DNA of 50,906 bases from Methylacidiphilum caldifontis (GTDB lineage Bacteria; Verrucomicrobiota; Verrucomicrobiia; Methylacidiphilales; CAMAQI01). Positions 1-50,906 of the stretch are shown here, piece by piece; within the stretch, counting starts at the first letter, position 1, and the number at the start of each line of letters is the position of its first letter. The notes beneath the pieces were generated by a model. It was not told the origin of the DNA. It did not search any database and was given only the letters and a program-made list of their open reading frames with translations. The stretch spans positions 1 to 50,906 of the forward strand of contig CAMCSM010000006.1 in the NCBI GenBank assembly GCA_945877805.1. The letters run 5' to 3'. Position numbers and translations under genes: made by a program.

Positions 1-51
1 GGTCTGATTCGCTTCCCGATGAACGCCCCATGGAAGAATCAAAATGCCTAA
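1..51 (+). CDS. C-terminal end of a group II intron reverse transcriptase/maturase (truncated by window start)
   Basis: Frame 1 reads GLIRFPMNAPWKNQNA* and stops about 20 nt before intron domain V, where an intron-encoded ORF normally ends. Only 16 codons are visible. Confidence 0.65.
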   Translation, partial: GLIRFPMNAPWKNQNA

Positions 52-146
52 AGATAAAATCACCTCCGAAAGCCGAATGCGGGAAAACCGCACGTTCGGT
101 TTGATGAGGGGAAGGGAGGTCTTGCGACCTACCCTTCCTACTCTAC
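1..146 (+). mobile_element. 3' end of a group II intron (domains V and VI)
   Basis: DV hairpin aAGCcgaa-tgcgg-gaaaa-ccgca-cg-ttcggttt (70-102) with the catalytic AGC triad and a 2-nt bulge. DVI hairpin ggaagggaggtc/gacctacccttcct with a bulged A and terminal ctactctAC (AY end at 146). Confidence 0.9.
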
Positions 147-231
147 TTATTCGCTATCAAATTGACTCGCACGTCAAATGAGCCTTGGCTCAGGCTCCAC
201 CGGTTTATGAAATAGACAGTAAAGCTCAAAG

Positions 232-1143
232 ATGTATAAAGTGATTCTCATGAGTCGGGATAATTTTTTTGAATATTTTCCAGTTGATCGAAATGTGGAG
301 AGGTGGGGGCTTTATGCAATCGGGCTTGGGTTTAGTCGAGTTTCCCCTCAGGTCGCTTATCCCTTGGCGGGCCATCCTGAGGGTCATTCCTTTTTATGGG
401 AGAAAGGGAGAGTGATTCAGGAATATCAGATTATTTATATTCAACAAGGCTCTGGGGTTTTTGAGTCGGAGGGAGTTTCTCAACGAGCCGTGAAAGAGGG
501 GGAGCTGTTTCTTCTGTTTCCAGGAGTTTGGCATCGCTATCGTCCCGATCGATCAACGGGATGGACGGAGTCTTGGATGGAGCTGAAGGGCTCTTATTTA
601 GATCATCTGCGGCAATCGAAGTTGATTCGTCCGGAGTACCCGATCCATTCTCTTACAGTTCCCTCTCTTGTCGAGGAACTCTTTGAGGAATCGGCGAAGT
701 TATTGAGGCTGAAGCCGTATCATTTTTCATTGCGAATGGGTTCCTTAGGATTACAAATTCTGTCACTCCTAAATGACAGTCGATCTCAGGTTAAATCATT
801 GGGGCGTCCGATTGAAGGCAAGATCTCCGCGGCACAGAGTTTATTAGCGAAGAGAATGGATCAAAATCTTCAAGTGGAAGAGTTGGCTCAGGAGTTAGGG
901 GTTGGCTACTCATATTTTCGACGTGAGTTTAAAAAACAGACTGGATTTTCGCTCAAGCAATATCAGATCGAACTTCGAATTCGGAGAGTGAAGGGTTTAT
1001 TGCAAAACAGTTCCTTGAGTATTAAAGAGATTTCGGAACAATTGGGCTATTATTCCCCCTATCATTTAAGTGTCGAATTCACCAAGTATACAAAGAGCTC
1101 TCCGAAGAAGTGGAGAGAGGGTCAGAAGATTCATTTCGGATGA
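232..1143 (+). CDS. AraC family transcriptional regulator
   Basis: N-terminal cupin-like region (LLFPGVWHRY) and C-terminal double HTH (FRREFKKQTG...IKEISEQLGY...F.K...SPKKWR). Confidence 0.93.
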   Translation: MYKVILMSRDNFFEYFPVDRNVERWGLYAIGLGFSRVSPQVAYPLAGHPEGHSFLWEKGRVIQEYQIIYIQQGSGVFESEGVSQRAVKEGELFLLFPGVWHRYRPDRSTGWTESWMELKGSYLDHLRQSKLIRPEYPIHSLTVPSLVEELFEESAKLLRLKPYHFSLRMGSLGLQILSLLNDSRSQVKSLGRPIEGKISAAQSLLAKRMDQNLQVEELAQELGVGYSYFRREFKKQTGFSLKQYQIELRIRRVKGLLQNSSLSIKEISEQLGYYSPYHLSVEFTKYTKSSPKKWREGQKIHFG

Positions 1144-1154
1144 GGCAGTTCTCT

Positions 1155-2048
1155 TTAAGAGCAAACAAGCCAATCGAGTACCCCTTTTTGAACATGGAGT
1201 CTGTTTTCGGCTTGATCAAAGATCTCTTGCGAGCGTTCCTCTAAAAGCTTTTCAGTGATCTCTTTGCCACGATAAGCGGGGAGGCAATGCATGACGAGGG
1301 CATCGGGGGAGGCAATCTGAAGCAGTTCGTGATTGAGTTGATAGCCTTGAAAGGCCTTTTCACGAGCGGCCGCTTCCGACTCCATTCCCATCGAGACCCA
1401 GACATCGGTATAGAGAAGATGAGCCCCTTGGGCTGCCTCTTGAGGGGAGGTGAAAAATTGAGTCTGTTTATTTTCAACGGTCGATTGATATCCTTCTGGA
1501 GCGGCAAGGTGCAGCTTAAAGCCTAAGAGCTCGGCGGCATAAACCCAAGAGCGAGGAACGTTACAGGCGGCATCACCAATGAAGGCGACGGTCTTTCCTT
1601 TGATCGATCCCCGTTTCTCTTCGAAGGTAAAAATATCGGTTAAAATCTGACAGGGATGCTCTTCATCGGTTAAGGCGTTGACTGTCGGAATTTGACTAAA
1701 GCTTGCAAAATCGATCACATCCTGTTGGGCGAAAGTTCGAATGATCGCCCCATGGATCATCCGTCCCAAAACTCGAGCCGTATCTTTAATCGGTTCCCCG
1801 CGACCGAGTTGAATATCTTGGGCACTGAGGAACATCGGTGATCCCCCCAGTTCTCGAACAGCGACCTCAAAGGAGACGCGAGTTCGTGTCGAAGATTTAC
1901 TGAAGACCAGTCCCCAGCTCTCTCCCTTGAGCGGGAATCGAGAGGAGTTCTTCCTATTTTTTTTAAAATCATTGGCTGATTTAAAAATGAAGGAAACATC
2001 TTCTGGAGAGAGATCTTGAATTTTTAATAGGCTTTTAATGCGGCTCAT
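1155..2048 (-). CDS. argF: ornithine carbamoyltransferase
   Basis: STRTR, HPCQ, SMG and HCLP motifs; overlaps the argD stop. Confidence 0.96.
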   Translation of the reverse strand: MSRIKSLLKIQDLSPEDVSFIFKSANDFKKNRKNSSRFPLKGESWGLVFSKSSTRTRVSFEVAVRELGGSPMFLSAQDIQLGRGEPIKDTARVLGRMIHGAIIRTFAQQDVIDFASFSQIPTVNALTDEEHPCQILTDIFTFEEKRGSIKGKTVAFIGDAACNVPRSWVYAAELLGFKLHLAAPEGYQSTVENKQTQFFTSPQEAAQGAHLLYTDVWVSMGMESEAAAREKAFQGYQLNHELLQIASPDALVMHCLPAYRGKEITEKLLEERSQEIFDQAENRLHVQKGVLDWLVCS

Positions 2049-3232
2049 GAGAGGCTCCGAGTTAAGATCGTTAACGCTTCGTTCACTTCCTCTTCTTTTA
2101 CATTGTAGGGAGGGAGAAGTCTAAAGTTGTTTCCCCCAGCAGGAGCGACGAGAAATCCCTGCTCCCGAAGTTCGGCCGCCATTTCGAGGCCGGTGCGATC
2201 GGTTTCAATGCCGATCATTCCCCCGATTCCTCGAAGGGCTATGAGATGTTTTCCTCCTAAGAGAGGAGTGAGAGCCGTGAGAATTTTTTGCCCCATCGCT
2301 TCGATGTGTGCCGGAAGATTATTTTTTTGAATGGTTTCTAACACCGTGAGCGCAACGGAGCAGGCGAGGGGGGTTCCTCCATAAGTGGTTCCATGGGAGC
2401 CCGGTTGAAGGAGATCGGCGTATGGGGAGCGTATCCATGTCGCTCCAATCGGGAAACCGCTTCCGAGCGATTTTGCCATCGAGAGGGCATCGGGAAGAAA
2501 GGAATTGCCTTCGGGATGACCGGCTAAAATTTGTTCATAGCTCATGAATTTCCCGGTTCGAAACATTCCGCATTGAACGCAATCCATCATCAGTAAAATA
2601 TTTTTTTCCGTACAAAGCTTTCGCAGCCCGAGCAGAAATTCAGGTGAGGCCGCGTAAACCCCGCTTTCCCCTTGGATTCCCTCAATGAGAATCGCCGCCG
2701 TCTGAGGGGTGATCGCTTTTGAAAATGCCTCAAGATCATTAAAGGGAAGATGGATAAATCCAGGCATCAGCGGACCAAATCCGGCTTTGATCTTTTCTTG
2801 TCCGGTCGCCGCAATTCCCGCAAGCGTTCTGCCATGAAAGGAGTTGAGGGCGGTGAGGATCTCAAATCGACCGTCCGATTGACCAAATCGTCGTGCCAAT
2901 TTAAAAAGGCATTCGTTGGCCTCTGCCCCACTATTACAAAAGAAGATTTTTCCAGGCCCCGTCAGCTCGACCAGTTTTTGAGCCAGCTCCCCTTGCTTGG
3001 CGTGGTAATAGAGATTAGAGGTATGGATCAACTCCGAGGCTTGCTTGTGCAATACTTCTGCGACGACTGACGGAGCATGACCGAGGCAGTTGACGGCGAT
3101 CCCCCCGCCAAAATCAAGATACCGTTTCCCTGTGTCATCCCAGATCTCCGTTCCCTTTCCGTGACTCATCACCAAAGAGCGAGAGTACGAAGGGACGACA
3201 TATTGGTCGTAGAGCGATTTGATCTCATTCAT
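2045..3232 (-). CDS. argD: acetylornithine aminotransferase (class III PLP enzyme)
   Basis: NSGAEANE, SFHGRT, DCVQCG, MAKSLG (PLP Lys), HGTTYGG; arg cluster context. Confidence 0.93.
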   Translation of the reverse strand: MNEIKSLYDQYVVPSYSRSLVMSHGKGTEIWDDTGKRYLDFGGGIAVNCLGHAPSVVAEVLHKQASELIHTSNLYYHAKQGELAQKLVELTGPGKIFFCNSGAEANECLFKLARRFGQSDGRFEILTALNSFHGRTLAGIAATGQEKIKAGFGPLMPGFIHLPFNDLEAFSKAITPQTAAILIEGIQGESGVYAASPEFLLGLRKLCTEKNILLMMDCVQCGMFRTGKFMSYEQILAGHPEGNSFLPDALSMAKSLGSGFPIGATWIRSPYADLLQPGSHGTTYGGTPLACSVALTVLETIQKNNLPAHIEAMGQKILTALTPLLGGKHLIALRGIGGMIGIETDRTGLEMAAELREQGFLVAPAGGNNFRLLPPYNVKEEEVNEALTILTRSLS

Positions 3233-3562
3233 AAAATAATCGAAGGGAAAAGAGTCTCCCCATAAAATAGATTGTAAAGCACTATTCAGAGAAGAGGAAA
3301 ATAAGACTCGAAAATAGTAATCGCTGAGGAGCCGACTCCAAAAGGGTTTGGAGGAGACGATCCCGCAGCAGCGGGAGAAGAGATTGCAGCCCCGACAAAG
3401 GATCGGGGCAGGGACGAAATCCGAATGAGACGGGCGTCGAATGAGTCAACATAGAGTTGGAGATAGGCTCAAAGTGTCGGCGTCCACCTTCGTTTTCTTT
3501 CAGAACTACGGCGGATCTTCGACAAGAAAGCATGAAAAGAAATGAAGAGGGCAGAGTCAAAA

Positions 3563-3599
3563 TTGACAATGAACGATAATGTGGTATTTAATAATACCA
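3563..3599 (+). promoter_or_regulatory. sigma70-type promoter and palindromic operator of the toxin-antitoxin pair
   Basis: TTGACA at 3563-3568 and TGn-TATTTA at 3582-3590. Inverted repeat TGGTATT-taat-AATACCA (3582-3599) covers the -10 and reaches the ATG. Confidence 0.65.
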
Positions 3600-3856
3600 T
3601 GAAAACTGCAAATGTTGCCGATTTGAGGAACGACTTCCGAAAGTTAGCCGCGTGGATCTCTGAGGGAGAAACGGTCTCCATTAAAATGCGCGGAAAACTT
3701 TTTGCGACCCTTACTCCGGCTCGAGGAATGAGCGAACCTGCGATGCCGAAAATCGATTTTGAGTCGCAACTTAAAAAAATATGGGGAAAGAAAGTCTTTA
3801 CGGATCTTGAAGTGAGAAAGATGAGAGAGTCGGAATTGGAGGGGGAGGAGGGTTAA
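3599..3856 (+). CDS. Phd/YefM-like antitoxin
   Basis: MKTANVADLRNDF...GETVSI..RGK..A.L.P pattern. ATG 3599 is preferred over 3542 because the promoter lies between them. Stop overlaps the toxin start. Confidence 0.85.
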   Translation: MKTANVADLRNDFRKLAAWISEGETVSIKMRGKLFATLTPARGMSEPAMPKIDFESQLKKIWGKKVFTDLEVRKMRESELEGEEG

Positions 3857-4305
3857 TGACATATCCTGACACCTCTTTTCTCTGTGCGCTTTATGTAGCA
3901 CAAAGAACCTCGCATCAAGCGATTCAATTCATGAAGCGACAGCAGTCGGCATTAATGAGTACCTCGCTTCTTTTTTTTGAGTTTCGACAATCTGTTCAGT
4001 TTCAGGCTTTTCGTCATTCGAAGGATGCGAATCAAGGATATCCCTTAACGATTGCTCAAGCCGCACTTTTCGCGCTTAAGTCGAATATTGCAGCAGGGGT
4101 TTTTCAGCCGGTTCCGGTGGATTGGGCGGATGTTCATCGCATTGCGGAGCGATTGACCTTTAAGTATACATTGAAGTCAGGACATCGAAGTTTTGACATT
4201 CTTCATGTGGCGACGGCGGTCCACCTTGGAGTCTCCGAATTTCTTACCTTTGATGATAATCAGAGGAAACTTGCATCCGCAGAGGGACTTGAGATTCCTT
4301 TATGA
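3856..4305 (+). CDS. vapC: PIN-domain (VapC-like) toxin
   Basis: YPDTSFL, conserved E, RSFDILHVA and TFD..Q acidic PIN motifs; coupled to the antitoxin. Confidence 0.9.
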   Translation: MTYPDTSFLCALYVAQRTSHQAIQFMKRQQSALMSTSLLFFEFRQSVQFQAFRHSKDANQGYPLTIAQAALFALKSNIAAGVFQPVPVDWADVHRIAERLTFKYTLKSGHRSFDILHVATAVHLGVSEFLTFDDNQRKLASAEGLEIPL

Positions 4306-4339
4306 TTTGTAAAACTCAATTTTATTTTAAAAAATAGCT

Positions 4340-5206
4340 TTAACGTTGAATCTTCGTCCCGTGCGGAATTCCCATCCAGAGGCTTTCGATGAGGATATGT
4401 TCTTCTCGTCCATCGAGAAAAAGGACCTGTTTGGCTCCTTTGTTGAGGCATTCCACGGCAGAATCGACTTTAGGAATCATTCCCCCATCAATCACCCCCT
4501 CTTGTTTCAAAGCGGTAATTTTTTGCGGATCTAAATCGGTAAAAAGAGTCTCTGGATTTTTGTGGTCTCTCAGGATTCCACGGACATCGGAAAGAAAGAT
4601 CAGAGAGTCGACTTTCAATGCAGCGGCGATTTTTGCCGCGGCGATATCGGCATTGATATTGAACGATTGTCCTTGATCTCCCAATCCCACAGGGGAGATG
4701 ACGGGGAGTTTGCCTTCATCTAAAAGCAGAGAGATCTGTCCGATTTCGACATGAGAGACATCGCCGATTTGACCGAGATCGAGTTCTTTCCCGGTTTTCT
4801 CTTGATGATAAAGAAGTTTCGTCGCTTTTAGGACTGACTTTCCTGAAAGGGAGATTGCGTTGATTCCCCGTTCTTTGAGTTTTCGAACGATCTCGGGATT
4901 GACCTCAAGATCAAGGGTCTTCTCAACGACCTTCATACTGTCGGCATCGGTCACGCGAAGACCGTCGATAAATTCCGGCTTAAGTCCTGACTCCTGCATC
5001 GCCTTGGAGATCGCTTTGCCTCCCCCATGAACAAGAACGAGGCTCCAGCCCATTTTTCGAATCAGTGCGATATCATCCAAGACTTGATCGACTCGTGCGG
5101 GATCCTCCATCGCAGAACCCCCATATTTAATCACAAGGAGGCGCTTCTTTCCCTCTAAGATACGGTGACAGGATTCTAAAAAGGCAGTGGTATTCATGGT
5201 GTTCAT
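4340..5206 (-). CDS. argB: acetylglutamate kinase
   Basis: VIKYGGSAM, VHGGG, GLRVTD, NINAD, GGMIPK. Start may be 5197. Confidence 0.96.
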   Translation of the reverse strand: MNTMNTTAFLESCHRILEGKKRLLVIKYGGSAMEDPARVDQVLDDIALIRKMGWSLVLVHGGGKAISKAMQESGLKPEFIDGLRVTDADSMKVVEKTLDLEVNPEIVRKLKERGINAISLSGKSVLKATKLLYHQEKTGKELDLGQIGDVSHVEIGQISLLLDEGKLPVISPVGLGDQGQSFNINADIAAAKIAAALKVDSLIFLSDVRGILRDHKNPETLFTDLDPQKITALKQEGVIDGGMIPKVDSAVECLNKGAKQVLFLDGREEHILIESLWMGIPHGTKIQR

Positions 5207-5293
5207 AGATCGAATAGTTTAAAACTTTATCTCTTTAGTTATAAGATCACAGGGTAATCGCACGCCATTTTAGATCAAATGCAGAAATACAAA

Positions 5294-5381
5294 TTTTCAC
5301 ACTAAGTCACCAAAACACAAAGTTCGATTCAAGAGGATTGCTCAGTGGATTTCTTCGTGTTTTCGTGGCTTGGTGTGAGAA
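5294..5381. repeat. imperfect 29-bp inverted repeat with ~8-nt periodic arms
   Basis: ttttcacactaagtcaccaaaacacaaag (5294-5322) pairs with cttcgtgttttcgtggcttggtgtgagaa (5353-5381): 24 Watson-Crick pairs plus 3 G-U on the + strand. Confidence 0.8.
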
Positions 5382-5431
5382 CGGTTTTAATTAATCCTCC
5401 ACATGCAATCGAGCTCTCAAAGCAGAGTTTC

Positions 5432-6643
5432 TTATTCGCCCTTATTAAACTCAACATATTTTTCAGTAAAATCAGTTGTTAAAATTGTGTATTCACCGGC
5501 TCCGAGATGGAGTTGTACGGTGATCGTGAAGTTTCTTTTTGCCATGACGGTCTTCAAGCGTTTGACCGGAATCTTCGTCGCCCGTCCATTACTGACCGCG
5601 AGGAGTCCATCGAAGTAGATTTCGACGAGTTCCTCTTTGACTTTGGCGTTGGAATAGCCGATTGCATCCATGATTCGACCCCAGTTCGGGTCCCCTCCGC
5701 ACCAAGAGCATTTGACGAGGGCTGAGGTGGCGATTGACTGGGCTGCCGCTTTCGCTTCTCGAGCAGAGGCGGCCCCTTTCACGCAGACTTCGACGACTTT
5801 GCTAATTCCCTCTCCATCTTCGACAATCATTCGGGAAAGGGTCTTCATCACGTGGGTAAGGGCAGTCCGAAAAAGTTCTCGGGAGGGATGTTGGGAGCGG
5901 ATTGGATTATTTCCGGCTTTTCCATTGGCGAGGACAATAACAGTGTCGTTCGTGGAAGTATCGCCATCAATGGAGATCCGATTAAAGGTCATTTCAACCG
6001 CATCTTCGGTGACTCGTTGAAGCGACTTTTTATCAATAACGGCATCGGTCGTGATAAAGGCGAGCATCGTTGCCATATTGGGGTGAATCATCCCCGCCCC
6101 TTTTGCAATTCCTCCGACTCTTACTTTTTTTCCATCGATTTCAAATTCGATCGCATAGGATTTATGCTTGGAGTCACTGGTCATGATCGCCTGAGCGGCA
6201 TCGAGTCCCCCATCGGCTTTGAGAGCCTTGACTGCTTTTTTAATTCCAGAGATCACTTTAGTCATCGGGAGATTGATTCCGATTCGACCCGTTGAGCAGA
6301 CCAGAAATTCTTTAGCCTTGGCATTCAGTTCACGAGCGACCGTCTCCGTCATTTGCATCGCGTTTTTGAGTCCGAGGAGTCCTGTACAGGCATTGGCATT
6401 TCCTGCATTGGCAAGGATCCCGAGGACACGTCCGTTTTTCGCATGTTGCATCGAAACACGAACGGGGGCGGCTTTGACTTGATTGGTTGTAAAAGTCGCT
6501 GCGACTTCAGCGGGAACCTCGGAGAGAATCAAGGCGATGTCTTTTGCTTTATCTTTTTTAATTCCTGAGATGACACCGCTGGCATAGTAGCCTTGGGGAG
6601 AGGTGACGCTTCCGTTCGATAGAGGAGTAAATAGTTTTTTCAT
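5432..6643 (-). CDS. argJ: glutamate N-acetyltransferase / ornithine acetyltransferase
   Basis: GNANACTG, STG.IG, KGAGMIHPNMATML (autocleavage Thr), DGDTSTND, DPNWGRI. Confidence 0.97.
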   Translation of the reverse strand: MKKLFTPLSNGSVTSPQGYYASGVISGIKKDKAKDIALILSEVPAEVAATFTTNQVKAAPVRVSMQHAKNGRVLGILANAGNANACTGLLGLKNAMQMTETVARELNAKAKEFLVCSTGRIGINLPMTKVISGIKKAVKALKADGGLDAAQAIMTSDSKHKSYAIEFEIDGKKVRVGGIAKGAGMIHPNMATMLAFITTDAVIDKKSLQRVTEDAVEMTFNRISIDGDTSTNDTVIVLANGKAGNNPIRSQHPSRELFRTALTHVMKTLSRMIVEDGEGISKVVEVCVKGAASAREAKAAAQSIATSALVKCSWCGGDPNWGRIMDAIGYSNAKVKEELVEIYFDGLLAVSNGRATKIPVKRLKTVMAKRNFTITVQLHLGAGEYTILTTDFTEKYVEFNKGE

Positions 6644-6716
6644 TTTTAAAAGTGAGCAAATGTCATACTACGGATTTCTCAGACAACAATGAGTTTTTTG
6701 TGACATTTTTGGCAAT

Positions 6717-7763
6717 TTAAAGTCCAGTTGTTTCTGGAAAACCCATTCGGATGTTAAAGGACTGAATTGCTTGGGTGGCTGCCCCTTTCCCAAGATTGTC
6801 GATTGTCGAAAAGAGCATCAACCGTTCAGTTCTTTGATCCCATCGAAGTCCGATTTCAATTCTGTTACTTCGAACCACATTTTTCATGTTGGGCATTTGG
6901 TCGAGAGGAACCACCCGAACAAATGGTTCGTTTGCGAAAATCGATTCGTAAAGAGCCTGGATCGCTTCAATCGATTTTGGATTCGAGAGTTTGCAGGTGA
7001 TTGAGCTCCACATTCCGCGATGAAGCGGAATGAGATGGGGGATAAAGGTAACCTTGACCGGTTTCTTGGCTAAGAAAGAGATCTCTTGTTCAATTTCGCT
7101 GAGGTGGCGATGTTGCGGGACGCCATAGGCTTTCGCCAGTTCGTTGACCTCACAAAAGAGCAGAGATTCATCCGCTTTTTTCCCAGCACCGGAGACACCG
7201 GAAAGGGAGTTGATAACGATCGATTCGGTTTCTAAAAGATTATTTTGAAGTGCAGGAAATAGAGCCAGAAGAATACTTGTTGGATAGCATCCTGGGCAAG
7301 CGAGCAGTGATTTTGTTTTTATTTGCTCCCGATAAAGTTCGGGCATTGAGTAAACTGATTCTTGAAGAAGTTCGGGGGCGGGGTGGGGATGTTGGTAGAA
7401 CTCTTGATAAACCGCTGCATTTTTAAGTCGAAAGTCGGCGGAGAGATCGATGACGATCTTTCCAGCCTTATAAAGGGGAAGTGCGTAGTCGCTGGCAACT
7501 CCATGGGGGAGGGCAAGAAAGAAGAGATCTGCCTGATCAATGAGCTCGGTCGGAGTGGGATTGGTAAATCGTAGATTCGATTGGCCGTAAAGCCCTGCTA
7601 TTTCCTGATCCAATCGTTTTCCTTCTCGTTGTCGTGAAGTGACGACAGTGAGATTGGAATAAGGATGAGAGGAAAGAACCTTACAAAGTTCTTCCCCTGT
7701 ATACCCAGAGGCTCCAATGATGGAGGTCTTGATCTGTTGGATGGATTGATTTGTAGAGGACAT
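6717..7763 (-). CDS. argC: N-acetyl-gamma-glutamyl-phosphate reductase
   Basis: GASGYTG, ALPHG, DLSADFR, PGCYPT, SGVSGAG, DNLGKGAA. Confidence 0.97.
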   Translation of the reverse strand: MSSTNQSIQQIKTSIIGASGYTGEELCKVLSSHPYSNLTVVTSRQREGKRLDQEIAGLYGQSNLRFTNPTPTELIDQADLFFLALPHGVASDYALPLYKAGKIVIDLSADFRLKNAAVYQEFYQHPHPAPELLQESVYSMPELYREQIKTKSLLACPGCYPTSILLALFPALQNNLLETESIVINSLSGVSGAGKKADESLLFCEVNELAKAYGVPQHRHLSEIEQEISFLAKKPVKVTFIPHLIPLHRGMWSSITCKLSNPKSIEAIQALYESIFANEPFVRVVPLDQMPNMKNVVRSNRIEIGLRWDQRTERLMLFSTIDNLGKGAATQAIQSFNIRMGFPETTGL

Positions 7764-7770
7764 ATTTTAT

Positions 7771-7799
7771 GAAAACAACAGCCCCCGACAAATGAGGGC
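7771..7799 (-). terminator. weak intrinsic terminator-like hairpin between rpsI and argC
   Basis: Minus strand gccctc-atttgtc-gggggc followed by an interrupted U-tract tgttgttttc, directly after the rpsI stop. Confidence 0.5.
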
Positions 7800-7801
7800 G
7801 A

Positions 7802-8197
7802 TTAACGTTTCGAGAATTGGAAGCGTTTACGAGCACCGGGTTGACCCGGTTTCTTACGTTCCTTAGCACGAGGATCGCGGGTCAATAGACCGTGTTCACG
7901 AAGAACTGCACGATGCTCAGAATTCAATTTAAGTAAAGCACGAGCAATTGCGAGGCGAAGTGCCCCTGCTTGTCCATTGAGTCCTCCCCCACAAGCTTTA
8001 ACGACGAAGTTAAACTTCTTCGCATTTTCTGTTACTACCAAGGGAGCAAGAGCTTGTTGCTTCATGTTTCCTGTGGTGAAATAGTCATTAAAATCTTTAC
8101 CGTTGACTGAAATAGTTCCAGTACCAGCAGTCATTTTAAGAGATGCGATTGCCGTTTTGCGGCGTCCTGTAGCGATGATGGGAGTCTCGGTGGCCAT
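7802..8197 (-). CDS. rpsI: 30S ribosomal protein S9
   Basis: ATGRRKTA, GGG..GQAGA, LTRDPR..ERKK.G...ARKRFQFSKR. Confidence 0.99.
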   Translation of the reverse strand: MATETPIIATGRRKTAIASLKMTAGTGTISVNGKDFNDYFTTGNMKQQALAPLVVTENAKKFNFVVKACGGGLNGQAGALRLAIARALLKLNSEHRAVLREHGLLTRDPRAKERKKPGQPGARKRFQFSKR

Positions 8198-8200
8198 AAA

Positions 8201-8632
8201 TTAATTCAATGTGAGGTTTTCTGGGTTTTGAGCCACGTGAGGGTGCTCGGCACCTTTATAAACACGGAGCTTAGTGAGAATCGTACGACCCAAACGATTA
8301 TGGGGTACCATTCCTTTGACAGCATTCGAAATCAAAAGTTCAGGACGACGTGTACGACGGCGCTCAACGGATTCAGACTTGTGTCCGCCGATGTAACCGG
8401 AGTAGCTCATGTACGATTTCTGAGTCTCTTTCTTACCAGTGAAGAGCGCTTTTTCAGCGTTGATCACGATAACAAAATCTCCTGTATCGACGTGAGGGGT
8501 GAACACGGGTTTATGTTTTCCGCGCAGTAAAGTCGCGGCTTTTTCGGCAACGTGACCGACGACCTGATTGGAGGCGTCGATAACGAACCATTTACGTTGT
8601 ATGTTCTCTGCTTTGGCACTAAAAGTTTTCAT
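8201..8632 (-). CDS. rplM: 50S ribosomal protein L13
   Basis: MKTF, LRGKHKP.FTPHVDTGDFVIVINA, KGMVP, HPH.AQ.P. Start moved to ATG 8632, which has an AAGGA Shine-Dalgarno upstream. Confidence 0.98.
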   Translation of the reverse strand: MKTFSAKAENIQRKWFVIDASNQVVGHVAEKAATLLRGKHKPVFTPHVDTGDFVIVINAEKALFTGKKETQKSYMSYSGYIGGHKSESVERRRTRRPELLISNAVKGMVPHNRLGRTILTKLRVYKGAEHPHVAQNPENLTLN

Positions 8633-8657
8633 ATCATTTCCTTGTGAAAAGAGGTTT

Positions 8658-8686
8658 TTACTAGGCAGCTCTGGCACTGTCGTCAA
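8658..8686 (-). promoter_or_regulatory. sigma70-type promoter of rplM-rpsI
   Basis: Minus strand TTGACG-17 nt-TAGTAA, 25 nt upstream of the rplM ATG. Confidence 0.6.
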
Positions 8687-8695
8687 TCTTTTTTA

Positions 8696-9073
8696 TTAAA
8701 ATCTTTTCCAGATTGGCACTTTTTCTTTTAAAAGCACGATAAATTCATCGATAAATCGGAGGCTTTCTTGGCGGTGTTTCCCTATGGTACGAACCCAAAG
8801 CGAGGGTTCCCCAACGGGAACGGTTCCGATACGATGAATAATTTCGACGGAAAGGCACGGATATTGTAAAAAGAGGGTCTCGCAGATCATTCGAATCTCT
8901 TTGGCGGCCATTGAATGATAACATTCGTAGGAGAGATCTTCGATGGGGGCCCCTTTTTCAGTTCCTCGGACGATGCCGTAGAACTCACTGAGAGCCCCAA
9001 AGGAACCATCGGTCGGAAAGGAAATAAGCGGAGGAACGATCGGCTTTTCGGAGATTTCAATCGAGAGTTTCAT
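8696..9073 (-). CDS. moaE: molybdopterin synthase catalytic subunit
   Basis: F.G.VR, YECY..MA, HRIG.V.VGE, HR, LK..VPIWK. Start at ATG 9073, just after the moaD stop. Confidence 0.93.
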   Translation of the reverse strand: MKLSIEISEKPIVPPLISFPTDGSFGALSEFYGIVRGTEKGAPIEDLSYECYHSMAAKEIRMICETLFLQYPCLSVEIIHRIGTVPVGEPSLWVRTIGKHRQESLRFIDEFIVLLKEKVPIWKRF

Positions 9074-9077
9074 GCCT

Positions 9078-9323
9078 TTAGCCTCCGCTGACGGGGGGGA
9101 TGATGGCAAGGACTTGAGAATTGAGGATCGGTTGATCCCAGGAGCTATATTCTTCATCTAAGGCGACGCGGAAAGTGGTATGAGTGGCTGTAAATCCCGG
9201 TTGGATCGATTCGAGGATCGCTCGCGGGGTTGAATGGGGATCAAGAACAAGATTTTTCTCTGAGAATCCGAGAAGGTCACGAGCTTGAGCAAAGGGGAGG
9301 ATCTTGAGGGGAGTGGAACTCAT
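9078..9323 (-). CDS. moaD: molybdopterin synthase sulfur carrier
   Basis: 81 aa ubiquitin-like protein ending PPVSGG, between moaA and moaE. Confidence 0.94.
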   Translation of the reverse strand: MSSTPLKILPFAQARDLLGFSEKNLVLDPHSTPRAILESIQPGFTATHTTFRVALDEEYSSWDQPILNSQVLAIIPPVSGG

Positions 9324-9326
9324 GGT

Positions 9327-10340
9327 TTATCCTCCGATCGCTGTCATAATACGCTGAGGTTGGTACTGGTTACGGAATTGATGCTCGAGGGGCTTCTCTC
9401 TGAGGGAGGATTGGAAAACCTCTTGGAGTCGATCGTGCAAGATTTGTGGGCGTAGAAGGGGTTTGAGATCGAATTCGAGATGATTGCCGAGGCAGGGACG
9501 AATTTTTCCATCTGCTGTGAGGCGCATTTTATTGCAGTTATCGCAAAAATGAAGGTCGGTCAGGGCTCCGATGAACCCAATTTTTACCCCGCTTTCTTTG
9601 AGCGAGTAATATTGAGCGGGGCCAAATCCGAGTTTTGTCGGGAAGGGGAGGAGCTCCTCCTTTTGACGGATGATCTCCATGACCTCGGCAATCGGGAGAA
9701 AATTAGACTCATTCAGCATCTCCGTCAGACTTAACGGCATCAGCTCAATAAAGCGAAGCGCGACATTCTGTTCGTGAGCAAAATCAATGAGCGGTAAAAT
9801 CTCGGTTTCATTTTTTCCGCGCATGAGAACGGTATTGAGTTTGATCGAGGGAAAGCCGATTTTTCGACACTGCTTAATTCCTTCAATCACAGGCTCTACT
9901 TTTCCGCGAGTGATCTGAAAGTAACGGTCGGGATCGAGGGCATCGAGACTGATATTGATTTTACGGAGTCCCGCTTCAAAGAGCGGTTGTGCCAGCTCGG
10001 GAAGTCGTGTTCCATTGGTTGTCATCGAGACGGTGGCGACTCCGGGAAGGCGGGTGATTTGAGCAATGAGATCGACGACTCCTGTTCGAAGCAGAGGCTC
10101 CCCGCCTGTAATTCGAAAATTCTTAAACCCGTGTTGAATCGATGCTTGGATGATCGCGATAATTTCTTGATCCGTGAGAATCTCCTCGCGAGGGGTCCAA
10201 TCACTGAATTGTTCCGGCATGCAATAGAGGCAGCGTTCGTTACAGCGATCGGTAATTGAAATTCGAAGATAGTCAACCGTTCGAATCACCGGACGGGCGC
10301 TTTGAGCGGGAAGCGAGGCGATTGAGGGGGCGAGTGTCAT
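9327..10340 (-). CDS. moaA: GTP 3',8-cyclase
   Basis: YLRISITDRCNERCLYC, C-terminal CxxCx13C cluster, terminal IGG. Confidence 0.96.
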   Translation of the reverse strand: MTLAPSIASLPAQSARPVIRTVDYLRISITDRCNERCLYCMPEQFSDWTPREEILTDQEIIAIIQASIQHGFKNFRITGGEPLLRTGVVDLIAQITRLPGVATVSMTTNGTRLPELAQPLFEAGLRKINISLDALDPDRYFQITRGKVEPVIEGIKQCRKIGFPSIKLNTVLMRGKNETEILPLIDFAHEQNVALRFIELMPLSLTEMLNESNFLPIAEVMEIIRQKEELLPFPTKLGFGPAQYYSLKESGVKIGFIGALTDLHFCDNCNKMRLTADGKIRPCLGNHLEFDLKPLLRPQILHDRLQEVFQSSLREKPLEHQFRNQYQPQRIMTAIGG

Positions 10341-10452
10341 TTCAAAGTGAAGATTAGCGAACCCTTTTAGAAAATAAACGCTTAATTTTTACCTGTTTTT
10401 AAAAATAACCCCTTTTCAACGCTTAGGGAGTAGGCTAATCCAGTAGCCACTG

Positions 10453-11007
10453 ATGAATTTAAGTCCTCTTCAAATAATGCTGATTCGAGAGTGTACTCGA
10501 GATGAAGTGGCGTTTACAAAGATGTTAGATCTCTATGTGAGTTTAGCGCGTCAGGCCTCGGAAAGAATTCCTGAGTCTGCGGAAAAAGAGTTATTTTCAA
10601 CGATTGAAAAAAATGAGCAAAAGAGTCAAGAGGCCAACGATCTCACTCGACCTTTTATTGGAGTGATTGATGATAGTGCTTCATTGAATGAAATTGTGAA
10701 GAGGGTTTTAGAGCATGAGGGATTTCGGGTCAATTGTTGGCTGAGTGCGGTGGATTTGTTGGAGGGTCAATATGAGATTCCTCATTTAATTCTCTTGGAT
10801 ATAGAGATGCCCGATATGAATGGGGCGGTTGCGATGGATCGGTTTAAAGCAGATCCGCGGTTTGCTCACACAAAAATTATTTTTATGACCGGATTAGTCG
10901 GCCAGCAAGAGGCAGAAGAGCTAAGTCTTCCTGGAAAAACAGCTTATCTCTCGAAGCCGTTTACAAAGGAGCAATTGATTAAGCTTGTGAGGAAAAGTTT
11001 AGGATAA
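10453..11007 (+). CDS. single receiver-domain response regulator with a ~60 aa N-terminal extension
   Basis: VIDDS, LLDIEMP (phospho-Asp), FMTG, SKPF; no output domain. Confidence 0.88.
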   Translation: MNLSPLQIMLIRECTRDEVAFTKMLDLYVSLARQASERIPESAEKELFSTIEKNEQKSQEANDLTRPFIGVIDDSASLNEIVKRVLEHEGFRVNCWLSAVDLLEGQYEIPHLILLDIEMPDMNGAVAMDRFKADPRFAHTKIIFMTGLVGQQEAEELSLPGKTAYLSKPFTKEQLIKLVRKSLG

Positions 11008-11020
11008 ATTCGGAAATTTT

Positions 11021-12592
11021 CTATTGAGGGCGAATTTGCCAAAGTTGATATTCACTGTTTTGAAAAAGTTTTAATTTTTTAAATTGAATTTTAGAGGCTG
11101 TTTTTGTTCGCGGTTGGAGAATTAAGAGCGATCTCCCTTTCCACTCTTCGGGGATTTCCCCGCTTTTAAAGAATGCTTTTTGGATCGCTAGATTTTTCTC
11201 GGAAAAAGGGGTAAACCACCAAAAGGCATACCAAGGGCGAACGGAGGAATAGGTGGGAGCCAGGTAAGTCATGATTCGATCTTCTGAAACCAAGAGGTCT
11301 TGATTGGTGGCATTTTCATTTAACCAATCAAAAATCTCTTTTTGAGCGACGGTATGATAGTGTCCGGTCGGCTTGAGAATGTGGGAGGTGATCCAACTGG
11401 CGTTATCGCTGAGAAAGAGGAGCAGTAAGAGGAGGATCGAGAGCATCGAATTGGATTTTTTTTGAATCGATCGAATGAAAGAATGAATTCCGGGGAGGGC
11501 GATGAAAAATAAAAAGGTCCAAAGATAGCCGCGATCGAAGTGAAGCGGCTGAATCGGGGGGATGATTCGATCATGAAAGACGAGTCCTAGGGTCATGAAG
11601 AATCCAAGAAGCAGCAGACGATGGGCCGGTCGTTGGAGCCATGGAAGCGGATATTGTTTTTTGCGTAATCCCCACCAAATCATCAAGAATAAAGGGAGAA
11701 GATTTAAGAAAAAGGTAATTTCGTGCATCGAAAAGCTGATCTTCCATGAGGTCATCATCGATTGATGTTCGAGGTCTTTTCCGAGATAAACGAGGTAGTA
11801 GCCGAGGTGTCCAAAAACAAGGAACAGAGCGGTCAGTGGGGCCCACCAAGGCGGGGAATTTTGATTGCGATCCAGAAAATATTCGAGCGTGAGCCAAGAG
11901 GTTAAAATCAAAAGAAATTGAATTCCCGTAAAGGGATGACAGATCGACAAGAGAAACCCCGTGGCCAGCATGAGGGCCCATTGTTTTCGGACTCCAAAAA
12001 TAATTCCGAGGAAGAAGAGCAGGTGATAGATCGACTCGAGGGGATAGATAAAATTTCTCCCCAAATTGAGAAACCACCATCCTCCCGAAGGATCGAAGAG
12101 CAGCCAGTCTCTCGCATCATGATTGAGATAGAGTGAAAAACAGAGTCCTCCCACCGAGATGAGGCCGCCGCCCCAGATAAAAATGAGGAGGTAAGAGAGA
12201 TCGAGGGGGCGAATTAAGGGATGGAAATATTCAAACAGGGCGATTGCGGTTCGAATGGCGAAGAGAGCCGCCGGAATACCAAAGAGCATCAAGAGAAGTC
12301 CAGGATCGATGTGTGTAAAATTCCAGAGAATTCCGAGAAGTAATGTGGGGGGCTGAAAATAGTGTCTTTTTGTTTCCGGATGGGGACTGAACGGGTTTCC
12401 GTAGGAAAGGGGAGGAGTTCCTCCATCAAAGTATTCTCGGGCGATTGCCATATAATAGGGCATATCATCCTGAAGAAAAAAAGAGGGGATTTGATTTTCA
12501 GAGCGGTGCTTAAAATGACTGAAATTCAGAAGAAGAACGGGGAGTAATAAAAAAAAGGCTAGTAACCAGCGATTTAATTTCTTGATTCCCAT
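11021..12592 (-). CDS. polytopic membrane protein, possible GT-C fold glycosyltransferase
   Basis: About 11-13 hydrophobic segments, acidic QDDMPYY motif in the first external loop, HP motif, soluble C-terminal domain. Confidence 0.55.
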   Translation of the reverse strand: MGIKKLNRWLLAFFLLLPVLLLNFSHFKHRSENQIPSFFLQDDMPYYMAIAREYFDGGTPPLSYGNPFSPHPETKRHYFQPPTLLLGILWNFTHIDPGLLLMLFGIPAALFAIRTAIALFEYFHPLIRPLDLSYLLIFIWGGGLISVGGLCFSLYLNHDARDWLLFDPSGGWWFLNLGRNFIYPLESIYHLLFFLGIIFGVRKQWALMLATGFLLSICHPFTGIQFLLILTSWLTLEYFLDRNQNSPPWWAPLTALFLVFGHLGYYLVYLGKDLEHQSMMTSWKISFSMHEITFFLNLLPLFLMIWWGLRKKQYPLPWLQRPAHRLLLLGFFMTLGLVFHDRIIPPIQPLHFDRGYLWTFLFFIALPGIHSFIRSIQKKSNSMLSILLLLLLFLSDNASWITSHILKPTGHYHTVAQKEIFDWLNENATNQDLLVSEDRIMTYLAPTYSSVRPWYAFWWFTPFSEKNLAIQKAFFKSGEIPEEWKGRSLLILQPRTKTASKIQFKKLKLFQNSEYQLWQIRPQ

Positions 12593-12598
12593 GAAAGT

Positions 12599-13294
12599 CT
12601 AAGGAGTTGGTGGATTCTGAGACTCCATATTAAAGGTCGTGAGGCGTCCACGCAAGATTCCTCCTTGATCGACGGAAATCTCTTCGCAACAAATTCTTTT
12701 TGAGGAGAGATTTCCTTTTTCATGAATGATAATTTTTTTGGCTCTGACTTGAATGCAGTTGACTTCACCGTTGACCTCAAGAAGCGGCGTAATCAAAAAG
12801 CGGGCTTTTGCGGAGGATTTGTGAGCGATCGTTATTTTGGGGGCTTCCAGCTTTCCATCGAGCGAGCCATTCCCTGAGAGCACGGCCTCCTCTCGTGCGA
12901 TCAGACGGGCGCGTACCTTGCAGCATATTTCAATTTTACTGGCCGCGATCTCGATTCCCTCGTAACGCTTTCTGCCTCTGAGGGTGACAGTGCCTAAGGT
13001 ATTGATTTGGGTGTCATCGCCGGCACTGAGTTCGTAGGATTGAAGATTGAGGTGAGAAGAGCATTGCAGGCAGGTACTTGACATGGCGGATTCGACGACA
13101 CGAAGTGAATATTGGCACTGAGGGCAGGTGATCGTTTTCGTCGCTTTTGGGGATCGGACCGCCGGTTTTAAAATCGATTCCGAGGCTCGGATATAACTTC
13201 CACAGGCTCGACAGTTCGTGGAAATAAGTCCCTCAGGCTCTGACTGTTGATGCTGGCACTGAGAACAGTGAACTTGGATCATCGGCTTATTCAT
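12599..13294 (-). CDS. zinc-ribbon plus bactofilin (polymer-forming cytoskeletal) protein
   Basis: Four CxxC motifs (CSQC, CRAC, CPQC, CLQC) followed by beta-helix-like repeats ending ISVDQGGILRG. Confidence 0.75.
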   Translation of the reverse strand: MNKPMIQVHCSQCQHQQSEPEGLISTNCRACGSYIRASESILKPAVRSPKATKTITCPQCQYSLRVVESAMSSTCLQCSSHLNLQSYELSAGDDTQINTLGTVTLRGRKRYEGIEIAASKIEICCKVRARLIAREEAVLSGNGSLDGKLEAPKITIAHKSSAKARFLITPLLEVNGEVNCIQVRAKKIIIHEKGNLSSKRICCEEISVDQGGILRGRLTTFNMESQNPPTP

Positions 13295-13571
13295 CGGAGG
13301 AGGAAAAGGTTGAGAAAGTGAAAGGAATTTTTAACCAAAGCGGAATTCGTGTTCCGACTTGGACCTCGGCATTGATTTTAGATCCCGGTTCGATTTTGAG
13401 AGTTTCGCTTCGAATCGTTCCCTGAAGAATTGCTTTGGGATCGCAAAGGAGTTGGCGTTTGGTTTTTATCTTTCCGAGATATTGGGTAGAAAGATGAACC
13501 GATTGAGGGGAGGTGAGATCTCCCTTCATTTTGAGCTGGTCAGTAATGTGTAACGATTCCGGTAGATCCAC
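13287..13571 (-). CDS. short bactofilin-like protein
   Basis: MKGDL...GKI...A.LQGTI.SETLKIEPGSKINA beta-helix pattern; GTG start preceded by GAGGA; overlaps the next gene. Confidence 0.7.
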   Translation of the reverse strand: MDLPESLHITDQLKMKGDLTSPQSVHLSTQYLGKIKTKRQLLCDPKAILQGTIRSETLKIEPGSKINAEVQVGTRIPLWLKIPFTFSTFSSSDE

Positions 13572-13622
13572 TCCTCAGTTGTAGCAGATCATTTTTCAAA
13601 AGTCTATGGGAAGGAACCTTTT

Positions 13623-15068
13623 TTAAAGAGCGACTTCTTCGAGTTCCGGGCTTAAAGGATCTGTTTCTGAATATTCTTTTAATTTATTGCGGAGGGTACG
13701 GACATTGATGTCGAGGAGCTTTGCTGCCTCGTTGCGATTGCCTTTTGTTCTCTGAAGGGCTTCGAGAATTAATTGTTTTTCCATTTCAGCCACACTAGGG
13801 AATCCCTTTGAGGAGGTTTCCAAGACGTTTTGAATGGTGATCGAAGAGTTTTGAACGAGGCCTGGTGTTGTCACGTTTGCGAGAGCGGGAGGCGGGGAAA
13901 AGGTAAGATTGGGAATCAGGTCATCAAATTGGATCATCTCCACTCCATCCCAAAGAATAATCGCACGTTCGGCACAGTTTTGAAGCTCCCGAACGTTTCC
14001 AGGCCATGGATAGGAATTGATCTTATGGATGGCATCCGGACTCAGTACGGGAGTCGGCTTGTTATGGCGACGGGCAAAACGTTCGATAAAGGCTTCGATC
14101 AGGAAAAAGGCCTCTCCTGGTCGCTCTCGGAGAGCAGGAATCGAGATTGGAACGACATTCAATCGGAAGTAGAGATCTTGACGGAAAATTCCCTTTTCGA
14201 CGGCTTTGAGCAAATCACGATTACTGGTGGCGATGATCCGAACGTCGACGCGAATGGTTCGATTTCCTCCGACTCTCTCAAACTCTTGCTCTTGAATGGC
14301 ACGGAGTAACTTTGCTTGAAGGCCTAAACTAATTTCGGTGACTTCGTCCAATAGAAGAGTTCCTCCAGAAGCGAGCTCAAATCGGCCCTCTCGTTTGACA
14401 CTTGCCCCTGTGAATGATCCTTTTTCGTGCCCAAAAAACTCACTTTCAAGGAGGTTTTCAGGAACCGCGGCGCAATTCACTTTGATATACGGTTTATCCT
14501 TACGGGAACTGTTGGCATGGATCGCTCGGGCAACGAGCTCTTTTCCCGTTCCGCTTTCCCCTTGAATGAGGACCGTTGCATTGGTCGGAGCGACTCGTTG
14601 GATTAATTTTTGCACCGATTCCATAGGGGTGCTTGAAAAGAGGAGTTCAGGAGAGGAGACTTGCTGTTGCTCTCTTAAATAGGAGTTCTCGCTCCGGAGC
14701 TGCCGTTGTTGAATGAGTTGATTGAGGGCGACATCGAACTGCTCTAAGGTAAACGGTTTAAGAAGGTAATTCGCCGCTCCTAACTTCATGGCATCGACGG
14801 CCGACTCAATCGTACCGAAGCCGGTAATAATAATGACATCGACATTGGGATGACTTTTTTTGACCTGTTGCATGACTTCCAATCCGCTGGCATCGGGAAG
14901 TTGCAGGTCGACAATCATGAGGTCAGCAGGTTCTTTTTTTTGTTCCTCAAGGGCTTGTTGGGCATTCATGACCCCTAAGGCGACTTGGTTCTGCTTCTGT
15001 AAATGGCTGACGAGCATCCGACGAATAATCGGATCGTCATCGACGATAATAATTTTCTCAAATTGCAT
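13623..15068 (-). CDS. sigma54-dependent response regulator (NtrC/FleR family: REC, AAA+, Fis-HTH)
   Basis: VDDD...VDLQLP receiver, GESGTGKE, GSFTGA, LLDE, WPGNVREL, C-terminal HTH (AAKLLDINVRTLRNKL). Confidence 0.95.
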   Translation of the reverse strand: MQFEKIIIVDDDPIIRRMLVSHLQKQNQVALGVMNAQQALEEQKKEPADLMIVDLQLPDASGLEVMQQVKKSHPNVDVIIITGFGTIESAVDAMKLGAANYLLKPFTLEQFDVALNQLIQQRQLRSENSYLREQQQVSSPELLFSSTPMESVQKLIQRVAPTNATVLIQGESGTGKELVARAIHANSSRKDKPYIKVNCAAVPENLLESEFFGHEKGSFTGASVKREGRFELASGGTLLLDEVTEISLGLQAKLLRAIQEQEFERVGGNRTIRVDVRIIATSNRDLLKAVEKGIFRQDLYFRLNVVPISIPALRERPGEAFFLIEAFIERFARRHNKPTPVLSPDAIHKINSYPWPGNVRELQNCAERAIILWDGVEMIQFDDLIPNLTFSPPPALANVTTPGLVQNSSITIQNVLETSSKGFPSVAEMEKQLILEALQRTKGNRNEAAKLLDINVRTLRNKLKEYSETDPLSPELEEVAL

Positions 15069-15261
15069 AGAGACTTAGTCCCTCACTGTTTGAATTCTTC
15101 GCAATATTTTTCGTCGGAACGAAAAATATTTGGAAAATCCCGAAAACAAAAAATAAAAAAACTGTATTTTTAAAATTCATAAATCGGAATTCAATGTGAT
15201 TGGAGTGGGGTAGAGAATATTTTCATTGCGTAGATATCCGTGGTTTTGGTCTATGACCGAT

Positions 15262-16455
15262 TTATGGAGGGGTCACGGGCAAAGGGGTGCTATCCGCTTT
15301 TACTTGGGTGGTGCTTTTTAAGTCGCTTTCAAGTTTGGCCTGCATTTTAGAGAGGGATTCTTTCCATTCATTCCATCCTTCATCTCGTTTGTTTTTGTGG
15401 GAACTAGTAGCGACTTGAGTGGTGTTTTCAGTTCGACTTAAAAGTATTTTATAATAGTCAAATATTCCTTTGAGCTCATCACTGCTTTCAACTGTGATTA
15501 ACTCGTTCAAAAATGCAGATTGTTTCTGCGGATCTGCTTTTAAATTATCGAGGAGAAGGGAGGCGCAGCGCTGTTGCCAATAGGTGGTTTGATCTTGATG
15601 AAGATTTCGAACGAGCCAAATAAAGCTCTCGAGGGCTTGGGACTGTTTTTTTGGATTTTCTGAGAGGCCAAATAAAGTCATCAATCGGAGTTGAGCCTCG
15701 GGAGCAAAAGGATGGAAAGGGGAAACGGCAAGAGCGGTTTGATATTTTTCCGTTGATTTGATCATATCCCCTAACTGATAGGCACAATCGGCTTGACGGT
15801 AGAGCGCGGTATTACTGAGTTCCGTGCTTTCTGGATTTTGTTCACGAAACCGTTGAAAAAGTTCATCGGCCCGTTCCCAATTTGCCGATTGATATTCCGT
15901 CTCTGCAATCTCCCAAGTCGCTGCTTTTCGGAGAAGTTGAGGGGTGGAAAGATCTGTTTTATCTGATTTTGCTGCTTTGGCGACGGCCGAAGTTAAAGTT
16001 CGATAAAAGGCTTCGCGAGCTCGATAGGTGGCCTGCATATCTCGAAAACATTGACCTAGAATCAAATAAGCATTGGAGGCCTCAGGGCGTTCTGGAAATT
16101 GTTCCAACCATGAGCTGAGCCTGACAATCGCTTCCGACTGTTTGCCTGTCTCTAAAGTGATCATGGCACGTAAAAATAACGCTCGGGCTTTGGTATCCTT
16201 CGTTAAATCACGCCTTTGGAGGAGATTGTCGAGGAGAGTAACCGCCATGACATGATCTTTACGACGCGCGAACTCTGCGGCAGCTTCAACGGGATCGGTA
16301 ATATAAGAGGGGGGAGTGGACTCGACACTTGACTCAGATTTTTTTGAGGAGTTTTGTGTTGAGGCCTCTTCTGCCTTTACCGCCTCTTCGGCATGGAGCA
16401 GGATTGATCCAAATCCAATGAGGAGTGAGTAGAGGAAGCGAGGACTATTTTTCAT
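15262..16455 (-). CDS. exported tetratricopeptide repeat protein
   Basis: Signal peptide (..ILLHA-EE) and TPR-like helices (AYLILGQCF, ALYRQADCAYQLG, P.HPFAPEA). Confidence 0.8.
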   Translation of the reverse strand: MKNSPRFLYSLLIGFGSILLHAEEAVKAEEASTQNSSKKSESSVESTPPSYITDPVEAAAEFARRKDHVMAVTLLDNLLQRRDLTKDTKARALFLRAMITLETGKQSEAIVRLSSWLEQFPERPEASNAYLILGQCFRDMQATYRAREAFYRTLTSAVAKAAKSDKTDLSTPQLLRKAATWEIAETEYQSANWERADELFQRFREQNPESTELSNTALYRQADCAYQLGDMIKSTEKYQTALAVSPFHPFAPEAQLRLMTLFGLSENPKKQSQALESFIWLVRNLHQDQTTYWQQRCASLLLDNLKADPQKQSAFLNELITVESSDELKGIFDYYKILLSRTENTTQVATSSHKNKRDEGWNEWKESLSKMQAKLESDLKSTTQVKADSTPLPVTPP

Positions 16456-16463
16456 AAAAAGAG

Positions 16464-17363
16464 TTATTTTTTAGGAGTTGAATAGATGACGGCCCCCCCC
16501 GAAGGAGGAGCGGATTGAGAGCCCGTGTAGGGAAAGCGAATTTTAAGGAAGACATCATTGGCCCGAGTCGCATCTTGTTGGGCTTCATTTGACTTATATT
16601 GTTCTTGTATCTCTTGTGCCATCTCGGGAGATTTTTGATTCTCTTTCACCCATTGAAGGAAGGGGGAGACGGTGACCTGGGGTTCTTCTTGAGGAATCAG
16701 TTGCTTTAAGGCTTTCTCATTCTCAATAATGGCCTCCGCTTGTTCCATCCGTTTTTTATAAACCATTTCAGGGCTATTTTCAGCCGGCTCTACTCTTGGC
16801 TTTGCCTTTGGAGTGACAGAAACGAGTTTAGGTCTCCCCATGGGAAGCAAGGTATCTGGCATTGGGGGGAGTTTGACATCGGAGCCTGCGACTACGTTTT
16901 GGGCATAGTTTCTGTCTTGAATGAATGGAATGAGGTTATTCGGAGGGAGCGTTGTTTCGATCTGTGCCGAGGAGATCGAGGGATTTGAATCTTTTGTCGA
17001 AATCACCGTCGGTCCCTTCTCTTTTTTTTCTTTAGAGTCTTTAACTCCCCACATCTCATTAAACAGCTTTTGTGCTGAGGCAAAAGTCGATTGATCCGTT
17101 GAATCCGGTTCAGCAGCGGATTTTTCGAGGGTCTCCACCGATTTTTCTGCATCGAGGGTCTCTGTCGTATCTAAGGAGGGCTCTTTGCTTTCCCCAGATA
17201 TGGCACTTGCGACGATCTTTTTCTCGTATTCAATGACAGCCGCTTGAGCACTCAGATCTTCAGAGGCTTGAGGGTGTGTTTGAATGGTAGGAGTTTCAGC
17301 TTCCTGTCCGAGCAACATCCTTGTTGCCAGAATTGAACATAACAATCCCTTGTATGTTTTCAT
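16464..17363 (-). CDS. exported hypothetical protein, low complexity
   Basis: Signal-like MKTYKGLLCSILA; rich in E/K/P/S. ATG 17363 follows the upstream stop by 4 nt. Confidence 0.7.
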   Translation of the reverse strand: MKTYKGLLCSILATRMLLGQEAETPTIQTHPQASEDLSAQAAVIEYEKKIVASAISGESKEPSLDTTETLDAEKSVETLEKSAAEPDSTDQSTFASAQKLFNEMWGVKDSKEKKEKGPTVISTKDSNPSISSAQIETTLPPNNLIPFIQDRNYAQNVVAGSDVKLPPMPDTLLPMGRPKLVSVTPKAKPRVEPAENSPEMVYKKRMEQAEAIIENEKALKQLIPQEEPQVTVSPFLQWVKENQKSPEMAQEIQEQYKSNEAQQDATRANDVFLKIRFPYTGSQSAPPSGGAVIYSTPKK

Positions 17364-17367
17364 AGTT

Positions 17368-18492
17368 TTAGAATCCTTCTTTTGCAGCCTCTCGGCTGGC
17401 ATAGATTATGAGGTCCTTGGTTTCCGCGAAAGTTTTGGCTTGAGCGATAAATTCTGGAGATCCAGCAACTCGGTACTTAATGCTTAAATCAACGCAATTT
17501 TGCATAATCGTGAGCATGAGTTTGATCGTCCCCATCTCAATTTTCGTTAGCTCGGTCATATCAATAATCATCTTAGCGACGCCAGATTCGACCATTTCCT
17601 GAGTTTTCGGTTTAATATGCGAATTGATTTCGTTGGCAATAATGTCTGAAATAGAATTCGGAATTCTTGAGATCATTAACGCGGCTCCATCCATCTTGAA
17701 GTACTTTGCGGAAGTATCGAGGCTCATCGCTTTCGTGAGACGGAAGTTTAAATCCCCTGGATCGATCGGTTTTGTGATGATTCCTGTAAATCCAATGGAT
17801 TGTGCTTGGGCCTGCTCCTCTAATGCTGTTTTAATACACATTCCAAAGACAGGAATGCTTTTTGTCTTTGGATTTGCACGGATCATTTGGAAGAAGTTAA
17901 AGGCGGCGCGGTCTGGTAAAGAAAGACTGACCAAAACGGCATCGGGATTTTCTCGGGCAGAGATATCGATCGCCTCTCCACATTGGGCCGTTCCAATGAC
18001 GGTCCAAGGATATTCGGCAATCGCATCTTGAACCTGTTGAATAATCGCTTGTTTATCATCAACGACTAAAATAGTAGCAGGATCGGTGATGCTTTTTGCT
18101 TTTCCGGATCCACTCCCTTTTGCTTGTAGGTCAACGATTCGACCCGCTTTTTCAATGAGAGCCTCCTCTTTAAACGGCTTAATCATGTAGTCACGGACAC
18201 CAATTCGAGCGATTTTGACGACATTCTCTCTTCCTGCTTCTGCGGTGAGCATGATGACAGGGATATCTTTAAGGAGAGGATCCGATTTGAGCTTTGTGAG
18301 GGTTTCAACCCCATCCATCACAGGCATTGTCACATCGAGAATGATTAAATTCGGATTTTCACGAGTCGCAACGGCCAGTCCTTCCACTCCATTTGTGGCA
18401 TAAAAAAGTTGAACATCATAAGGCTTAAAAGCTTTACCGATGACCATATGGATCATTTTACTGTCATCAACGCTAAGAATTTTCGGTGTCAT
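17368..18492 (-). CDS. response regulator with REC, pseudo-REC and STAS-like domains
   Basis: First REC is canonical (VDDS, LDVTMP, LTAE, KPF). Second REC has S at the phospho-Asp position (LVSLSLP). C-terminus has a STAS-like IIDMTELTKIE motif. Confidence 0.85.
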   Translation of the reverse strand: MTPKILSVDDSKMIHMVIGKAFKPYDVQLFYATNGVEGLAVATRENPNLIILDVTMPVMDGVETLTKLKSDPLLKDIPVIMLTAEAGRENVVKIARIGVRDYMIKPFKEEALIEKAGRIVDLQAKGSGSGKAKSITDPATILVVDDKQAIIQQVQDAIAEYPWTVIGTAQCGEAIDISARENPDAVLVSLSLPDRAAFNFFQMIRANPKTKSIPVFGMCIKTALEEQAQAQSIGFTGIITKPIDPGDLNFRLTKAMSLDTSAKYFKMDGAALMISRIPNSISDIIANEINSHIKPKTQEMVESGVAKMIIDMTELTKIEMGTIKLMLTIMQNCVDLSIKYRVAGSPEFIAQAKTFAETKDLIIYASREAAKEGF

Positions 18493-18504
18493 GATACTGT
18501 TCCT

Positions 18505-18981
18505 TTATTCGTCAAGTTTTGCAAAAACTAAAGTGGAGATTACGTCTTGGGTTCCGTCCACTGTAAATTGGTTGGAAAGACTGAGGTTGCCATCGGCAAC
18601 GTCGATGGTGATTGGATTGCCTCGTAAAACGGTCGGAATACTGAGCTTACAGTTAAATCCTTTATCGGCCATTTTAGATTTTAGATTCCCAGTCACCATG
18701 TTCGTAAATTCTCCAATCACATCGTTCTCCTCTTGAGAGGAGCGAGTGGGATCATCCCCTAAGATCGAGTTACAGACTTTTTTGACGAGATTCGCTGAAA
18801 AAACGAGATAGACCACTCCATTGAGCTTTCCTGTGACACTTACAGAGCCCACGATTCCGTCGGCAGTAAATGGGGGGGTCGCTATTTCTGGAAACTCTTC
18901 ATTACATGTGATGTCGATTGAGGCCATTGTGGAAAAGACCTCTCGGACAGCACCCCTTACAAACAAAGTAATATCGTGCAT
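18505..18981 (-). CDS. cheX: CheX-family phosphatase
   Basis: EVFSTM, G.V...G...G, D.IGEFTNMVTG (ExxN), LSIPTVLRG. Confidence 0.9.
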   Translation of the reverse strand: MHDITLFVRGAVREVFSTMASIDITCNEEFPEIATPPFTADGIVGSVSVTGKLNGVVYLVFSANLVKKVCNSILGDDPTRSSQEENDVIGEFTNMVTGNLKSKMADKGFNCKLSIPTVLRGNPITIDVADGNLSLSNQFTVDGTQDVISTLVFAKLDE

Positions 18982-19070
18982 TCATTACTAGTTTCACCCA
19001 TAAATGAAAAAATTTCAATGCTTTTGTAAGAAAATTCCCTCTTTTTTAACGATTTAGGTATTTTTTTACA

Positions 19071-19122
19071 TTGAGATTCTTAAAAAAAGCCGATAATATA
19101 CATAAATCGGTCAAAAGACCGA
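19071..19122 (+). promoter_or_regulatory. promoter region of the HDOD gene with a palindrome
   Basis: TTGAGA-17-TAATAT (19071-19099) overlaps a perfect sigma28-type -10 GCCGATAA (19089-19096). Palindrome TCGGTC-aaaa-GACCGA at 19107-19122. Confidence 0.45.
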
Positions 19123-19204
19123 AAAAAAGGATAACTCCTCAATGAAAATAGACTCTATCCCATTTTGCGAAGAATTTCAAGAGTGAGGGACTAAGGTACT
19201 CCAA

Positions 19205-20158
19205 ATGAGTTCATTAGATCAAATCGAATCGCCTGCCGCAAAACGCTCTATTTATGAGCTCATTAGTGATCCGAAGGCGACCCAACTTCTTCCCTCCTTA
19301 ACGATTATTGTTAAGGAGCTAGAAAGCTTGATTGGGAAGCAAAATGTCATGATCGATGAGATCTCAAGTATCATTCGGAACGATCAGAGTATGTCGGTTC
19401 GTGTTTTAAGAATGGCAAATTCGGCCTATTATGCCCCTTCGCAGCCGATTGTTGACCTTGATCATGCGGTGGTTTATTTGGGGTTGAATCAAATTCGGAG
19501 TACGATATTAACCGCTCGCTGCATCGAAAAGAGTTGTAATACTCCGAAGGATCTTTTGGATTGGAACGATTTTTGGACTCATTCGGTGGCGGTGGGGTAT
19601 ATTATGAAGATCCTTTCCGGAGCGATTCAGGAATTAGATGTGAATGGAGAATACTATTATTCGATGGGACTTTTTCATGATATCGGAAAACTGGCTCTCG
19701 CTTATCTTTCTCCGAGCGACTTTATTCTTGTCCTTGAGCTTGCTCGAGAGCGGAAGCTGCCGACAAGTTCAGTAGAAACCGAGCTTTTAGGATTAGATCA
19801 TTGTGGGCTTGGGGCTTGGTATTTACAGCATCAAGGGCTTCCGGCGAACTTAGTGGAGCCGGTTCGGTTGCATCATGGATGGGCAAAAGTAGATCCTAAA
19901 AAAAATCAAAATGCCGTGATGTTGAGTTTAGCAGATCGACTTGCCCATATGATGGGATTCGGAAAATCGGGGGGCGAGCCAGAATCGATTGATCCTTTTT
20001 CCACCCCGGAATGGGATCACTATTGTGTTCGTTGTTTCGGAACGACCGTCGATTCTCGCTTTCAAATGGTCCATGTGATGGAAAAGTTAGAGTCTTTAGA
20101 GGATCTTATTCATGTGACGGTGGGGTCGGCGAAACAAGTCGCCATCGTTGAAGGGTAG
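19205..20158 (+). CDS. HDOD domain protein
   Basis: LPSL, D.S...RVLRMANS.YY, AV..LG, FWTHS, GLFHDIGKL, DH...GAW...P. Confidence 0.93.
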   Translation: MSSLDQIESPAAKRSIYELISDPKATQLLPSLTIIVKELESLIGKQNVMIDEISSIIRNDQSMSVRVLRMANSAYYAPSQPIVDLDHAVVYLGLNQIRSTILTARCIEKSCNTPKDLLDWNDFWTHSVAVGYIMKILSGAIQELDVNGEYYYSMGLFHDIGKLALAYLSPSDFILVLELARERKLPTSSVETELLGLDHCGLGAWYLQHQGLPANLVEPVRLHHGWAKVDPKKNQNAVMLSLADRLAHMMGFGKSGGEPESIDPFSTPEWDHYCVRCFGTTVDSRFQMVHVMEKLESLEDLIHVTVGSAKQVAIVEG

Positions 20159-20171
20159 TTTAAGCATTTGT

Positions 20172-21104
20172 ATGGAAGAGACTTTTTTTAAGTTGGAGGC
20201 TTTTGATGGAGTGGATTATTTATCGAAAGGGAGTCCTTTAGGATGGCGGTGGAATGAAGCGAACAACTCTCTTGCTCCTCTTTTACTTTGGAATCAAAAG
20301 AAATTCATCGCAACCGGTTCCTCTTTTCGATTCGGTCAGTGGGATCAACTCGAGCGCATTGAATTTCTTCAACGGCTTTGTCGATTGTTTTATCATGATG
20401 TGAACGGAAAGATCACAGGATTTAATGGAATGATTCAACTTTGGAAGTTGCGATTTCCTGATGAAACGGCTTTCCGAGAGGATCTTGAGCTTTTAGAGGA
20501 ATCGGTGGATCACTTAAAAAAGCTTAATCTGTTGATGGATGCGGGGACCGATCTTCAGAAAGTCTCGGAATTTCATTTAGCGAGTGCCGTTTCATTGCTC
20601 GATGGATTAACACAACGGATGTTAGGAATTATTCAACCGATACGCGTGGTCGATCTCTCGAACGTAAAAGGGGCCGTCGGTTATACTCTTTTTTTAATTT
20701 GGACTTTTATTTCTCACCTTGCATCTCTTTCTTCATCGCGATCCAATTGGAAATTAACAGTGCTCTCTGGTAGAGAATGGAATCGAGATCTTGCGATCTC
20801 GATTCAATCACAATCGCTTCCTTCAGTCCTCGATATTTTTGAGGGAGTTCCTCAACATACGAAGTTTAATCGATGGATTTTAATGCGTCTTGCATGTGAT
20901 GATATTTTGAAATCGAAAGAGGGAGAATGGACTTTTGCGTTCAACATGAGCATTCAAGAGGATGATTTCAAACAATTTTCTGTCGGCTCAGTGGAGTGGA
21001 TGAAGGAGATTTTTCGGTCCTCTCTTTTACAAAAAAAACCGTTAATTTCAGAGGAGAAAAAAACAAATTCAATGGTTCAAGAGGCGCTCAAAATTCTTTT
21101 TTAA
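20172..21104 (+). CDS. degenerate histidine kinase or phosphotransferase-like protein
   Basis: H-box-like RLFYHDVNGKITGFNG; no recognisable N/G1/F/G2 boxes. Start ATG 20172 or TTG 20148. Confidence 0.5.
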   Translation: MEETFFKLEAFDGVDYLSKGSPLGWRWNEANNSLAPLLLWNQKKFIATGSSFRFGQWDQLERIEFLQRLCRLFYHDVNGKITGFNGMIQLWKLRFPDETAFREDLELLEESVDHLKKLNLLMDAGTDLQKVSEFHLASAVSLLDGLTQRMLGIIQPIRVVDLSNVKGAVGYTLFLIWTFISHLASLSSSRSNWKLTVLSGREWNRDLAISIQSQSLPSVLDIFEGVPQHTKFNRWILMRLACDDILKSKEGEWTFAFNMSIQEDDFKQFSVGSVEWMKEIFRSSLLQKKPLISEEKKTNSMVQEALKILF

Positions 21105-21147
21105 TTTTTTGAATAAAAAAATATTTTCATTTTTTTCATTTTTCTTA

Positions 21148-21176
21148 TTGTCAAATTATAAAGTTTAAATTAGTTT
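21148..21176 (+). promoter_or_regulatory. candidate sigma70 promoter of the H1-like small gene
   Basis: TTGTCA-17 nt-TAGTTT in an AT-rich region. Confidence 0.4.
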
Positions 21177-21235
21177 TAACTTATTCGACACATGATACAT
21201 ATTTTTTCTGATATATCGAAAGGGGGTGATTTGGA

Positions 21236-21343
21236 ATGCCCGTAAAAAAAGCTGCAAAAAAAGTAGTCAAGAAAGCCGTTAAAAAGGCTGTTAAGAAGGC
21301 CGCCCCCAAAAAGAAGGCTGCTAAGAAGGTTAAGAAGAAATAA
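21236..21343 (+). CDS. 35-aa lysine/alanine-rich histone H1-like DNA-binding peptide (below the ORF-track cutoff)
   Basis: MPVKKAAKKVVKKAVKKAVKKAAPKKKAAKKVKKK*. Strong Shine-Dalgarno (aagggggtga), synonymous codon variation across the repeats, own terminator. Confidence 0.85.
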   Translation: MPVKKAAKKVVKKAVKKAVKKAAPKKKAAKKVKKK

Positions 21344-21356
21344 TTTTTCTTTTCCC

Positions 21357-21393
21357 AAAAAGGAGAAGCTCCTCGGAGCTTCTCCTTTTTTTT
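21357..21393 (+). terminator. intrinsic, possibly bidirectional terminator
   Basis: aaaaaggagaagctc-ctcg-gagcttctcc followed by T8. Confidence 0.9.
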
Positions 21394-21614
21394 GTCCTTC
21401 AAGTTACTTTTGCGGAATACTTCCATGCGATTCATGAAGAATCATTGCGATCGCATCAAGCGGCTAAGAGAGCGTTTACTCGTTGAGATCTTATCTGGGA
21501 TCGCTTTTCGTAGTTCAGGCTCTTTTCGAGATATCGATTAATACTTAATATTGTGTTAAAATTAAATTATCTATATTTATTTTAAAATGGATAAATTAGT
21601 TTACGGATAAAAGA

Positions 21615-22955
21615 TCAATCGATGAGGATCACTGGCTCGGCGTAAAGGGTGAAACCGGTGCTTTCAATGATTTTTACCTTGAGAATTTCACCGCGCCAAC
21701 GTTCATTCGCCTCAATCAGGACAAGTTTGTTCGTACGGGTGCGCCCTTCAAATCGTTGGTCGCTGTATTTACTCTCGCCTTCGATGAGGATCTCCACCTC
21801 TTGGCCGACCATCGCCTGAGAGCGCTCTTTGACACCGCTATTGAGGACTTCGAGGAGTTCTTGATTCCAGCGAAGCTTTGTTTCTTCCGTGTGTTGATCG
21901 CCGAGCTCTGCCGCAGGGGTATCTTTGCGAGGGGAATAACGAAAGATAAAGGCTTGGTCAAATCCAACCTCTTTCATGAGGGACTTCGTTTGTTGGAAAT
22001 CCTCTTCGGTTTCTCCAGGGAAGCCGACAATCACATCGGTGGTTAATCCGACTTTAGGATTGACGCGGCGAATCTCCTCCACGAGTTTTAAATAGCGCTC
22101 CCGAGTATAGGAGCGATGCATCGCTTTTAAGATTCGGTTGCTTCCGGACTGAAGGGGAAGGTGGACATGTTCGCAGAGCTCAGGAATATTCTGAAAAGCA
22201 TGAATGAGATCGGTTCGATAGCCGATCGGATGGGGGGAGGTAAATCGAACTCGTTGAATGCCGGGAACCGCAGCGACCGACTCAAGGAGTTGAACGAAGG
22301 GGGATTTTTCATCGATTTTTGGGAATTCGTGGCGACCGTAAAGATTGACGATTTGACCGAGTAGAGTGACCTCTTTGACTCCGTTGGCGGCAAGCATTTT
22401 GACCTCTTGCGTAATTTCGGCAATGGGACGAGATCTCTCGGAACCGCGAGTGAAGGGGACGATACAAAAAGTGCAGTGCATATTACACCCTTGCATGATG
22501 GAGACAAAGGCGGTGACCTGTTTCGGTTTGAGAACGTGGTCGCGAATCGTATTTTGGGAGGAGCTTTCATCAGCGACATCGACAATCGATGGGCTTTTAT
22601 GGGTCACGAGTTGGTCGACATAATCGGCGACTTGATGGAATTTTTGAGTCCCGACGACGAGATCGACATCGGGGAGACTATCGATCAGCGATTGTCCTCG
22701 GCTTTGAGCCATACAGCCAAGAAATCCGAGAACAAGATTTGGATTTTTCTTCTTCATCCCTTGAAGATGCTTCATTTTATTCAGAGCCGTTTGCTCGGCC
22801 ATATCGCGGACACTGCAGGTATTTAGAAGGATGACATCGGCTGAACTCTCGGTGAGAGCGAGCTCGTATCCCTTGGCTTCCAACTGTTGGAGGACTTGCT
22901 CGGAATCCCGCTCATTCATTTGGCACCCGTAGGTTTTAATGTAGACCGATGGCAT
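21615..22955 (-). CDS. miaB: tRNA-2-methylthio-N6-dimethylallyladenosine synthase
   Basis: TYGCQMN, NTCSVR, GCMAQ, radical SAM CNMHCTFC, C-terminal TRAM domain. Confidence 0.97.
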   Translation of the reverse strand: MPSVYIKTYGCQMNERDSEQVLQQLEAKGYELALTESSADVILLNTCSVRDMAEQTALNKMKHLQGMKKKNPNLVLGFLGCMAQSRGQSLIDSLPDVDLVVGTQKFHQVADYVDQLVTHKSPSIVDVADESSSQNTIRDHVLKPKQVTAFVSIMQGCNMHCTFCIVPFTRGSERSRPIAEITQEVKMLAANGVKEVTLLGQIVNLYGRHEFPKIDEKSPFVQLLESVAAVPGIQRVRFTSPHPIGYRTDLIHAFQNIPELCEHVHLPLQSGSNRILKAMHRSYTRERYLKLVEEIRRVNPKVGLTTDVIVGFPGETEEDFQQTKSLMKEVGFDQAFIFRYSPRKDTPAAELGDQHTEETKLRWNQELLEVLNSGVKERSQAMVGQEVEILIEGESKYSDQRFEGRTRTNKLVLIEANERWRGEILKVKIIESTGFTLYAEPVILID

Positions 22956-23020
22956 AAGGGGTTATTATTTATCAGCGATGCCGAAAGCGTCAACTGAAGA
23001 GAAGGGCTCCAAATCATTCC

Positions 23021-23383
23021 GGGTGCAAATGAGGTTAGCGGGCGTTTATCAAATCCTCGGTATTTATGAAAATAAGAGCGGAATAAAAACCATTCAATAG
23101 GGAACGCAGGAAAACCATTCGTGAAACGAACTTCCTTGAACAGGGTCTGATTGTTTGGTGCGGGGGCGAAGAGGGGCACAACTCAGGTCTTTAAAAAACA
23201 AAAAATTATGAATTCTTATTTCCTAGAAAATCTTTGATTTGGTTGCAGCCCGCGACCCCTCTGCTAAACAAAATGACCCTGTTCAAGTATTTATTGTTTT
23301 GCAATGGGTTTTCCTGATTTCCCTATTCAATTGACTTTCTTTTTTTGTTTTTGGTAGGAGACCAGCTAACCTCATTTGCACCC
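23021..23383. mobile_element. MITE-like element with perfect 19-bp terminal inverted repeats
   Basis: gggtgcaaatgaggttagc (23021-23039) and its exact reverse complement gctaacctcatttgcaccc (23365-23383) enclose 363 bp with no convincing ORF. No target-site duplication seen. Confidence 0.65.
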
Positions 23384-23445
23384 CTTATTTGTGACGGTAC
23401 CGCTTTCTGATTGTGCTTCCATTGAAGAGTCCTTAAAGTTTTAAA

Positions 23446-25350
23446 ATGCGTCTCGCACTTGTGCAAATGGAGGTGAAAGCTGGGCATCTTGAGCAAAATC
23501 TCTCAACGATCTTGAATCACTTGCAGTTTTTAAGTGGGAAAGTCGATCTAGTTCTTTTTCCTGAGCTCTGTTTGAGCGGCTATTTTTTAGGAGACCGATG
23601 GACTCAGGACTCTTTTGTTGAGGAGATTGAGCTCCTTCACGAAGAGATTCGCCTCGCCTCTGAAAAATGGGGGCTTGCGGTTATTTTTGGAAGTATCTGG
23701 ATCGATCGTTCGGGAGTGAATCAAGATGGACGGGTCCGCCTTTTCAATGCCGCAATCGGTTTTGAAAAAGGAAAATCGATGCAACGACTTCAGGAGATTC
23801 AGGGAGTTCCGCGAGGGATTCAGCCAAAGACTCTCTTGCCGAATTACCGTTTTTTTGATGATAAACGTTATTTTAGCTCTTTGCTCGATCTGGCGCTTGA
23901 TCTTTCCGTCGAGGTCTCGACTTTAATTTCCCCATGGATTTTACAGTCCGGAGAAAAGATCGGAATTCAACTCTGTGAGGATCTTTGGTGCGAGGACTAT
24001 CGCAAGGATCGAAAACCGATCAATACCGCTACCCTTCTGATTGAAAAAGGGGCGCAGGTTATTTTCAATCTCTCGGCCTCTCCTTGGACTTATGGGAAAA
24101 ATGAGGCGCGGCATCGACGTATTGAATCGCTTCAGAAAAATACCTCTCCTTCGGTTCCCTTTCTTTATGTGAATCGAGTCGGAGCGGAAAATTGTGGCGA
24201 TAATATTATGACCTATGACGGAGCCTCTGCCGTTTATGATGCCGACTCGGGATTGATCTGGGAGTCGAGGCAACGGTATCATCAGGAGATTTGGATTGGA
24301 GCTTGGGAGGAACTTTTTAAACCGGCTCAACCGAAGTACGTGCTCCCGCTTTCGAAGATCGATGAAAAATTTCAAGCGATTGTTCGTGGATTGCGTCATT
24401 TAGTGGAGATCACCGGAAATTTGAATCCGAAGGTCTTGATTGGACTTTCGGGGGGAGTCGATAGTGCCGTCGTCGCCTGTTTGATTGAACAGGCCTTTGG
24501 AAAGGAATCGCTTGAAGCAGTGACGATGCCGGGGCGTTTTACCAGTGAGAAGACTTTGGATAATGCACGTCAACTTTCTCGAGAGTTACAGATACCGTTA
24601 CTGGAGGTCTCAATCGTTGAGATTGAAAAAGCAGCACGTCAGGCCTTGGATCAAGCGATTGGGGAGTGGAGAGGGGAGACTCTCCCTCATGAGAACGAAC
24701 AGGCACGGATTCGTGGTTCGATCCTTCTTTCTGGTCTCGCGGCTCGACGGGGCGCCTTTTATACCTGTAATGGAAACAAGCTGGAGACCGCTTTGGGCTA
24801 TGCGACCCTTTATGGGGATGTGAATGGGGCGATTGCTCCGATTGCTGATCTCACAAAAGTTGAAGTCATGGAGATGGCCCGTTTTTTGAATGAGGAGATC
24901 TATCGCAAAGAGCTGATCCCTCAAAACTTACTCCCCGATTCCCTTTGGCAGTTTTCAGAGCAGGGAGTCGCTCCGAGTGCAGAACTTCGAGAGAAGCAGA
25001 TCGATCCGATGAAGTTCGGCTATCATGATGCGTTGTTAGAGGCTTATTTGGATTTTCGAAAAGGGAGTCCCGAGCGGATTCTGGAATGGTTTCAACAGGG
25101 CGTACTGGCAGAAAAGTTAAAGATTTCGCCTGCCTTGATCAAGCGTTGGGGGGTAGATGATCCGAAAACATTTGTGGAGGATCTGGAATGGTTTACAAAT
25201 GCTTTTTATCGCAGTGTCTTTAAACGAATCCAAGCCCCTCCGATTATTATCACCAGTCGCACGGCCTTTGGATATGATCTCCGAGAGTCGATGGGGGTCT
25301 TTAGATATTCACGCACTTATTTTGAACTGAAAAAAACGATCCTCGGGTAG
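23446..25350 (+). CDS. nadE: glutamine-dependent NAD+ synthetase
   Basis: Nitrilase domain (FPEL, K..LPNY..FDD.RYF, CEDLW) plus synthetase domain (GLSGGVDS, GYATLYGD, PSAEL). Confidence 0.96.
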   Translation: MRLALVQMEVKAGHLEQNLSTILNHLQFLSGKVDLVLFPELCLSGYFLGDRWTQDSFVEEIELLHEEIRLASEKWGLAVIFGSIWIDRSGVNQDGRVRLFNAAIGFEKGKSMQRLQEIQGVPRGIQPKTLLPNYRFFDDKRYFSSLLDLALDLSVEVSTLISPWILQSGEKIGIQLCEDLWCEDYRKDRKPINTATLLIEKGAQVIFNLSASPWTYGKNEARHRRIESLQKNTSPSVPFLYVNRVGAENCGDNIMTYDGASAVYDADSGLIWESRQRYHQEIWIGAWEELFKPAQPKYVLPLSKIDEKFQAIVRGLRHLVEITGNLNPKVLIGLSGGVDSAVVACLIEQAFGKESLEAVTMPGRFTSEKTLDNARQLSRELQIPLLEVSIVEIEKAARQALDQAIGEWRGETLPHENEQARIRGSILLSGLAARRGAFYTCNGNKLETALGYATLYGDVNGAIAPIADLTKVEVMEMARFLNEEIYRKELIPQNLLPDSLWQFSEQGVAPSAELREKQIDPMKFGYHDALLEAYLDFRKGSPERILEWFQQGVLAEKLKISPALIKRWGVDDPKTFVEDLEWFTNAFYRSVFKRIQAPPIIITSRTAFGYDLRESMGVFRYSRTYFELKKTILG

Positions 25351-25427
25351 GGTTAGAAAACTCTCTTAGGACCAGGAAAAATCCCGCTGTCGCTCAATCG
25401 ATTAAGCAAAAAATACAATTTAAAACA

Positions 25428-25556
25428 TTTTCACGCGAAGCCGCGAAGTTGCCCAAGGCTCCTCCCGAAAAGGCAAATTCTTTTTTCTTTTTCTCTTGTG
25501 ACTTCGTGTTGAACCTTGTGAGTTTTACTTCCTTGAGTGACTTCTCAGTTTTCGAT
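25428..25556. repeat. degenerate long palindromic element related to the one at 5294
   Basis: ttttcacgcgaagccgcgaagttgcccaagg can pair with ccttgagtgacttc.. (25531 onward) or cttgtgacttcgtgttgaa (25495-25513); 8-nt cgcgaag units. Confidence 0.5.
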
Positions 25557-25567
25557 AGAGTTTTGTC

Positions 25568-25954
25568 ATGAATGATGAAATCTGGAAATCGCTCAAGGCG
25601 AAGGGGATCGATCCAGAGGAGATTGTTGAACGGTTTGTGCGTGCCTCGGGGAATGGGGGGCAGAATGTGAATAAGGTTTCGACTGCTGTCCAACTTGATC
25701 TTCCGAGTCGATCGGTCAGAGTTTATTGCGCCGATGAGCGGAGTCAGTATCAGAATCGGGTGAAGGCGTGGGCGACATTACTTTTGCGGTTGGATGAGGC
25801 GGTCGCTAAGGCGCGAGCGGCGCGAGTCGATAAACGGGAGAAGATTCGGCGACAGAAACGCAAACGTCCACGTGGCTTAAAAGAGCGAATTTTAAAGACG
25901 AAAAAAATTCGTTCTGAGGTCAAGAAAAACCGGGGAGGGGGATGGGATTCTTAG
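25568..25954 (+). CDS. arfB: alternative ribosome rescue factor ArfB-like peptidyl-tRNA hydrolase
   Basis: FVRASG.GGQNVNKVSTAV, ERSQYQNR, basic C-terminal tail. Confidence 0.88.
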   Translation: MNDEIWKSLKAKGIDPEEIVERFVRASGNGGQNVNKVSTAVQLDLPSRSVRVYCADERSQYQNRVKAWATLLLRLDEAVAKARAARVDKREKIRRQKRKRPRGLKERILKTKKIRSEVKKNRGGGWDS

Positions 25955-26775
25955 TGAAACCTCGATGTTCGATCAAAGTTCTTTTATTGGGTCGTGGCAT
26001 CTTGGGGTCTGCGGTCGCTAATCATTTTACTCGTTTGGGCTATGATTTGACCGTCATGACCGATCGATATACCGCAGAATCGGCAAAGGACTATTTAGCG
26101 AAAGTGGAATCGATTCCGAGTGACTGGATTATTAATGCCGTGGGACGGATTCCGATGAGAAAGGCTCCCCTTGAGGAGTTGAGGAGTGTGAATGTCGATC
26201 TACCGTTACAGGTCAAAGGAATCTTGAGGCGAGAGCAAAAGATGATTCAGATGAGTAGCGATGCTGTTTTTGGGGGATCGAAAGGGTTTGAGGAGGGCTA
26301 TCGCTGGGATGAGCCGATGGATCCGATCGATGATTACGGACGATCAAAGCGCGATTCCGAGAGTTGTGCCGAGGTGGGCCGATGTTGGGTGGTGAGATCG
26401 TCGTTGATCGGTTGGGAGGAGCGGACGGGAGCCGGATTGATGGGATGGTATTGGAGTCAAAAAGAGAGTGCGACGGGATATCGGAATCATCTTTGGAACG
26501 GCAATACGAGTTTAGAGCTGGCAAAAGTTTTTGATGAACTGATTCAGGGAAAAATTTTAAATCCTGAACCGATTTTACAGGTCGGCTATTTGCCAGCGAT
26601 TTCGAAGTTTCAATTGTTGGAATTGATTCGAGAGAACTCAGGACGAGGGGTTCCAGTAACGGCTGGTGAGGGGGCTTTGGCGTTAAATCGAACCTTGATT
26701 CCAAATGTGATCCGAAATTCAATAGAGGTTCAATTGAAAGAGTTTTTCTATTCTAGGAATAAAGGAAAGAGTTAG
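25942..26775 (+). CDS. RmlD-like NDP-sugar reductase (extended SDR)
   Basis: GRGILG, INAVG, SSDAVF.G, YGRSK, NHLWNG. Confidence 0.8.
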   Translation: MGFLVKPRCSIKVLLLGRGILGSAVANHFTRLGYDLTVMTDRYTAESAKDYLAKVESIPSDWIINAVGRIPMRKAPLEELRSVNVDLPLQVKGILRREQKMIQMSSDAVFGGSKGFEEGYRWDEPMDPIDDYGRSKRDSESCAEVGRCWVVRSSLIGWEERTGAGLMGWYWSQKESATGYRNHLWNGNTSLELAKVFDELIQGKILNPEPILQVGYLPAISKFQLLELIRENSGRGVPVTAGEGALALNRTLIPNVIRNSIEVQLKEFFYSRNKGKS

Positions 26776-26790
26776 TGTCTCTCATTCACG

Positions 26791-28110
26791 ATGAAATCGA
26801 TTCCCTCTTCCCAAAATACGGCGCTTACTTTTTTATCCGTGCTCTTTCTCCTTGGTGGCTCGCTCTTGATGCTTCCTTTTGGCCGATTGAACGAATTTGG
26901 AACGGTCCCCTATTTTTTACTTGGGGCCCTCGCTCTTTGTTTTGGTTTTGTTTGTAGCTGGCAAATTTCAACCCTCTCCCCAACAGTTTTTTGGGGAGCT
27001 GCAATCCTTACTCGGCTCTTACTCCTTTGGCAGGTTCCTGGAGATGATATCTATCGCTATGTCTGGGAAGGCCGAGTCCTTCTCTCCGGAATCAATCCTT
27101 ATCTTCATGCTCCGGATTCATCGATTTTAGAAGATCTTCGTGATATCGTGTGGAAAGCGGTTGAATACAAAGGCGTCACGGCGATTTATCCGCCGTTGAC
27201 TGAATTTCTCTTTGCATTTTTTTCATTCCTTTCACCGACTCCTTTCTTTTTTAAAGTTATCTTTGCATCTGCCGATATTGCGATTCTTTATCTTCTCACG
27301 CGCGAGTTTGGCCAAAAAGAGGCGCGACTCTATGCGTGGAACCCCCTGGTGATCTATTGCTTTGCAGGAGGGGGACACTACGACAGTCTCTTTATTCTTG
27401 CATTGGTCATTGGGTGGCTTAGCTATCGAAGAGAGAGAATCATTCTTGCGGCCCTTTTCATCGGAGTTGCGATTGCCTTAAAGTGGATTGCACTTTCCCT
27501 CGCTGGTTGGATTCTTTGGCGAACCCTTTATTCAAAACAGTATCGAGCGATCCTCCCGATCCTCCTTGCTCTTTCCTTGCCGATGATCGGCTCATGGGTC
27601 TTATTAAGTTTTTGGACCGATGAATGGACCTTTCAGATCTTCCCGAAACAGTTCACTCAATACGTGAGAAGCGTTGAATTCATTCCCGCAATCGTGGGGC
27701 ATTTCTGGAAGGAGAGTTTAAAACACAATGATTGGTTTCTCATCCCGCTGGCTCTCTTTTGGCTGGTAGCGATCCTTCGGTCACGAAGCTATGAAGGAGC
27801 GATCGAATGGATTTTCTTTCTCCTCTGGATCTTCTCGCCAATGATGCATGCGTGGTACTTTACCTGGATCATTCCCTTTGCGGTTCTCACTCGTAATCGG
27901 GGATCGATTGCGATTTCGATCAGTGGCTTTTTCTATTTCTCGATCCATCACTACTTTCAATCTCCTGGGGGTCAATGGGCACTCCCCCCACAAGTCGCTT
28001 TTTTAATGTGGTCGCCATTGATCTTAGGATTTTTATGGTCGACGGGAACCGTTCCAGTAAATCAGAGTTTACCTCAGAAGAACAGAGAGGGTGTAAATGA
28101 GGTTAGCTGA
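26791..28110 (+). CDS. GT-C fold membrane glycosyltransferase (GT87/DUF2029-like)
   Basis: GDDIYRYVWEG..NPY, IYPP, WNPL, GHYD, H.WY; multiple TM helices. Confidence 0.85.
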   Translation: MKSIPSSQNTALTFLSVLFLLGGSLLMLPFGRLNEFGTVPYFLLGALALCFGFVCSWQISTLSPTVFWGAAILTRLLLLWQVPGDDIYRYVWEGRVLLSGINPYLHAPDSSILEDLRDIVWKAVEYKGVTAIYPPLTEFLFAFFSFLSPTPFFFKVIFASADIAILYLLTREFGQKEARLYAWNPLVIYCFAGGGHYDSLFILALVIGWLSYRRERIILAALFIGVAIALKWIALSLAGWILWRTLYSKQYRAILPILLALSLPMIGSWVLLSFWTDEWTFQIFPKQFTQYVRSVEFIPAIVGHFWKESLKHNDWFLIPLALFWLVAILRSRSYEGAIEWIFFLLWIFSPMMHAWYFTWIIPFAVLTRNRGSIAISISGFFYFSIHHYFQSPGGQWALPPQVAFLMWSPLILGFLWSTGTVPVNQSLPQKNREGVNEVS

Positions 28111-28164
28111 TGTCCTATTAAAAACAAAAAAAGAAAGTCAATTGAATAGGGAAATCATGAAAAA

Positions 28165-28776
28165 ATGAAAATTCGTGCCGCGCTTCTCTTAAAGGCACCG
28201 ATCTTAGGAACGGTCAAAACGCGACTTGCCGCCTCTTTGGGAGGCGAGGAGGCAAAGCGAATCTACATTCAACTCGTGGAGTGGCAGCTTTCACAGATCC
28301 CTGACTCTTGGGGGATTGATATTCACTTTGCCCCCTCAACTGCCCTGAAGCAGATGGAGGAATGGATCTCACCTCTCAAAACCCAAAAGATTTCATTTTT
28401 TTCACAACCGGACGGAGATCTTGGAGTTCGATTAAGCGTAGCACTCCAAAACTCATTCTCCCAAGGAGCAGATCGAGTTGCCCTGATGGGAGGGGATTGT
28501 CCTGAACTAACATTCCACTATCTGCAAATCGCTGAGGAGTTTTCGATTTCATTTGATGCCACCATTGCCCCCGCTCTTGATGGGGGTTATGCTCTCTTGA
28601 TTTTGAATCAATACTACCCCTCACTTTTTCAAAACATTCCATGGAGTACATCCATAGTTTTTTCGGATACCAAGCAGGCAATGAAAAATCTTGGACTCAA
28701 AGTTCATGATCTAGCGGTTGTTGAAGATATTGACGACCTTGATTCATTTCAACGAAGTCGCCTCAGAAGCGGGTGA
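28165..28776 (+). CDS. TIGR04282/DUF2064-type arsenosugar-associated GT-A (CofC-like) protein
   Basis: K.P..G.VKTRLA, Q..GDLG.RL, G.DCP, PA.DGGY, IPWST, DID..D. Confidence 0.9.
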   Translation: MKIRAALLLKAPILGTVKTRLAASLGGEEAKRIYIQLVEWQLSQIPDSWGIDIHFAPSTALKQMEEWISPLKTQKISFFSQPDGDLGVRLSVALQNSFSQGADRVALMGGDCPELTFHYLQIAEEFSISFDATIAPALDGGYALLILNQYYPSLFQNIPWSTSIVFSDTKQAMKNLGLKVHDLAVVEDIDDLDSFQRSRLRSG

Positions 28777-28833
28777 TCGATCCCCTCATTCACTTCCCAC
28801 TGCATTTGTCGCAACGAAAAATATACGATAAAG

Positions 28834-29616
28834 TTATGAAAATCGATAGACAAAGTTCTTGAAAGAGACCTTTGCAATTTCTGGGGGCAATGCTTCTAAA
28901 AGACGTTGGAAGAGCAGGCTCCCTTTTTTTAGATTGGCGATTAATTCCTCCATTGAAGTCGGTTCCTCGATGACTCCATTCGCATAATCGATGGAATAAG
29001 CGACGAGGGCGTAAGGAAGTTCCAATTCATTGGCTAAAATCGCCTCTGGACCACAGGTCTGTGAGATAAAATCGCCCCCCGCAGAACGCATCAACTTGAT
29101 CTCTGCCTTTGAGTTAAATCGAGGTCCATTGGCATGGACATAACAACCATTACGAATTATCGGGTACTCTTTTTCCCATATTTGACGAATCACCAAATTC
29201 AAATCGGCATCAAAATAAGAACCTGCAATCAGATGTCCTCGTCCTATTTCTCCTGGCTGATCAAAAAAGGTACAAATTTCCCCTCCAGGAAGCCGGTTCT
29301 CCTCAAAAAGCAAATCGGTGCCCAACATCGGTTCTCCCAACTTCCAATCGGAGCGAAGCAACCCACAAACAGAAGTAGAAAGAATAATCGTCGCCCCTTC
29401 TTGTTTGAGGGCTAATAAATTCGCTCGGTGATTGAGATGATTGGGAAGATATTTGTGATCCTTTCCATGCCGCGGAAGCAACAACGCTTTCTTGCCCCCT
29501 ACTTCCCCACGCAATAAGGTAACGACTCCGTAACGAGTCGCCACGGATTGCTCTTCAAACCCGTCAATTCCATAAAAACCAGATCCAGAAATAAGTCCTA
29601 TCATATTGTCCTTCAA
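28834..29616 (-). CDS. MTAP-family purine nucleoside phosphorylase (divergent)
   Basis: GLISGSG.Y, PRHG..H, N.RAN..AL, GPRF...AE, T..PE, DY. Start TTG 29616 or ATG 29604. Confidence 0.85.
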   Translation of the reverse strand: MKDNMIGLISGSGFYGIDGFEEQSVATRYGVVTLLRGEVGGKKALLLPRHGKDHKYLPNHLNHRANLLALKQEGATIILSTSVCGLLRSDWKLGEPMLGTDLLFEENRLPGGEICTFFDQPGEIGRGHLIAGSYFDADLNLVIRQIWEKEYPIIRNGCYVHANGPRFNSKAEIKLMRSAGGDFISQTCGPEAILANELELPYALVAYSIDYANGVIEEPTSMEELIANLKKGSLLFQRLLEALPPEIAKVSFKNFVYRFS

Positions 29617-29921
29617 ATTTAAGTATTAGATCATATTTATTAAAACTCTAGCCGTTTTAAAGGGTGCAAGAGTAAGGAAAAATCATTTTTTGCATTGTGC
29701 CGAGTTCTTTGGGAAAGAACGAGACGATCGAGCGAAAGCGAGAGGCTGCAGGACGCAGCCAGAGTGAGTCGGGAACACTAATTGCGAAGCAATAAACTAT
29801 ACAAACAGGGTCTAGACGTATGGCGCAGGGGAATGGGGCGCAAATGAACGAATCATCATGGAGTTGGAGAATCTCCCATGACGATTGAGTGATTATTAGG
29901 TTTCGCAAAGGCAGAGAATGA

Positions 29922-30000
29922 CATTGATGTTCAGGATGGGGAGGATAAATTCAAAAACAATTTTCTTTGGTCTTTATCCTGTTCATCCTGTTAATCGATG
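29922..30000. repeat. imperfect 28-bp inverted repeat with 9-nt caggat units
   Basis: cattgatgttcaggatggggaggataaa (29922-29949) versus tttatcctgttcatcctgttaatcgatg (29973-30000). Confidence 0.75.
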
Positions 30001-30036
30001 CAAAATTCCACTCCCTTCGCCCATGCCGCTCCCGCC

Positions 30037-30060
30037 CATGCGCATCGGCGTCAACTTAAG
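30037..30060 (+). repeat. short dispersed repeat cat-N4-gtcaactta, copy 1
   Basis: catgcgcatcggcgtcaacttaag; related copies at 37213 (+) and 42176 (-). Confidence 0.6.
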
Positions 30061-30068
30061 GATAGAGC

Positions 30069-30095
30069 GGGAGGGACCTCGTCCCTCCCGTTTTT
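30069..30095 (+). repeat. REP-like or terminator-like hairpin
   Basis: ggagggac-ctc-gtccctcc followed by cgttttt. Confidence 0.5.
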
Positions 30096-30198
30096 AAATT
30101 CCCCATACGGTTTCAATGTCACTCTATTATGCGAGTCTCAATAGGCCACAGGATTATTTAAAACGCTCTAAAAATAATTTAAATCACTTCTCTTGAGT

Positions 30199-31572
30199 CT
30201 ATCTCGACTTCATTTTCCCCAAGAGCGATAGCCCCTCTTCATGATTGTAACGATTATTAGTAGGACCATTCTCCAAAGAGAGAACCCCACGGGGACAGAC
30301 GGTCGCACAGATACCACATCCGACACAGGAGGCACGGATGATATTTTGACCCCGTTGTGCGTAATGACGGACATCGATCCCCATCTCGCAATATTTCGAA
30401 CAATTTCCACAGGAGATACATTGCGCTCCATTGGTTGTAATCCGGAATCGAGAGTTAAATCGTTGTAATAATCCTAAAAAAGCGGCCATGGGGCAGCCGA
30501 AGCGACACCACATCCGTGTTCCCATCAAGGGATAAAATCCAACCCCAATAACTCCTGAAAATACAGCTCCAATCCCAAAAAGATAAAACCGTCGAATCTG
30601 ATAGACGATCTCTTTCATCGAAGCGGGCAAATAAGGTTCACACCAAAGTAGAACAGTTAAGGAAAATATGAGGGCGAGTACACTATAGATCGACCAACGT
30701 TCGATTTTCCAGGATTTCAACGATTTATCGGAAAGCTGTCGCCACGAATCCCCCATAGTATTCGCCAATCCTCCACACCCACAAACCCACGAGCAATACC
30801 ATCGTTTACCAAAATAATAGGTTAATACGGGAGTGGCTAAGAATGTTCCACAAATAAACCAGCCGGCGATAAAATAGCCCAATCCTCCCGAATGAAATAA
30901 ATGCATCACGGTAGAGGGAAACAGTTTGTCATAAGCCAAAGGCCAAAAATAGGTAAGATAAACCTCCGGTTGATTAAACTTCACGCAGATGGCAGGAAAA
31001 AGATAAGCAAAGATGAGTTGTGCAAAAATAATCACACTCGTTCGGACGATATGGTATCGATTATGACGATACTTTGCGATCGCCTTAGCTCCCATCAAAG
31101 TCGTGAGAATCGTATATACCGTTCCATAAACAAACCATTCATCGGCCGGCTTTCCTTGAAGGAATTGACTTAATCCATCATGAAGTCGGGTCAATCCCTC
31201 TAAATACTGAGGGAACCAATAAATAATAATGTAGAAACCGGTGAAAACAATTCCCAGCATCCAGCCCCAAGCCCCCCGAGCGGTTAAACTATCCGTTGTT
31301 TTTCCTTGGTTTCGAACTCCAGGTCGATCCTTCAGATGTTTCGAAAGAGCAAAGTAACCTCCCCCACCGATTGCGAGGGCCCAGGAAATATTAAACCAGA
31401 GGTTCTTCAGCGTTTCCGAAGTTGAGCCATTCACCGCGATCAAAGAAAGGGCTAAAAGCATCGATCCGATCCCCATCGCTGTCAGGGCAATCTTTTCGCT
31501 GATTCTAAGCCGTGGCCCGTGATGGGCAATTGAATGACTTTCATAGGCAAGGTTGGCGGTGATATCACTCAT
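30199..31572 (-). CDS. membrane-bound polyferredoxin (NapH/RdxA-like 4Fe-4S protein)
   Basis: Multiple TM helices, CSWVCGCG and CRFGCP motifs, two CxxCxxCxxxC clusters at the C-terminus. Confidence 0.9.
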   Translation of the reverse strand: MSDITANLAYESHSIAHHGPRLRISEKIALTAMGIGSMLLALSLIAVNGSTSETLKNLWFNISWALAIGGGGYFALSKHLKDRPGVRNQGKTTDSLTARGAWGWMLGIVFTGFYIIIYWFPQYLEGLTRLHDGLSQFLQGKPADEWFVYGTVYTILTTLMGAKAIAKYRHNRYHIVRTSVIIFAQLIFAYLFPAICVKFNQPEVYLTYFWPLAYDKLFPSTVMHLFHSGGLGYFIAGWFICGTFLATPVLTYYFGKRWYCSWVCGCGGLANTMGDSWRQLSDKSLKSWKIERWSIYSVLALIFSLTVLLWCEPYLPASMKEIVYQIRRFYLFGIGAVFSGVIGVGFYPLMGTRMWCRFGCPMAAFLGLLQRFNSRFRITTNGAQCISCGNCSKYCEMGIDVRHYAQRGQNIIRASCVGCGICATVCPRGVLSLENGPTNNRYNHEEGLSLLGKMKSR

Positions 31573-31591
31573 TGTTTTCTCTCTGTTGAAT

Positions 31592-32944
31592 TTATTTTAA
31601 AATCTTTGCAAAGAACTTCGAAAAAAGTCCCTTTTTGGTTTTCAGTTCGACCGGTTGATCTGGATAAAGAAGATTAAAGGCACTGATGATTTCGATCTCA
31701 TATTGACTATAAAACTCCGGATCGAAATTTGCCGCCCCTAAATGAGTCAATACCTCATGAATAGTCTTTTTCTCTAAAATCCATTGCTCCCAAACTTGAT
31801 GACGATGACGAATCCCAAAGACATTAACTCCTAAAACAGCTCCCAACTTTTCTTCAAAATTGATCCGCACCGACTTATTTCCCTCGGGATGCTCCCAGTA
31901 AAAACTTTTCTCCCCCTCTTTCAACTTGGGCATCACCCACCCATAGGTCTGATATTCAATATCGAAAAATTTTGCCGAATTAAACCAAATCCCTGGATCA
32001 TACTCAGCAAGGTCACCACATATATTCGCCGCAAGCCGCTCGCCTTGTATTTTTCCGGTGTACCAAACCTGTTCAACAGGTCGTCGGCCTTCGGGGGCCT
32101 CGCGATGCTGCGCACAATCTCCTCCCGCCCAAATATCAGGAACTGAGGTTTTCAGGAAACGATCAACCAAAATACCTCGATCACATTCAATTCCTGAGGC
32201 CTTAACCATCTCAATCTGAGGACTGACTCCGGCGGTTAAAAAGACCATCTCGCATGCTATTTCCTCTCCCGAAAGAGTTTGTATGGCTCGGACTCGACCT
32301 TCTCCGTCGCTTAAAATCTCTTTGAGTCCCGTCTCTAATCGAAGATCGACTCCGTGGGCTTGAATCTCTCGATTGATCATCGCCGATTCCCCTATCGGTA
32401 ATACAGACCCCCAAAAGGTTTTCTCACGAACTAAAAAAGTGACCTGGATGTTACGAGTTAAAAGCATCTCGGCGACCTCAACCCCGATTAAGCCACCGCC
32501 AACCAAAACTGCTCGTTTAGCCCCTTTCGCATTTCGCTCCATCATTTCCAGATCTTGATAGGAATAAAGACCTTGAACCCCCTCAAGATCCTCCCCTGGC
32601 CAGCCAAAACGGTTCGGTTTCGATCCGGTCGCTAAAATGAGGGTGTCATACTTTAATGATTCCCCATTTTTAAAAAGAAGTTGTTTTTGTTGAGAATCGA
32701 TCGAATGAACCCATCCCCGTTTGAGATCGATACGATTCTTGGCCCAAAAATCATCGGGGTAAGGTTTTGTATCCTCATAGCGCATATCTCCCATGAAGAT
32801 ATACATCAGGGCTGTCCGCGAAAAATGGTGCTCAGTCTCTCCGGAAACCACCGTAATTCGATGATTGGAACGCTTACGCAGCGTACGGGCTGCGGTGATT
32901 CCCGTGATTCCATTCCCTAAAATAACAATATGACGTTCGCTCAT
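31592..32944 (-). CDS. NAD(P)/FAD-dependent oxidoreductase
   Basis: GNGITG (FAD), ATGS, GGGLIGVE (NAD), GDCA. Confidence 0.92.
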   Translation of the reverse strand: MSERHIVILGNGITGITAARTLRKRSNHRITVVSGETEHHFSRTALMYIFMGDMRYEDTKPYPDDFWAKNRIDLKRGWVHSIDSQQKQLLFKNGESLKYDTLILATGSKPNRFGWPGEDLEGVQGLYSYQDLEMMERNAKGAKRAVLVGGGLIGVEVAEMLLTRNIQVTFLVREKTFWGSVLPIGESAMINREIQAHGVDLRLETGLKEILSDGEGRVRAIQTLSGEEIACEMVFLTAGVSPQIEMVKASGIECDRGILVDRFLKTSVPDIWAGGDCAQHREAPEGRRPVEQVWYTGKIQGERLAANICGDLAEYDPGIWFNSAKFFDIEYQTYGWVMPKLKEGEKSFYWEHPEGNKSVRINFEEKLGAVLGVNVFGIRHRHQVWEQWILEKKTIHEVLTHLGAANFDPEFYSQYEIEIISAFNLLYPDQPVELKTKKGLFSKFFAKILK

Positions 32945-33129
32945 AGTATTAACTAAGAGTAATGATCCTGAAATTTATTTCCATTTAAATTTTATTTTTT
33001 ATGATCTCCTTATTGAATTGTATTTGAGCTCACTTTAGAACGAGGCGCCGACTGGTCGCATCGTAATAAGCTAAAAAAAGACCTCGCCACGGGAATAAAG
33101 GGGCGCTTCGCTACTCTTACACTAAATTT

Positions 33130-34275
33130 ATGAAAAACGAAACTGTTGTCAAAAACCGTTATGCCGCCGCCTCTAAAGCTCAAGAAGCACAACTCTGCTG
33201 CCCGGTTGAGTACAATAAAGAGTACTTAAAAATTATTCCCACCGAGGTGATTGAACGGGATTACGGCTGTGGAGATCCCTCTCAATATGTGAAAAAGGGT
33301 GAAACCGTTCTCGATCTCGGCTCTGGAACCGGAAAAATCTGTTTTATCGCATCCCAAGTCGTCGGCCCCACCGGAAAGGTCATCGGAGTCGATATGACCG
33401 ATGATATGCTTGAAGTCGCCCGTCGCAATGCCCCGGTTGTCGCTCAATCGATCGGCTATGCCAATGTCGAGTTCCGTAAGGGACGAATTCAAGATCTCGC
33501 CCTTGATCTCGAAATCCTTGACGCGGAGCTCAAAAAACGTCCAATCTCCGATGTCACCTCTTTTCTAGCTGCCGATGAGCTAGCGGAAGAGCTCCGGGTA
33601 AAATCCCCACTCGTTGCTTCGAATTCAATCGATGTTGTCGTCTCCAACTGCGTTCTGAATCTCGTCGATTCCCACGCTAAACCGCAATTATTTCAAGAGA
33701 TTTTTAGAACCCTTAAAATCGGCGGTCGGGCCGTGATCTCGGATATCGTTGCCGATGAACTCGTCCCCGAAGAGCTTCAAAATGATCCAGAGCTTTGGAG
33801 CGGTTGTATTTCCGGAGCTCTCACCGAAGAGGGATTCCTCAAAGCTTTTGCGGATGCTGGATTTCATGGAATCGAGATCCTCAAACTCGATCAAAAACCG
33901 TGGCAAACCGTCGCTGGAATCGAGTTTCGCTCGATGACAATTCAAGCCTTTAAAGGGAAAATCGGTCCCTGTTTCGAACGGAATCAAGCGGTGATCTATC
34001 GCGGCCCCTTTAAAGAGATTTTAGATGATGATGGACATCGCATGGAGCGCGGGGTTCGTTATGCCGTCTGCGATAAAACCTTTCAGCTCTATCGTAAATC
34101 GCCGTATGCCTCCTATTTTGAATTCATCGAACCGATGGAGCCGATTCCTCTCGATGAAGCTCAACCGTTCGACTGTAGCAGGACCGCCCACCGTCATCCT
34201 CAGGAAACTAAGGGAATGAACTATCAAGTGACCACCGCACCCTCGGAGTGCTGCGGTACAACGAGCTGTTGTTAG
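33130..34275 (+). CDS. arsM: arsenite S-adenosylmethionine methyltransferase-like protein with Cys-rich C-terminal extension
   Basis: LCCP, YGCG.P, DLGSGTG, SNCVLNL, W.GCISGA (ArsM Cys set); ends ECCGTTSCC; in an operon with arsS. Confidence 0.85.
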   Translation: MKNETVVKNRYAAASKAQEAQLCCPVEYNKEYLKIIPTEVIERDYGCGDPSQYVKKGETVLDLGSGTGKICFIASQVVGPTGKVIGVDMTDDMLEVARRNAPVVAQSIGYANVEFRKGRIQDLALDLEILDAELKKRPISDVTSFLAADELAEELRVKSPLVASNSIDVVVSNCVLNLVDSHAKPQLFQEIFRTLKIGGRAVISDIVADELVPEELQNDPELWSGCISGALTEEGFLKAFADAGFHGIEILKLDQKPWQTVAGIEFRSMTIQAFKGKIGPCFERNQAVIYRGPFKEILDDDGHRMERGVRYAVCDKTFQLYRKSPYASYFEFIEPMEPIPLDEAQPFDCSRTAHRHPQETKGMNYQVTTAPSECCGTTSCC

Positions 34276-34280
34276 AAGAG

Positions 34281-35030
34281 ATGATTCCTCCCCCTGATCA
34301 CAAAAAAGAACTCGATCCCTCGAGTTTTGCGGCGTTCTCTGATCGTACCATGGTGATCATTCCGGCTTATAACGAGGAGGCCTGTATCAGTTCAATCGTC
34401 AAACGGCTTTATGATCGTGGATTCTCTCATCTTCGAGTCGTTGACAATGGGAGTACCGATGCCACCGCTCCTCTTGCCCGTGAAGCGGGAGCAGAGGTCA
34501 TTTCGGATCCACGAAGAGGCTACGGACTCGCCTGTTGGCTGGGAGGAGTCAACCTGCCTCAAGGAATTGAATGGCTCCTCTATTGCAACGCAGATGCAAG
34601 CGATGATTTTGAAGCTTACGACTCGTTTGCTCAACTCGCCGACTATCACGACCTGATTCTCGGAGCTCGCACCTCTCCCGAGGATCGACTTCAGATGACC
34701 GTTCCACAGCGATTTGGAAATTGGCTTGCCCCCTTTTTAATTTCTCTTTTTTGGGGAGAGTCTTTTTCTGATTTAGGGCCTCAACGAGCGATCCGAGTCT
34801 CGGCTTATCAAAAAATCGATATGCAAGATCGTGGTTTTGGATGGACCGTCGAGATGCAAGTCCGGGCCGTCCAGGAAAAACTGCGGATCATTGAAATCCC
34901 CGTTCATACCTTTCCTCGTGCAGCAGGGGTCTCAAAAATCTCTGGAAATCTCAAAGGAAGCCTCCAAGCGGGCGTGATTATTTTAACAACGATCGCTCAA
35001 CTGATTTTTCAATCTGCCAAAAAAAAATAA
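34281..35030 (+). CDS. GT2 glycosyltransferase (polyprenol-phosphate glycosyltransferase-like)
   Basis: IIPAYNEE, VDNGSTD, GYG.A, NADASD, DLGP.RAIR, GWTVEMQ, SKISG. Start ATG 34281. Confidence 0.9.
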   Translation: MIPPPDHKKELDPSSFAAFSDRTMVIIPAYNEEACISSIVKRLYDRGFSHLRVVDNGSTDATAPLAREAGAEVISDPRRGYGLACWLGGVNLPQGIEWLLYCNADASDDFEAYDSFAQLADYHDLILGARTSPEDRLQMTVPQRFGNWLAPFLISLFWGESFSDLGPQRAIRVSAYQKIDMQDRGFGWTVEMQVRAVQEKLRIIEIPVHTFPRAAGVSKISGNLKGSLQAGVIILTTIAQLIFQSAKKK

Positions 35031-35037
35031 CGCCATT

Positions 35038-36159
35038 ATGATAACCCTCATTATTTTCTCACTCGTACTCATTCTCGCATTCATGAACGGCGCCAATGAC
35101 AATTTCAAAGGAGTCTCAACTCTTTATGGCAGTAAAGTCACTACCTATAAACAAGCCCTCACCTGGGCCTCCATCACCACTTTTCTCGGAAGCCTGACTT
35201 CGCTTTTCCTTGCTCAAGCCTTAATCGTTCGATTTTCAGGAAAAGGACTCGTCGATGAATTAGTCTCTACCTCTCCCTACTTTGTTATTGCTGTAGCCTT
35301 AGGAACGATCATTACGCTCGTTCTCGCCACTCGCTTCGGCTTTCCTATTTCCACAACCCATGCTCTTTTAGGATCGCTCATCGGAGTAGGACTCATTTCA
35401 AATTCTTCTCTCTTTAATCTCACCCTTCTCTCTCAAAAATTTATTTTCCCCCTTCTCTTCACTCCTATCCTCTCCGCACTTCTAGCTTCGCTTGTTTTTG
35501 GACTCACCTCCATTTTTAAAAACTTCCTTCTTCCGTCTGAGCCTCATTGCATTTGTCTTCATTCACGCATCCCTTTTTGGGCGCTCTCCCCCTGTTGTCA
35601 AAATTCCGCTCTTCCGCATCCATCGATCGATCTGCAAATCGAATCTCCCTCCCAATGCAATTCAATAAGTGCCCCCCCCTTAGCCCGAATCGTACTCCCC
35701 TCTCTCATCGATTCTCTTCACTTTATCAGCGCAGGAGCCGTCTGTTTTGCTCGCGGACTCAATGACACTCCAAAAATAATGGGGCTACTACTCTTATCCT
35801 CCGCGCTTTCCATTCAACACTCCATCATGATGATCGCCATCGCAATGGTGATGGGAGGGATTATAGGAGGAAGAAAAGTCGCTGAAACAACCAGTCAACG
35901 CGTGACCTCCATGAATCCTCGCGAAGGATTATCCGCAAATCTTTCGACTGCCCTTCTCGTCACCACCGCAAGTCTCCATGGTCTTCCTGCAAGCACGACG
36001 CATGTGACCATCGGAGGGCTCATCGGAGTAGGCTCCATTACAAAAAAAATGCACTGGAAACCGGTGCTTGGAATTTTAACTTCTTGGATCCTCACACTTC
36101 CTTGCTCTCTCTTTTTTGCTGCCCTGAGCTTTTATCTCCTTCAAAAAAAACATTTATGA
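35038..36159 (+). CDS. PiT-family inorganic phosphate transporter
   Basis: NGANDNFKG, PISTTHA, GLND.PK, P.STTH; Cys-rich central insertion. Confidence 0.92.
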   Translation: MITLIIFSLVLILAFMNGANDNFKGVSTLYGSKVTTYKQALTWASITTFLGSLTSLFLAQALIVRFSGKGLVDELVSTSPYFVIAVALGTIITLVLATRFGFPISTTHALLGSLIGVGLISNSSLFNLTLLSQKFIFPLLFTPILSALLASLVFGLTSIFKNFLLPSEPHCICLHSRIPFWALSPCCQNSALPHPSIDLQIESPSQCNSISAPPLARIVLPSLIDSLHFISAGAVCFARGLNDTPKIMGLLLLSSALSIQHSIMMIAIAMVMGGIIGGRKVAETTSQRVTSMNPREGLSANLSTALLVTTASLHGLPASTTHVTIGGLIGVGSITKKMHWKPVLGILTSWILTLPCSLFFAALSFYLLQKKHL

Positions 36160-45530: not shown

Positions 45531-45871
45531 ATGATCAAATCATGAAATTCGGTCTTCCCCTCAGTGTGATCGAGAAAATTTGCGCAGTTTTTGTAAATTT
45601 TCCGGAGATTGAAAAAGCGATCCTCTACGGGTCGCGTGCCAAAGGAAATTTTAAGACCGGTTCCGATATTGATCTAACGCTTTTCGGTGAAAAACTAAAT
45701 TCTTCTTGGAGCGGAAAGATCGCTGAGGCATTGGATGATTTATTGTTACCGTACACCATCGATCTCTCGATCTATACCGAACTCAATCATGCCAAATTAC
45801 AGGAACATATTGATCGTGTCGGGGTTGTTTTTTATCAGAGTCTTCGTACCCATGAGACAGATCTCTCTTGA
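45527..45871 (+). CDS. minimal nucleotidyltransferase (MNT), putative antitoxin
   Basis: YGSRAKGNFKTGSDIDL (GSX10DXD); ATGA overlap with the HEPN gene. Confidence 0.9.
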   Translation: MNDQIMKFGLPLSVIEKICAVFVNFPEIEKAILYGSRAKGNFKTGSDIDLTLFGEKLNSSWSGKIAEALDDLLLPYTIDLSIYTELNHAKLQEHIDRVGVVFYQSLRTHETDLS

Positions 45872-45890
45872 ACTCAAAGAGGATCCCTTT

Positions 45891-47225
45891 CTACGGCTTT
45901 CTTGATTCCTGAATCGCTTTCCAACGAGCAAGGCGTTCGGAGATGATCTTTTCGTAGCCCTTTACCGTCGGCTTGTAGAACGTCACTCCCTTGACCCCGA
46001 AGTCGTGAGAGGAGATTCCCTCTTCGGCCTCATGGCTGTAGTCATATCCTTTTCCGTTCCCCAAAAGCTGTTTGCTGGATCCTCCGGTGCTTCGGAGTTT
46101 ACGAGGAACCTCTAAGGTCGGATGCGTTCGTAGATGGGCGAGGGCGGCATCAATCGCGGTGTAGGCAGAGTTACTTTTAGCAGCGGTTGCCAAATAAAGG
46201 GTGGCTTGACTGAGAATAATGCGTCCCTCCGGCATACCGATAAATTCGACCGCCTGCTGTGCGGCTACAGCGAGGGGGAGGGCTTGGGGATCGGCGAGTC
46301 CGATATCCTCGGAGGCGAGGATAACGATTCGTCGCGCAATGAAGCGAGGATCCTCTCCGGCTTCAATCATTTTGGCGAGCCAGTAGAGAGCGGCATCCGG
46401 ATCGCTTCCACGAACTGATTTAATAAAGGCCGATATCGTATCGTAATGTTGATCCTCATCCCGATCATAGAGGACGAGTTTGCGTTGAACGCAGGCCTCG
46501 ATAATTTCACGAGTGAGAACGGTTTTTTCATCTGCTTCGCCAGGAGTGGTCGTCAGGGCGGCGACCTCAAGAGCATTGAGGAGTCGACGGGCATCTCCTT
46601 CGGCGGTTTGAATGAGATGTCTCTTGGCTTCCGGATCGATGGTGAGGTTAAAGCTTCCGAGTCCCCGTTCGGGATCGGTAAGGACGCGCTCCAGTAAGGT
46701 TTCAAGGCTTTCAGGGGAAAGCGGCTCAAGCTGAAAAACTTGTGAGCGAGAGACAAGGGGGCCGGTGATGAAAAAGGAGGGATTATGAGTCGTCGCTCCA
46801 ATCAGTCGAATCGTTCCCTGTTCGACATCCGGAAGAAGGACATCCTGTTGGGATTTACTAAAACGATGAAGTTCATCGACAAAGAGAATCGTCTTCATTT
46901 GATGATGACGGAGGCGTTGAACCGCTTGGGCGATCGTCGCTCGAACTTGTTGAACTGAGGCCTCCACGGCGTTGAGACGTTCAAAGTGCGATTCGGTCCG
47001 ATGGGCGATCAGTTCAGCCAAAGAGGTTTTTCCAGTTCCCGGAGGACCAAAAAGAATGATCGAGGTGATGCGATCCGATTCGATGAGTCTTCGTAACGGT
47101 TTTCCCTGGCCAAGGAGGTGGGATTGACCGATATATTCGTCGAGATTTCGGGGACGAAACCGTGCCGCGAGCGGTTGATTTTTTTGAATGGCTATTTTTT
47201 CGCCTGCGGAAAAGAGATCAGACAT
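45891..47225 (-). CDS. rarA: replication-associated recombination protein A
   Basis: PLA.R.RP, GPPGTGKT, FVDE.HRF, HYD.ISAFIKS.RGSDPDA. Start ATG 47225 (MSDLF). Confidence 0.96.
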   Translation of the reverse strand: MSDLFSAGEKIAIQKNQPLAARFRPRNLDEYIGQSHLLGQGKPLRRLIESDRITSIILFGPPGTGKTSLAELIAHRTESHFERLNAVEASVQQVRATIAQAVQRLRHHQMKTILFVDELHRFSKSQQDVLLPDVEQGTIRLIGATTHNPSFFITGPLVSRSQVFQLEPLSPESLETLLERVLTDPERGLGSFNLTIDPEAKRHLIQTAEGDARRLLNALEVAALTTTPGEADEKTVLTREIIEACVQRKLVLYDRDEDQHYDTISAFIKSVRGSDPDAALYWLAKMIEAGEDPRFIARRIVILASEDIGLADPQALPLAVAAQQAVEFIGMPEGRIILSQATLYLATAAKSNSAYTAIDAALAHLRTHPTLEVPRKLRSTGGSSKQLLGNGKGYDYSHEAEEGISSHDFGVKGVTFYKPTVKGYEKIISERLARWKAIQESRKP

Positions 47226-47229
47226 AGGT

Positions 47230-47631
47230 CTACACCGTGAATTCTTGAGGGGGGTGCATCTCAAAGAGGGGGATGCGAGTGAAGATCGGTTTTTTCTCTC
47301 CCGTGAGTCCGAAGTAGGCCCCCTCGGCGATGCTTTCGGTGAGGATTAAATGGTAGCTTTCGTAGGTGAATTTCTCGCCAGGAGGAAGTTCTGGGGTTTT
47401 GCCGACGACTCCGTCCCCTTCGACGACTTCCACTCGACCGGATTTATCACGAATAATCCATTTGCGACCAAAAATTTTCACGGTTTCAGGGCTGAGGTTC
47501 TCAATGGTGATCGTATAACGGAAGGCATACGGACGGTCAGGAGGCGCTTGAGCTTGGGGGTCGTACTGGATGGAATCGACGCTGACATGAAGTCCTTTTA
47601 ACTCGTGGATCTCTTGATTTGCGTTTTTCAT
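47230..47631 (-). CDS. apaG: ApaG domain protein
   Basis: F.Y.ITI.N, R.W.I, V.GDGVVG..P.L.PGE.F.Y.S. Confidence 0.92.
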   Translation of the reverse strand: MKNANQEIHELKGLHVSVDSIQYDPQAQAPPDRPYAFRYTITIENLSPETVKIFGRKWIIRDKSGRVEVVEGDGVVGKTPELPPGEKFTYESYHLILTESIAEGAYFGLTGEKKPIFTRIPLFEMHPPQEFTV

Positions 47632-47733
47632 CCGGAGGGGAAGATTATCACAGAGTTTGAGAAGGACAAATGAATTTAAAATTTCACATTCCTTTCGTTG
47701 CTTTTTTAAAGTCGATCATTACAGTCGTTCGGC

Positions 47734-49653
47734 ATGAGTTTAAATGACAACGGTTGGGATGTATCAAAAGCGGCAGCGACTTACAATATAGCGGGATGGG
47801 GGGATGAATATTTTAATGTGAATTCCAAAGGGTTTGTCATTGTTAAGCCTGACCCATCAAAGGCGACGGAGATCGAGCTGCATTCGGTGATGAAGGAGGC
47901 GATCGAGAGGGGATTGAAGACTCCGTTACTTCTTCGTTTTCAAGATTTATTACAACATCGAGTACGGACCTTGAACGAGGCCTTTGCGAGTGCGATTCAA
48001 GAGGCTGGGTATCAGGGCTTATACCGAGGGGTTTTTCCGATCAAGGTCAATCAACTGCGGGAAGTGGTTGAGGAGATCGTTGAGGCCGGTATCCCGTATC
48101 ACTACGGAATTGAGGCAGGAAGTAAGCCAGAGCTTTTCGCTGCCTTAGTGATGCATAAAGACCCGGAGAGCTTAGTGATCTGTAATGGCTATAAAGATGC
48201 CCAGTTTATTCAGACCGCTTTATTAGGGACCAAGCTTGGCAAGAAGGTGATCATGGTAGTGGAGAAGCTTGAGGAGCTTCGTCATGTGATTGAGGTTTCT
48301 AAGCAAATTGGAGTGATTCCATGGATCGGAATTCGAGTTCGTTTGCATACCAAGAGTGCCGGAAAATGGGCGCTTTCTGGCGGTGAAGATGCGAAATTTG
48401 GGTTAAACACCGCCGATATTTTAGAGGCAACGCGAATTCTTCAGGAGGCCGGTTTAGAGGAGAGCTTCAAGTTGCTTCATTTTCATATTGGATCTCAGGT
48501 TCCGGATATTCGAACCGTTAAAAAATCGGTTCGGGAAGCAGCTCGTTATTTCGCAAAGATATATCAACATGGCTTTAAGCTGGAGTATATCGATGTCGGT
48601 GGGGGATTAGGAGTGGATTATGATGGATCCCGAACCAACTGCGAAAGCAGTATCAACTATACCCTTTCGGAGTATGCACGGGATATCGTTTATAATATTG
48701 CTGATGTGTTGAATGAAGAAAAGGTCCCCCATCCTCATATCGTCAGTGAAAGCGGACGGGCGATTGTGGCTCATCATTCGGTATTGATCGTCGATGTTTT
48801 TGGAATGATTGAGAAGACCAAGACGACCTCCAATGTAACCTATCCCGCTCCTTGTCATAAATTAGTTCAAGATCTTTTGGATTTACGGCAGACCTTGAAT
48901 AAGAAAAATCGTTTGGAGCATTTTCATGATATGCAACAGATCAAGGAGGATTCTGAGACCCGCTTTGAGCTCGGTCTTTTGGATTTGAAGACTCAGGCTC
49001 AGATTGAGACCTTGTATTGGGAACTCGCCGAGAGCTTAGTCGAACAGTATGAAGGGATGAAGTCAGTCCCTCAGGAGATCCTTCAATTGAAAAACTCTTT
49101 GGGAGATCAATACATTTGTAATTTTTCAGTCTTTCAATCGATGCTCGATCATTGGGCATTGGGACAACTGTTTCCGATTATGCCGATTCATCGTCTTGAG
49201 GAGAAACCGGATTACAACGGCTTTCTGGTCGATATTACTTGCGATTCAGATGGGAAAATTAATAGTTTCATTACCGGAGAGAATAAAATTCAAAAAACAC
49301 TCCCGTTGCACTCTTTAAATGGAGAGCCCTATTGCTTAGGGCTCTTTTTGATGGGGGCCTATCAAGATATTATGGGGGATTTACATAACTTGTTTGGTCG
49401 TGTGAATGAGGCCCATATTTTTCTTGATCCGGATGAGCCGAGTGGATTTTACATCGAGGAGACGATTCCAGGAACGACGATTGGCAGTGTCTTGGCTGAT
49501 GTTCAGTATGATACCGTCAGTTTAGCTCGTGAGATGAAACAGCTGATTGATGCCGCGATTAAAGGGGATGTCATGAAGCCGAGCGAGGGGATGCGTTGGC
49601 TGGAAAGTTATGAAAAAGGATTGAAGTCCTCTACGTATCTTGAGTTTTCGTAA
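47734..49653 (+). CDS. speA: biosynthetic arginine decarboxylase
   Basis: FPIKVNQ (PLP Lys), EAGSKPE, HFHIGSQ, DVGGGLGVDYDGS, ESGRA, DITCDSDG, GAYQ.I.GD.HNLFG. Confidence 0.97.
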   Translation: MSLNDNGWDVSKAAATYNIAGWGDEYFNVNSKGFVIVKPDPSKATEIELHSVMKEAIERGLKTPLLLRFQDLLQHRVRTLNEAFASAIQEAGYQGLYRGVFPIKVNQLREVVEEIVEAGIPYHYGIEAGSKPELFAALVMHKDPESLVICNGYKDAQFIQTALLGTKLGKKVIMVVEKLEELRHVIEVSKQIGVIPWIGIRVRLHTKSAGKWALSGGEDAKFGLNTADILEATRILQEAGLEESFKLLHFHIGSQVPDIRTVKKSVREAARYFAKIYQHGFKLEYIDVGGGLGVDYDGSRTNCESSINYTLSEYARDIVYNIADVLNEEKVPHPHIVSESGRAIVAHHSVLIVDVFGMIEKTKTTSNVTYPAPCHKLVQDLLDLRQTLNKKNRLEHFHDMQQIKEDSETRFELGLLDLKTQAQIETLYWELAESLVEQYEGMKSVPQEILQLKNSLGDQYICNFSVFQSMLDHWALGQLFPIMPIHRLEEKPDYNGFLVDITCDSDGKINSFITGENKIQKTLPLHSLNGEPYCLGLFLMGAYQDIMGDLHNLFGRVNEAHIFLDPDEPSGFYIEETIPGTTIGSVLADVQYDTVSLAREMKQLIDAAIKGDVMKPSEGMRWLESYEKGLKSSTYLEFS

Positions 49654-49696
49654 ATTAAGAGAACTGCTCACGTTCAAGACGACAAGTCATTAGGGA

Positions 49697-49713
49697 TCGG
49701 CATGTTTCTTGCT
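49697..49713 (+). promoter_or_regulatory. sigma54 (-24/-12) promoter upstream of cynS
   Basis: tcGGCATG-tttc-TTGCt with exact GG-N10-GC spacing, 34 nt before the ATG. Confidence 0.65.
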
Positions 49714-49746
49714 TTTCCTCTATTTCCCAAAAAACAGGAGATAAAA

Positions 49747-50187
49747 ATGACAAAGATTGAGATGACGGAGTTGATTTTAGTCGCAAAGAACAAAAAAAAG
49801 AAAAGTTGGACTCAAATTTCAGAGGCGGTGGGGCTATCTGAGGTTTTCATCACCTCCGCCTGTTTAGGTCAAAATAGTGTCGATGCAGAGACCGCTAAAA
49901 AGCTTTGTAAGTTTCTATCCCTTCCTCCTGCCGTTGAAAAGGGACTGCGTGACTATCCAATGAAGGGGCAAACGGAGTACGCGATGAAAGACCCTCTTAT
50001 TTATCGATTTTTAGAGATGATTTATGTCTATGGGCCGACCTTTAAGGAATTGATTCAGGAGAAATTCGGGGATGGGATTATGAGTGCAATAGATTACACC
50101 GCATATCTTGAGAAGGTGGAAGATCCGAAGGGGGATCGAGTCAAGATCACGATGTGCGGAAAATTCTTGCCGTATAAGAAGTGGTAA
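49747..50187 (+). CDS. cynS: cyanate hydratase (cyanase)
   Basis: DP.IYRF.E...VYG, E.FGDGIMSAID, GDRV.IT..GKFLPY. Start ATG 49747 with a CAGGAG Shine-Dalgarno. Confidence 0.96.
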   Translation: MTKIEMTELILVAKNKKKKSWTQISEAVGLSEVFITSACLGQNSVDAETAKKLCKFLSLPPAVEKGLRDYPMKGQTEYAMKDPLIYRFLEMIYVYGPTFKELIQEKFGDGIMSAIDYTAYLEKVEDPKGDRVKITMCGKFLPYKKW

Positions 50188-50333
50188 AGAGTCTACAAAA
50201 CTCTCGGGAGAAGATAAATCGATCTCTCTAAAGAAAAGGATCGCAAATTGGCTTCCCCCATCGGGTGAATCTGTATGACGAAATGAAAAAAGCGCTTTTG
50301 ATTTTGTGAATCCATTGCATCATCTGCTCTTTC

Positions 50334-50906
50334 ATGGCTTCTCAAAGTTCATTCGTTCCGTCAAAAGGGGTTTTACGGTCGCTTCTTATTTCCCAGAGAA
50401 ATAACTGGCTTCTTGCGGCCTTTTTTTTTGTTATCAAGAGTTTTCCGGTTTGGGTTCTTCCTTATTTTGTAGGAGTGATGATCGATTCAGCGATTCAGCC
50501 CACTCCTGAAAATAAAAAAATTGGGATCTGGTGTGGAGTTATTCTTACTCTCTTGATTGCGCAAAATCTCCTCACGCATTCGCTCTTCGCCCGTTTTTTA
50601 AGCAGAGGATGTCGTTCGATCCAGTTAGCGCTTCGCTGTCAGCTCATCGAAAAGATTCAACAGCTCTCTCTCTCTTTTCACGAGTCTAAAACAACAGGAA
50701 GACTTCACTCGAAAATTCTCCGGGATGTTGATCAGGTCGAAATGCTGATACGGGTTTGTTTTAATCAGGGATTAGGAGGGATCTGCGGTGTTGTGATTTC
50801 AGTGATCATTTGCGCCTTTAAACAACCGATGATCTTGCTCTATTTTTTTGCGACCATCCCGTTGATTGTTTTTTTGATGCGTTTTTTTAATTCTCGCGTT
50901 TCTCAC
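50334..50906 (+). CDS. ABC transporter fused permease/ATP-binding protein, N-terminal TMD (truncated by window end)
   Basis: Open frame from ATG 50334: MASQSSF...LRCQLIEKIQQLSLSFHESKTTGRLHSKILRDVDQVE, a typical ABC-exporter TMD motif. Confidence 0.85.
   Translation, partial: MASQSSFVPSKGVLRSLLISQRNNWLLAAFFFVIKSFPVWVLPYFVGVMIDSAIQPTPENKKIGIWCGVILTLLIAQNLLTHSLFARFLSRGCRSIQLALRCQLIEKIQQLSLSFHESKTTGRLHSKILRDVDQVEMLIRVCFNQGLGGICGVVISVIICAFKQPMILLYFFATIPLIVFLMRFFNSRVSH

Follow-up and report, generated by a model that had tools for sequence, protein, structure and literature searches.

In the synthesis of the hopanoid side chain and of menaquinone, a radical SAM enzyme (HpnH and MqnE, respectively) adds a 5'-deoxyadenosyl group, and an enzyme of the PNP_UDP_1 superfamily (HpnG and futalosine hydrolase, respectively) then removes the purine. 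Two papers give DDMAA as the product of the radical SAM enzyme ArsS; of the adenine they say only that it 'can then be removed', and the passages name no enzyme. Within the openly accessible literature, subscription journals lying outside the search, we found no report that connects DDMAA with MTAP or PNP enzymes, with DUF2064 or with TIGR04282; the works combining 'arsenosugar' with 'nucleoside phosphorylase' were, judged by their titles, on human toxicology. For the MTAP pocket, a structural description of the Schistosoma enzyme (PMC5147791) reports that D230 and D232 (human D220 and D222) bind adenine, that the ribose/methylthioribose site consists of N205, M206, D232, Q289, A88, H131 and V246, and that phosphate is contacted by S12, R54, H55, A88 and T207. 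According to the same source, Q289 corresponds to human L279 and is contributed by the neighbouring subunit, and the exchange of L279 for Gln permits contact with the 5'-OH and the use of adenosine (PMC5147791).

The DNA analyzed here, hereafter the window, is a stretch of 50,906 nucleotides assigned to Methylacidiphilum caldifontis. It encodes a nucleoside phosphorylase, hereafter PNPx, that an earlier note on this DNA had read as an MTAP relative with altered active-site motifs, placed inside an arsS cluster, and thus as a candidate DDMAA phosphorylase. The placement is borne out: the 8 kb next to PNPx include genes for ArsS (440 bits to TIGR04167), an ArsM-type methyltransferase and a TIGR04282 protein, so that the gene is co-located with an ArsS-type cluster (Table 1). 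The ArsM, GT2, PHO4 and ArsS genes form a plus-strand row 3.5–7.5 kb from PNPx, with ArsS itself 6.5 kb away and its start codon (ATG 36156) overlapping the PHO4 stop as ATGA. The TIGR04282 gene is convergent with PNPx, their ends 57 bp apart, and the only solved relative of its protein is 3cgx, a 'putative nucleotide-diphospho-sugar transferase'. Parts of this arrangement recur elsewhere. Relatives of the multi-span membrane protein were found by tblastn in other verrucomicrobial ArsS clusters (L005, L012, L020, L031, L116, L119 and L123), and in L031, L116, L117 and L123 the NapH-like protein and an FAD reductase form a single fusion.

Table 1. Features of the window around PNPx, with the matches that support each assignment.
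Feature	Position	Strand	Evidence
Membrane protein, multi-span, weak GT87 (GT-C type)	26791..28110	+	Pfam GT87 9.3e-05, below cut-off
TIGR04282 (DUF2064, CofC-like) 'arsenosugar biosynthesis glycosyltransferase'	28165..28776	+	150.3 bits, cut-off 134; Pfam DUF2064
PNPx, MTAP-fold nucleoside phosphorylase, SQT.GPE / D.ANGV clade	28834..29604	-	Pfam, NCBIfam and structure matches; clade residues
Gap between NapH-like stop and PNPx, ~580 bp, no convincing gene	29617..30198	.	Sequence reading
NapH-like membrane ferredoxin (4Fe-4S)	30199..31572	-	Pfam and NCBIfam
FAD oxidoreductase, pyridine-nucleotide-disulfide family, upstream of NapH-like gene	31592..32944	-	Pyr_redox_2 1.9e-52
ArsM-type arsenite methyltransferase, Cys-rich C-terminus	33130..34275	+	NF040538 341 bits, NF008823 204.9 bits, both below cut-offs
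GT2 glycosyltransferase, AglJ / dolichyl-phosphate-hexose-transferase-like	34248..35030	+	TIGR04283 match weak
PHO4/PiT-family phosphate (or arsenate) transporter	35038..36159	+	PF01384 2.7e-62
ArsS radical SAM enzyme	36156..37151	+	TIGR04167 440.3 bits, cut-off 300

The open frame of PNPx extends on the minus strand over 28834..29616 and encodes 260 amino acids if translation starts at TTG 29616. The ATG at 29604 is the likelier start, because it is preceded at 5 nt by AAGGA and is where the 256-amino-acid database gene model P0002 begins. Upstream lies a gap of ~580 bp that holds no convincing gene, which makes it probable that PNPx is transcribed from its own promoter. Scans of the gap for promoters and terminators showed no excess of sites over shuffled sequence. 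A G+C-rich hairpin follows the stop of the NapH-like gene, and an 83-amino-acid ORF in the gap (29657..29908) has no match in Pfam or NCBIfam. A riboswitch or other known RNA was considered for this region and rejected, since the two Rfam matches are at chance level (E 0.38 and 0.81). Among proteins of 449–2000 amino acids we found no fusion of PNPx with a partner at E <= 1e-30, a result that is weak evidence.

PNPx belongs to the PNP_UDP_1 superfamily (PF01048; 3.2e-25, 89.3 bits, cut-off 25.1) and falls outside MTAP by score. Its top NCBIfam model is that of MTAP (TIGR01694), which it matches with 155.8 bits against a cut-off of 274.85, and it stays under the cut-off of all 11 NCBIfam models listed. 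Ten scanned members of its clade behave alike, scoring 114.9–163.5 bits to TIGR01694, all under the cut-off. NCBIfam holds no model that names the PNPx phosphorylase, and the sequence sources give the protein generic names. The closest solved relatives are nevertheless MTAPs, with E-values of 9.4e-28 for 2a8y and 3.3e-25 for the human enzyme 1cb0. An AlphaFold model built from a 21-row alignment (mean pLDDT 90.5) superposes on human MTAP with a TM of 0.85 over ~258 columns, and MTAPs lead the best 500 Foldseek matches of that model (TM 0.80–0.85), giving an MTAP-like fold. The matches of PNPx listed at E <= 1e-5 include neither the HpnG nor the futalosine hydrolase model (TIGR03468, TIGR03664); the MtnN of the same genome (L002) matches both weakly.

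When PNPx is aligned to human MTAP, in the numbering of the 260-amino-acid frame, the phosphate-binding motifs that the earlier note recognized are all in place (GSG 11–13, RHG 49–51, GPRF 164–167), and so are the two departures that it singled out: SQTCGPE at 185–191 where the human enzyme has N195-M196-T197-T-V-P-E, and IDYAN at 209–213 where it has T219-D220-Y221-D222-C223. The residues kept, with their human equivalents, are S12 (T18), R49-H50 (R60-H61), S82 (T93), T187 (T197), D210 (D220), H128 (H137) and F167 (F177). Those changed are N195-M196 to S185-Q186, T219 to I209, D222-C223-W224 to A212-N213-G214 and S178 to N168, with two further contact changes, A94 to V (V83) and V236 to L (L225). 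Assigning roles through the Schistosoma description (PMC5147791), we find that His alone is unchanged among the seven ribose/5' residues: the replacements S185, Q186 and A212 are non-conservative, V83 and L225 are conservative, and the C-terminal contributor equivalent to L279 is unalignable, a new invariant motif, F..F.YRF, standing in its place. By the same assignment, PNPx lacks the MTAP set of ribose, 5' and N6 contacts (human N195, M196, D222 and L279). These roles are read from alignment to solved MTAPs rather than from pocket geometry; as far as sequence can indicate, the pattern is that expected for kept chemistry with a changed 5'-substituent. Loss of D222 leaves one contact to adenine N6 fewer, and the base preference of PNPx is uncertain.

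The same residues recur throughout the clade. The comparison set 80 clade rows against 23 rows of canonical MTAP-like proteins of the same phylum. Because patterns taken from these motifs served to find the 80 loci, the motif constancy is partly one of construction; the loci also include duplicates (L085, L086, L088, L089 and L090 equal L006, L015, L023, L013 and L031, five loci whose genomes have ArsS, either close to PNPx or at another place). Both sets share the phosphate site and the catalytic Asp: R49, H50, T187, D210, H128 and F167 are conserved in 74–80 of the 80 clade rows (R49 80, H50 78, T187 78, D210 80) and identical in the canonical rows. Other positions separate the two sets. The clade has Q186 (80/80) and G214 (80/80) against M and W in all 23 canonical rows, A212 (78/80) and N168 (79/80) against D and S, likewise in 23 of 23, S185 (80/80) against G or N, N213 (79/80) against C or S, and T220 (74/80) against V in 22 of 23. 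Also characteristic are an insert, N-R-L..G..C..F, in which N107 is found in 80 and C115 in 75 of the 80 rows, an R126-G127 pair before the shared His, and the C-terminal F..F.YRF, with R258 in 78 rows.

Two further results bear on the reality of the clade. In an independent check, for which exact motif matches are not required, scores of a PNPx profile against 401 genomes were bimodal, at least 300 bits in seven genomes and 139.5 in the next best. A quick IQ-TREE phylogeny of 103 rows, run without bootstraps and with MTAPs of the same phylum as the canonical rows and no further outgroup, splits the 80 PNPx rows from the 23 canonical ones with an SH-aLRT of 100, so that within the MTAP family the clade forms a branch of its own. 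Its subclades largely follow phyla (Verrucomicrobiota with Kiritimatiellota, Aminicenantes, Actinomycetota, Acidobacteriota, Bacillota), and the PNPx of the window pairs with that of L005, at 81% identity, from a record labelled Akkermansiaceae. At the level of sequence, then, the SQT/DYAN changes define a clade and are not chance variants.

The earlier note had further proposed to test whether this clade tracks with arsS, and it does so in one direction only. In a phylum sample of 401 genomes PNPx occurs in seven, and ArsS in six of these against 13 of the 394 others; the six represent five genera and thus few independent events. In the seventh PNPx genome (G416), which lacks ArsS, the surroundings of PNPx comprise a radical SAM gene of the Rv1681-like type, ArsM, TIGR04282 and TIGR04283. 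Across the 80 PNPx loci, drawn from many phyla and counted with custom HMMs and score floors, ArsS lies within 10 kb in 34, TIGR04282 in 42, TIGR04283 in 37 and any of the three in 60; the last figure is 38 of 47 for loci that extend 3 kb or more to each side. TIGR04282 abuts PNPx within 100 bp in 33 loci, 29 of them with the two genes on one strand and four with them on opposite strands. In 46 genomes no ArsS lies nearby, but an over-cut-off ArsS is present elsewhere in 17 of these, which brings the count to 51 of 80; the remaining genomes are MAGs whose completeness is not stated. NCBIfam annotation was applied to ten loci from other lineages. Gene orders include ArsS-ArsM-PNPx-TIGR04282 (L031), TIGR04283-TIGR04282-PNPx-ArsM-PHO4-ArsS (L072), ArsS-CysK-PNPx-TIGR04282::TIGR04283 (L065) and PNPx-ArsS-DUF547-VTT-FAD reductase-TIGR04282::TIGR04283 (L050).

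Two sets of matches were set aside in the course of this count. A 'complete' Aminicenantes genome (G018) appeared to be a case of PNPx without ArsS and was discarded as such, because a C-terminal fragment of ArsS abuts a 100-N assembly gap there; DUF547, VTT and a TIGR04282::TIGR04283 fusion follow the fragment. Six weak 'ArsS' matches (33–67 bits, custom HMM) were likewise not accepted as ArsS: the five that were scanned are Rv1681-like radical SAM proteins, and the sixth is L054.

Counted from ArsS, the linkage fails: 13 of the 19 ArsS genomes of the phylum sample have no PNPx. We considered that a non-orthologous nucleosidase might take its place beside ArsS in these 13 genomes and rejected the idea, since none of them has a PNP_UDP_1 (PF01048) gene within 4.8 kb of ArsS. 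One of the 13, L119, reads ArsM-PHO4-TIGR04282::GT2-ArsS, which is close to the order of the window except that PNPx is missing. Among 80 ArsS-anchored metagenome loci, the best 80 of at least 590 found with an ArsS alignment and only 23 of them extending 3 kb or more to each side, which weakens the zero for PNPx, PNPx occurs in none, canonical MTAP in one and an MtnN-like ORF in none, while TIGR04282 is present in 20, TIGR04283 in 27 and ArsM in 25. The notion of PNPx as a regular neighbour of ArsS was dropped on this count.

Taken together, PNPx represents a distinct form of MTAP, widely spread and bound genomically to ArsS-type clusters. The dependence is that of PNPx on the cluster and not the reverse, PNPx being an optional add-on. 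Since most ArsS clusters lack it, PNPx cannot be what generally removes adenine in arsenosugar synthesis; where it is absent, a housekeeping MtnN or MTAP presumably does this work. For the same reason, its absence from most ArsS organisms, PNPx is not a universal answer for algae and cyanobacteria.

The best-supported reading of these data, drawn from context and to which we give an even chance, is that PNPx is a phosphorylase that cleaves the ArsS product DDMAA. PNPx would then be a phosphate-dependent N-ribosyl phosphorylase of predicted trimeric MTAP fold, with its contacts to the ribose, the 5'-substituent and N6 remodelled, and would convert DDMAA and phosphate to adenine and arseno-ribose-1-phosphate. 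The latter might pass to the CofC-like TIGR04282 protein for nucleotidyl activation and then to a GT2 transferase, which would be TIGR04283 in most clusters and, in the window, the AglJ-like GT2 together with the GT-C-like membrane protein. A predicted sugar-1-phosphate product would explain why a homologue of the CofC-like nucleotidyltransferase is the most frequent neighbour of PNPx. The stronger proposal, a dedicated arsenonucleoside phosphorylase in a route formed by ArsS, PNPx, TIGR04282 and GT2 and leading from DDMAA through arseno-ribose-1-phosphate and NDP-arseno-ribose to a lipid- or glycerol-linked arsenosugar, we advance tentatively and consider somewhat doubtful.

The main rival reading, unlikely in our estimate yet the strongest of the alternatives, makes PNPx a broad phosphorylase of 5'-deoxyadenosine and MTA that disposes of the inhibitory by-products formed from SAM by the radical SAM enzymes and methyltransferases encoded nearby, with DDMAA at most one of its substrates. 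It accords with membership of the MTAP family and an intact catalytic kit, and the genomic background lends it some weight. PNPx is the sole PNP_UDP_1 gene of one 99% complete genome (G295), MtnN scores over the cut-off in none of the five other PNPx genomes tested, and a second match to the A1 profile exists in only one of the seven PNPx genomes (G288); PNPx may thus also dispose of MTA and 5'-deoxyadenosine in such organisms. In 14 loci of the Aminicenantes subclade, moreover, the genes after PNPx are RpiB, Rpe and/or Tal/PGI (all three not in every locus), which points to ordinary pentose-phosphate salvage. The genome of the window tells differently: it already has MtnN (259.1 bits, cut-off 169), so that PNPx is not needed there for removing MTA; it has no canonical MTAP; and no MtnA (TIGR00512) was found at E <= 1e-5 in the draft (G000, 96% complete), which would leave MTR-1-phosphate made by PNPx without a salvage route. 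Nor would a housekeeping enzyme be expected to be so confined to ArsS genomes as the phylum sample has it, or to have TIGR04282 abutting it in 29 of 80 loci. Neither MTA nor 5'-deoxyadenosine would require remodelled contacts at the ribose, 5' and N6 positions, yet the remodelling is strictly conserved, and the 5'-deoxyadenosyl group is, according to the published description, built into the ArsS product. Cleavage of DDMAA and a broad activity on 5'-substituted adenosines are not mutually exclusive.

Less probable still, and improbable on the whole, is that PNPx acts on some other or later nucleoside of the pathway, such as a reduced or thiolated arsenical adenosine, or on an arsenic-unrelated product of an Rv1681-like radical SAM enzyme, its own product then feeding a lipid-linked sugar pathway. 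Such a substrate is suggested by loci in which an Rv1681-like gene and not ArsS is found close to PNPx (L209, L034, L043) or within ~4 kb of it (L032, L081, L084), by the near-invariant C115 in the clade-specific insert, and by genes of the VTT/DedA type in 28 and of DUF547 in 15 of the 80 PNPx loci, with a UptA-like gene also in L065. Two of the Rv1681-like cases are tied to ArsM all the same, through a fusion in L032 and adjacency in L209, and true ArsS is the commoner partner. It is most improbable that PNPx activates arsenate by nucleoside arsenolysis to ribose-1-arsenate for reduction by thiols, as for mammalian PNP: PNP-dependent arsenate reduction is reported in vitro and the cluster of the window holds a PHO4-type transporter, yet by tblastn with the PHO4 protein of the window, PHO4 adjoins PNPx in only one of 80 loci (L072), the close association of PNPx with TIGR04282 and ArsS would be left unexplained, and the in vivo role is unknown according to the review that cites the reaction (PMC12608789).

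With DDMAA cleavage as the preferred reading, PNPx offers a concrete, clonable candidate for the arsenosugar step after ArsS, with signature residues that can be swapped to their MTAP state (Q186, A212-N213-G214, N168 and the C-terminal YRF motif). What is new here is the definition of the clade, its signature residues, the linkage counted in both directions, and the limits that these counts set.

The known system closest to PNPx is MTAP/MtnP (TIGR01694; human 1cb0, Sulfolobus 2a8y, Schistosoma 4l5a), with which it shares its fold at ~28–32% identity, the phosphate residues (aligned to T18, R60, H61, T93 and T197), the catalytic Asp220 and the equivalent of His137, a residue that in MTAP comes from the neighbouring subunit. 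Unlike MTAP, it has Q for M196, S for N195, A for D222, G for W224 and N for S178, carries the extra NRL..G..C..F insert and the C-terminal F..F.YRF, and keeps company with ArsS, TIGR04282 and TIGR04283 rather than with methionine-salvage genes. PNPx is thus MTAP-like in its working, yet outside MTAP by score, by its ribose, 5' and N6 residues and by context. S-methyl-5'-thioinosine phosphorylase (NF006599; Pseudomonas 3ozb) is an MTAP-family member with a shifted substrate preference; its model, at 116.6 bits against a cut-off of 223, and its solved chain are among the best-scoring for PNPx. The ArsM/ArsS pathway, together with the NCBIfam 'arsenosugar' set (TIGR04167, TIGR04169, TIGR04282, TIGR04283, NF038099), describes the clusters that hold PNPx, which is often translationally coupled to the TIGR04282 member of that set. 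In its logic, the proposed succession of ArsS and PNPx would resemble by analogy those of HpnH with HpnG and of MqnE with futalosine hydrolase; the purine-removing enzymes of the latter two belong to the MtnN/HpnG-like branch and PNPx to the MTAP branch, and the acceptor of HpnH and MqnE is carbon whereas that of ArsS is arsenic. If the reading as a dedicated arsenonucleoside phosphorylase is true, the pairing of radical SAM adenosylation with a PNP-superfamily enzyme that takes off the purine would have arisen here for a third independent use, and for the first time with a phosphorylase, conserving the energy of the glycosidic bond for transfer of the arsenic sugar.

In the window, ArsM (arsenite methyltransferase), GT2, PHO4 and ArsS (the radical SAM enzyme making DDMAA) look like a single translationally coupled operon, a reading made from the DNA because the PHO4 stop and the ArsS ATG share an ATGA overlap and the ArsM and GT2 frames overlap or abut.

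Junctions between adjacent genes of the probable operon in the window
Feature	Position in window	Strand	Basis
ATGA overlap, PHO4 stop / ArsS ATG	36156-36159	+	sequence read
ArsM / GT2 frames overlapping or abutting	34248-34275	+	ORF listing

On the minus strand (30199-32944), a NapH-like 4Fe-4S membrane protein and an FAD disulfide-reductase-type protein are encoded by two genes, and in the verrucomicrobial ArsS clusters L031, L116, L117 and L123 a single protein of 750-790 aa is a fusion of the two. The pair may form a module that supplies electrons or acts as an arsenical reductase. Proteins with DUF547 and membrane proteins of the VTT/DedA type turn up repeatedly in ArsS clusters (L023, L031, L050, L055, L078, L116, L117, L119, L123, L208), and locus L065 additionally holds a UptA-like gene and a flippase-like gene; together, these genes hint at a step linked to polyprenyl-phosphate. 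The L208 locus (G018:C1:569000-580000) comes from a MAG deposited as 'chromosome', where a 100-N gap, directly preceded by a Lon-protease-like frame, removes the N-terminal part of ArsS. The break looks like an assembly join rather than a biological truncation.

Beside PNPx, the MTAP-like phosphorylase clade represented in the window, an Rv1681-like radical SAM protein substitutes for ArsS at six loci: L032, L034, L043, L081, L084 and L209, the last from G416, a PNPx genome without ArsS. The Rv1681-like proteins near PNPx match NF049973 at 96-267 bits, under the cut-off. At L032 the radical SAM protein is fused with ArsM, and at L209 an ArsM gene adjoins it; the Rv1681-like proteins may constitute a second family of arsenic-adenosylating enzymes. 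An Aminicenantes subclade has another conserved arrangement, in which PNPx is followed, in constant order, by RpiB, Rpe and/or a transaldolase/PGI fusion (14 loci: L035-L041, L047, L051, L054, L060, L064, L066 and L067), not every one of these loci carrying the full set of three.

In locus L026, labelled Candidatus Gracilibacteria, stops interrupt both the PNPx and ArsS frames under translation table 11. P0085, the database translation for this locus in the PNPx protein alignment (A1), carries W in place of Gly at three otherwise invariant positions, one of which gives WPRF where PNPx has GPRF. The stops and the W residues are consistent with TGA encoding Gly (code 25) in a genome of the candidate phyla radiation that retains both ArsS and PNPx.

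The genome of the window, G000, encodes a third, weak PNP_UDP_1 gene (contig C66:3334-3588, locus L004), which resembles HpnG, the 'hopanoid-associated phosphorylase', with a score of 58.3 bits where the cut-off is 187.1.
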